A stretch of 63,125 bases of DNA, filler included, from Stramenopiles sp. TOSAG23-6 (taxonomy: Eukaryota): assembly GCA_900128565.1 (NCBI GenBank). It is 26 parts of 26 records of this genome, joined end to end, with 100 filler letters (N's around TTAATTAATTAA, not from the genome) between each part and the next. Parts side by side here need not be neighbours in the genome. Positions count along the whole stretch, not along the records: positions 58,387 to 60,707 come from LT638131.1; 25 more parts are not named here. One strand, written 5' to 3'. The position numbers and the translations under genes were made by a program. Shown here in pieces: positions 1 to 63,125 of this stretch; within the stretch, counting starts at the first letter, position 1, and each line of letters begins with the position of its first letter. The notes below the pieces were generated by a model that did no database searches, had not been told where the DNA came from, and saw only the letters and a program-made list of their open reading frames with translations.

Positions 1-24483: not shown

Positions 24484-26644
24484 ATACTGTGTCTTTGTAC
24501 AAAAGCTTTTAGATGAACTCTGATTTCGTCTGGGATAAATTCTGGTGCGGCTACGCTGTCTAAGAGAGCAATTGATATTTGTAAAGCATCCATTTGCCAT
24601 AGCTTTGCTAATGGCAAGGAAAATCGACATCGTTGGCTAAGAAATATGATTTCAGCCAATTGGTGTCTTAAACGTCGAAGAGTGATAGTGGTGCTATGAA
24701 ATGCGCCCAACACCCAACTCGAATAAGTGTCGTCGTCATTATTCGAATTTGGAATATACTTGTTTAGACTTGCAAGAACTTCTTGACTACATCCTTGAAA
24801 TATTTCTGCGAAGGTAACAATGGCACCGTCAGCAGTAGAGAGATCTGCTTGTCGAACAGATTCTTTTGGTGTCCATGTATTTTGGAAAAATATTTCAAAA
24901 AAAATTCGTTAGGTACGAAATTTCGTATGAAAAATAAATTCGAATTTGAAAAAAAATAAAACATACATGCTACTGGCTTAAACGCAGACAGAGTCAGTGA
25001 CGCCCAAGAAGAGGACGATACATTTGATATGCCTTCTTGAGTCTCTATTTGCTCCTTTGGTACAAAACTCATACTTGAAAATGATTGAAATTCATCACTA
25101 TCGTCTTGGATAACTCGAGATAGTAAAAAAGCACCATCGACATCATTGTGAAGGCTCTCTGTCGATATTGCACGTTGTATGAGCCACACAGAAAGTTTCC
25201 GTAAAGCTGCAGCATCAAGAGTGGGTACCAATTCGCAACGCAGCCATGTCACATATCGCGATGGTTGCACATCTTCAGGAATCATTGGCAGTAATCCCAC
25301 AATTTTTCTTTGAAGTAGTCCATCACAATCATCTTGGTGTCGATGCCAAAAAGTAGCACTTGCATTTATTAGACCTTTTGAAAGTAAAAGAGACATAACC
25401 CCAGAAGGAGTAGCCGTGCGAAACTGCTGCCATTTTGCAACATCCCAATAAAAATTAGACAAGAAGTTTTTTCCTCCTGCAAATGCAGATTGGGGAGATT
25501 TATTCGGGGCTTCTGCTGATGATGCTAACATACAGAAAGTTGTGTGACGCCGAATTGAAGATTGTAATGCCTTTAAAAGTAACTTTAGTTTATTCTCCAT
25601 ACTTTCTATTTTTACCAGGTTATTTTCCATACTTTCGACTTTTACTAATGGAGCGGTTCTTCCGTCGTATTCAGAATTTTTTTGATGATCCATTCGAAAT
25701 GCTGAAGAGTTATCATTCCTAGATCGTTCTCTGATAGACGTATTATTATTTAATTTACTACGATTAACTCTCGTAGTTAATAATTCAGTTTCATCTTGAA
25801 GTCGACGATGGATTAATTCCAGTACAGCTCGCGTTGCTTTGGCAGATTCTATGTTTGCAGACATACAACATTGAGTAACGTATTCCAATGACTCCAATTT
25901 CAAACTTTTCATCGCATTTTGAAGTTCTTTTAGCCATTTCTTAAAATCGCAAGTTTTATTCGTTTTTTGTTTTTTTTCATTTTCTAGAGAAGAATTACAG
26001 GGACATGAAGATAGTAATTGCCGTAGTAAACATTTCTGAACAATTGCACAATCCATACCTCGTTCCTCGGCAAATTTTCTCGCTGCATCAAAATCATTTG
26101 TAGAAAGTAGTTGTAGTAAACGATGATGTGGAACAGCTTCACAGCAAACTGTAAGCCATAAATTTTGTTTTAGGCTTTTGTGTTTTTGATCTTGTTTTCC
26201 ATTTTGTTTAATTTCAGTTTTACTTTTTTCTAATGATTTACTCTCGCATTTAGATCCGATAACATACATTCTATCCCATCTAAGAGTTGATGCGATAACA
26301 ATACTTCCTGTGGCAACAGGAGCTTCAAAAAGGCAATTCCATTTGTCCCTATACACAGATGTTTTATTGTCACGGCCATTGTATATTCTCGATATTTCCT
26401 TTCTTTCATCTAATGGGTTTTGAAGACACGGCGAAAGTTCCAAAACGACTAAACGACTAAACCCGTTATTTGATTCCATCACATTTCGAGATTTTGCAAT
26501 ACCAGCAATGCGAAGTGAGCTATATCCATTATCAACAGAATCAGAAGGTAAGAGTGTGAACTCCTCTAATCGTTCTTCTTCTTCATCAATTCCATAACGA
26601 GCAATGAGTAACATTGAAGCAGCATCCCACCAACTCAACGTTCC
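24484..26644 (-). CDS. KNTC1: Kinetochore RZZ subunit ROD/KNTC1-like (exons 26644-24967, 24874-24484; partial)
   Basis: EAVPHHRLLQLL...FDAARKFAEERGMD...VQK, WQQFR...GLINASATFWHRH and WLRCELVP resemble blocks I recall from KNTC1; GT-AT intron 24966-24875 keeps the frame. Confidence 0.75.
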
Positions 26645-26745
26645 ATGTATTTTGGAAAAATATTTCAAAAAAAAATAGTTAGGTACAAACTTTCGTATGA
26701 AAAAAAAAATGTAGAAAAAAAAATTGAAAAAAAAATAAAACATGC
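26645..26745 (-). mobile_element. Introner-like GC-AT intron (101 nt)
   Basis: GCATGTTTTATTTT...TTTGTACCTAAC...TTCCAAAATACAT|GGA; the upstream exon is cut off by the contig end. Confidence 0.65.
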
Positions 26746-26846
26746 ANNNNNNNNNNNNNNNNNNNNNNNNNNNNNNNNNNNNNNNNNNNNTTAATTAATT
26801 AANNNNNNNNNNNNNNNNNNNNNNNNNNNNNNNNNNNNNNNNNNNN

Positions 26847-29177
26847 AGCTTGCAATATTAGAAAAAGAGGCAATGGAAAAGGAATTGCTCGCGAAAGAAG
26901 CCGCAAAGGCATTGACAGAAGAGGAAACAGAAAAACTATTATTACCATTGGCAAAGAATGCCTTAAAGTTGTATAAAATTGAAGAAAAGTCAGCTAAACG
27001 GAAGTTGGCTGAACTAAAAGCAATGAAACCACCAAACAAGGAGAAAATAGAAGCCGCCAAGAAAGCTTTAGGCATAATACAAAACAAAATTAAACGAACC
27101 GAAGCTGAAGTTGAATTAACCATAGAATCAGAAAAATCGTCGGAAGATGTCGAGAAAGTTATCAAAGATTTAGAAAAAGCACAAAAAAACAATGATCGCG
27201 CAAAAGTAGAAAAACATAAAGCTTTGGAAGCTGCGGCAGCAGATCCAACCAACAAGGAATTACAAGCAGCTGCAATGAAAGCAACTGAAAAAGAAGAAAT
27301 TTTAGAGAGGAAAAATCTGGAAGTTGATGCAAATTTGGTGACAGCTGTCGCAAAAGCCAAAAGATCTAGCGATGTATTATATGGAACAAAGGCTTCAAAT
27401 AAAGCATTCGACGCATTGAATACCGCAGTAAAAGAAGCCGCCGAAGCAAAAACTGCTTCAGATGCGAGCCCAGATAATCAAGAATTGAAAAAAGCTAGCG
27501 AAATAGCAGCGGAAAAAGTCAAAACTTCAAAAAAAGAAGCAATTTTACTCAAAGAATTGGCAAAGGCGTCACGCAAAGACCAGAATAAAGCAGACATTGT
27601 TTCACTTAAAGTCGAGGCTGCTAAAGCAAAGCGTGTCAAGGCAAATGCAACAAAGAAAAGAGCAGCCGAGGCTAAGGAAAGTGTAAAAAACAATCCGAGC
27701 GCCGAAGAAAGAAAACGCGCTACCGAGTATGCAGTATCAATGGAGTATAAAATGGAAAAAAGTGCTGAAGATGGCGTGAGAAGAAAACTTGCAGCTGCAG
27801 AGGAAGCAAAGTTAAAATTAGCAGCCGATCCTAATAATAAAGCATTGAAAGATGCAGCTGAAATAGCTGAATTAGTGGCAGAGGCGTATGTATTTGCAGA
27901 TAAAAGATATGCAGTTCCGGATGTATCTTTCGATGACGAGGTAATGAAGCAAGCAAAAGAAGCGGTAGAAAATGCGACAGAGCAATTGGAGAAAGACCCA
28001 GAAAATAAAGCGTTACAAGACGAAGTTAAAAAAAAGAAATTACTAATTCAAGAGGCTAAACTTAGACCACCACCAAATATGGCAAAAGAAATTAAAACCA
28101 AGAAAAAAGAAGTAAAAAAATTAAAAAAATTGAAAGAAAAGGTCAAAGAGGCATTAGCAAAAAATCCAGAAAATAAAAAATTACAAGAGGAATTAAAACA
28201 AATGAAAGAAAAGGCTAAAGTTGCTGAGGAAGACGAAATTAGTTCAAAAAAAAACATCGATAAAGTTGAAGCTCTTGTGGAAGCAGAAAAGGTAGCCGAT
28301 GTAGCAACAAAAAAAATTGAAGCTGCCAAGGCGGATCCTGATAATAAGTCAAAACAAAAAGAAGCCAAAAAGGCAATAAAAAAGGCCGAAGAAGCAGAAG
28401 CGGAAACGATAAAGGCTAGTGTAAAAGAGGATTTAAAGGCTTCAAAAGACGCTGTTACTAAAGCAAAAGAACATGCAAAAGAAGCAAAAACAGCTGCAGA
28501 TACTGATCCAGGTAATAAAGAGCTGCAAAAAATAGCTGAAAATGCTGATACAAAAATTATTGAAGCTGAAGAAGAAGTTTACGAAGCTGAAAAGGCTGAA
28601 ATTGAAAATGAATTAAAAGAAGACAAGACAAAAGCAGTAGAAGCAGCGATAGAATCCGATGCCGAGCCAGAGAACGAGCAGCTGCAAAGTATAGCAGAGA
28701 AATCTGCAAAACAACTTGAAAAGACGAAGGTTGTGACAGCGGTAAAAAAAACTAAAAAGAAATTGGAAAAAGCAAAACATGCTCTAACATCTGATCCCGA
28801 AAAGAAACAAAAAGCAAAAGACGCTCTAGCAGCTGATCCCGACAATGAAGAGAAAAAAGAAGCAGTGGCAAAAGTAGAAGAAGAGATGAAAGTAGCAGAA
28901 AAGGAGTCAAAAGAAGCAGAGGAAGAGTTAAAAGTAGAAGAAGAAGAGCTCGTTGTTGTTGTCAACCCAGTTGCTGGTGCTAAGGTAAAGAAAGCAAAAC
29001 AAAAACCAAAAGAAGCAAGGGACGCTGCAGATGCCGATCCAGAGAATAAAGAGTTGCAAATTAAAGCAGAAGAAGCTGAGAAAGAGTATGAAAAGGTCAG
29101 AGAAGAAGCTGTAAAAGAAACGATGCAAATCATTGATACATCCGAACCAACAGAACCAGCTCCATCAGAACCAGCAC
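26847..29177 (+). CDS. Second, near-identical copy or allele of the DPxN-repeat protein contig
   Basis: Matches 14663-17005 except for clustered substitutions and a 12-nt indel near the 3' end. Confidence 0.9.
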
Positions 29178-29277
29178 NNNNNNNNNNNNNNNNNNNNNNN
29201 NNNNNNNNNNNNNNNNNNNNNTTAATTAATTAANNNNNNNNNNNNNNNNNNNNNNNNNNNNNNNNNNNNNNNNNNNN

Positions 29278-29728
29278 TGATAAGCAACGCCAACTCAAAA
29301 CAATAATTGGGCAATTTGTGGCCTCTTTGAGGTTAGAAAGTGGTATCCATCAAAACAGGAAACGAAAATTAGCCAAAAAGGTTTTATTGGCAAAAATGAA
29401 GGAAAAGCCTATTGTTGAACAAGACGAATTTTGGAGAGTATACGATGAAATTCATGCATTTCGTCTACATGCTCAAAGTCGTGTTCCATTTCATATCCAA
29501 ATTGTACCTAAATTTGATCCTTTTGCTGAATCAAAATTAGGTGGAGCTGAATCAAAGGGAGAATCGAAGGCTGCGGAGGGGGGCTCCCGCGTAGCACATC
29601 TGGCTGCAGCACGTCGCCGCGATGCTGCGCGGGGCGACAAGAGAAGAGATATTTATACATACAAATCAAAAGTCAACTATTTTTATATTAAAATTCAGTC
29701 GCGCTATGATGCAGGCCGTAGTGTTAAG
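29278..29728 (+). CDS. Hypothetical protein exon
   Basis: Open frame with coding-like composition ending at AG|GTATAT. Confidence 0.45.
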
Positions 29729-29885
29729 GTATATATATTTTTTAAAATCATCTTTTCATTTTGACTACAATCATTTTCTATTCCACAACCCTATTTTTGA
29801 AACTATTTTAACTATTTTAAAGAAAAAAACAAAACCACGTAAATTAATATTTTTTTTATAATATGTAAACAGTAGATATTTTTTT

Positions 29886-31562
29886 TCACAACACTACCAT
29901 AGATACATTTGCACCAGCTTCTTGTTCTGCTTGAATTGCCTGATCTAATTGTTGTACTAAAGGGTGATTATTGTCATACCCTGCAGTTTGCAATAATTGC
30001 ATTCTCTCCCTCTTAAGTCTTGTAATCTCGCTGGCAGCACAAGTAATATCAAGTTCATTTACATAATATTGGGGTGAATATATCGCTGGTGACTCAGATT
30101 CATCAACTGAACAAACTCTCTCTGGAATTTGTGATACATTCTTTGTACTGGCATTTACATTTGGAGACAACTTACGAAGAGGAGTATTAATGTTAATATT
30201 ATCTACATTTACTTTAACTTTCGTTTGCTTTGTAGTAGGTTTAGTAGAATATGATGACATTGCATCTTGTCTTCGTAATTCATCTAATTCTTTCCGAAGT
30301 CTTCCAAGTCGTACTCGATCACCATCTAATGTCATCCTGTGCTCTTGTGCTGCATACTTCATACGTAGTGTATTGTTTTCCCTTTGTTGCCTTAATAGTT
30401 CTTCTTCTTGGGTTCGTCTCAATGCAGCTGCCAATTGCATTACACGACGTTTTAGTTCAACTTTCCCTGTTCTTTCATTCGAAATAATATTTCGAAGTTT
30501 CTCGATTTGCAAATTGGCATCTGCATTTTCCCTCTGCAGAGCTGCAATTTCAGTACGAAGCGCGGATTCTGGAGTCTTTTGTTGGCATCTCCTATACTCT
30601 ATAAAATCATTTTCTATTTGGATACAACGCTTATTAGCAACATCTAATTGATTTTCCGTTTGTTTTAATCTCCGCGAGTACATCTCCGCTTTTTCTCGCT
30701 CAAGTAAAATTTTATGTTGAGATTCCGCTTTTAAACGCGTTTCAAGGATTTCAAGTTCTGCTGATTTTTGCTTTGCAGCGCGTTGTGAAGCTGCTTGTGC
30801 ATCTCTCAACGATCTCTCTCTCCGCTCCGTTGCTAACAATGTCTTTCGTAACTCTGCATCGAGTTCTGCATAATCTGATTGTGATTTCATCAACTCCGCT
30901 GTTTGTTCTTCATACATTCTCTGGGCTTGTTTAGCAGCATTTATAGCATCAATCTCAGCCTGTTCATTTCGCTTTTCATGATATACACTTTTAGTTTTTA
31001 GTGTAGAGGTTTGTTTTCTCCTCTCCTTTTCATCTGTACGAAGTATACGCTGTACTATATCTCCATTGGATCCATTTGGTGTGGGCGACTGTGGTGGTGA
31101 GTTTTTAATATGACTTTGGGATTCATTTTGTATTGTAGCATTTGGAGTAGGACTGGAGTTTGGTGAGTATATTCCTATATGTTCCAAGTAAATGACAGCT
31201 CTCACCTGTGCGACTTCAATACCATTGTCATTCACCTCAGTATTACTTTTATTATTTGGTTTAAAAAGTGGCACATAACTATCATGTGCCCGAAGCTCTA
31301 CAGGAGCTGTAGAAGAAGAAAGGGAAGGAAGTGTAGCTAAATGTGAAACGTAATCTTCGTTCCTTGTAAACGTTTTACCCGTAGTGTTACACCTATAATA
31401 AAGCGGAGCTTGCCAAATATTTCCGAGAGGGAGAACGCCAACACCAATGACAGAATCGTCGTTACAGTTATCCCAAGTTTGATACAACTCTACTACAAGT
31501 GGTGTGTTTAACACAGTAATCAAATCTCTTCGAGACATTGTAAATTCAAATAAACAAAATCC
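29886..31562 (-). CDS. CEP120: Centriolar protein CEP120-like, last exon (C2 domain end plus coiled coil)
   Basis: GFCLFEF...PLVVELY, KTPESALRTEI, LRMKYAAQE and the C-terminal ERMQLLQTAGYDNNHPLVQQLDQAI. Confidence 0.8.
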   Translation of the reverse strand, partial: GFCLFEFTMSRRDLITVLNTPLVVELYQTWDNCNDDSVIGVGVLPLGNIWQAPLYYRCNTTGKTFTRNEDYVSHLATLPSLSSSTAPVELRAHDSYVPLFKPNNKSNTEVNDNGIEVAQVRAVIYLEHIGIYSPNSSPTPNATIQNESQSHIKNSPPQSPTPNGSNGDIVQRILRTDEKERRKQTSTLKTKSVYHEKRNEQAEIDAINAAKQAQRMYEEQTAELMKSQSDYAELDAELRKTLLATERRERSLRDAQAASQRAAKQKSAELEILETRLKAESQHKILLEREKAEMYSRRLKQTENQLDVANKRCIQIENDFIEYRRCQQKTPESALRTEIAALQRENADANLQIEKLRNIISNERTGKVELKRRVMQLAAALRRTQEEELLRQQRENNTLRMKYAAQEHRMTLDGDRVRLGRLRKELDELRRQDAMSSYSTKPTTKQTKVKVNVDNININTPLRKLSPNVNASTKNVSQIPERVCSVDESESPAIYSPQYYVNELDITCAASEITRLKRERMQLLQTAGYDNNHPLVQQLDQAIQAEQEAGANVSMVVL

Positions 31563-31896
31563 ATGTATTGTCAAAAAATATTTTTTTTTGTAAAATTTGT
31601 TAGGTACGNNNNNNNNNNNNNNNNNNNNNNNNNNNNNNNNNNNNNNNNNNNNTTAATTAATTAANNNNNNNNNNNNNNNNNNNNNNNNNNNNNNNNNNNN
31701 NNNNNNNNTGTTTGATAACCTTCGGAAATATTTCCCACAAGACTTTGATGGTGAAAACAGTATATGCTCTCTCCATGTTCATCATATTCCGATACAAACT
31801 GAAACATATACAACTTCTCAAACCAATAAAGAGCTGTGTTCGGAAAAAAAAGTCACTAGAAAAAAAAATCAAAAGAAACGCGAGCGTCGTAATAAT

Positions 31897-32505
31897 ATGA
31901 ATGTCAACGCTCCGAAAAAGTTGAGACGTTGCCAAAAAGGTGTCCCAGAACGTTACATACCTGATTGTGCATTGAACCCCGTGCGCAAATCTCAATCAGG
32001 TGGAAATATTTCTTCTTTGTTCATCATAACAACTTCACTTGTTTCTTCAAAAGGGAGACCAATTTGTGGTAAACAGGATAACTCAGTTCCCCTCCATCAA
32101 ACACGAAGGGAGGTGAAAAAAAAATCACGTGAATGTGATGGCTTTTGTAGAAAAAAAGAAGCTACTATAGGATATACCAAATTACTTTATAAGGTAGTAT
32201 CAAATAATAATAGAAATAATAGTGATGGTGGATCAAATAATGATGATAGTAATTCTTATGACATAGTAAATATTTTGAGTTGCAAATGTAATGATAAGAT
32301 AGATATTTCAAAAAATCATAGTTGTGCTACAGCTGTTGATGGAAATATTCAAGACGTGCGTGTGCCAATAGTCCAAACCTGTGGTCAGCATGGTGTATTA
32401 TTAAATAATGTGTGTGTTGATGGGAATTTGAATCACAAGGAATTAAGTTTCCTCAGAGCATGTGTAAAAGACTCTATAACACAACAATGTAAATGCTGTT
32501 CATAA
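31897..32505 (+). CDS. Hypothetical Cys-rich protein
   Basis: 202-codon ORF; no family recognised. Confidence 0.4.
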   Translation: MNVNAPKKLRRCQKGVPERYIPDCALNPVRKSQSGGNISSLFIITTSLVSSKGRPICGKQDNSVPLHQTRREVKKKSRECDGFCRKKEATIGYTKLLYKVVSNNNRNNSDGGSNNDDSNSYDIVNILSCKCNDKIDISKNHSCATAVDGNIQDVRVPIVQTCGQHGVLLNNVCVDGNLNHKELSFLRACVKDSITQQCKCCS

Positions 32506-32608
32506 TTGAAAATAATATTATGAATATTGAAATCATTTTGAAATAAAAAATACTACTTTAAATGCTGAAATCATTATGAAATAAAATTTATTATTATTTT
32601 ATTAGCTA

Positions 32609-34038
32609 TTAACTTTTGTGCCATCCTATGCTAAAATTATCCGGCGGAATTGCAGACCTTCGGGTTATTCGAAAACGATTGTCTTCACCTCCTGCAATAT
32701 AAGCTCTTGGAGAATTTTGTTTTGTTACATCGGAGACATATTTCATATTTCTCATATTTGTTTTCGAGGTTTGGTAATTTACCAATGAAGATGGGGCCAT
32801 GTTTTTGGTTTGAGCTTCTAAGTGTTTTTTAAACGAGAATTGTTCTGTGGCAAAGGTCTGTATGATAAAAGCGGATGTACATTTGGGCTGATGAGTCATT
32901 GGCATAATAGAGTAACAGATACCTTTCTTGAGTTTCCCGGACCATGTTGTATGCGATGTCCTAGAAAATTTTGACTCTGCAATAATTTGTGTATTTTCAC
33001 GAGGAAGACCTTCAAAAATAATAAAACCTATTGAAGGTTGTTTGATTGCATGACTAGGAATATCTAACATCACTACTACATGTCCATCTTTTACTAATTC
33101 AAGTAAAAAATACGGATTCTTTCCCCATGTCGAAAATGATCTACTTCCTCCACATAGTTGAGGTGTCCACTTATCCTCAATCGAATTCATTTCCCATTCT
33201 CTTGTATTTGATATCACCATATTTGATACATCATTTGTAGATGCTTCAACACGAAAAGGGATAAAATGATGTCGCGGATTTTTTCTCACCGCATTGATTA
33301 CCAAACGGTAATTACCTCTCTTGAGGAATACTTCTTCATTAAAATCATAAAATCCTGTATTCTTTGTAGTGTCATACACGCGTTCGAGAATACTTTCATG
33401 ACACTTGCTTGTGTACACAATATCTTTACATTGCATGCCGATATCTCGCCATTCTCGAGTTTCAGTATCTTCCCTTTGCTTAACTATTATAAACTTCAAT
33501 GGCACCTGATGTTCGAAATCATGAACCTGTCGGACGGCAATATTTATGTGTCCATTATTCGGTACAGAAATTATAAATTGAGGAGTTTCCCTATATTCAG
33601 GATGTGAAACATCGCCTCCTTCAGCTGCCAAACCTTTATAAGGCATCAGTTGTGAGTATAAAGTCTGTATCGCTGTTTTCTGTGTATTANNNNNNNNNNN
33701 NNNNNNNNTCGTGTGTAGGATTTATAGGTCGTAGATTGCAATGACTCTGTGTAGATACTGATACTTCAAACATTCCCTCTTGCCCCCTACATTCTGTGTA
33801 TGGTTGAATCACATAGTGACCTGGTTCTAATATAAAGCTCTCGGTAATAAGAGGCTCTCTTCGAGGTTTGAGATTTATGCAATTTTTTGGATGTACTGTT
33901 GAGATTATTCGCAATCCATAACCAAACACAGATGCATTTTCAAATGTATCGAAGACGTCTAATTGAATGTGTACAGGGATTTTATCTTGATTTTGATCCA
34001 CAGGACCCGAAGAAATTTCTAATTCAAATTGAGATGCC
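32609..34038 (-). CDS. Calpain-like protein with tandem domain-III (C2-like) repeats, C-terminal part (gapped)
   Basis: LEPGHYVIQPYT, ETPQFII, KWTPQLCGGSRSFSTWGKNPYFLL and YSIMPMT. Confidence 0.8.
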
Positions 34039-34216
34039 ANNNNNNNNNNNNNNNNNNNNNNNNNNNNNNNNNNNNNNNNNNNNTTAATTAATTAANNNNN
34101 NNNNNNNNNNNNNNNNNNNNNNNNNNNNNNNNNNNNNNNGTTAGGTACAAAATTTCGTATGAAAAATTAAAATTTCAAAAAAAAAAAATTAAATTCGAAA
34201 TTCATATAAAACATAC

Positions 34217-35124
34217 ATGGTACGTAACCCTTCAACATACACTCCAGTCCGTGGATGTTCTCTGATGCGTAACGATTTTTTTTTTATGTTTTTATTTTTT
34301 GGTGAAATAGTTTGATTTTCTTGTTCTTGTGGTGAAAATAAATCTCTAATTCTTTCATTATAAATTTCTAAATACGAAATTTCAATGGACACGAAATTCA
34401 AAGTTTCATCATCAGATATATTTGTTGGTATGTCCTGTGCTGCTGACTGGACATCAATATCCGCTGACGTAGAACAAATATATCTTGTTTTATCTCTTTC
34501 AAATAAAGCGCGACATATACGTGGAATTAAACCAATTTTATTACTTTGTCTTTGACCATTTTTCTTTTCTTTGGTACAAAATTCTGTACCTATGTCTTCA
34601 CCAAACATTGTATATGTCTTTCCAGATCCAGTTTGTCCATATGCAAACATGGAACAGTTATATCCTTCAAACGCATTTTCTAAGATGTAATTTCCTAAAT
34701 CATTAAAAATATCTTCTTGTGATGCAATATTTGAAGCATAGGGATGTATTAATTGTTCTTGTGTGTCAATATCAACACTTTGTGACGATTGAGACTCGAT
34801 TTCAGGGGAAGAATAAGAAAAATCAAAATTGAACGTTCTTGTCAATCCTTTCAATGATTCCATTATATCTATACTTTCATTTCTGTTTGTTGTGTTTGGA
34901 ATATTTGCTTCATCTAAAGCGGATGGCTCAACAATTATTGTACTTTTACCTGACATTGTACAGATATTTCTCGCACCACCAGCGATCTCTCTAGCATTAA
35001 GCGGTCGAACTCTTACAGCAACCTGTACAGCAGATGAACTTGAATCCAAATGTACACTCGGAGTAGAATCAGATACAGATGGTTGCATTGTTAATAAAGA
35101 AGAATTTACTGTAACATTACTCAT
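34217..35124 (-). CDS. Kinesin-3 (KIF1/KIF14-like) N-terminal motor, first exon
   Basis: VQVAVRVRPLNARE, FNFDFSY, FAYGQTGSGKTYTMFG, SYLEIYNERIRDL and LRIREHPRTGVYVEGL. Confidence 0.9.
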
Positions 35125-35384
35125 TGTAATCAAAGTTTTGAAGCGTTGCTTGATTGCAAATTTGCAAACAATTGAATGAATTTATTTTTTTTCATTGTGA
35201 CGTTTTTTGTTTTTTGTTTTTTGACGTTTGAATAATAGCTTCTAGGGTATTTAGGGTTAGGGTTATATATATGGCATTCTAGTCATCAAAGTTAAAAAAA
35301 AAACGATTCACAATGCAATATAATAGTTTATTATATTCACCTAAAATCAAAATCAATTCAATTTTCATCTCATTTGTTTTGGTT

Positions 35385-36164
35385 TTACATAAAATCATCA
35401 TCATTATAATAATCATCATAACCTCCCTGCATCCAATCATCATCTCTCATGGTCTTNACAACTTTTTTAACTTTATTTTTTTTCTTCTTTGTTTTAATTC
35501 CAGCTTTTTCTTGTTTAATTTTTGCTGATTTTTGAACATTTACAAGTTTTCCTAATGCCTGATAATCTTTTGAATCCATCAATGGGTTTATTGCCCGTAT
35601 AAACTCAGAACATGCTGCTAATACACCAATACGGTCGCCATTGGAAACCATACTATTTGTCANAAGTTTGANAATTTCGGTATGATCTTCAACAGTATTC
35701 AATTGAAGATTCTGTAACAAAATTTCAAGCGTTTCACCTTTTTGTTCTCGAACAGCAATAGGTTGAGGGGCTCTACTGAGTGAACCAACGCCGTCTTCGT
35801 CTTCTTCGTTGTTTTCAACAGCAACGCCACCTCCATCAAATAGATCTGCACAAATTGCATTATCAGACTGTTCTACCATCCGAGTAGCATACGCTTTATC
35901 CGTTTCACCTTCCATTCGCGTATCGTCTATCAAACCCAAAGCTTTATTTCGCATTTTTTCTTCCAATGCTTGGCGTTTCTCGCGCAATTCACGTTCCTTT
36001 GCACGTTTTTGATGTTTAGGCTTATTCATGTCAGGAACTGCCGCCGCCTTTGGAACAGGTGGAGGTGCTACATCGACACACTCCTCTTCATCAGAGAAGT
36101 TAGGTGCATCATTATCCTCCGCAAAGTCGGGGACTTCAAATTCGTCATCATCCCAATCACTCAT
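35385..36164 (-). CDS. EIF3J: Translation initiation factor eIF3 subunit J
   Basis: Acidic MSDWDDDEFE N-terminus, VEQSD...ADLF, Lys-rich stretch and C-terminal DDYYNDDDFM. Confidence 0.88.
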   Translation of the reverse strand: MSDWDDDEFEVPDFAEDNDAPNFSDEEECVDVAPPPVPKAAAVPDMNKPKHQKRAKERELREKRQALEEKMRNKALGLIDDTRMEGETDKAYATRMVEQSDNAICADLFDGGGVAVENNEEDEDGVGSLSRAPQPIAVREQKGETLEILLQNLQLNTVEDHTEIXKLXTNSMVSNGDRIGVLAACSEFIRAINPLMDSKDYQALGKLVNVQKSAKIKQEKAGIKTKKKKNKVKKVXKTMRDDDWMQGGYDDYYNDDDFM

Positions 36165-36691
36165 TGTTATTCTAAAATAATCGTATATACAGCGCTCTCG
36201 TATTAATTACAAAATGACATGGGTAGTACACACGAAGGGGATGATGATGATGCAGATGCAGTCAGTTCGCGCAGCAGTTCCCGGTACTAGGCTTTCGATT
36301 TTCGTTTTTTTCGTTTTGAAACAATAAAATAATTGTGTTTCAACTTTCAAAGACAAAACTCGGATTAAGTTCCTTCATTCATGTCTTTTTATTTTTCAAG
36401 TATTTATACTTCTCTAGAATTTAGATTTACAATTTACAAATTGTTTCTTTTGTTTTGAGATAACCACAGNNNNNNNNNNNNNNNNNNNNNNNNNNNNNNN
36501 NNNNNNNNNNNNNTTAATTAATTAANNNNNNNNNNNNNNNNNNNNNNNNNNNNNNNNNNNNNNNNNNNNCGTTAAGTACGAAATTTCGTATGAAAAAATA
36601 TATTTTTTTTTTTTGTCGGTAAAAAAAAAAATCGTTAGGTACGAAATTTCGTATAAAAACAAAGTATTTGAAATTTATCATGGACACATAC

Positions 36692-37363
36692 ATTCGTTGT
36701 GCAAATGTTTCTTTCTGGCATACCCAACGAGCTCCAAGGAAGCGACCAAATTGCCATTTTTGTAAATCTTTGAGAATTGTATTATTCGTCTTTTGTATTT
36801 TNGAAAAATATTTGAAAAAAAATTCTAAAAAATTTGTTAGGTACAAAATTACGTACGAAAAAAAAATCGATTTTTTTTTTTCGGTAAAAAAAAAAAAAAA
36901 TAAAACATACATTCATTGACATAACTTCTGCTTTATACAGCATAACGCAAATATAAAGTAACATTCTATTAAGGATTCGATCATTCGCTGCCATGAAAAT
37001 TGAACGGGAATTACGTGAATTTTCCTTTGGAAGAATAGATTGAGAAAACAAATTAGTTTCGAATACATTCGGACGAATACATCGGAAACTGTATGACAAC
37101 TTTCGGCAAACTTTTTGTAACACTAACTGAGCTGATTTTTGCGAGTTATACAATATTGTGTGTCTTGATCGTTTTGACTTTTTCTTGTTTTTGCTATATC
37201 GTCTATTCTTTTTGTGTACATCTCCATTGAATTTTGTAGTAGAAGAAGAATGTAATAATAATGGTAATATAGTGTTCGAACCAACAGTTTTTTTGTGTTT
37301 TCCCAATTGTCTCTCGTTTGTTTGGGAGAGCAATTTCGAATCTGACTTTAGGACGTTTTCCAT
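36692..37363 (-). CDS. Hypothetical protein, 5' exons
   Basis: Two open exons separated by a family intron (36910 to about 36793), followed by another family donor. Confidence 0.5.
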
Positions 37364-37749
37364 ATTATTTATTTCATCCAATCAATAGTAGTTGGAGAGA
37401 TAATCTCATGCTTTCCTATCTTAGTGTATCATCTCGCAACCGGTACCACGAACAAGTAGCGCTAGTACGTAAGAAAAAGAGAACTCTGTAGTAGTATAAG
37501 ACTATAAGTACCTTTTCATTTTGTCTTGTCCTTTTTAACGGTCACAATTAAATTAACGTTCGTACTACGACTAGTCAGTAGCATTCGTGTTTTGCTTTGA
37601 AACTTTTGATATCTGATTCATGAAGAATCACAAACCAAGGGAATAGTTGCACAAACCAAGCACAAACAATTGCTTTGTCGTTTTTTTTCGTTTGCTAGCT
37701 AGGGGATCGTATACCTATAATATATGTTAATTTTTAAAGCCTATATATA

Positions 37750-38818
37750 ATGGACGCATTTGCGAAAATGTTTGGTAAGGTGGGGATGCCAGGAGGGTTG
37801 CAAGTGACTGTGCCACATCCTGGCTGTCCGCTTCCGTTTGAAAAAATGAGTGGAACGACCTCTGACTCCAAGACAATAGACTTTGAAAAACTCATACTCA
37901 AAGTCTCTGGCGCCCTTCCAACGAAAGCGTCAGATGTTGTATATGAAGATCGCGATTGTCTTTCTCATTTTGGCGCAAACACTTGCGTTTCACTTGATGA
38001 TGCGCGAGAGACACTCGCGAAAGGTAACCTTGCAGAAGGGCATATAGGACTTGCTAAATTTGGATCGTCCAATTTCGAAGAAGCCTTACATTTCTATATA
38101 AGAGCAAAGGTCGCTGCAGAGAATGAGTTGCGAGCAAAGGGTACTTCTGTTATTGACATTGAACAAGAGGCTGAAGATAATGAATGTGCTCTGTGGAATA
38201 AGGGCGAAATTAGATCATGGATTCGAGCCACACTTGGTGTAGCCAACACTTTGAGAAAACTAGGACGAGTCGAGGAAGCTTTGCCTCTATACAAGCGTTT
38301 AGCAAAAGCGGAGAATGGGAAATGGGTCATGGCAAGCGCCTATATCCAACCCAAATACTTTGTAGTAGAATGTATGTTGCGTTGTAAACCGCCTAGATGG
38401 AAAGAAGCTAAAAAATTTATGCTTAGTGATTGTTTACCTTATATAGAAGAATGTTTTACGTTTCGTAGTGTAGGACTAGGCTTCCGTTTTAACTTAGCAC
38501 TTGTTATGTATATGGAATATAAAAGTCAAGGGAAGGAACCTCCATTAAAACACTTCAGTTGGGATGCTATTGGGACAAATGTACGTTTTCATTTCAATTT
38601 ATTATCTACTATTTTTTTTTATAAAAATTTTGTACCTAACAAATTTTTTATAGAAAATTTTGAAATATTTTTTCAAAATATATACTGACAAGGCTCAGTG
38701 TCACAAACTCCCAAAGAATCCTTTACTTATTTTTGGACCAATGCTGTTGGGAATTGAAAAAGGGATTGGTCATCTTATTGCTGGAGTTCCCTTACCTCAC
38801 CTTATTCCTCGATTACCC
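37750..38818 (+). CDS. TPR-like helical protein (exons 37750-38580, 38684-38818; 3' partial)
   Basis: RATLGVANTLRKLGRVEEALPLYKRL; GT-AT intron 38581-38683 keeps the frame. Confidence 0.6.
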
Positions 38819-39047
38819 GTATGTTTTATTTTTTTTTTTACAGAAAAATCGAATTTATTTTTTTTTTCGTACGAAATTTTGTACCTAACAAATTTTTTNN
38901 NNNNNNNNNNNNNNNNNNNNNNNNNNNNNNNNNNNNNNNNNNTTAATTAATTAANNNNNNNNNNNNNNNNNNNNNNNNNNNNNNNNNNNNNNNNNNNNAA
39001 AATTTCGTACGAAAAAAAAATCGAATTTGAAAAAAAATAAAACATAC

Positions 39048-39863
39048 ATATTCAATCCCTCCTAACTTATTCCATACTTTTGTCTGTTGACATTGTCGTA
39101 TTTCGTTATATTTTTTTTCATGCCACCACTCACAGCGTAGTCCATCAGATATTGCGTATCCATACTCATCATATAGAGGTACTGGGGTAGTCATGTCGAT
39201 TCGTGCTTTCAAAGGAAAATTATATAATTTTGTTGTGATAATATCTTCATTAATATATTTCGGGCGATAGAAATCATCAGATTTTGTGCCAGGATATATC
39301 CCTACTCGCAGGTGAACTTCCCCACTTCCAGTGCCATCCGTTAGTGACCACCAAGAATCTTTTACTTGAAGTCCACTTGAGCCTACTAAACTTTCAAGAG
39401 GAAGAACGACTCTACCTAATAGAATATCTTGTGATAGTAAGCCTCTATTATCAATTATCTCTACAGATAGAGCCCATTGATCTAAATAAAAAAGCCTATC
39501 ATCACGATTATGATTTTCTTCATGAGAATCATTCAACAATACGTGTACGGGTAAAGTCAACTCTGCGTCTATCATTGGATTACTTTTTCCAGCAGCAGCT
39601 TTGGAAGAAGTGACTGGCTTTGTATGATTCGTTGCACTTCCTATCTTCCTAAACGATGACTGCAAATCACCACTCTTATGCCGTGGCAAGGTTTTCTGTG
39701 GCGAAGGTGCGTCAAGTCGAATAAGTTGGACCATGGCAAATGGACCTCGTAGGACTGTACTGTTGTCTGAGGACACACGAAGGTTTCTCGCTTGAACGAC
39801 ATGCACTTCGATATAACTCGTAGATGTCTTGTCAAAACCACCAGAGCGTAGACGTTGCAGCAT
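39048..39863 (-). CDS. C2-domain protein, first exon
   Basis: IEVHVVQARNL, LSVEIID, LLGRVVLPL, WWSL...GEVHLRV, followed by YDEYGY. Confidence 0.75.
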
Positions 39864-40141
39864 TTTATACTCTTCTAATTAAAAATTGATGATCGGTATA
39901 TATAATCTTGTTATTATTATTACTGCATTTATAATTCAGAGTTCTTATTGGCTTTAGATAAATTCAATTTTCATCTTCAATTTAATATTGTATTTTATTT
40001 TACTCATTTCCGATTTGTTAGTTTTCGCGAGCAGGAACGACATCATCGTTTTTGATGTTTTTGATGAGCAATAATTTTAATTTTTTGACTTGTTTGTCCG
40101 GACTCCGTACCGTACTCTACGGCGTTTTAAACTTTTAGACG

Positions 40142-40480
40142 ATGAATACGATGGATACCATTGCATTTAAAAAAATATTGGAAAAATGCCAAATGAAGTG
40201 CAAAAAATGCTGGGTTTCCACTGCAACTGGCCCATGCAAAGCCTGTAAATGGTGCTGCAACAACGAGTTTTGTTGGCGGACGTTTCACTCTGACTATGTA
40301 GATCAGACTGAATATTCAGAACGTAATCCTTTTAATGTCATGTGTCATTGTGGACAACCTGCAACAGGCATTTGCAATAAATGCGTATTTTGTTGTAATA
40401 AGAAATACTGTGAAATATTCCATATAATACCTGAGGAAAATAATGGTAGATGTAACAACAAGAATTTAGCATACGTATAG
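40142..40480 (+). CDS. Small protein with two B-box-like Cys/His clusters
   Basis: CKKC..ATGPCKAC..CCN...C...FH and CHC..ATGICNKC..CCN...C..FH. Confidence 0.65.
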   Translation: MNTMDTIAFKKILEKCQMKCKKCWVSTATGPCKACKWCCNNEFCWRTFHSDYVDQTEYSERNPFNVMCHCGQPATGICNKCVFCCNKKYCEIFHIIPEENNGRCNNKNLAYV

Positions 40481-40601
40481 CAAATTATACATTTATGTAT
40501 TCTATTTCAAATTTATTCTTGTATTAAAAAACAATGCTTTTTTAAAAAATATAGATTTAAAATTATTTTAAAATGTTTTCTCTGTTCCATCCAATAAAAT
40601 C

Positions 40602-41270
40602 TTATTTATCTTTGTCTCCTATCTGAGATTTTTCAAGTTCAAGAAGAAATAAATTGAAATTTCGCTTTCTCACTTCATCATTTTTCTCGGGAAACATGAT
40701 ATATCCATCATAACCATATTTCATGTATATTGTGAAAAATATTTTTTAAAGAAAAAATGTTAGGTACGAATTTTCGTACAAAAAGAAAAAACACGATGAC
40801 AACGTATATATGCTCGTTCCAGTTGCCATGCTCCTTCTCTGTCACCGGAACAATTGCCTCCATATTTTTCACCTCGCTTTGGATCTGGACAAAATTTAGA
40901 GCAGCTTTTCGTCCGACCTTGAAAATTAATACAAACCATTTGAATCTTATTTAAGAAGTGTTTTGCTAAAGTTTCCTGTATTGTGAAAGAACAATGTTTT
41001 TAGTAAAAAAACGTGAGGTCTGATTTTTTTACGTAAAAATAAAATTCAAAAAAATTCAAAATATTTTGTTAGGTATGGAATTTCGTACTAAAAAAAAAAA
41101 AAAAAATTCAAATTCATGATGAAAACATATATTGATACTGTCGAAAGCTTTCCAAGAAGGATATATTCGAATGAAAATATTTTTTTGTGGTATAAATGCT
41201 TCTTCTAAATCAAATTGCTCAATCCTCGCCTTGTTAGTAAATTTCAATACAACTTTTTGCCAAGTCGAGT
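40602..41270 (-). CDS. Hypothetical protein (exons 41270-41131, 40975-40808, 40724-40602) with AT-AG and AT-AC introns
   Basis: Removing 41130-40976 and 40807-40725 gives one open frame: ...FDSIN|ETLAK...ERAY|MKYGYDGY...*. Confidence 0.65.
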
Positions 41271-41858
41271 GTGTATTTTGGAAAAATATTTCAAAAAAAA
41301 ATCGTTACGTACAAAATTTCGTACGANNNNNNNNNNNNNNNNNNNNNNNNNNNNNNNNNNNNNNNNNNNNTTAATTAATTAANNNNNNNNNNNNNNNNNN
41401 NNNNNNNNNNNNNNNNNNNNNNNNNNTTTTGGAAATACACATTTTTTTTTTTTTTTGAATTGTATCAAAAAAACTACTTACAATACATTGAATAGTACTA
41501 TAAAACCAACAAACGATAGAATTGAAATTTGTATCAAAAACTTCATATATTACACAACTACACAACGTATTCTTTGTAGTTATTTGTATATTGTTTTTCA
41601 TTTGTCTCAATGTTCAATTTGTTCTATTTTTTTTGTAAAAAAAATCGTTAGGTACAAAATTTCGTACGAAAAAAAACATTCAAAATTGAAACCTAACACA
41701 CATGACAGTCCATTAACCCTAATTGAACATTCTATATCAAAATATCAAAATTTCATACAAAAACAATTCAAATTTATTCTTGAAATTCATCTACATCACT
41801 TTTAGGTTTTTAGGTTTTTAGGTTTACATATAAAAAAAATTCAAATTTAAATTCAAAT

Positions 41859-43346
41859 TTATTCTTCAGGTTCAACTACTACATCACTTTTCAATTCACC
41901 ACAATCTGCAATCACAATGTCATTGACGGGGCAATCCTGAGCACCTTTTTCAGTATTTTCAATTTTACGAATAATATCCATACCTTGAATCACTTCACCA
42001 AACACAACATGTTTACCATCTAAATGAGGAGTAACGGTTGTTGTAATAAAGAATTGAGAACCATTTGTATTCGGTCCAGCATTCGCCATGGATAACAAAC
42101 CTGCTTTGGTATGTTTTACTCGAAAATTCTCATCAGCAAATTTAGCACCATAAATACTTTTACCACCAGTACCATTATGATTTGTGAAATCTCCTCCTTG
42201 ACACATAAAATCTTTAATGACGCGATGAAATTTGCTGCCCTTATAATGCAAATCATCACCTTTTTCGCCGGTACACAAAGCACGGAAATTCTCAGCTGTT
42301 TTTGGTGTTGTATCACCATATAGTTGAAATGTCACTCGGCCAAGTGATTCTCCTTCACTTTCCATATCAAAGTAGACCTTTGGTCCCGAGTGAATATCCG
42401 AAATTATTTGAGATTTTTCATTATACATACTCACTTTTTCAAATGCTCCGCCAAATTTCGCTTTTGCATTTTTCTTTTCTTGTAGAATTTTTTTCTTAAG
42501 AAGATCATACTCTTTACGAACAGCTTTATTTTGAGGATCTAATTTAGCGGCTTGTAAAAGATCAACTCTTGCTTGAGATAAAAGGCCAAATTTAGCTCTT
42601 GCGCTTCCTCTTCTATATAAAGCCTTGATATTGTTTTCTTCCCCCGTCATGGTCAAAACTTCAGTTGCCTTTGCAACTGCTTTTCCGTATTCTTTTTGTT
42701 TTAAGAGTGCAGCTGCAGCATTCAAACGACACGAGACACATAAATTGTGAACCTCCTTCTCAGACGCAGATGGGTCGCTTTCCGTCTGAAATGTTTCTGG
42801 ACCTTTGCCAAGAAGATCAGATACCAATTCAAGTGCTGCGTCCCACTGTTGAGTTGCTTGTAAATAATTTTTCATTTTAAAAGAATCGTTACCAGCAGTT
42901 TTCTTTTTACTAGCGGCAACAATTTTTTCACTTGTTGACATTTCCCACTTACTTTTCTCTTTAGGGGCAAAACCTAAAAGTTCACAGTCAAAGACGAGAG
43001 TAGCACCACCAGGAATCTTTGGAGGAGATCCATTCGCACCATAACCATAGTCACTTTTAATGACCAAATTAGCTCTCTCTCCAACCTTCATGCTTGCGAA
43101 ACCAAGATCCCATCCTTTAATTACACGACCTTGACCGAGTTGAAACTTAAAAGGATCATTTCTGTCACGAGATGAATCGAACTTGGAGCCATCTGACTCT
43201 AACGTACCTGTATAATGAGCAGTCACTTCGTCACCAGCTGGAGGAGATTCTCCAGTACCCTCGACCAAAACTTGTTTAATAACACCACCATCTCCACTGA
43301 TATCGACTTCACGGAGAACTGGAAGAGTTTCGTTTGATGTACTCAT
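41859..43346 (-). CDS. Dual-family immunophilin: FKBP - TPR - cyclophilin (FCBP type), complete and intronless
   Basis: FKBP ([31 protein letters not shown]), TPRs (KALYRRGSA) and cyclophilin ([40 protein letters not shown]). Confidence 0.96.
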
Positions 43347-43456
43347 AGTATTGTATATTTGTTATTGTATATTGCGTATTCTTTGTTATCCTTTAATTAG
43401 TGTTTGACAAAATTACTGGCGTCAAAATTACTCATATATGCTCAGTACCAAAATCG

Positions 43457-43536
43457 AGTCGAAAACCTAGGTTTACACGAAAAAGGAAAAGTTGAGAACC
43501 TAGGTTCTCAAAAGTAAAAAACCTAGGTTTTCGACT
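43457..43536. promoter_or_regulatory. Nested palindrome array (3 x AACCTAGGTT) upstream of the FCBP gene
   Basis: Perfect 18-bp inverted repeat (43457-43474 / 43519-43536) enclosing a perfect 20-bp palindrome (43492-43511). The structure is certain; its function is inferred. Confidence 0.55.
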
Positions 43537-44142
43537 GATCCAATTCTCAAGTCAAACCTACGTTTTCAAACTAACTTCTTCTGTCAAAACGTACTAACAC
43601 TTTCTTTCTCTTCACGAAACCATTCTATGATATTGTTTGTCAAAAGTTTCAAAACCTGTGCTACGTAAACGCTTTTTATGATATTACTGCTTCGCAATAA
43701 TAAGGAGCAATCGCATACTCCAACCATATTCAACTACTTTCCTTTTGACTTNNNNNNNNNNNNNNNNNNNNNNNNNNNNNNNNNNNNNNNNNNNNTTAAT
43801 TAATTAANNNNNNNNNNNNNNNNNNNNNNNNNNNNNNNNNNNNNNNNNNNNTATGTTTTGTATTTTTTGTATTTTTTGTATTTGTTGTATTTTTTGTATT
43901 TTTTGTATTTTTTGTATTTTTTGTATTTTTTATATTTGTATCCAGATTGTTATCATATATGTAATATAGAAACATATTTGAATTTTTTCATTGTTTATTG
44001 TTAGGTACAAAATTATAATAGTAAATAGATTGGAATAAATGGTAACAATTTATAAACGAGGCGTTAAAAAAAAAAAAATGTTTAGGTACAAAATTTCGTA
44101 TGAAAAAATAAAATAAATTCGAAATTCGAAATGTAAACGCAC

Positions 44143-44759
44143 ACAATATCAACAACTTTCATACAACTTGAATATAAATTTGGATGATCCTTTTGTGTTA
44201 TTGGATGATGAACCATCGATGATACATCGTCAAATTCATCTATATTACATTCAGCACCTAAAGAATTTTGACTGGTTTGTAAGCGTAACACTCGACCTAA
44301 TAGCAAAGCGTCACAAATTTCATCTGGATTAGTTTTGATTTTGTTTGAATTGTTGGATAGTGTCTTTTTTATGCAACTACATTCGACCCGATGATTTGCT
44401 TTCCAATCTAATCTCTGGCAGGTTTTACTACAATAAAACACTTGTTTACATGATGCACAACGTAAAAGATTCATGTCCGATGAGGGTTGTGTCCAGCAAT
44501 AGTTACAGCGACTATTCCAAATTCTGTTGTGTAGAATAGATGCACTAGGTTGTGTATTTAAAATGATCTCTCCAGGTTGAAAAGTCCTAGTTGTAAACAC
44601 ACAACGACCTCGACCTTTGACAACTTTTGTTTTGAGATCATGCTTCTTTAGTAAAGACTCCCATCGTGAACAATTCAAGTCTTGTGGAATTTGAGAATTA
44701 TGTATTGCTCTTTGTGCAATAGGGTTGTCAATTGTAAAGTTATTCTTTTGAAATTTCAT
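44143..44759 (-). CDS. SMYD-family SET/MYND lysine methyltransferase, first exon
   Basis: GRGRCVFTTR..QPGEII, CNYC...LLRCASCK..YCSKTCQRLDW..H..EC. Confidence 0.9.
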
Positions 44760-45142
44760 TTTAGACTTTTATCGTATCAAACATAGCTAAACTTATGCAA
44801 TTTTTTCGTTCGTGTGCTCAAAGCTGATACCAAATGATAAAAGTACAATGTTGCTTTACACCTTACAATACAATATTTGTATGTATGTTGTTATTATTAC
44901 CTATTGTACTATTATGGATTTTATTAATATACAAATAGGTAGGAAGGTCCTACTGAAGTTGTGTGTGAAGTTGTGTTGTATGTTCAGTCAAATTTTAATT
45001 TTACCGGTACCGGGTATCGTACCTAGTCAACTTTTTTTTTTCTGACCGTTTCGTTGTAGTTAGGGTATCAAAAAGATTTATCTTTACCTCACTTCAAACG
45101 ACGTCAAGATTATTTCTAAGCTGTTCAACTAAATATATCAAT

Positions 45143-45714
45143 ATGGAACAAATGATATTACTACAACACCGTCATAATGATTTGAGAATGCATGCGAAAT
45201 TTCAGAGTAATATGTCCGTAAGTATCATGCGTATTATAGAAAACCATCTTTGAAAAATGTATCCTCTTTTTTTCATAATCTTCATTATTAACTTTATAGT
45301 ATGATACAAACGTACTATATCAACAATATCATAAATTAATAATACAAATTATCAATAAAATTCCTACTATATATATTCATTATACTACAGGAAAGTGAAC
45401 TTTGGCAAGTCACAAAATCAGCTTCTAACCTTGGTTCTGCTGACCGTGCCATGGGAGGGCGTAGGTATTTGACATCATCTGCGTCAAGTGTGGTTGGCGG
45501 CGAACTTGTCACAGACTACTGCAACCGTGAACCAGGTAAGCTAAATGTAAAGGCACTATTTAGACATACTTCGTTTACACATTGGCAAAGGAGAAATGCC
45601 GACTGGTACCGATATATGGACAACCCAATACCAACTAAAAGTCCTATGAAACTCGCCTTTCACTGTACAGAAAAACGTCATGCCCGACCAAAAATACCAA
45701 AAGTACCAAAGTAA
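45143..45714 (+). CDS. Small hypothetical protein (exons 45143-45217, 45391-45714) with a conventional GT-AG intron
   Basis: GTAAGT...TACAG intron 45218-45390 joins two exons in frame (25 + 108 codons). Confidence 0.6.
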
Positions 45715-46275
45715 AGGTACAATAAAAGTATGGCTATACTATTATAATGCAAAATTGGAAAGTAGATATTATTTAACATTTTAATTGTTGACTCGAGGAA
45801 TGTGGTTTTAGTGTCAACAACATATATCTTTTGAAAAAATATATATAGCAATCAAGTATATTTATTATAAAATTGTACATAAATTGAGAAATACTATGGA
45901 GAAGCTTTTTTGCATTTTATCTCCGGCGTTTTTAGCCTTAATCAACCACTTCTTTGCTTTTTTCTGTGTATTGAGCAACTAACGGAGATTCAATTCTATT
46001 TTTTTTCATCCGCGATCACCACTTAAATTCCAAAATTTGGAGATTTCGCATCTAGATTTTTTTTTTTCGTAGTAAAGTTTGTACCTAACAATTTTTTTTA
46101 AATACTTTTTCACAATACACACTGCAATGGACAAAAATTCACTATTGTATAAAGATAAAAAAGGATGTCCCTCAGNNNNNNNNNNNNNNNNNNNNNNNNN
46201 NNNNNNNNNNNNNNNNNNNTTAATTAATTAANNNNNNNNNNNNNNNNNNNNNNNNNNNNNNNNNNNNNNNNNNNN

Positions 46276-48599
46276 CGGGGCAATTAGTGGGTGAAGCATC
46301 ATCTGATAGGACAACTTCATCTTTTGCTGAAGGGGGTTGGGGGAAAGAATTTATTAAATTAAGAAATGATTTAGCAACGACAGAATACGTTGACTTGAGT
46401 TTAGAACAAAGAGTTTTTATTGTAGAGATATTATCAACTTTTATTACTGAAAGTGGTGTGATGCGAGCATATTTAAGAAATTCACTCGAGCAAAGTGTGA
46501 AACTAGCCGCTCGAAAGCGAAAAGAATATTCAACAATATTAAAAATTGCTGCAGATTCAAAGAAAAAAAATTATGCGGACCAAAAGCTACATCGTCAACA
46601 AATGATTCAAAATGTGAAGGAAAATGATACACAATTAATTGCTGAAGCGAAATGTAACAATTTATCTCAACAAGAAAATAGTGCCAGTAAAGATTCAATG
46701 ATTGATACTACTAAAATGTGTGGCAAAGCTGAACGTGGAAGCAGTACATGTAGTTTTGGCAGCACTAGTAGCGATTATCATAAATCATTCAATGTGTCTC
46801 TTAGTGCTATTCAAATCGAAGCCAAAGCAGAGCTTGATGCGAGGTATAATATTCTCCAGGAGTATGTCGGTTGTTTACGTCGTACTCCAATTGGTTGCGA
46901 TAGAGATTTTAGANNNNNNNNNNNNNNNNNNNNNNNNNNNNNNNNGATTTTAGAGAATACTGGTTGCTTGGTGGTGACATAAGTCGCATAGTGGTGAAGA
47001 TATTACCTAAAAAATGCCGACCACCTTTAATACTGAATGAGTTTGTACGTTTTCATCATGTATTTCAATTTTTTTTTTTGTACCAAATTTTATAATTAAC
47101 AAAAAAAATGAAATTTGACATATCTTTTACTACATATGGCGAAGAAGTTAGAAAACGCCCAGGTCGTAAAAAGAGAGCTAAAAAAATTTCAATTGTAAAA
47201 AAGGAAAAGAAAGTGTCTGATACAAACAATAAAAAAAAAGTGAATAGCGATAGTGATGATGATGATGATGGGGAGACAGAAAGTGATGACGATATGGATA
47301 GTGATCCTGATAATGGTAGCGACAGTGAACACCAAGTAGATGAGCCGGTGTTGAGTAACTATCTTACAATTATGGCTGAACGTGAAGCGAACCCTCTGCC
47401 GTCTCCCAAAGCCCCCCCTGGTCCAATGAGTATCGATCCTATCCGCTGGATTTCAATTGAAACTGAGAAAGAATTTGATGATCTTATCGAATCTTTACGA
47501 TACAAAAAAGAATTTAAAAAAAAACAATTCTGAAGTATTGAATAAACAGAAAAATGTTGGAAATCTCAAAGAAACGAAGAAGAATCGAAGAAAAACTTGC
47601 AAGAAACGTAAATCATATCCAAAAGAATATTTATCATATGCAACGCAATTATTAACTGTATGTGGTCACAGTCTTGTTTCAAAATTACTGGAAGCAAAGA
47701 ATAAAGATCCGTCGAAAACCTGGCAATTTCCCAGCGATAGTAACGAAAATAGTCCAAAAAAATTAGAAATACATTTAGGAGTGAATCGCCTTCGCGCAGA
47801 GTTATTAGATGTAGAAAATTCTTTACCAGCATCTCTTGTCGATGCGTATGGCCCAATTGGTACTCCTGAAGCTCGTCAATTGTGGCAGGATAAAGTTTGC
47901 TCGGCTAGTAATGTAGAAACATTTGTGGATCTAATTGTTGCTTTAGAATTGGGTGTACATAGAGACCAATTAAAAAGTTTTTGGAAGCCGTCTCGAAAAT
48001 TACAAAATATTTTTATTGATTTGAAGGAAGCTGAGGATTTTATCAATAAAAATGCCAAAGACAGAAGAAAATATACGAAGCAGATTCCAACCATTGAGGA
48101 TAGTACATCTGAAACAAAACCTAGTTTAAATTCTGATGTAAAATTGGATACAATAACGCCGAATGATGCAAAATCTAGTATTGTATTGTCCAAACTTGAA
48201 GAAGAAGCAAAAAAAATAACTGATGAAAAAACGTCTAAATTGTTAGAGACTCACACAATTTATGCTTCACTTTTCGAGGCTATTTGGAGTCTTGATGAAG
48301 CTATAACTTATCCTAAAGCAAAGGCTATTTCAAGATCTATTGGTACGAATGATCGACCTACTAGTTCATCTCGCACGACTTCGACGTCTAGTGCAACTGG
48401 AGATGATTATGGGTTTAGTTTTGAACATGTAGGCAATGCTGCTGATGATTACGAAGGAGCTTCTTGGGGTAATATTGAAGATATTGAACCTAGCTATATA
48501 ACAACTGACGGTATTTTGAATCATATAAAGAATGAAATGCGAAAAACAGAAGCTTGGCAAATTACCCAAAGATCATCAAGAGCGAAGGATACGACCATG
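46276..48599 (+). CDS. DDT/WHIM-WSD-type chromatin protein fragment (intron 47045-47137; apparent frameshift near 47500)
   Basis: EYVDLSLEQRVFIV (WHIM1-like), RRTPIGCDRDFR..YWLLGG (WSD-like), LRAELLDVENSLP and WQDKV. Confidence 0.65.
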
Positions 48600-48796
48600 N
48601 NNNNNNNNNNNNNNNNNNNNNNNNNNNNNNNNNNNNNNNNNNNTTAATTAATTAANNNNNNNNNNNNNNNNNNNNNNNNNNNNNNNNNNNNNNNNNNNNA
48701 CTCATGCGCGATATTCTCAGATATAAAAAATATCATTACAATAGTGAAAAGAATTCAAGCAATTGTTGTAGAAACACCACACAAACAACTTATTAA

Positions 48797-51021
48797 ATGT
48801 CTTTGCGTCGACTTGTCGAAACAACTCCATATTTTTACACTCTTGATGCAGCGTGGCAAGCAATAAGTACTGGAAAGTCGGCAAATATCTCTTCTTTTAT
48901 TTCGTCTGTTGTTTCAATATCTCCAAATGATCGAATTAATATGTGGCTCAATAAAAGTGGTGCGTATGATCTCGCCGCTGCGTCAAATGCTTCAGAGTCT
49001 CTATCGACTAACTCAGATTTTAGTGATTATTACAATCATCTTCGAACTTTGAGTATCAAACAGCTACCTCTGCAACACAGCAAACGTACACAGTTACACA
49101 AAACACAAAGCGAACATAACCCTACTAATGATGAAATTTCCACAGAGTCAAAAACAGACACTACCCCTAACCCTAATCCCCGAAAATTAGTANGAGAACA
49201 AATTGAACGAGATATCAGAAGAAGTGGTGTTACTGGAGGTCTTGTTGAAGTTCTCCGTCGTGTATTATTCGCCTACGTAGAACGTAATCAAGAAGTTGGT
49301 TATAGTCAAGGNATGAACTTTCTTGCTGCACAATGTCTTCATATAAAAATGTCAGAAGANCAAACATTTTGGGTTCTCTCTGGTTTGATGTACGTTTTCA
49401 TAACCCTAACCCTAATTTCCCTAATTTCATTTTTTTTTTTTTATAGTACATGTTGTACCTAACAATTTTTTGTAACAAAAGAAAAATTCACAATACATTG
49501 AAAAAATCCTAGGAATTGATTTTTTTGATAAGGATTTGACTGGTGTATTGGTAGACTGCGCAGCGTGCACACANATATTACATACTAAATATGANTGTTT
49601 ACTGTCAAAATTTGAGACGTCNCACATNCCNTTATCTGGGATTTTAAGTAATATGTTAATGTCTTGTCTGACAAATGTTGTACGTTTTAGTTTTTTTCAA
49701 TTTTTATCTAAATTTNTTTTTCGTACGAAATTTCGTACCTAACAAAAAAAATTAAAAAAAGAAAATATGTTTTCACAATATATGTTCCGACTGAATTATC
49801 AATTATATTTTGGGATTTTTGTTTTATTATTGATTTCAGAATTTTTTCTTTTTCAGTTGTGGTTACATTTTTTGATGCAATTTCTGGTATTATATATTCA
49901 CCTCTACGTTCATCTGATATACGTGACAAATTTTTAAGTGATGACAATTCAAAACATTCAAATTCAAAACATTCAAAACATTCAAATTCAAAACATTCAA
50001 AACATTCAAAACAGTCAAAACATTCAAAAACAATTGAAAATAACATTGTGGATGATGATTTTGTACTTGTAGCTGAAAAACCCATAGANGATGATCATGT
50101 ACTATCAACATCACCTGATATTATATTGTTTGAAATATTGAAAAAATGGCGTAATGTAAAAGTAAAAATTCACAAGTTGAACAACCCTAACCCTAATGAG
50201 AGTGAACACGTCCGACTTGATGAAATGAGCCATTCAATTATTCTTGAGTCTCTTCATCATATTCTCTCATATAAAGATGACAAAGGAAAATTAATGTTAT
50301 CTACTCATAGTATTCATCAATGTAGAGAAAAAGCTTTCATTGAAGTCAATTTATCAAAGAAAGTACACGAAATCAGTCAAAATAATTTTCAACTCTCTCA
50401 NTTAGGCTATTTGGAATCTATTCGCACAACNTTACTATCTGCTCGACGTGGTATCACTTCACCAATATTGTTTACAGCATCTTCATTTTATTTACAACAT
50501 CATTGTAATGTCATTGAAAGGATTAATAAGTTGTTACTATTAATTAAAGAGTTGCATCCTTTTATGAATCAACATGATACAAACACAAACAGGTTAGGTT
50601 TTTTTTGTATGTCCAATGTTGTAAATGATGTAAATGATGATGTAAATAATTCTACTGGTAGAAAAACAAAGTATGAGAATACATATAATACACCAATATG
50701 GAGTGGTGGCTGGAGTTGTTGTGAAGAAGAAAAGTTATTAAAAAATATTGCTTCAACAATATTTTCAGTGTCAACTATTTCATTTCACTCGGAACCATCA
50801 GAAATTCAAAATGTGGATCATCAAAAAAAAAATTCTGAAAATTTTAAATTATTGGAAGACATGAAAAAAGAATTGTTACAGATATCACAATTGATTGAAA
50901 AAGTCATAACAGCTGCACCAGTGTATAGATTATTAACAACTATTGAAGAAAAATTTACCAACACATCTGTAAACCCNAACCCTATAAAAACTAGTCGAAC
51001 TGTAAACCCTAACCCTATAAA
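48797..51021 (+). CDS. TBC-domain Rab-GAP (exons to 49389, 49499-49679, 49784 onward; partial)
   Basis: QIERDIRRS, LRRVLFAY..RNQEVGYSQGMNFLAA, TFWVL and PTELSIIFWDF; GT-AT introns 49390-49498 and 49680-49783. Confidence 0.88.
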
Positions 51022-51121
51022 NNNNNNNNNNNNNNNNNNNNNNNNNNNNNNNNNNNNNNNNNNNNTTAATTAATTAANNNNNNNNNNNNNNNNNNNNNNN
51101 NNNNNNNNNNNNNNNNNNNNN

Positions 51122-54100
51122 ACTCATGCGCGATATTCTCAGATATAAAAAATATCATTACAATAGTGAAAAGAATTCAAGCAATTGTTGTAGAAACACC
51201 ACACAAACAACTTATTAAATGTCTTTGCGTCGACTTGTCGAAACAACTCCATATTTTTACACTCTTGATGCAGCGTGGCAAGCAATAAGTACTGGAAAGT
51301 CGGCAAATATCTCTTCTTTTATTTCGTCTGTTGTTTCAATATCTCCAAATGATCGAATTAATATGTGGCTCAATAAAAGTGGTGCGTATGATCTCGCCGC
51401 TGCGTCAAATGCTTCAGAGTCTCTATCGACTAACTCAGATTTTAGTGATTATTACAATCATCTTCGAACTTTGAGTATCAAACAGCTACCTCTGCAACAC
51501 AGCAAACGTACACAGTTACACAAAACACAAAGCGAACATAACCCTACTAATGATGAAATTTCCACAGAGTCAAAAACAGACACTACCCCTAACCCTAATC
51601 CCCGAAAATTAGTANGAGAACAAATTGAACGAGATATCAGAAGAAGTGGTGTTACTGGAGGTCTTGTTGAAGTTCTCCGTCGTGTATTATTCGCCTACGT
51701 AGAACGTAATCAAGAAGTTGGTTATAGTCAAGGNATGAACTTTCTTGCTGCACAATGTCTTCATATAAAAATGTCAGAAGANCAAACATTTTGGGTTCTC
51801 TCTGGTTTGATGTACGTTTTCATAACCCTAACCCTAATTTCCCTAATTTCATTTTTTTTTTTTTATAGTACATGTTGTACCTAACAATTTTTTGTAACAA
51901 AAGAAAAATTCACAATACATTGAAAAAATCCTAGGAATTGATTTTTTTGATAAGGATTTGACTGGTGTATTGGTAGACTGCGCAGCGTGCACACANATAT
52001 TACATACTAAATATGANTGTTTACTGTCAAAATTTGAGACGTCNCACATNCCNTTATCTGGGATTTTAAGTAATATGTTAATGTCTTGTCTGACAAATGT
52101 TGTACGTTTTAGTTTTTTTCAATTTTTATCTAAATTTNTTTTTCGTACGAAATTTCGTACCTAACAAAAAAAATTAAAAAAAGAAAATATGTTTTCACAA
52201 TATATGTTCCGACTGAATTATCAATTATATTTTGGGATTTTTGTTTTATTATTGATTTCAGAATTTTTTCTTTTTCAGTTGTGGTTACATTTTTTGATGC
52301 AATTTCTGGTATTATATATTCACCTCTACGTTCATCTGATATACGTGACAAATTTTTAAGTGATGACAATTCAAAACATTCAAATTCAAAACATTCAAAA
52401 CATTCAAATTCAAAACATTCAAAACATTCAAAACAGTCAAAACATTCAAAAACAATTGAAAATAACATTGTGGATGATGATTTTGTACTTGTAGCTGAAA
52501 AACCCATAGANGATGATCATGTACTATCAACATCACCTGATATTATATTGTTTGAAATATTGAAAAAATGGCGTAATGTAAAAGTAAAAATTCACAAGTT
52601 GAACAACCCTAACCCTAATGAGAGTGAACACGTCCGACTTGATGAAATGAGCCATTCAATTATTCTTGAGTCTCTTCATCATATTCTCTCATATAAAGAT
52701 GACAAAGGAAAATTAATGTTATCTACTCATAGTATTCATCAATGTAGAGAAAAAGCTTTCATTGAAGTCAATTTATCAAAGAAAGTACACGAAATCAGTC
52801 AAAATAATTTTCAACTCTCTCANTTAGGCTATTTGGAATCTATTCGCACAACNTTACTATCTGCTCGACGTGGTATCACTTCACCAATATTGTTTACAGC
52901 ATCTTCATTTTATTTACAACATCATTGTAATGTCATTGAAAGGATTAATAAGTTGTTACTATTAATTAAAGAGTTGCATCCTTTTATGAATCAACATGAT
53001 ACAAACACAAACAGGTTAGGTTTTTTTTGTATGTCCAATGTTGTAAATGATGTAAATGATGATGTAAATAATTCTACTGGTAGAAAAACAAAGTATGAGA
53101 ATACATATAATACACCAATATGGAGTGGTGGCTGGAGTTGTTGTGAAGAAGAAAAGTTATTAAAAAATATTGCTTCAACAATATTTTCAGTGTCAACTAT
53201 TTCATTTCACTCGGAACCATCAGAAATTCAAAATGTGGATCATCAAAAAAAAAATTCTGAAAATTTTAAATTATTGGAAGACATGAAAAAAGAATTGTTA
53301 CAGATATCACAATTGATTGAAAAAGTCATAACAGCTGCACCAGTGTATAGATTATTAACAACTATTGAAGAAAAATTTACCAACACATCTGTAAACCCNA
53401 ACCCTATAAAAACTAGTCGAACTGTAAACCCTAACCCTATAAANNNNNNNNNNNNNNNNNNNNNNNNNNNNNNNNNNNNNNNNNNNNTTAATTAATTAAN
53501 NNNNNNNNNNNNNNNNNNNNNNNNNNNNNNNNNNNNNNNNNNNACTCATGCGCGATATTCTCAGATATAAAAAATATCATTACAATAGTGAAAAGAATTC
53601 AAGCAATTGTTGTAGAAACACCACACAAACAACTTATTAAATGTCTTTGCGTCGACTTGTCGAAACAACTCCATATTTTTACACTCTTGATGCAGCGTGG
53701 CAAGCAATAAGTACTGGAAAGTCGGCAAATATCTCTTCTTTTATTTCGTCTGTTGTTTCAATATCTCCAAATGATCGAATTAATATGTGGCTCAATAAAA
53801 GTGGTGCGTATGATCTCGCCGCTGCGTCAAATGCTTCAGAGTCTCTATCGACTAACTCAGATTTTAGTGATTATTACAATCATCTTCGAACTTTGAGTAT
53901 CAAACAGCTACCTCTGCAACACAGCAAACGTACACAGTTACACAAAACACAAAGCGAACATAACCCTACTAATGATGAAATTTCCACAGAGTCAAAAACA
54001 GACACTACCCCTAACCCTAATCCCCGAAAATTAGTANGAGAACAAATTGAACGAGATATCAGAAGAAGTGGTGTTACTGGAGGTCTTGTTGAAGTTCTCC

Positions 54101-55865
54101 GTCGTGTATTATTCGCCTACGTAGAACGTAATCAAGAAGTTGGTTATAGTCAAGGNATGAACTTTCTTGCTGCACAATGTCTTCATATAAAAATGTCAGA
54201 AGANCAAACATTTTGGGTTCTCTCTGGTTTGATGTACGTTTTCATAACCCTAACCCTAATTTCCCTAATTTCATTTTTTTTTTTTTATAGTACATGTTGT
54301 ACCTAACAATTTTTTGTAACAAAAGAAAAATTCACAATACATTGAAAAAATCCTAGGAATTGATTTTTTTGATAAGGATTTGACTGGTGTATTGGTAGAC
54401 TGCGCAGCGTGCACACANATATTACATACTAAATATGANTGTTTACTGTCAAAATTTGAGACGTCNCACATNCCNTTATCTGGGATTTTAAGTAATATGT
54501 TAATGTCTTGTCTGACAAATGTTGTACGTTTTAGTTTTTTTCAATTTTTATCTAAATTTNTTTTTCGTACGAAATTTCGTACCTAACAAAAAAAATTAAA
54601 AAAAGAAAATATGTTTTCACAATATATGTTCCGACTGAATTATCAATTATATTTTGGGATTTTTGTTTTATTATTGATTTCAGAATTTTTTCTTTTTCAG
54701 TTGTGGTTACATTTTTTGATGCAATTTCTGGTATTATATATTCACCTCTACGTTCATCTGATATACGTGACAAATTTTTAAGTGATGACAATTCAAAACA
54801 TTCAAATTCAAAACATTCAAAACATTCAAATTCAAAACATTCAAAACATTCAAAACAGTCAAAACATTCAAAAACAATTGAAAATAACATTGTGGATGAT
54901 GATTTTGTACTTGTAGCTGAAAAACCCATAGANGATGATCATGTACTATCAACATCACCTGATATTATATTGTTTGAAATATTGAAAAAATGGCGTAATG
55001 TAAAAGTAAAAATTCACAAGTTGAACAACCCTAACCCTAATGAGAGTGAACACGTCCGACTTGATGAAATGAGCCATTCAATTATTCTTGAGTCTCTTCA
55101 TCATATTCTCTCATATAAAGATGACAAAGGAAAATTAATGTTATCTACTCATAGTATTCATCAATGTAGAGAAAAAGCTTTCATTGAAGTCAATTTATCA
55201 AAGAAAGTACACGAAATCAGTCAAAATAATTTTCAACTCTCTCANTTAGGCTATTTGGAATCTATTCGCACAACNTTACTATCTGCTCGACGTGGTATCA
55301 CTTCACCAATATTGTTTACAGCATCTTCATTTTATTTACAACATCATTGTAATGTCATTGAAAGGATTAATAAGTTGTTACTATTAATTAAAGAGTTGCA
55401 TCCTTTTATGAATCAACATGATACAAACACAAACAGGTTAGGTTTTTTTTGTATGTCCAATGTTGTAAATGATGTAAATGATGATGTAAATAATTCTACT
55501 GGTAGAAAAACAAAGTATGAGAATACATATAATACACCAATATGGAGTGGTGGCTGGAGTTGTTGTGAAGAAGAAAAGTTATTAAAAAATATTGCTTCAA
55601 CAATATTTTCAGTGTCAACTATTTCATTTCACTCGGAACCATCAGAAATTCAAAATGTGGATCATCAAAAAAAAAATTCTGAAAATTTTAAATTATTGGA
55701 AGACATGAAAAAAGAATTGTTACAGATATCACAATTGATTGAAAAAGTCATAACAGCTGCACCAGTGTATAGATTATTAACAACTATTGAAGAAAAATTT
55801 ACCAACACATCTGTAAACCCNAACCCTATAAAAACTAGTCGAACTGTAAACCCTAACCCTATAAA
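51122..55865 (+). repeat. Two redundant copies of the TBC contig (51122-53443, 53544-55865)
   Basis: Same length, sequence and n positions as 48700-51021. Confidence 0.95.
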
Positions 55866-55965
55866 NNNNNNNNNNNNNNNNNNNNNNNNNNNNNNNNNNN
55901 NNNNNNNNNTTAATTAATTAANNNNNNNNNNNNNNNNNNNNNNNNNNNNNNNNNNNNNNNNNNNN

Positions 55966-58286
55966 AAAGCAAACATCATTCATCTTTTGAATAAAAACAA
56001 AAATACTTGCAATAATCTGTACAATATGTCAAAAGTATTTTAAATGAAAAACATTTTTCCATAGAAAATCAAGTATTCTTTAATTTTTTCAAAAAAACAA
56101 ATACTTTCAAAAAACTGTACAATATGTCAATTGTATTTGAAATGAATAAACATTTTGATCAGATAAAAGCAAACATCAACTTTTACACAAAAACAAAAAT
56201 ACCCACAATAATCTTTACAATATGCCAATGAATTTAAAATGAATAAACATTTTTATAATTTAAAAGTTATAATATTCATCTTTTGAATGAAAACAAAAAT
56301 ACAGTCAATAATCTGTACAATATGTCACTAATATTTTAAATGAATCAACATTTTTATTGTTTAAATGTTGTAATATTCATTGTTTGAATAAAAACAAAAA
56401 TACATTGATGTCCAATAATCTCTACAATATGTCAATAGTATTGGAAATAAATCAACATTTTTATCATTTAAAAGCAAACATTATTCATCTTTTGAATAAA
56501 AACAAATACATTAAATAATCTGTACAATATGTCAATAGTATACAAAATAAATAAACATTTTTATCATGTAAAAACAAACATCATTCATCTTTTGAATAAA
56601 AACAAATACTCGCAATAATCTATATAATATGTCAATAGTATTTTAAATGATTAAACATTGATGTAATTTGAAAGAAAACATCATTTATCTTTTAAAGAAA
56701 AACAAAACATACCTCAAATAATCTATACAATATGTCACTAGTATTTGAAATGAATAATAACTTTTATCACTTCAAACCTATCATCATTCATCTTTTAAAG
56801 AAAAACAAAAACATACATACAACAATCTATACAATATTTCAATAGAATATAAAATGAATAAATATTGTTATCATTACAAAGCAAACAACCTATACAAGAA
56901 GAACAAAAGTACATTCAATATTCTGTAAAATATGTAATTAGTATTTGAAATGAATCAATATTTTCATAATTTAAAAGTAAATACCATTCATCTTTTTAGG
57001 AATAAAAGACATACCCACAATAATCTACACAATATGAAAATTAAATTTTACATAAATAATCATTGTTATTGATGAAGCAAACATCATTCATCTCATCTGT
57101 ACAAGAAAATCAAAAATACGCACAATAATCTCTACAATATTTCAATAGTATTTGAAATAAATAAACATTGTTATTTTCAAAACTAACATTATTCATCTTT
57201 GAAAGAACATGACAAATACGTTTTGCAATATAGAGTACAATATGACATTAATATTTTAAATGAATAATCATTGAAATGATGAAAAACCCTTATCAATCTT
57301 TGCAAGAAAAACAAAGATACAACGTTCAATAATCTGTCAAATATGTTAATATAATTTTTAATGAATAATCATATTCATCATGTAAAAGAAACATTCTTCT
57401 ACTATGCAAGAACATTAAAAATACCTTTCCACTCAATAATCTGTACAATATTCCAATGGTATTATGAATGAATCAACATTCCTGTTTTCAAAGCTAACAA
57501 TATTGACACTTGCTAGGAAACAAAAATACTTGAAATAATCTGTACAATATGTCAATAGCAATCAAGATGAACGAATATTGTCATCATTTAAAATCTAACC
57601 TAAGTGGCTCTTGGAAGGAAAACAAAAGTACACATTATAATCTATTCAATATGTCAATAGTATACAAAATAAATAAACAGTTTTATCATTAAAAAGCAAA
57701 TATTATTTACCTTTTGAACAAAATCAAACATGCGTTCAATAATCTCTACAATATGTTAATAGTATACAAAATAAATAAACATTTTTATCATTCTACAGCA
57801 AACACTATTCATCTTTTGAATAAATCCAAACAAACAGCCAATAATATATACAATATGTTAATAGTATACAAAATAAATAAACATTTTTATCATTCTAAAG
57901 CAAACATAATTCATCTTTTGAATAAAAACAAAAATACATCCAATAATCTATACAATATGTCAATTCTATTTTAAATTAATAACAATTGCTATCCTTTAAA
58001 GCAAAAATTATTCATCTTTTGAATAAAAACAAAAATACTGACAATAATCTATTCAATATGCCAATAGTATTTTAAATGAATAAACATTTGTTATCATGTA
58101 AAAGCAAACATCATTCATTTTTTGAATAAAAGAAAAATACAATCAATAATGTCTACAATATGCCAATAGTATTTGAAATAAATAAACATTGTTATCATTT
58201 AATAGCAAATATTATTCATCTTTTGAATAAAANTGAAAATACATTCAATAATCTGTAAAATATGTCACTGGTGTAGGAAATAAATA
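55966..58286. repeat. Diverged AT-rich tandem satellite, unit about 101 bp, about 23 copies
   Basis: AATAATCT(G/A)TACAATATGTCAATAGTA...AAAGCAAACATCATTCATCTTTTGAATAAAAACAAA recurs about every 95-108 nt across the whole contig. Confidence 0.92.
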
Positions 58287-58456
58287 NNNNNNNNNNNNNN
58301 NNNNNNNNNNNNNNNNNNNNNNNNNNNNNNTTAATTAATTAANNNNNNNNNNNNNNNNNNNNNNNNNNNNNNNNNNNNNNNNNNNNTTTTTCGTACGAAA
58401 TTTTGTACCTAACAATTTTTTTTAGATTTTTTTTGAAATATGTTTCCAAAATACAT

Positions 58457-58550
58457 AGGTTTAGATCCTTATTCTCAATTAAATGTACCAAAAAATGCAA
58501 CTCTAGCCCAGATAAAAAAAGCATTTCGTACTGAAGCATTACGCTGGCAT
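58457..58550 (+). CDS. DnaJ (J-domain) exon
   Basis: DPYSQLNVPKNATLAQIKKAFRTEALRWH, cut by a family donor just before the expected PD of HPD. Confidence 0.8.
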
Positions 58551-58568
58551 GTATGTTGTTTCAAATTT

Positions 58569-58606
<38 letters not shown>

Positions 58607-58734
58607 ATTTTTTTCCCAAAAAAAAAATAATTTTTTTTTTTTTTTTTTTTTTTTTGGTTTTCATACGAAATTTTGTACCTAAACAAAAATTAATTTTTTT
58701 TCGTTTTTTTTTTGAAATATTGTACAAAATAAAT

Positions 58735-60707
58735 GGATGGTGCAGGTCCAGAGGAATTTGAGTATACATTTAATAAAAAAGATGTAATGCGTAATGGTGG
58801 TGGGTGGTCACTTGGATGGAAAAGAGGTGAAAAAAGTGGAGTAGTCCATCGAGTTCGTGTCAATGTGAATCGTACATTTTCATTATGAATTTTTTTTCGA
58901 AAAAAAAAAAAAAAATATTTCATACGAAATTTTGTACCTAACCAAAANTTTTTTTTTTTTTTTTNAATATTTTCAAAATAGTACATGACATTTGACAACA
59001 TTATTTCCTGAAATAAAAAGTCTTGGATGCAAACGACCACATTTTTGTGTTGCNCCAAAGGTAGTACCNAAGCCACAAGCTATGATTGGTGCACAACACG
59101 TGGCAAGTGCCGATATATATCGCGACTATAACCCCAACCCTAATAATCTANAAAAACAAAAAAATTTAAAAAATTTAAAAAATCTAAAAAATAGTTTGGA
59201 AAAATCTTCAAATGCGAATGAGTCTGAGACACAATTAAAATCAAAATCCGTAATAACAACAATTCGTTTTTTTAGACCAAAAATATCATTCACAAATGAA
59301 GATCAAGGCAATGAACAACGACCTAAAAAAGCGGTACCTGGTTCATTTCCTTTTAATCAAAAACCAACTGTACATTTTATTTAAATTTTTTTTTTTTTTT
59401 TTTGAAATATTTTTTTTGTAGTAAATTTCGTACCTAACACAATTTTTTTTTTTTTTTTAAATATTTTTTTACAATAAATCATCCGGAACCAACAATAATT
59501 TTCGTCATTGAAGGCAAAATTGATAAAGATGAACGAAAATGCCGTGCATCAACAACACAAATACCAGCACCAGCATCATATGGGAATATAAAACTTATCT
59601 TAAGCCCAGGTGTTTGGTATGAAGATTTATACATTGTTACATGTATGTTTTTTATTTTTTTTTTTAAATTTTTTTTTTCAATTTTAATTATTTTTTCATA
59701 CGAAATTTTGTACCTAAACAAAAAATATTTTTTTTTTTTTTTTTTTTGAAACTAAAAAAAAAAATTTTAAAATTTTTTTCCAAAATACATGTTCAACACC
59801 TAATGCCATTGATTGTCGTGATTTTCAAGATTTGGAATGTTCCGAACCTTCTGAAGTGAATCGTTTTATGACAAAAATGCCAGATATAAATGGTATACCT
59901 GAAGATGGAACAATTGATGGTGGTGGTTGGGCATTAGTACGAAGATTACCTCGGCCTGATAATTTTTGGGATTATTATGAAGATGAAAAAAATGAAAAAA
60001 ATAAAAAAAATGAAAAAAATGAAAAATATAATACAGAAGATACAAATAGACAATTTCGTAGTATAACACTGAATGAACCTATACCTAAATCATTTTATAT
60101 TGAATTAAACAATAATGGTTTATGGGAAATTGCTATCAATGACACAATTCATGATACCCCTAACCCTAACCAAAATAACCAAAATAACCAAAATAACCCT
60201 AGCCAATTAAAAAAGGGATTTATTATTGTTTTAATTGATGGTGCGCCAAGGCCAACAACACTTTATACGGCTACTCAAATTACAAAATTATTGCATAATG
60301 GTCCATTTCCAATACAACTTGGAGTAGGTTTTATTTTATATTGATAATTGTATACCAAATGATTTTTTTTTTTTTNCAAATATTTTTTTTCAAATTTTTT
60401 TTCGTACGAAATTTCGTACCTAACAAAAAAAATTGTCCAAATAAATATTTTTTTACAAAATTTGTAAGTCGACCTCTATTATACTGGCATCGTTCAAATG
60501 ATCAATTAAGAGGTGAATCATTTTATCATGATTGTATGCTACTTCCTACGTCTACAAATAACCCTAACCCTAACCCAAATGAAGAACACGAAAAAAATAA
60601 AAAAAATAAAAGAAATAAAAAAAATAAAAAAAACACAAAATCGGAAAAAAATAATAAAAATAAAATACAAAATGAAATGTGTAAAAAAACATTTGAACTT
60701 GACCAAT
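58735..60707 (+). CDS. Hypothetical multi-exon protein, possibly with a PDZ-like segment (introns 58872-58986, 59370-59479, 59643-59790, 60324 to about 60460)
   Basis: One continuous frame results when the four family introns are removed at consensus boundaries. Confidence 0.6.
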
Positions 60708-60895
60708 NNNNNNNNNNNNNNNNNNNNNNNNNNNNNNNNNNNNNNNNNNNNTTAATTAATTAANNNNNNNNNNNNNNNNNNNNNNNNNNNNNNNNNNNNN
60801 NNNNNNNTTTGGAAAAATATTTCAAAAAAAAATTCGTTAGGTACAACATTTCGTACGNAAAATAAATTCGAAATTTAAAAAAAAATAAAACGTAC

Positions 60896-61464
60896 ATGGT
60901 ATATGGGCTATTAAGCTCAGGGAGCCAAACTCGTTCACTTTGTTTCATTGCAGCAACAAGTAAGCGCTTTGATCGATCTATATTAAACACTTTTTTAGTA
61001 TTTACTTTACCACCGCTACTTGAATGAACAGAAGATATTGGAAAAATATGTCGAACTCCAACTTCAGTGCCTTTCTCAAGAAACCATTCCCATCGAGAAG
61101 CTTTCCGAAGAAGAGACATTCCAACGATAAGCTCGTTCACTGAAGCATTTGTACTCTCCGAAATTGATATAATACTCCCACCAATAGAATTATTCTTAAC
61201 CGTGTCTAATTTAACTTGATAGCGACTTCCACAACCATCAACTACTTTAATAACATCACCTTGACGACACCTCAGAACCTTGTGAGCATGACGCGTTTCT
61301 TCGAGAGAAAGGTACAAACTATCTCCAACCTTACTACTTTTTGGGGAGACTTTAGAGCAAAAGAAAGGTGTTGTAGTTGGGCCTGTTCGACTGCTGAAAC
61401 AATAAACAAGTCTCTGTCGTTTAACCAAGAAGTTAGACGATCTAAAAGACCGGAGCAAATTCAT
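60896..61464 (-). CDS. rsmE: RsmE-family 16S rRNA m3U methyltransferase, probably organelle-targeted (first exon)
   Basis: HAHKVLRCRQGDVIKVVDG, WEWFLEKGTEVGV and AAMKQSERVWLPEL; presequence-like N-terminus. Confidence 0.88.
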
Positions 61465-61725
61465 TAGAAAATATGCATCAAAGTTTAGTAGCTATACTTC
61501 TGCAAATTAAAAAAAATGTTTGATTCCTAAAAAAAAATATTACGGAAATGCGCGCTGGATGAATGAATTGGATTTCGTGTGATTTAGATGATGGTGATGG
61601 CCGGATGGTAGTCAGTTCGAATCGCTTACTTACACAAGTATAAAATTCGAAGTTTTTCTGAACGAGAACTGGCATTCACACAGTTGTACTACTAAATTTT
61701 CTAGTACCCAGCAATAGATTATAGC

Positions 61726-63028
61726 ATGTCTTCATCTACACAGGTAACTAAACGAGCCCGTATTGACCCTATCGACACTAGTAGCGTTATTGTTATTCCT
61801 TTAATCGCGGCAAAAGCATTGAAGCGTGTTGTAGAAAGTGCAGGCTATTTTGATAAATCTCGAAAAGCCGCGATGCTCCCAGAAAATCAGGCAAGTGCTT
61901 TATATTCTGGTATGGATGTTTGTACAAGTGGTCACCAAAGGGTGAAGTTTTTATGTATACCCATAATATCCCCCAAACTTGTCTCTAGTTTGCTTTCTAC
62001 ATGGATGAAAATCGTTCAAACGAATGAAATGAACCTGGAGGTTGATACACTTCACAACACAATTGAAGAAGAAGTTAGACACCACATAAAAAAAGAGCAA
62101 CGTAAAAAGCCCCAAGGTTCAATTATCGACCCATTGACTGGTGAAAAATACAGAAAGAAAATAATTTCATCATTTTTATTGGCAAAGGTACTACATTTTC
62201 AACTACCAGTAAATAAGAGGTTTGAAGTTTCACAGAAACAAATACTTAAAAACAGGGTTAAATCTCCAGCAGCAGTTGAAAATTCTCAATTAAATACAAA
62301 TCTCCAAAAATTAAGTCCTCTAGAATTATCTGAAAAATATGCTGCTTCTCGTCCTCGACCACCTACATATTTAGATTTAAAACTTTCAGTTCCTTCTTGT
62401 GCTTACTCATATTTATCAAAATGTTATGGCATTGAAAGACTAGAAAATATTTTATGCGCTTTGACTGAACCACCAAGACGAACAACGTTAAGAGTGAATA
62501 CGTTAAAATATACTCGTAATGAGGTACTTTGTCTATTAGAACCAATCCTTGCCCAATTAAATATCGAATTGAAAAAAGATAATCGAACACCTCTGAAAGC
62601 AATTCCACATCCTATAATTAACGATTGTATAGTAATCCCATCTTCTCCAGTACTTCAAGTCGAACCATTTTGGGATGCACGAAAAGAAATTATTGTGGAT
62701 CGTCTTTGTGGTGAAGCAGTTTTGCGTGGTGCAAATATATTTGTAAAAGGTATTCGTGGTGCAAGTCTAGGTATTAAACAAGGCGATAAAGTATGTACGT
62801 TTTCATTATGAATTTCGAATTTATTTTTTTTTCGTACGAAATTTTTTACCTAACAAATTTCGAATTTAATTTTTTTTACGATATATGTGTAACTGTGGAT
62901 CTTCAACCAAGTTTAAAGGGTAAGTCTGAAAGCATTGGACGTCCTACAGTTGGTAGTAATAGCAACTTATTCATAGGTAAAAAAGTGTATATTGGTTCAG
63001 GTATTGCCATGCTATCTAGAAAAGATAT
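61726..63028 (+). CDS. NSUN6: NSUN6-like RNA m5C methyltransferase with PUA domain (exons 61726-62794, 62887-63028; 3' partial)
   Basis: PPRRTTLRVNT, EIIVDRLCGEAVLRGANIFVKGI, GDKVCVTVDL and KVYIGSGIAMLSRKD. Confidence 0.88.
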
Positions 63029-63125
63029 GTATTTTTTATTTTTTTTAATTTCGAATTTATGTTTTTTTGCGTACGAAATTTTGTACCTAACGAATTTTTT
63101 TTTGAAATATTTTTCCAAAATACAT
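63029..63125 (+). mobile_element. Introner-like GT-AT intron (97 nt) with a perfect 9-bp terminal inverted repeat including the flanking AT
   Basis: AT|GTATTTT ... GTACGAAATTTTGTACCTAAC ... AAAATACAT; the downstream exon lies outside the window. Confidence 0.8.

What the first reader, a model, noticed from the sequence alone, without database searches (positions are those of the whole stretch)
40725..41130. AT-AC and AT-AG members of the same family that are not U12-type
Seen: on the minus strand, intron 41130-40976 reads ATATGTTTTCATCATG...CACAATACAG and intron 40807-40725 reads ATACGTTGTC...CACAATATAC. Both carry the family hairpin and CTAAC, and removing both gives one open frame. Another AT-start donor is at 12300 (minus strand, ATACGTTTTC). 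Established: AT-AC ends usually mark minor (U12) introns with RTATCCTT donors and a TCCTTAAC branch close to the acceptor, and these copies have neither. Inference: G(+1) is also relaxed, consistent with loss of the G(+1)/G(-1) interaction. The host protein is not conserved enough to fix the junctions independently.
Basis: partly seen in the sequence, partly recalled or inferred. Interest (0 to 1): 0.75.

Follow-up and report, generated by a model that had tools for sequence, protein, structure and literature searches.

The report
Non-U12 AT-start introns, really spliced
Two neighbouring introns in a marine protist gene start with AT instead of GT, are still cut out exactly from messenger RNA, and belong to a high-copy intron family that normally ends in AT rather than AG, so this organism's splicing machinery appears unusually tolerant at both intron ends.

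Summary
Confirmed. On the minus strand, 41130-40976 (ATATGT...ACAG, 155 nt) and 40807-40725 (ATACGT...ATAC, 83 nt) are real introns. Two contigs from a polyA RNA run join the exons at exactly these points. An independent DNA metagenome holds the unspliced form with A at +1.

Distant PI-PLC-like homologues align across both junctions.

Both introns belong to a family with 59 profile hits in 63 kb. Its layout is GTAYGTTTT, then GTACGAAATTTTGTAC-CTAAC, then TTCACAATACAN. I examined 24 complete copies, and 22 restore an open frame in one fixed register: 17 GT-AT, and one each of GT-AC, GT-AG, GT-AA, AT-AG and AT-AC.

Neither U12 hallmark is present.

Most likely these are transposon-like introner copies removed by a U2-type spliceosome that needs only T(+2) and A(-2) at the termini. 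No snRNAs, lariats or whole genome could be examined. RNA evidence covers only this one contig. The organism is an AT-rich marine stramenopile, of MAST-3 type by a database label. I found no description of this family in the library searched.

The parts
41271..41326 (-). 3' part of a further family intron upstream, cut by the contig end. It has hairpin plus GTAAC at 41324-41304 and ends ...CCAAAATACAC at 41271.
   Evidence: its 5' end lies off the contig and its junction is not pinned
41131..41270 (-). Exon A of the host gene (PI-PLC Y-domain-like; ...FIRIYPSWKAFDSIN)
   Evidence: Open frame. RNA record 20 of X7 covers 41131-41197. It aligns to P0241, P0242, P0243 and P0245.
40976..41130 (-). 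Intron 1, 155 nt, AT...AG (ATATGTTTTCATCATG...TTCACAATACAG), phase 0; the junction cannot slide
   Evidence: exact exon-exon joint 40975|41131 in polyA RNA
41068..41088 (-). Family hairpin (4 of 6 pairs) plus CTAAC branch box in intron 1, 93 nt from the acceptor. A TACTAAA lies about 24 nt from the acceptor.
   Evidence: TACTAAA read
40808..40975 (-). Exon B (ETLAKHFLNKIQMVCINFQGRT...QLERAY), 56 codons
   Evidence: Covered by RNA records 19 and 20. Five homologues at E<=1e-3.
40725..40807 (-). Intron 2, 83 nt, AT...AC (ATACGTTGTCATCGTG...TTCACAATATAC), phase 0. Equivalent registers are 40806-40724 (TA..CA) and 40805-40723 (AC..AT).
   Evidence: RNA joint 40722|40806
40759..40779 (-). Family hairpin (6 of 6 pairs) plus CTAAC branch box in intron 2, 35 nt from the acceptor
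40602..40724 (-). Exon C (MKYGYDGYIMFPEKNDEV...), 40 codons plus the stop at 40604-40602
   Evidence: RNA record 19 covers 40663-40722
12220..12300 (-). Third AT-start family donor (ATACGTTTTCATTTT...), cut by the contig end inside its hairpin
   Evidence: acceptor unknown, no RNA laid on it
9926..10033 (+). Context: family intron in a kinesin-14 gene, GT...AT
   Evidence: Virtual splicing gives ...DGFNVCI|FAYGQTGSGKT, which aligns without a gap to P0123, P0124, P0126 and P0128.
10114..10201 (+). Context: family intron in the same kinesin gene, GT...AC
   Evidence...SLLG|VAPRS aligns without a gap to the orthologues. Pfam Kinesin position 102 starts at the first residue of the downstream exon.
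10894..10987 (+). Context: family intron in the same kinesin gene, canonical GT...AG
   Evidence: Of the four ends tried (10985-10988), only 10987 gives no stop. The product KLVKN|KAAASVES matches the orthologues.
4169..4261 (+). Context: family intron in a Glu/Gln-tRNA synthetase gene, GT...AT, flanked by a TACAT direct repeat
   Evidence: It restores ...PEPSGYLH|IGHVKA. Pfam tRNA-synt_1c position 16 starts at the first residue of the downstream exon.

Best explanation
The two features are genuine spliceosomal introns of a PI-PLC-like gene in an AT-rich marine stramenopile. They are copies of a very abundant, transposon-like intron family (an 'introner'). Each copy carries a strong U2-type donor (GTAYGTTTT), a branch box (TTTGTAC-CTAAC, preceded by the other arm of a small palindrome), a T-rich tract and a conserved 3' box (TTCACAATACAN).

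In this lineage the splice sites are fixed in position by the donor and by the 3' box, which lies 33-47 nt after the branch box. Only T(+2) and A(-2) are invariant at the termini. The last base is usually T and can be C, G or A. The first base can be A.

The two introns of the finding are G-to-A(+1) variants of the 'CATCATG / TTCACAATAC' subfamily. Their last base has also changed, to G in one and C in the other.

Shown: precise removal from polyA RNA; presence of the introns in independent DNA; family membership; the fixed register.

Inferred: that the major (U2-type) spliceosome does it; that the family spreads like a DNA element; the direction of the mutations.
For: 1. RNA joints at exactly the predicted places, and unspliced DNA in an independent metagenome.

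2. Four homologues (P0241, P0242, P0243, P0245) align across both junctions. None of the 4 has a gap at junction 2, and 3 of 4 have no gap at junction 1. Three of them carry PI-PLC-X above Pfam's cut-off.

3. Family size: 21 exact hairpin-box matches against 0 expected, and 59 nhmmer hits at E<0.005, with one triplicated contig counted three times.

4. Register: 22 of the 24 complete copies examined keep open frames on both sides when cut from the aligned +1 to the aligned last base. Five are pinned by conserved motifs or orthologues: tRNA synthetase HIGH, an EF-hand loop, and three kinesin junctions. Two are pinned by RNA. Fifteen rest on long ORFs only. One is ambiguous (11449) and one is out of frame (47045).

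5. One kinesin gene holds GT-AT, GT-AC and GT-AG family introns, each fixed by orthologues.

6. Donor positions +2 to +6 (TAYGT) are U2-like. The branch box is 33-47 nt from the acceptor in 20 of 23 copies.

7. U12 motifs are at or below chance in the window.
Against: - No snRNA, spliceosomal protein or lariat could be examined. No genome is held, and Rfam found nothing in the window.
- RNA support is two 151-nt contigs of depth 2 from a single run.
- The majority GT-AT class has no RNA evidence here, only protein conservation and open frames.
- Tolerance of AT-AN and GT-AT termini is a known property of the U12 machinery (PMC1557818, passages read). The first four donor bases (RTAT) are shared with the U12 consensus.
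- Only two, possibly three, A(+1) copies are available, so nothing can be said about efficiency or rules.
- Evidence for transposon origin is weak. The terminal inverted repeat is short and imperfect. The AT|...AT| direct repeat cannot be told apart from a splice-site consensus (shuffle control).
Confidence: 0.72

Rival explanations
1. The family is removed by a diverged minor (U12-like) spliceosome whose U11/U6atac and U12 recognise GTAYGTTTT and ACCTAAC. AT-AC, AT-AG and GT-AT would then be the usual relaxed termini of minor introns.
For: The U12 machinery accepts AT-AN and GT-AT (PMC1557818, passages). The family shows strict conservation of donor and branch box, as minor introns do. RTAT at +1 to +4 and CCT.AAC resemble the U12 motifs.
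Against: Positions +5 and +6 are GT, not CC. The branch box sits 33-47 nt from the acceptor, not about 10-15 nt. A T-rich tract is present. TCCTTAAC occurs 0 times and RTATCCTT is at chance. A perfect ATATCCTT at 41164-41157 inside exon A is kept in the mRNA.
Confidence: 0.12
2. The elements are excised from RNA by a non-spliceosomal route guided by pairing of their ends: exon AU plus GUAUGUUUU against AAAAUACAU. This would be an endonuclease plus a ligase, as proposed for structured nonconventional introns of other protists.
For: The 5' end (with the last two exon bases) and the 3' box are partly complementary (read). Termini other than GT-AG are tolerated.
Against: Single-intron folds are not more stable than shuffles in 7 of 8 cases (z from -1.4 to +1.9; one copy at -5.3). 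GTAYGT and CTAAC are conserved, which such a route would not need. In the two introns of the finding the proposed end pairing is largely broken, yet they are spliced.
Confidence: 0.06
3. The joined RNA contigs do not come from splicing. They would come from intron-less alleles or paralogues (DNA carried over into the RNA library), or from assembly artefacts.
For: Only two contigs of depth 2 from one run. RNA libraries can hold DNA (caveat printed).
Against: The library is polyA-selected. Both joints fall exactly at family-intron ends and keep the frame. The DNA contigs of X3 listed cover this gene with the introns in place, and none of the joints listed there removes either intron (72 further joints were not shown). 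RNA run X6 carries the same variant (41173 G>A) on a piece that runs into intron 1.
Confidence: 0.04

Closest known systems
U2-type AT-AC ('type II') introns of animals (e.g. SCN4A/SCN5A)
   Same: The donor matches the U2-type consensus except for A at +1. There is no U12 donor or branch box. Intron 2 can be read as AT-AC.
   Different: Those are extreme rarities: 24 of 610,067 introns in five species (PMC1557818, table read). They pair A(+1) with C(-1). Here A(+1) occurs in about 3 of roughly 35 recognisable donors in 63 kb, one copy ends in AG, and the GT relatives mostly end in AT.
U12-type (minor) introns, including their non-canonical AT-AG, AT-AA, AT-AT and GT-AT subtypes
   Same: The same spectrum of terminal dinucleotides (RT-AN), and highly conserved donor and branch box.
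   Different: The donor is RTAYGTTTT, not RTATCCTT. The branch box is ACCTAAC, 33-47 nt (93 nt in intron 1) from the acceptor. A T-rich tract is present. The family makes up most or all introns seen in the window rather than under 1%.
Introner-derived non-GT/AG introns of the tunicate Fritillaria borealis
   Same: High-copy transposon-like elements inside genes that are spliced despite non-canonical ends; there the U2-type spliceosome is responsible and the U12 system is absent (bioRxiv 10.1101/2025.08.15.670264, abstract and introduction read; published version PMC13326754 seen in a search listing only).
   Different: In Fritillaria the 5' end itself is non-GT and corresponds to transposon terminal repeats. 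Here a yeast-like GTAYGT donor and CTAAC branch box are kept, and mainly the last base, rarely the first, departs.
Non-canonical introns and introner elements of Amoebophrya (Syndiniales)
   Same: Repeated intron families with short direct repeats over the exon/intron borders and inverted repeats near the ends, so that borders can slide (PMC7789003, passages read).
   Different: Amoebophrya borders are highly variable, lack a conserved donor, and U1 snRNA was not found. Here a single fixed register and conserved signals exist.
Canonical introner elements of Micromonas and Aureococcus
   Same: Near-identical introns at unrelated positions in unrelated genes, about one per kb here.
   Different: Those use GT-AG (as stated in the PMC7789003 passage; otherwise recalled). 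This family's standard acceptor dinucleotide is AT.

Membership tests
U12-type (minor) intron | 5' splice site /RTATCCTT | tested here: not met
   The donors read ATATGTTTTC and ATACGTTGTC. RTATCCTT has 5 window matches against 3.8 expected, none at a family donor.
U12-type (minor) intron | Branch box TCCTTAAC about 10-15 nt from the 3' splice site (distance recalled) | tested here: not met
   TCCTTAAC has 0 matches in the window. CTAAC lies 35 nt (intron 2) and 93 nt (intron 1) from the acceptor.
U12-type (minor) intron | Dependence on U11/U12/U4atac/U6atac snRNPs | not testable with these tools
   No genome is held. Rfam on the window gave 0 hits.
U2-type AT-AC (type II) intron | Good U2-type donor apart from A at +1 | tested here: met
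   ATATGT and ATACGT against the family's GTATGT and GTACGT.
U2-type AT-AC (type II) intron | AC at the 3' end | tested here: inconclusive
   Intron 2 is AT-AC in one of three registers that give the same mRNA. Intron 1 ends in AG with no possible slide.
U2-type AT-AC (type II) intron | Removal by the major spliceosome | not testable with these tools
   No snRNAs, and no functional assay.
Introner / MITE-derived intron family | Many closely similar copies at unrelated positions in unrelated genes | tested here: met
   59 nhmmer hits at E<0.005. Copies lie in tRNA synthetase, kinesin, EF-hand, eIF4E, KNTC1-like and PI-PLC-like genes. One further copy is in a metagenome contig, L001.
Introner / MITE-derived intron family | Terminal inverted repeats and target-site duplication | tested here: inconclusive
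   There is an imperfect inverted repeat of about 10 nt. The upstream exon ends in AT in 16 of 23 copies, like the intron. Re-pairing exons and introns at random gives as many repeats of 2 nt or more (mean 12.6 against 13 observed).
Introner / MITE-derived intron family | Evidence of recent mobility (presence/absence between strains or species) | not tested
   Orthologous loci of relatives were not available as DNA.
Structure-defined nonconventional introns (Euglena / Amoebophrya type) | No conserved donor or branch signals; ends defined by stable pairing | tested here: not met
   GTAYGT and CTAAC are conserved. Folds are no better than shuffles in 7 of 8 cases.

The most novel reading that the evidence does not exclude
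In this stramenopile lineage the major spliceosome no longer requires G at either intron terminus. The 5' cut is set by GTAYGT-type pairing, which tolerates A(+1). The 3' cut is set by a conserved 12-nt box a fixed 33-47 nt after the branch box, with only A(-2) fixed. The ancestral G(+1)-G(-1) contact would have been replaced by a wobble-type first-last pair: G(+1)/U(-1) as the norm, with A(+1)/C(-1) as its isosteric partner. That would explain why the A(+1) copies do not end in T. A GT-AT introner could then colonise genes at about one copy per kb.
Probability: 0.3. Interest if true: 0.9.

Novelty: new variant of a known kind. Interest (0 to 1): 0.8.

Why it matters
GT-AG, and the contact between the first and last G of an intron, count among the most conserved rules of eukaryotic gene expression. 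This appears to be a natural system that keeps a textbook donor and branch site, usually ends its introns in AT, tolerates every base at the last position, and splices A(+1) variants.

It would let the role of the terminal nucleotides in 3' splice-site choice be studied by comparing thousands of natural near-identical introns.

There is also a practical consequence. Gene finders that demand GT-AG will mis-model such genomes. A public model of the intron-less FKBP-cyclophilin gene in this window lacks four in-frame stretches of the open frame. Protein catalogues for this group of uncultured marine grazers may therefore be systematically damaged.

Tried and rejected
- Whole genome: none is held.
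- Rfam at gathering thresholds on the window gave 0 hits.
Only the finding's contig was laid, and the cap then prevented RNA tests of GT-AT copies.
- RNA runs X6 and X11 gave no joint at the two introns. X6 has one piece (41121-41259) that runs 10 nt into intron 1; this could be pre-mRNA or DNA.
- Scanning metagenome contigs with the 21-nt hairpin box found one locus only, too few for statistics.
- Word-based search for longer proteins containing exon B found none. The exhaustive HMMER search did find homologues. P0244 gave only a 16-residue Cys-rich match and was dropped.
- The three host exons have no Pfam hit on their own.
- Search for transcript-derived proteins identical to the kinesin exon found none; the best were 81% and 77% orthologues.
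- Hairpin as a selected structure. Among 59 windows anchored on TAC+NTAAN (some are chance matches), 32 have at least 5 of 6 pairs. The 5' arm decays (A at position 1 in 16, G at position 4 in 12) without a clear compensatory pattern, while the 3' arm plus CTAAC is kept. I therefore treat the hairpin as an inherited palindrome, not a proven functional stem.
- Folding: z-scores were 0.23 and -1.34, -1.15, -1.39, 0.02, -0.14, -5.34 and +1.90.
- Direct repeats as a target-site duplication could not be separated from a consensus.
- A loose donor regex gave 108 mostly spurious sites and was abandoned. Candidate AT donors at 24175(+) and 5375(-) were inspected and rejected.
- Copy 47045-47135 is not in frame; an ATG-initiated ORF starts inside it. 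Copy 11449-11354 is ambiguous, with only 8-9 codons downstream.
- One coordinate was mis-set by one base (9927) and corrected.
- Literature searches found no description of this family or of GT-AT introns in marine stramenopiles. Supplements were not opened.

Full report
WHAT THE WINDOW IS. The 63,125 bases are not one locus. They are 26 contigs of about 2.32-2.34 kb, ordered by length and joined by N44-TTAATTAATTAA-N44 linkers. GC is about 0.22-0.36. A 500-codon FKBP-TPR-cyclophilin frame (41859-43361, minus strand) is identical, apart from four missing in-frame stretches, to a public protein labelled eukprot:GSMAST32... The next relatives are stramenopiles at about 55-70% identity. I therefore treat the organism as an AT-rich marine stramenopile, of MAST-3 type by that label. 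No rRNA or other RNA family is in the window, and no whole genome is held. The finding lies in contig 38999-41326.

THE OBSERVATION. The first intron runs ...GTATCAAT|ATATGTTTTCATCATG...TTCACAATACAG|GAAACT, 41130-40976, 155 nt. The second runs ...GAGCATAT|ATACGTTGTCATCGTG...TTCACAATATAC|ATGAAA, 40807-40725, 83 nt. Both contain the family box (GTACGAAATTCCATAC-CTAAC and GTACGAAAATTCGTAC-CTAAC). The box pattern occurs 21 times in the window against 0 in 100 shuffles. Removing both introns joins three open stretches in phase 0 into 142 codons that end at a stop at 40604-40602. Intron 1 cannot slide. Intron 2 can slide by up to two bases, giving AT..AC, TA..CA or AC..AT.

RNA AND INDEPENDENT DNA. 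Of the 15 runs listed for this contig, 5 are RNA. I laid three RNA runs and one DNA metagenome from another sample and study.
- In the polyA RNA run X7, record 20 (151 nt, depth 2) consists of 40893-40975 followed directly by 41131-41197.
- Record 19 (151 nt, depth 2, no differences) consists of 40663-40722 followed directly by 40806-40895.
- The first joint is exactly intron 1. The second skips 83 nt and is intron 2 in its slid register.
- DNA run X3 has a 565-nt contig covering 40539-41080 with no difference, and another covering 41121-41297. No variant is listed at either donor.
So the introns are present in DNA with A at +1 and absent from polyA RNA. Limits: two contigs of depth 2 from one run, and contigs cannot measure efficiency. 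RNA run X6 has one piece that runs 10 nt into intron 1.

THE HOST GENE. The three exons have no Pfam hit on their own, and a word-based search found nothing. An exhaustive HMMER search with the 56-residue middle exon found 5 proteins at E<=1e-3, the best at 2e-8. Four of them align with the virtually spliced product across both junctions; the fifth gave only a 16-residue match and was dropped.
- At junction 2 (QLERAY|MKYGYDGY) none of the four has a gap, for example QLEAAY-MEFGYDGY.
- At junction 1 (AFDSIN|ETLAKHF) three of the four have none.
Three of these proteins carry PI-PLC-X above Pfam's cut-off, and a PI-PLC-Y match covers the stretch that spans junction 1. That Y match is above the cut-off only in P0241. 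The host is thus the C-terminal part of a PI-PLC-like protein, and the junctions are fixed independently of the RNA.

THE FAMILY AND ITS REGISTER. A profile built from seven copies finds 59 hits at E<0.005 in 63 kb, with one triplicated contig counted three times. At least 15 contig ends fall inside a copy, which suggests that the repeat breaks the assembly. The consensus is exon ..AT|GTAYGTTTT(A/C).., a T-rich stretch, GTACGAAATTTTGTAC-CTAAC, a T-rich stretch, TT(C/T)(A/C)(C/A)AAT(A/G)(C/T)A-N|.

I examined 24 copies that have both ends inside a contig. Each was cut from the aligned first base to the aligned last base. 22 join open frames on both sides.
- Five are pinned by conservation. These are a Glu/Gln-tRNA synthetase (PEPSGYLH|IGHVKA, with Pfam position 16 at the first downstream residue), an EF-hand loop (EID|TDGDNSINFVEF), and three introns of one kinesin-14 gene. 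The virtually spliced kinesin product aligns without gaps at the junctions to orthologues of 61-81% identity.
- Two are pinned by RNA and homologues; these are the two introns of the finding.
- Fifteen rest on open frames of about 30 or more codons on each side.
- One is ambiguous (11449) and one is out of frame and probably not an intron (47045).
The registers allowed by the pinned cases intersect at a single one, in which the intron starts at the G or A of (G/A)TAYGT.

In that register the termini are GT-AT in 17 copies, and GT-AC, GT-AG, GT-AA, AT-AG and AT-AC in one copy each. The single kinesin gene shows GT-AT, GT-AC and GT-AG. T(+2) and A(-2) are constant in all 22. The nearest branch-like box lies 33-47 nt from the acceptor in 20 of 23 copies. 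Two have no match to my pattern. Intron 1 of the finding is the outlier at 93 nt, with a TACTAAA about 24 nt from its AG.

A(+1) occurs at 41130, 40807 and the truncated 12300, out of roughly 35 recognisable donors. That total is my hand count, and it is approximate.

U12 OR U2. The donors lack RTATCCTT and the branch boxes are far from the acceptors. In the whole window RTATCCTT is at chance (5 against 3.8 expected) and TCCTTAAC is absent. One perfect ATATCCTT lies inside exon A (41164-41157) and is kept in the mRNA contig. Positions +2 to +6 (TAYGT) and a T-rich tract are U2-like.

Two points weigh the other way. The tolerated termini (RT-AN) are what the U12 machinery is reported to accept (PMC1557818, passages). 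And strict conservation of donor and branch box is also typical of minor introns. Without snRNAs this rival cannot be excluded; I give it about 0.12.

STRUCTURE AND ORIGIN. The small hairpin is real as sequence: 6 of 6 pairs in intron 2 and 4 of 6 in intron 1. Across copies its 5' arm decays without clear compensation, while TTTGTAC-CTAAC is kept. Single-intron folds are no better than shuffles in 7 of 8 cases. I read the conserved part as an extended branch box and the hairpin as an inherited palindrome.

The 5' end (with the exon's AT) and the 3' box are partly complementary, and the upstream exon ends in AT in 16 of 23 copies, like the intron. That pattern would fit an element plus a 2-bp duplication that must be removed together. 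However, re-pairing exons and introns at random gives the same number of repeats, so a splice-site consensus explains the pattern equally well. Transposon origin is therefore an inference from copy number and similarity alone. One more GT-AT copy with an ACAT repeat lies in an unrelated metagenome contig (L001).

FIRST AND LAST BASE. Both A(+1) introns end in a base other than the family's T. Given 17 T among 22, that has a probability of 10/231 = 0.043 (hand calculation, n = 2). A(+1)/C(-1) is the classical compensating pair (recalled). A changed rather than lost interaction is my boldest reading, at about 0.3.

COMPARISON WITH WHAT IS KNOWN.
- U2-type AT-AC introns exist but are extremely rare: 24 of 610,067 (PMC1557818, table).
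- Fritillaria borealis splices introner-derived non-GT/AG introns with the U2-type spliceosome (bioRxiv 10.1101/2025.08.15.670264, abstract and introduction read).
- Amoebophrya has repeated non-canonical introns with direct and inverted repeats and sliding borders (PMC7789003, passages read).
- Euglena has nonconventional introns (PMC12501133, search listing and abstract start only).
The present case differs from all of these. It keeps canonical-looking donor and branch signals and a single register, and it relaxes only the terminal bases. In passages matched for 'intron', 'splice' and 'canonical' in two papers on genomes of such marine stramenopiles (PMC5778133; bioRxiv 10.64898/2026.04.17.719054) I saw no mention of unusual introns. 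Seven library searches found no description. Supplements were not read.

VERDICT. The mechanistic part is still inferred. It is a new variant of the known kind 'introner-derived non-canonical introns'. What is of high interest is the family-wide RT-AN rule that the two introns expose.

Noticed in passing
whole window; linkers e.g. 41327-41426: The window is 26 contigs of about 2.3 kb, sorted by length and chained by N44-TTAATTAATTAA-N44 linkers. Neighbouring 'loci' are therefore not physically linked.
   Followed up: yes
48700-51021, 51122-53443, 53544-55865: These three consecutive contigs appear to be the same sequence three times: same length, same N positions, identical ORFs and family hits.
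   Followed up: partly
contig ends, e.g. 2445, 9676/9777, 12220, 24416, 34140, 36570, 38898, 41326, 58387, 60808: At least 15 contig ends fall inside a family intron, often in the hairpin. The repeat seems to break the assembly.
   Followed up: partly
1354-2344 (+): A succinyl-CoA ligase alpha (CoA_binding) exon ends at a family donor (1860). After two hairpin boxes it continues into an ABC-transporter-like exon (...[20 protein letters not shown]) following ...TTCACTAG. This is probably a chimeric contig joined through the repeat.
   Followed up: no
41859-43361 (-): The public protein model identical to this intron-less FKBP-TPR-cyclophilin frame lacks four in-frame stretches (58 residues). 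It looks as if a GT-AG gene finder forced false introns.
   Followed up: partly
41157-41164 (-): A perfect U12-type donor motif, ATATCCTT, lies in exon A 27 nt upstream of the AT donor. It is retained in the mRNA contig, and the motif is at chance frequency in the window.
   Followed up: yes
9832-11180 (+): A kinesin-14 gene with three family introns ending in AT, AC and AG. Its orthologues carry ankyrin repeats.
   Followed up: yes
36910-36793 (-): A family intron that reads GT...AA, in phase 0 with about 100 and 92 open codons on the two sides. It may follow a start codon (MLYKAEVMSMN|KTNN...).
   Followed up: partly
49390-49498 (+); 7553 (+); L001 about 160-230: Telomere-like CCCTAA/TTAGGG repeats occur inside or next to family copies.
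   Followed up: no
40139-40480 (+): A 113-codon Cys-rich open frame with no Pfam hit lies just beyond the 3' end of the host gene, on the opposite strand.
   Followed up: no

Follow-up and report, generated by a model that had tools for sequence, protein, structure and literature searches.

The locus raises two questions: what a perfect palindrome is doing directly 5' of a candidate branch site, and how a 3' splice site is chosen there when the intron does not end in AG. Both were addressed within one window, the whole 63,125-nucleotide stretch of joined Stramenopiles sp. TOSAG23-6 records (filler included). A sequence-only reading of this DNA had proposed that RNA structure and spacing, or a dedicated binding protein, replace AG scanning, with a DNA-level role for the palindrome as the alternative.

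GTACGAAATTTCGTAC at 49723-49738 is a perfect 16-base palindrome and CTAAC follows directly at 49739-49743, as had been described from the sequence. A degenerate form of the 16-mer allowing up to two mismatches matches 91 times on the two strands of the window. The shuffle mean is 0.38 and none of 100 shuffles reached 91. The 91 matches correspond to 49 loci, which include three from one contig present in triplicate, and CTAA plus one base follows in one orientation at 39 of the 49. The statement that CTAAC almost always follows the palindrome holds for the intron copies but not across the window, where TAY lies directly 5' of only 51 (47 distinct) of 129 CTAAC occurrences; many of those lacking TAY lie within CCCTAA repeats or coding sequence. 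Every count was made on related, non-independent copies within a single 63-kb window.

Protein homology places the palindrome and CTAAC inside a spliceosomal intron at 49680-49783, one of a very abundant family of sense-oriented copies of about 100 bases in the genes of an AT-rich marine stramenopile. The host lineage is probably of or near the MAST-3 group. The family layout runs from 5' GTAYGTTTT through the palindrome, TACCTAAC and a T-run to the 3' end A(C/A)AATAYAT. Copy ends were defined by hand, an automated boundary scan being too noisy in the AT-rich sequence. Cutting at GT and the family 3' end leaves the longest flanking frames in phase in 17 of 21 hand-defined copies (about 7 expected by chance). 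The four out-of-phase copies, two on the minus strand (branch motifs at 40763 and 41072) and two on the plus strand (7618 and 60420), have uncertain guessed ends, and several have ambiguous flanking frames. Orientation is sense to the longest neighbouring ORF at 41 of 44 sites; the three exceptions lie at contig joins or N gaps. Excision of the elements at the DNA level, as in ciliates, was set aside because the orientation is strictly sense and the copies carry donor and branch signals.

The splice signals were tabulated from the 17 in-phase copies. G1, T2 and T6-T8 of the donor consensus GTAYGTTTT are present in 17/17 and +5 is G in 15/17, counts that are partly ascertained because a loose version of this motif served to find the copies. 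GTATGT together with TACTAAC is the classic major-type donor and branch pair of yeast. The second A of CTAAC is the putative branch point. TACCTAAC, the branch-site motif, lies 33-47 bases 5' of the intron end, and the distance from the putative branch A to the 3' end has the same range with a median of 38. The narrow branch-to-acceptor distance noted earlier describes ten copies (33-38 bases) but not all 17. At the 3' end, A is found at -9 (17/17), -7 (16/17), -4 (16/17) and -2 (17/17), T at -5 (16/17) and C at -3 (13/17). The last base is T in 14 introns and C, G or A in one each. The T-run ends 9-13 bases 5' of the junction in 15/17 copies and the last 10 bases are A-rich. No pyrimidine tract adjoins the acceptor, as had been observed, but one is present a short distance upstream.

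Five junctions were checked against protein families or orthologues and the inferred 3' site was never AG. The kinesin junction falls between position 101 (upstream exon) and position 102 (downstream exon) of the Pfam Kinesin profile. In the Glu/Gln-tRNA synthetase gene (4169-4261), positions 1-15 of Pfam tRNA-synt_1c close exon 1 and position 16 opens exon 2; in PDB alignments exon 1 closes with GYLH and exon 2 opens with IGH, and the intron has no AG between branch motif and junction. The exon upstream of the EF-hand intron ends inside an EF-hand match, and the downstream exon opens at EF-hand_1 position 11 (a weak match, E 0.061). For the two introns of the TBC gene, orthologues were taken from an exon-1 search; exon 3 returned none at E 1e-5 or better. 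In the interval bounded by the conserved LM and WD, P0121 and P0122 have as many residues as the exons joined across 49680-49783 (15, and 10 after an aligned N); the junction codon of 49390-49498 aligns with one residue of P0126. Orthologue spacing matches at both introns and returns 49783 as the 3' end, the coordinate at which the earlier reading had ended the feature. Use of the internal AG at 49760-49761 would add 8 codons and conflict with this spacing.

The earlier proposal that AG does not select the 3' splice site is upheld by these junctions and by the family as a whole: 16 of the 17 in-phase introns have non-AG ends, with AG in the remaining one, and 6 of 17 skip an internal AG. AT...AC boundaries would yield the same mRNA in 10/17 copies because AT is repeated at many of them, and GT...AN is the only boundary pair compatible with all 17. 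Four sequencing runs, two of RNA and two of DNA, were mapped to 7333-9676. Only the 2015 DNA run of the organism covers the exons; both RNA runs have depth in family-repeat bins only, with the exons bare and no spliced joint. As the RNA does not cover exons on the stretch mapped, protein homology and reading frame carry the case for GT...AT splicing. Coordinates are collected in Table 1.

Table 1. Features of the palindrome-bearing intron and of selected family copies; positions count along the whole window and splice signals are predicted.
Feature	Position	Strand	Basis
Intron holding the palindrome, 104 bases, GT...AT, RabGAP-TBC gene	49680-49783	+	Phase 0 join and orthologue spacing
5' splice site GTACGTTTT	49680-49688	+	Match to family GTAYGTTTT
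16-base palindrome, as RNA a 6-bp stem with 4-base loop; dyad centre of the element	49723-49738	+	
Extended branch-site consensus GTACCTAAC, putative branch A at 49742	49735-49743	+	Conservation in 42 copies
Internal AG, skipped, 19 bases 3' of the putative branch A	49760-49761	+	Use would add 8 codons
T-run and terminal motif CACAATATAT, intron end	49770-49783	+	3' consensus of 17 copies
Neighbouring family intron, same TBC gene, left palindrome arm decayed (ATAGTACATGTTGTAC)	49390-49498	+	In phase; orthologue P0126
Copy of the 49680-49783 intron on the second of three contig copies	52102-52205	+	Identical, 2422-base offset
Third contig copy of the 49680-49783 intron	54524-54627	+	Identical sequence
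Compact copy, Glu/Gln-tRNA synthetase gene, splits GYLH/IGH	4169-4261	+	Pfam tRNA-synt_1c, PDB alignments
Copy in kinesin motor domain, AC end, stem 3/6 pairs	10114-10201	+	Pfam Kinesin
Copy in EF-hand loop, stem 4/6 pairs	9081-9173	-	Pfam EF-hand match, in phase
Near-consensus copy, palindrome centre 46 bases from either end	24875-24966	-	90-91% identity to the 4169 and 63029 copies

Conservation of the palindrome was analysed in 42 distinct copies. All six stem pairs are kept in 17 copies, five in 10 and four or fewer in 15. Mismatches over all eight palindrome positions comprise 25 G-T, 14 A-C and 43 of other types. The suggestion that variants keep pairing through G-U wobbles is borne out by the G-T cells but not by the remaining mismatches or by the 15 copies with four pairs or fewer. 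Position 12 is C in 10/42 copies and T in 32/42, which makes the perfect form a minority, and position 13 is G in 36/42. The left arm is 62-90% conserved per position. T18-C25 of alignment A1 is invariant in 42/42 copies, a segment of which TAC plus CTAAC was the search key.

Structure in the RNA was assessed by covariation and by folding. Paired cells in the stem amount to 72.9%; the shuffles give 72.5%, and 232 of 500 reach the observed value. A double change is seen in one pair (349 of 500 shuffles as high). RNAalifold run on 14 complete copies returned 0 consensus pairs. Of 15 whole-intron folds, only one is clearly better than those of its own shuffles. A single-sequence fold of the 3' part of 49680-49783 does contain the stem (-7.6 kcal/mol, z = -1.96). 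The second weak hairpin described downstream of the branch site appears in a few single-sequence folds but is missing from the consensus fold. The sequence-only reading had named a stem lacking strand asymmetry or covariation as the result that would count against an RNA structure that places the 3' site; no covariation was found, and by that standard the proposal fails. Nothing in the aligned copies suggests that the hairpin itself selects the 3' site.

Stem integrity differs between subfamilies. The homogeneous subfamily keeps a mean of 5.4 of 6 pairs (n = 9) versus 3.75 in the diverged copies (n = 16, one row spurious), a contrast with a one-sided Mann-Whitney p = 0.004. The stem is broken in two introns with validated junctions, the kinesin copy at 10114-10201 (3/6) and the EF-hand copy at 9173-9081 (4/6). 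Stem integrity does not correlate with how similar the copies are outside the palindrome (rho = 0.18, p = 0.47, n = 18), so decay of the stem with age is argued from the subfamily contrast alone.

The family appears to have been mobile as a DNA element. Three copies from different genes, at 4169, 63029 and 24966, share 90-93% identity. Of 52 contig ends, 21 lie within a family hallmark; the rate for random 110-base windows is 13%. On 7333-9676, 4222 contigs mapped from the DNA run of the organism and 3228 from an independent 2024 seawater DNA run; depth in the seawater run is confined to bins with family repeats, with none on exons. The ends of the homogeneous subfamily, GTAT(G)TTTT and AAAATAC, are candidate terminal inverted repeats. 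The first 4 bases complement -6 to -3 in 81.8% of cells; at shifted partner positions the figure is 4-59%. Complementarity of the ends extends over just 4-8 bases, and its covariation is not significant (73-98 of 500 shuffles as high). Folded on its own, the copy at 24875-24966 is predicted to form a rod whose ends pair. AT closes the upstream exon in 10/17 copies and the intron in 14/17, a pattern equally compatible with a 2-base duplication, an A/T insertion site or a target preference. Scanning of 37 ORFs in the window revealed no transposase, and no empty insertion site was found. Insertion between A and T by a Helitron-like element was considered and dropped, as the ends and the hairpin position do not seem to match the Helitron description. 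Searches for further copies in metagenome contigs with the 3'-motif pattern and in prokaryote genome contigs gave only chance matches, with no family signature among the matches listed, and viral contigs, searched for CTAAC together with the right arm, likewise yielded only chance matches and no family signature. Rfam at the gathering threshold has 0 matches in the window, snRNA included.

These results are best accommodated if the palindrome is the centre of a spliceosomal intron derived from an abundant, short, introner-like foldback family, with the 3' site read from a terminal motif and its spacing and not from the hairpin, an explanation that is probably correct. The palindrome would be the dyad centre of the element, whose ends GTAT... 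and ...ATAC form inverted repeats with more symmetric blocks between them. GTAYGTTTT would serve as a strong U1-type donor and TACCTAAC, just past the element centre, as a yeast-like branch site. The right palindrome arm would persist because it lies within the extended branch-site consensus, and the left arm would be kept only while a copy is young and then decay without compensating changes. Splicing would take out the element together with the AT that follows ...ATAC. This AT repeats the usual AT at the end of the upstream exon, and its removal would restore the reading frame exactly. The terminal motif, together with its distance from the T-run and branch site, would most likely determine the 3' junction. 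The 3' site could be set by spacing, by the terminal motif or by a dedicated protein, and the balance of probability tips towards genome-wide GT...AU introns whose 3' site is recognised by an altered factor, the hairpin playing no part.

The earlier DNA-level alternative holds up in one part: a mobile-element origin, with a high-copy foldback and inverted ends, fits better than the RNA reading. The stronger proposal is that the palindrome was needed in DNA as a binding or hairpin-forming site for mobilisation and was kept in mobile copies and lost in dead ones. Of the two subfamilies, the homogeneous one, whose inverted ends are clearest, does keep a near-intact stem while that of the diverged one has decayed, and the symmetry centre sits mid-element in compact copies (46/46 in 24875-24966), but inheritance from a recent master copy predicts the same pattern. 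The ORF scan produced neither a transposase nor an autonomous partner, and cut-and-paste elements are usually recognised at their ends, not at the centre; a DNA-level requirement is considered unlikely, though it retains some weight. A working RNA hairpin, displaying the branch site or serving as a ruler, that replaces AG recognition together with the narrow branch-to-end distance is quite unlikely. It would account for the stem in single-sequence folds of intact copies, for the retention of at least 5/6 pairs in 27/42 copies, for the RNA-tolerated G-T pair of the commonest variant (21/42) and for the survival of only sense-oriented elements. The lack of covariation and of a consensus structure speaks against it, as do the A-C and other mismatches found alongside G-T and the validated introns with broken stems. 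Variants at palindrome positions 4, 5, 12 and 13 can be read as four CpG decay products, the branch-to-end range of 33-47 is wider than the 9-13 of the T-run end, and the stem would cover the binding region of U2 proteins immediately upstream of the branch site. A related scheme, in which young foldback introns take the shape of a rod and a major spliceosome free of AG uses a GUAU/AUAC end helix and the central hairpin to place the 3' cut two bases past the C paired with G1, is decidedly unlikely. It would hybridise splicing by U1 donor and U2 branch recognition with structure-defined splicing, and older copies would depend on the linear 3' motif alone.

Two further explanations deny the family either its spliceosome type or its mobile origin. 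U12-type introns have the donor (A/G)TATCCTT and a branch site 10-20 bases from the intron end. Transformed minor-type introns of this kind, with a 3' site set by distance and variable last two bases, would explain the variable last base behind a fixed A. GTATGTTTT agrees with the U12 donor GTATCCTTT at 7/9 positions, and ACCTAAC resembles CCTTAAC. The donor carries GT at +5/+6 (G 15/17, T 17/17) where the defining bases are CC, the branch-to-end distance of 33-47 bases is far above the U12 range, GTATGT with TACTAAC belongs to the major type, and the window has no snRNA; a U12 derivation is very improbable. It is likewise highly improbable that these are unrelated old introns made alike by the long, strict signals of a simplified spliceosome without any mobile element. 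Diverged copies do share mostly the donor, branch region, T-run and 3' motif, but the 90-93% identity between copies of different genes is full-length, assembly breaks occur inside copies, and the symmetric internal blocks have no known signal role.

If the boundaries hold in RNA, a free-living marine protist has given up the AG acceptor while keeping a textbook donor and branch site, which would offer a natural test that separates U2AF-type recognition, branch distance and pairing of intron ends. Gene finders that require AG would break most genes of such a genome, a failure that may matter for uncultured marine stramenopiles generally. A palindrome in a repeated element needs a covariation test before it is read as an RNA signal.

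The intron family has partial parallels in several known systems. The 3' site of U12-type introns is set by distance, and AT-AN and GT-AT minor introns have been reported. The present family resembles them in its variable last base and in the precedence of position over AG, and differs in the GT at donor +5/+6 and the 33-47 bases between branch site and end. The non-canonical introns of the larvacean Fritillaria borealis are a second likeness, and here the ...ATAC(AT) 3' end mirrors the 5' GTAT. Fewer than 10% of the Fritillaria introns obey GT/AG at either end, whereas the present donor is GT in 17/17 and only the 3' end departs. Fritillaria is an animal for which divergent U2AF paralogues have been proposed, and the present family belongs to a protist. 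Nonconventional introns of euglenids and diplonemids also dispense with the AG rule; in the excerpted accounts, a fold brings their junctions together and they lack conserved borders or U1 complementarity. The present family has conserved borders with a canonical donor and branch motif, and no consensus fold. The Amoebophrya introners may be alike in their pairable intron ends and short direct repeats over the exon-intron borders, the non-canonical ones having an inverted repeat and a 3-5-base direct repeat (PMC7789003, in excerpt). The same excerpt describes inconsistent terminal dinucleotides and U1 as undetected in both strains; in contrast, the present family has uniform ends, strong donor and branch signals and end pairing of only 4-8 bases. 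In the literature collection searched, no publication mentions both introner and MAST. Introners, short transposons that generate introns in marine protists and other eukaryotes, are also alike in form, as described in the excerpted parts of two reports (PMC12130899, PMC7789003): many near-identical short sense copies lie in unrelated genes and are spliced out with the gene left intact, and inverted ends are accompanied by a short direct repeat at the borders, which the ends of the present family and its repeated AT may match. The introner survey, in the part excerpted, names AG and AC as 3' splice sites and excluded any family whose sites were unfamiliar and lacked support from transcript alignments (PMC12130899). 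Compared with the families in that part of the survey, the TOSAG23-6 family is set apart by its AT end in 14/17 copies and by a central palindrome fused to the branch site.

The aligned sites share one architecture. Each begins with GTAYGTTTT, continues through about 50 T-rich bases that often include TTCGAATTT, and reaches the palindrome with CTAAC behind it; a run of T or A and ATATTTTT then lead to a (C)CA(A/C)AATAYAT end. Both ends were defined by hand in 21 copies, and the cut was made from the G of GTAYG through the last base of the 3′ motif. The longest flanking frames joined in phase in 17 of these, compared with about 7 by chance; the four out-of-phase copies all have uncertain guessed ends, and several have ambiguous flanking frames as well. 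A protein-family check of the kinesin junction showed that the upstream exon stops at profile position 101 and the downstream exon begins at 102. In the Glu/Gln-tRNA synthetase, profile positions 1-15 close exon 1 and position 16 opens exon 2, and PDB alignments place GYLH on one side of the junction and IGH on the other. The EF-hand intron splits the loop behind its first Asp. For the RabGAP-TBC gene, which hosts the intron of interest, exon 1 was searched against protein representatives and the best matches were aligned to the DNA. The orthologue P0121 has 15 residues from a conserved LM to WD, exactly as in the joined exons 49679|49784, and the orthologue P0122 has 10 residues beyond an aligned N, the same as the joined exons. 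At the first intron of this gene (49390-49498), a further orthologue (P0126) has a single residue aligned to the junction codon. Orthologue spacing and reading frame place the predicted intron at 49680-49783, and the sequence-only reading had the end right, since orthologue spacing makes 49783 the last intron base.

The predicted 3′ end of the family introns is not AG. In the 17 in-phase copies the A at position -2 is invariant, the final base is T in 14 copies, with C, G and A once each, and the nine bases preceding the junction are strongly conserved. An internal AG is skipped in 6 of these copies; in 49680-49783 it lies at 49760-49761. AT...AC boundaries would yield an identical mRNA in 10 of the 17 copies because many upstream exons end in AT, and GT...AN is the only boundary scheme that fits 17 of 17. 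GTATGT is a classic major-type donor. A narrow distance from branch to acceptor had been proposed, and the putative branch A does lie 33-38 bases from the intron end in ten copies, but the whole in-phase set spans 33-47 bases (median 38). The last T-run stops 9-13 bases short of the junction in 15 of 17 copies, a tighter spacing than branch to end.

The palindrome GTACGAAATTTCGTAC is present at 49723-49738 and CTAAC adjoins its 3′ side, as first described. A search of the window with the degenerate 16-mer (≤2 mismatches) gave 91 matches against 0.38 expected. The matches correspond to 49 loci, and CTAA plus one base comes next in 39 of them. CTAAC occurs 129 times in the window and TAY precedes only 51 of these (47 distinct), so the statement that the palindrome almost always precedes CTAAC is limited to the intron copies; many of the remaining CTAAC fall within CCCTAA repeats. 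The branch-motif variants GTAAC, TTAAC and CTAAA occur in some otherwise typical family copies. The 63 kb contain 14 distinct (CCCTAA)2 telomere-like repeats. At least eight belong to long open frames and, on the coding strand, read NPNPN, often followed by a TGA-containing ...AATGAG, and two cases (7562 and 49404) are inside family introns. A palindrome variant, with the same 20 bases around it each time, is read in frame as TEFCTK in two coding regions that are unrelated to each other, one of them a kinesin loop. Both might be footprints of the element or remnants of it that became exonic. A similar variant is located at 1111-1126.

Motif variants and telomere-like repeats in the window (the repeats are listed among others)
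Feature	Position	Strand	Remark
Branch-motif-variant copy	2190-2340	+	
Branch-motif-variant copy	41270-41326	-	
Branch-motif-variant copy	44086	-	
Branch-motif-variant copy	47045-47140	+	
Branch-motif-variant copy	58663	+	
Branch-motif-variant copy	59698	+	
TEFCTK palindrome variant	5262-5277	+	
TEFCTK palindrome variant	34574-34589	-	
(CCCTAA)2 repeat	5731	-	
(CCCTAA)2 repeat	11084	+	
(CCCTAA)2 repeat	19729	+	
(CCCTAA)2 repeat	49165	+	
(CCCTAA)2 repeat	50185	+	
(CCCTAA)2 repeat	60158	+	
(CCCTAA)2 repeat	60562	+	

Stem pairs were counted in 42 distinct copies, leaving out two non-family sites and copies with N in the 16-mer. All six pairs are kept in 17 copies, five in 10 and four or fewer in 15. 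Pairing maintained through G-U, as had been suggested for the variants, accounts for the 25 G-T cells over all eight palindrome positions but not for 14 A-C and 43 other mismatches. A single position dominates each transition class (G5-T12 in 21 copies, A1-C16 in 10), so the copy counts are not independent events. We read the variants at positions 4, 5, 12 and 13 as the four decay products of the palindrome's two CpGs. In the alignment of the 42 copies, paired cells were 72.9% (shuffles 72.5%, 232 of 500 as high), the covariation score was 0.120 (shuffles 0.098, 45 of 500 as high), and both-side changes occurred at one pair (349 of 500 as high). RNAalifold predicted zero pairs for a consensus of 14 complete copies, and whole-intron folds had z below -3 in 1 of 15. 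Stems are broken in introns with validated junctions (kinesin, 3/6 pairs; EF-hand, 4/6 pairs). An RNA hairpin that chooses the 3′ splice site, a proposal that had named stem covariation as its own test, is not supported; neither covariation nor a consensus structure was found.

The right arm and CTAAC are near-invariant, a result that is partly ascertained because TAC and CTAAC are the search key. The left arm is the most variable part (G1 in 26, C4 in 28 and G5 in 29 of 42). Stem integrity averages 5.4 of 6 pairs among copies that begin with the homogeneous GTATGTTTTATTT (n = 9) compared with 3.75 for GTACGTTTTC starts (n = 16, one row spurious; one-sided Mann-Whitney p = 0.004). A second age proxy did not correlate with stem integrity (rho 0.18, p 0.47).

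Several features point to a mobile foldback element. Three copies share 90-93% identity end to end; one is in the synthetase gene, one in a KNTC1-like gene and one in a gene at the end of the window. The GTAT(G)TTTT start is the reverse complement of AAAATAC, the bases directly before the final AT. More symmetric blocks lie between these inverted ends, and the palindrome is central (46|46 in 24875-24966). The ends pair in 81.8% of cells versus 4-59% with a slid partner, a value not above shuffles. Of 52 contig ends, 21 lie in a family hallmark, compared with 13% of random windows. Records matching 7333-9676 numbered 4222 in the 2015 DNA run and 3228 in an independent 2024 seawater DNA run, where depth was confined to family-repeat bins with zero on exons. 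Coverage of the repeats by an independent run speaks against an artefact of amplification or assembly. At 41 of 44 sites the copy runs in the sense direction of the longest neighbouring ORF, which fits removal from RNA, not DNA, and a scan of 37 ORFs in the window detected no transposase. Only chance matches to the family signature were found in viral contigs and, among the matches listed, in metagenome and prokaryote genome contigs. Two metatranscriptome runs each hold about 500 contigs matching family intron segments of 7333-9676 (about 150 at ≥99%); these contigs may stem from unspliced RNA or from DNA carried over. Neither of these RNA runs had coverage on the exons of 7333-9676, and no spliced junction was seen in them.

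The window is composed of 26 short contigs of about 2.3 kb apiece, separated by N...TTAATTAATTAA...N linkers; its GC content is 22-36% and its genes are eukaryotic. Its DNA occurs in a small set of sequencing runs from 2015, filed under a single organism name, and in seawater metagenomes and metatranscriptomes. The top match of the intronless FKBP-TPR-cyclophilin gene (41862-43346, minus strand) is 88% identical and carries a protein label beginning GSMAST32; the next named matches are from oomycetes and diatoms at about 55% identity. Read from this label, the host would be a stramenopile from the uncultured MAST-3 group or close to it. About 155 bases past the stop codon of this gene and in the same orientation is a family copy (41611-41703, minus strand). 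It starts with GTGTGT, keeps the palindrome intact and has ACAT 38 bases past the branch A; it may be an untranslated-region intron or an intergenic copy. Three consecutive copies of contig 48700-51021 (48700-55865), at a 2422-base offset and identical down to the Ns, are probably assembly redundancy; the intron of interest therefore recurs at 52102 and 54524. A succinyl-CoA ligase alpha exon ends at 1858 and is followed by two family branch regions and then an ABC-transporter signature exon; 1859-2100 looks like a misjoin of two genes via the intron repeat. Two contigs (14663-17005 and 26847-29177) have near-identical long ORFs of 816 and 812 residues with lysine-rich repeats and no Pfam match, and the 80 bases surrounding 16600 and 28784 are identical between them. 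Contig 55966-58286 is a tandem array throughout, with 22.8 copies of a 102-base unit (71% matches), and its GC skew is strongly negative.

In the proposed mechanism, 49680-49783 is a spliceosomal intron that arose from an introner-like foldback element. Its donor and extended branch site would be recognised in the ordinary manner. The 3′ cut would be made two bases past ...ATAC, with the conserved terminal motif, and the distance of that motif from the T-run and the branch, as its guide. The palindrome would be inherited as the centre of the element, its right arm doubling as a branch-site extension. Either an altered U2AF-type factor might read the 3′ motif, or the two intron ends might do so by pairing.

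A literature search that most subscription journals lay outside gave no description of introners in MAST lineages, so the absence of a prior description is not proven. Sampled passages of the MAST-3 stramenopile intron literature do not mention unusual splice sites. Among the matches listed for GT-AT introns, most titles deal with splice-alignment methods or with splice sites of rare minor-type or non-canonical form, and no title is on a stramenopile. Related systems have been described. In Fritillaria borealis, the inverted ends of non-autonomous transposons are non-canonical splice sites (10.1101/2025.08.15.670264). Amoebophrya introners have inverted repeats and 3-5-base direct repeats (PMC7789003), and introner surveys have taken AG and AC as 3′ sites (PMC12130899). 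In contrast to these systems, the stramenopile family retains GT and a strong branch motif and departs only at its predicted acceptor.

Follow-up and report, generated by a model that had tools for sequence, protein, structure and literature searches.

A probable GT-AT intron with an apparently bypassed AG in a repeated intron family of Stramenopiles sp. TOSAG23-6

Introduction

How is an intron ended when a plausible AG leads straight into a stop codon and an AT five nucleotides further on keeps the reading frame open? This question is raised by a 115-nt sequence with termini GT...AT at 58872-58986 in DNA of Stramenopiles sp. TOSAG23-6. Nearly all known introns have AG at the 3' end, and few signals in eukaryotic genes are as constant. 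The main natural experiments on the choice of the second cut by the spliceosome are lineages that gave up this AG (Fritillaria, Amoebophrya and euglenids). We analyzed the locus in the context of the window, i.e., the whole stretch of 63,125 nucleotides, filler included, in which parts of 26 records of this genome are joined. Comparison of sequences indicates that 58872-58986 is probably a real, spliceosome-type GT-AT intron in the gene of an orphan protein.

Reading frames across the junction

The first bases of the intron are GTACAT and the last are AGTACAT. Its donor lies in ...GTGAATC|GTACATTTTCATTATGAA... and the 3' junction reads ...AATATTTTCAAAATAGTACAT|GACATTTGACAAC, in which A58980 and G58981 form an AG 5 nt ahead of the 3' end proposed here. 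The coordinates and end sequences given in a preliminary description agree with the DNA. Upstream, and on the plus strand like all features of this locus, lies exon b (58735-58871; ...DGAGPEEFEY...HRVRVNVN; 5' limit uncertain), which is open in one frame of three and ends in phase 1, C58871 being the first base of a split codon. Its codon-usage score is +19.1 bits in the claimed frame vs +1.5 and -10.7.

Use of the AG at 58980-58981 as acceptor (58871|58982) gives ...VNVNLHDI*, and shifting both cuts one base to the left gives ...VNVN*; both stops had been reported earlier. The GT..AT join (58871|58987) gives ...VNVNRHLTTLFPEIK, is open for 176 codons from 58739 and is the only join from the GT donor that stays open. 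The preliminary description had presented GT...CAT as the only workable reading. This holds for keeping the frame open, but not as to uniqueness, since cutting one base to the right on both sides (TA...TG, 58872|58988) yields an identical mRNA and product, i.e., the shift range is 0..+1. In the downstream frame, the last intron base and the first two exon bases make up a TGA (58986-58988). Every acceptor at or before 58986 consequently runs into a stop, whatever the donor, and the earliest productive acceptor is 58987. The sole productive end is the AT at 58985-58986, in place of the AG of a U2-type intron.

Exon c (58987-59369; (R)HLTTLFPEIKSLGCKRPHFC...NQKPT) lies in a stop-to-stop frame of 131 codons (58989-59384), in line with the long frame of about 128 codons noted before. 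Its codon usage scores +35.7 bits over 124 codons, and the first 29 scored codons reach +7.2 vs -5.5 and -4.4 in the other frames. Two further GT-AT family introns (59370-59479 and 59643-59790) join exon c in frame to later exons. At the stop density of the contig (0.059), the chance of an open run of 131 codons is P = 3e-4 and that of 46 codons P = 0.06; for the 31 codons at the start of exon c, which lead up to its first Met, it is P = 0.15. The prior for a single junction being in frame is about 1 in 3.

The host protein, an orphan, has stretches of low complexity. Pfam gave no family for exons b and c, and searches with exon c (58989-59369) among proteins of near length, longer proteins and 1.84 billion representatives gave no homologue. 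Against metagenome contigs, exon c had 172 pattern matches, none of which was confirmed, and comparison of exons b and c with exon e for paralogy gave just the word GGGW[SA]L and no usable alignment. Since there is no homologue for exons b and c, the join rests on frame, codon usage, and position in and analogy with the intron family. Two metatranscriptome runs shared a small part of the sampled words of 58437-63125 (0.13 and 0.06); for an 88-base piece (58966-59053) both gave 0 contigs, which means that they give no cover here and bear neither way. A neighboring family intron at 58551-58734, downstream of a DnaJ-like exon (58458-58550), has the family end AAT| and is out of frame with exon b at that end, so the local gene model or the assembly is imperfect.

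The intron as a member of a repeated family

The window contains look-alike introns of about 90-150 nt that interrupt almost every gene. A family 17-mer, searched with up to 3 mismatches, gave 60 matches in the window vs 0.63 expected, and it matches exactly at 58926-58942 in the intron studied here. Aligned copies sit in GluRS, kinesin, EF-hand, PUA/NOP2-like and orphan genes. Alignment of 23 members showed the same blocks in the same order, namely a yeast-like 5' site GTAYGTTTT, a core TTTCGTACGAAATTTTGTACCTAAC with a CTAAC resembling a branch site, a T-rich tract, and a terminal block ...ATATTTTTC(C/A)A(A/C)AATACAT ending in ACAT|. The copy at 58872-58986 is of normal family length.

Its 5' splice-site block is GTACATTTTCA (58872-58882; family consensus GTAYGTTTTCA/GTATGTTTTAT). 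With the donor matrix, 58872 was the top score in 58740-58904 (11.8 bits; runner-up 7.0). The conserved core TTTCATACGAAATTTTGTACCTAAC (58918-58942) contains both a near-palindrome (family TTTCGTACGAAA) and a branch-site-like GTACCTAAC at 58934-58942, which resembles yeast TACTAAC. It is followed by an A/T-rich spacer (58943-58965) with a T run and two N (58948 and 58965), so that a branch-like motif and a pyrimidine tract are both present. The 3' terminal block AATATTTTCAAAATAGTACAT (58966-58986) has three bases more than the family consensus AATATTTTTCCAAAATACAT in the alignment. These three extra bases account for the presence of the AG at 58980-58981. They also explain why the ungapped acceptor matrix has its maximum of 5.7 bits 3 nt too early, at 58983, a position that gives a stop, and scores 58986 poorly.

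Among 25 curated introns, the 5' termini are GT in 23 and AT in 2 (40807-40725, AT-AC; 41130-40976, AT-AG), and Pfam detected no family in the exons flanking the latter two. The 3' termini are AT (20), AC (2), AG (2) and AA (1), and position -2 is A in 25/25. At least one AG lies between branch motif and end in 9 of these 25. The distance from the branch-like motif to the 3' end has a median of 39 nt and ranges from 33 to 73 nt in clean cases, values of 7 and 19 being artefacts of a second CCTAA-like match; this spread rules out a fixed branch-to-end distance. An AT directly precedes the GT in 14/23 copies, as compared to a dinucleotide frequency of 0.091 (P = 1e-9). A splice-site preference for exonic AT would mimic an AT target-site duplication. 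The copy studied here has TC instead of AT ahead of GT and is thus without target-site duplication.

The family termini form inverted repeats of 3-4 nt (GTAY...RTAC ahead of the final AT), and short direct repeats span many family junctions. Folding of seven members gave no significant structure (z -1.39 to +0.85), with terminal helices of at most 4 bp; a 4-bp terminal helix occurred in the minimum-energy folds of three (24966-24875, 10894-10987 and 4169-4261, the last of them offset by two bases). Covariation between intron bases +4 and -6 was considered and rejected, as the alignment has a matching G in just 2/11 GTAC-type donors. Rfam gave no match over the window, and metagenome contigs contained no exact match to the 24-nt family core.

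Homology-checked members and the register

Comparison with homologous proteins shows, indirectly, that other family members are removed exactly as GT-AT, GT-AC and GT-AG introns. For the GluRS intron at 4169-4261, positions 15|16 of the tRNA-synt_1c profile abut (shift range -5..0). For the kinesin introns at 9926-10033 and 10114-10201, the Kinesin profile positions 78|(split codon)|80 (shift range -2..0) and 101|102 (shift range 0..+2) do so. These three shift ranges overlap only at 0, and the register is therefore fixed better at these introns. Searches by tblastn with kinesins P0003, P0004 and P0008 gave a gap of exactly 36 codons at 9926-10033, and the junctions LLG|VAPR at 10114-10201 and NK|AAASVE at 10894-10987. 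The closest named relatives of this kinesin are stramenopiles. A minus-strand intron (12929-12791) is GT-AT with zero shift ambiguity.

The intron at 10894-10987 ends in TTTTACAGTACAG| and skips a CAG 5 nt and an AAG 22 nt upstream, and an AG 35 nt ahead of the end is skipped at 9926-10033. These two homology-checked introns contradict an acceptor rule of the type 'first AG' or 'first CAT past the branch'.

Of the hand-curated family introns, 22/23 are in frame at the family ends (binomial 5e-10, p = 1/3). A frame-blind test, in which position matrices from 5 homology-checked introns were applied to 14 others, placed 12/14 in frame at offset 0 (P = 1.5e-5). Moving the acceptor by -2, -1, +1 and +2 left 6/14, 3/14, 5/14 and 2/14 in frame, respectively.

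The earlier proposal of a GT...AT register with an AG that is not a productive acceptor is thus supported at 58872-58986 by frames, codon usage, donor score, the ACAT| ends and the precedent of 10894-10987. Its further claim that this is the best single junction for fixing the register is not sustained: the +1 ambiguity and the lack of a homologue make 12929-12791 and the profile-checked junctions better suited. What the junction does offer is discrimination. Because it lacks the AT|GT...AT| repeat and has an AG beside its end, its products in RNA would tell apart use of the AT, a misread AT-AC intron and use of the AG. Few family copies combine these two properties.

Alternative explanations

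Use of the AG at 58980-58981, or of the distance-equivalent 58983, with a truncated message that would mark the gene copy as decaying or the splice form as unproductive, appears quite improbable. In its favor, a TAG that follows a T-rich tract has the look of a textbook acceptor, 58983 has the top score with the ungapped family matrix, and the orphan protein contains stretches of low complexity. Yet the stop that such splicing introduces within 3 to 4 codons is followed by the 131 open codons (P = 3e-4), which are coding-like and in frame with later exons, and the homology-checked 10894-10987 passes over an equivalent CAG located 5 nt upstream. A different objection is that exons b and c are not joined as assumed, either because the contig is a chimera of two different, collapsed intron copies or because the downstream frame has a transcript or start of its own and the element is untranslated. 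The assembly gives some reason for such doubt: 16/60 family motif matches are no more than 110 nt away from a contig break, contigs of about 2.3 kb (that of this intron included) are strung together in the window, three of them identical, and the intron contains two N. The out-of-frame upstream intron at 58551-58734, the 31-codon open lead before the first Met (P = 0.15) and the lack of a homologue linking the exons point the same way. We nevertheless consider it unlikely, since the join is in frame precisely at the family ends, both flanks are coding-like in the claimed frames up to the junction, family length and block order are normal, and exon c continues in frame across two more family introns.

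The remaining alternatives concern the machinery. A misread register of AT-AC or U12-type introns, removed by the minor spliceosome, would fit the 14/23 copies that can be read as AT...AC (AT before GT and AC before the final AT) and the two members that start with AT. At the junction studied here, TC before GT makes AT-AC impossible, and a -2 shift is impossible in 9/23 copies. U12-type introns have the 5' motif [GA]TATCCTT, a branch site about 10-15 nt from the 3' end (about 10-12 nt in Physarum) and no pyrimidine tract. Here, 5' motif, branch-to-end distance and T tract all differ: the 5' block is GTAYGTTTT, the branch-like motif precedes the 3' end by a median of 39 nt, and there is a T tract. 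This leaves the explanation very improbable. The same holds for non-spliceosomal removal, whether by pairing of the ends, as in euglenid non-conventional introns and Amoebophrya introners, or at the DNA level. The ends are short inverted repeats, a 4-bp terminal helix is seen in 3/7 folds, and short direct repeats cross many junctions, which would suit such a process. Against this, 0/7 folds are significant, the inverted repeats of Amoebophrya are 8-20 nt according to PMC7789003, and the strong 5' site, CTAAC and T tract are signals that a spliceosome reads.

Proposed mechanism and known systems

In the GT-AT reading that we prefer, the intron would be excised from G58872 to T58986, and it would be the spliceosome that removes this copy at AT. 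The 3' cut may be set by the terminal ACAT block of the element, in which the A at -2 is invariant and the last base is free, mostly T. With the cut set by this block and not by a search for the first AG, the AG at 58980-58981 would be passed over. The family may have spread in the manner of a transposon, as an 'introner'; the AT before GT, present in 14/23 members, is absent in this copy. For the organism as a whole, we lean slightly towards the view that the main spliceosome of this protist has dropped the AG rule and that most of its introns belong to one self-propagated family cut ...ACAT|. If the AG rule was replaced in this way, then on balance the spliceosome would read the invariant A at -2, leave the last base nearly free (T>>C,G,A) and ignore upstream AGs even at a distance of 5 nt.

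Introners, such as the IE families of Micromonas pusilla and others, are described in PMC11282704 as MITE-like, transposon-derived introns. On that account they share with the present family the occurrence of many similar short introns in unrelated genes, a 5' site supplied by the element and, in candidate form here, short inverted termini and a short direct repeat at the junctions, where removal of the element and one repeat copy restores the frame. The splicing described there is GT/GC...AG, with the AG often derived from the target-site duplication, whereas the end is AT in 20/25 introns here, with AC, AG and AA as variants. Furthermore, the copy at 58872-58986 has no direct repeat.

Replacement of the GT-AG rule throughout a genome, in introns of likely MITE origin, is described for the tunicate Fritillaria borealis in PMC13326754 and PMC11282704, which also report removal by an adapted major spliceosome and a duplication of U2AF. 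The non-AG 3' ends (AG-AC, AG-AT) given there are likewise tied to a repeated exonic or terminal trinucleotide, TAC as compared to (AC)AT here. Those introns mostly start with AG and are diverse, in contrast to the canonical GTAYGT and the nearly single family with a CTAAC core found here. Fritillaria is also a tunicate, while the organism studied here has a kinesin nearest to stramenopiles. For Amoebophrya, another marine protist, PMC7789003 reports more than 60% non-canonical introns, families of repeated introns whose junctions are overlapped by 3-5 nt direct repeats, and failure of standard gene finders. These introns are described there as having no preferred terminal dinucleotides and as depending on hairpins formed by inverted repeats of 8-20 nt, unlike the uniform GT...AT introns without significant predicted hairpin observed here. 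U12-type GT-AT introns of Physarum and animals have the same terminal dinucleotides and tolerate several last bases; GT-AT is a small minority there and the main class here. A literature search, with subscription-only papers outside its scope, gave no report of GT-AT as the main intron class or of this family.

Implications

If the wider reading is true, this would be the first lineage with GT-AT as the dominant intron class, and it would provide a natural system for the role of the 3'-terminal G in the second step of splicing. The combination of a textbook 5' site and a branch-like motif with AT ends and skipped AGs would separate the evolution of the 5' site from that of the 3' site. It would point to altered readers of the 3' site, either U2AF-like factors or the second-step contacts of the first intron base with the last. 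That standard gene finders break up nearly all genes of such organisms would be explained as well.

The intron family and its contigs

The intron at 58872-58986 (plus strand, 115 nt; start GTACATTTTCA, end ...AATATTTTCAAAATAGTACAT) belongs to a family of look-alike introns in genes across the window. The 17-mer GAAATTTTGTACCTAAC has 60 matches with at most 3 mismatches in the window, against 0.63 expected from shuffled sequence. Alignment of 23 complete copies revealed blocks in constant order: a 5' end GTAYGTTTT(A/C)A, a T-rich stretch in which ATGAATTTCGAATTT is often present, TTTCGTACGAAATTTTGTACCTAAC, a T run, and a 3' end (G)AAATATTTTTC(C/A)A(A/C)AATACAT. Every block is present in 58872-58986, whose tail CAAAATAGTACAT equals the consensus CAAAATACAT plus three bases that create the AG at 58980-58981.

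Individual copies show further peculiarities. Telomere-like AACCCTAACCCTAA repeats directly follow the 5' block within introns 7553-7662 and 49390-49498. The GTACCTAAC core is doubled in 6121-5953 (-), 12929-12791 (-), 44142-43959 (-) and 1860-2090 (+), which may reflect partial internal duplications or nested element copies; the last of these ends in a canonical AG (CACTAG|). Intron 60331-60470 has the family core with a deviant donor GTAGGTTTTATTTTAT and a deviant tail ACAAAATTTGTAAG|, and a 3' end AA, TT, TA, GT or AG is conceivable for it.

The window is a chain of short contigs, mostly 2,318-2,344 bases and arranged by falling size, with 25 linkers that each consist of an N-run, TTAATTAATTAA and another N-run. 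A contig break adjoins 16 of the 60 motif matches, and family repeats often break the assembly. The consecutive contigs 48700-51021, 51122-53443 and 53544-55865 are letter-for-letter identical, N positions included; the apparent tandem triplication is a property of the contig collection and not of the genome. G+C content along the window is 22-36%, and an Rfam search of it returned no RNA gene. Among named sequences, those most similar to the kinesin in the window come from stramenopiles, with an Incisomonas transcript model (61% identity) ahead of Triparma, Hondaea and Cafeteria; two further proteins match it at 81% and 77%.

Protein homology and reading frames at the family ends

Protein homology gives good support to the GT-AT reading of the family. 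In the GluRS gene, Pfam tRNA-synt_1c positions 1-15 lie before 4169 and positions 16-180 after 4261, abutting exactly, and intron 4169-4261 splits the HIGH motif as H|IGH. For the kinesin, Pfam Kinesin positions 47-78 lie before 9926 and 80-101 after 10033, with a split codon between them, while positions 102-326 begin after 10201 and abut 80-101 at intron 10114-10201. In tblastn against the window, kinesins P0003, P0004 and P0008 (out of six run) leave a gap of exactly 36 codons at intron 9926-10033 (...GFNVCI|FAYGQTGSGKT...) and read LLG|VAPR at 10114-10201 and NK|AAASVE at 10894-10987. At one and the same family position, the terminal dinucleotide of these kinesin introns is AT in the first, AC in the second and AG in the third.

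Removal at the family ends kept the frame in 22 of 23 hand-curated copies (P = 5e-10 at a chance of 1/3). Because the curated ends had been chosen by eye, the test was redone without reference to reading frame. Matrices for donors and acceptors, trained on five checked introns, were used to score 48 candidate donor-acceptor pairs, of which 23 passed 8 bits in both matrices; subtracting four entries contributed by the two redundant identical contigs, and the five training introns, left 14. The copy at 58872-58986 falls below the 8-bit acceptor threshold and is outside this set. At offset 0, 12 of the 14 were in frame (P = 1.5e-5), compared with 6, 3, 5 and 2 at acceptor offsets -2, -1, +1 and +2. 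One miss has its donor at a contig end, and the other copy precedes an 8-codon last exon.

The junction at 58872-58986

The observation in the preliminary description is correct, and its letters were identical when the window sequence was re-read: the upstream exon (exon b, 58735-58871) ends ...GTGAATC and the downstream exon (exon c, 58987-59369) starts GACATTTGACAAC. In scripted joins, the AG acceptor combined with donor 58871|58872 leads to a stop after three more codons, and a leftward shift of the two cuts by one base gives TGA at once. The GT...AT join reads ...VNVNRHLTTLFPEIK... and yields 176 open codons from 58739. The claim that only GT...CAT works thus holds against the AG and the left shift, but not against TA...TG, one base to the right, which produces the same mRNA. 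The downstream frame spans 58989-59384 (131 codons); since its preceding triplet 58986-58988 is TGA, every acceptor at or before 58986 is unproductive with any donor.

Besides the frames, other properties of the locus support this junction. The donor matrix peaks at 58872, and exon c reads on in frame through two further GT-AT family introns, 59370-59479 and 59643-59790. Codon-usage log-odds, derived from those exons of the window that have Pfam support and leaving stop codons unscored, gave +19.1 bits for the claimed frame of exon b vs +1.5 and -10.7 for the others; in exon c, the opening 29 scored codons gave +7.2 vs -5.5 and -4.4 bits. An antisense frame of 129 codons, 58690-59079 (-), is open across the whole intron; its exon parts score -1.0 and -8.8 bits, so this frame is a side effect of A/T-rich composition rather than a gene.

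A probable skipping of the AG at 58980-58981 is supported by the stop in the AG join and by a homology-checked parallel. Intron 10894-10987 has the tail TTTTACAGTACAG|, with AGs five and 22 bases ahead of its end, the nearer one in an AGTACA context as in the tail of 58872-58986. The kinesin protein alignment shows that the last position is the one used, so that skipping of an AG five bases upstream is a demonstrated behavior of the family, the final dinucleotide in this case being itself AG. In 9 of 25 copies, one or more AGs lie past the branch-like motif and ahead of the intron end; AG is mildly rarer there than expected (10 observed vs 16 from shuffles).

Other features of the locus count against this junction or weaken the case for it. 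Three protein searches found no homologues of exon c, and exons b to e match no Pfam family. Owing to the three additional bases in the tail, the ungapped acceptor matrix has its maximum at 58983 instead of 58986; an acceptor at 58983 leads to a stop. The intron contains two N and belongs to a repeat family that often breaks this assembly, and the openness of the 31 codons ahead of the first Met in exon c has a chance probability of P = 0.15. In the same contig (58387-60707), a DnaJ-like exon at 58458-58550 (Pfam DnaJ positions 1-29 of 63; end ...RWH|GTATGT) is followed by a 184-nt family intron, 58551-58734, with unusually long T and A runs; no HPD motif follows. At its family end (AAT|) intron 58551-58734 does not keep the frame into exon b, so the local model or the assembly must be wrong somewhere: two intron copies may have been collapsed into one during assembly, there may be an indel error, or another acceptor (TG at 58735) may be used. 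The orphan host protein, for which no family match was found, contains the word GGGW[SA]L twice, as NGGGWSL and DGGGWAL (58736-58870; 59790-60328), and N/K/Q-rich low-complexity runs. Overall, we consider the GT-AT reading of 58872-58986 likely to be right.

Register and terminal dinucleotides

Shifts that leave the spliced product unchanged range from -5 to 0 for the GluRS intron, -2 to 0 for kinesin intron 9926, 0 to +2 for kinesin intron 10114 and 0 to +1 for 58872-58986. Three copies are free of shifts: 10894 (GT-AG) and, on the minus strand, 36910 (GT-AA) and 12929 (GT-AT). Shift 0 is the one value that all these junctions share, which would place the 5' end at GT if one rule holds. The junction at 58872-58986, proposed as the best single one for fixing the register, is useful, but it is surpassed by 12929 (-), a GT-AT copy with no shift freedom. 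As TC precedes its GT, an AT...AC reading is excluded; a -2 shift is impossible in this copy and in eight others of the 23, where AT...AC is excluded as well.

Among 25 copies, including two that start with AT, the 3' end is AT in 20, AC in 2, AG in 2 and AA in 1. A occupies position -2 in every one of the 25; C stands at -3 in 19 copies and A at -4 in 23. AC at 10114-10201, AG at 10894-10987 (both kinesin-homology-checked) and AA at 36910-36793 (-) occur at the same family position, indicating that the last intron base varies while A at -2 is constant. The two copies starting with AT are in frame as AT...AC (40807-40725 (-), ATACGTTGTCA...CACAATATAC|) and AT...AG (41130-40976 (-), ATATGTTTTCA...CACAATACAG|); neither has Pfam support, the frames being the basis for both. 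If a G-to-A change at the first intron base goes together with C at the last one, this would hint that the two bases touch directly.

Possible mechanism and origin

We take the family as spliceosomal because of its GTAYGT donor, CTAAC branch-like motif and T tract, the spacing, and the lack of stable end pairing: folding of 7 copies predicted no stable pairing of the intron ends (z -1.39 to +0.85). The motif spacing is unlike that of minor introns, the median distance between the branch-like motif and the intron end being 39 nt. The major spliceosome would read the strong donor, the branch-like motif and the T tract, and the 3' cut would be placed by the terminal block ...AATACAT|, with A at -2 required and the last base relaxed. 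In the second step of splicing, the G of the 3' AG contacts the first intron G and its A contacts the branch adenosine, both by non-Watson-Crick interactions. A loosened contact of the last base with the first intron G would fit an invariant A followed by a free last base.

AT precedes the GT in 14 of 23 copies, against a dinucleotide frequency of 0.091. Together with short inverted ends (GTAY...RTAC) and near-identical copies in unrelated genes, this excess fits a putative transposon-like introner that would be spliced out along with a single copy of its target duplication, AT or longer (up to TACAT). An exonic splice-site preference, instead of a target duplication, would produce an AT excess that looks the same.

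Searches of the openly accessible literature yielded no description of such a family. Introner elements are spliced GT/GC-AG (PMC11282704); the present family shares their logic but has a mainly AT 3' end. About 95% of Fritillaria borealis introns are described as non-GT/AG, AG-AC and AG-AT being commonest, with a 3' site formed by an exonic TAC repeat and odd 3' ends read by divergent U2AF paralogues (PMC13326754, PMC11282704), whereas our copies have a canonical conserved 5' site and a branch-like motif. More than 60% of Amoebophrya introns are given as non-canonical, with 8-20 nt inverted repeats and no preferred termini (PMC7789003), unlike the conserved canonical 5' site and predominant AT 3' end seen here. 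GT-AT minor introns are known but described as rare, while AT is the main 3' end of this family. The present family differs from all four systems in combining a strongly conserved canonical 5' site and branch-like motif with a mainly AT 3' end.
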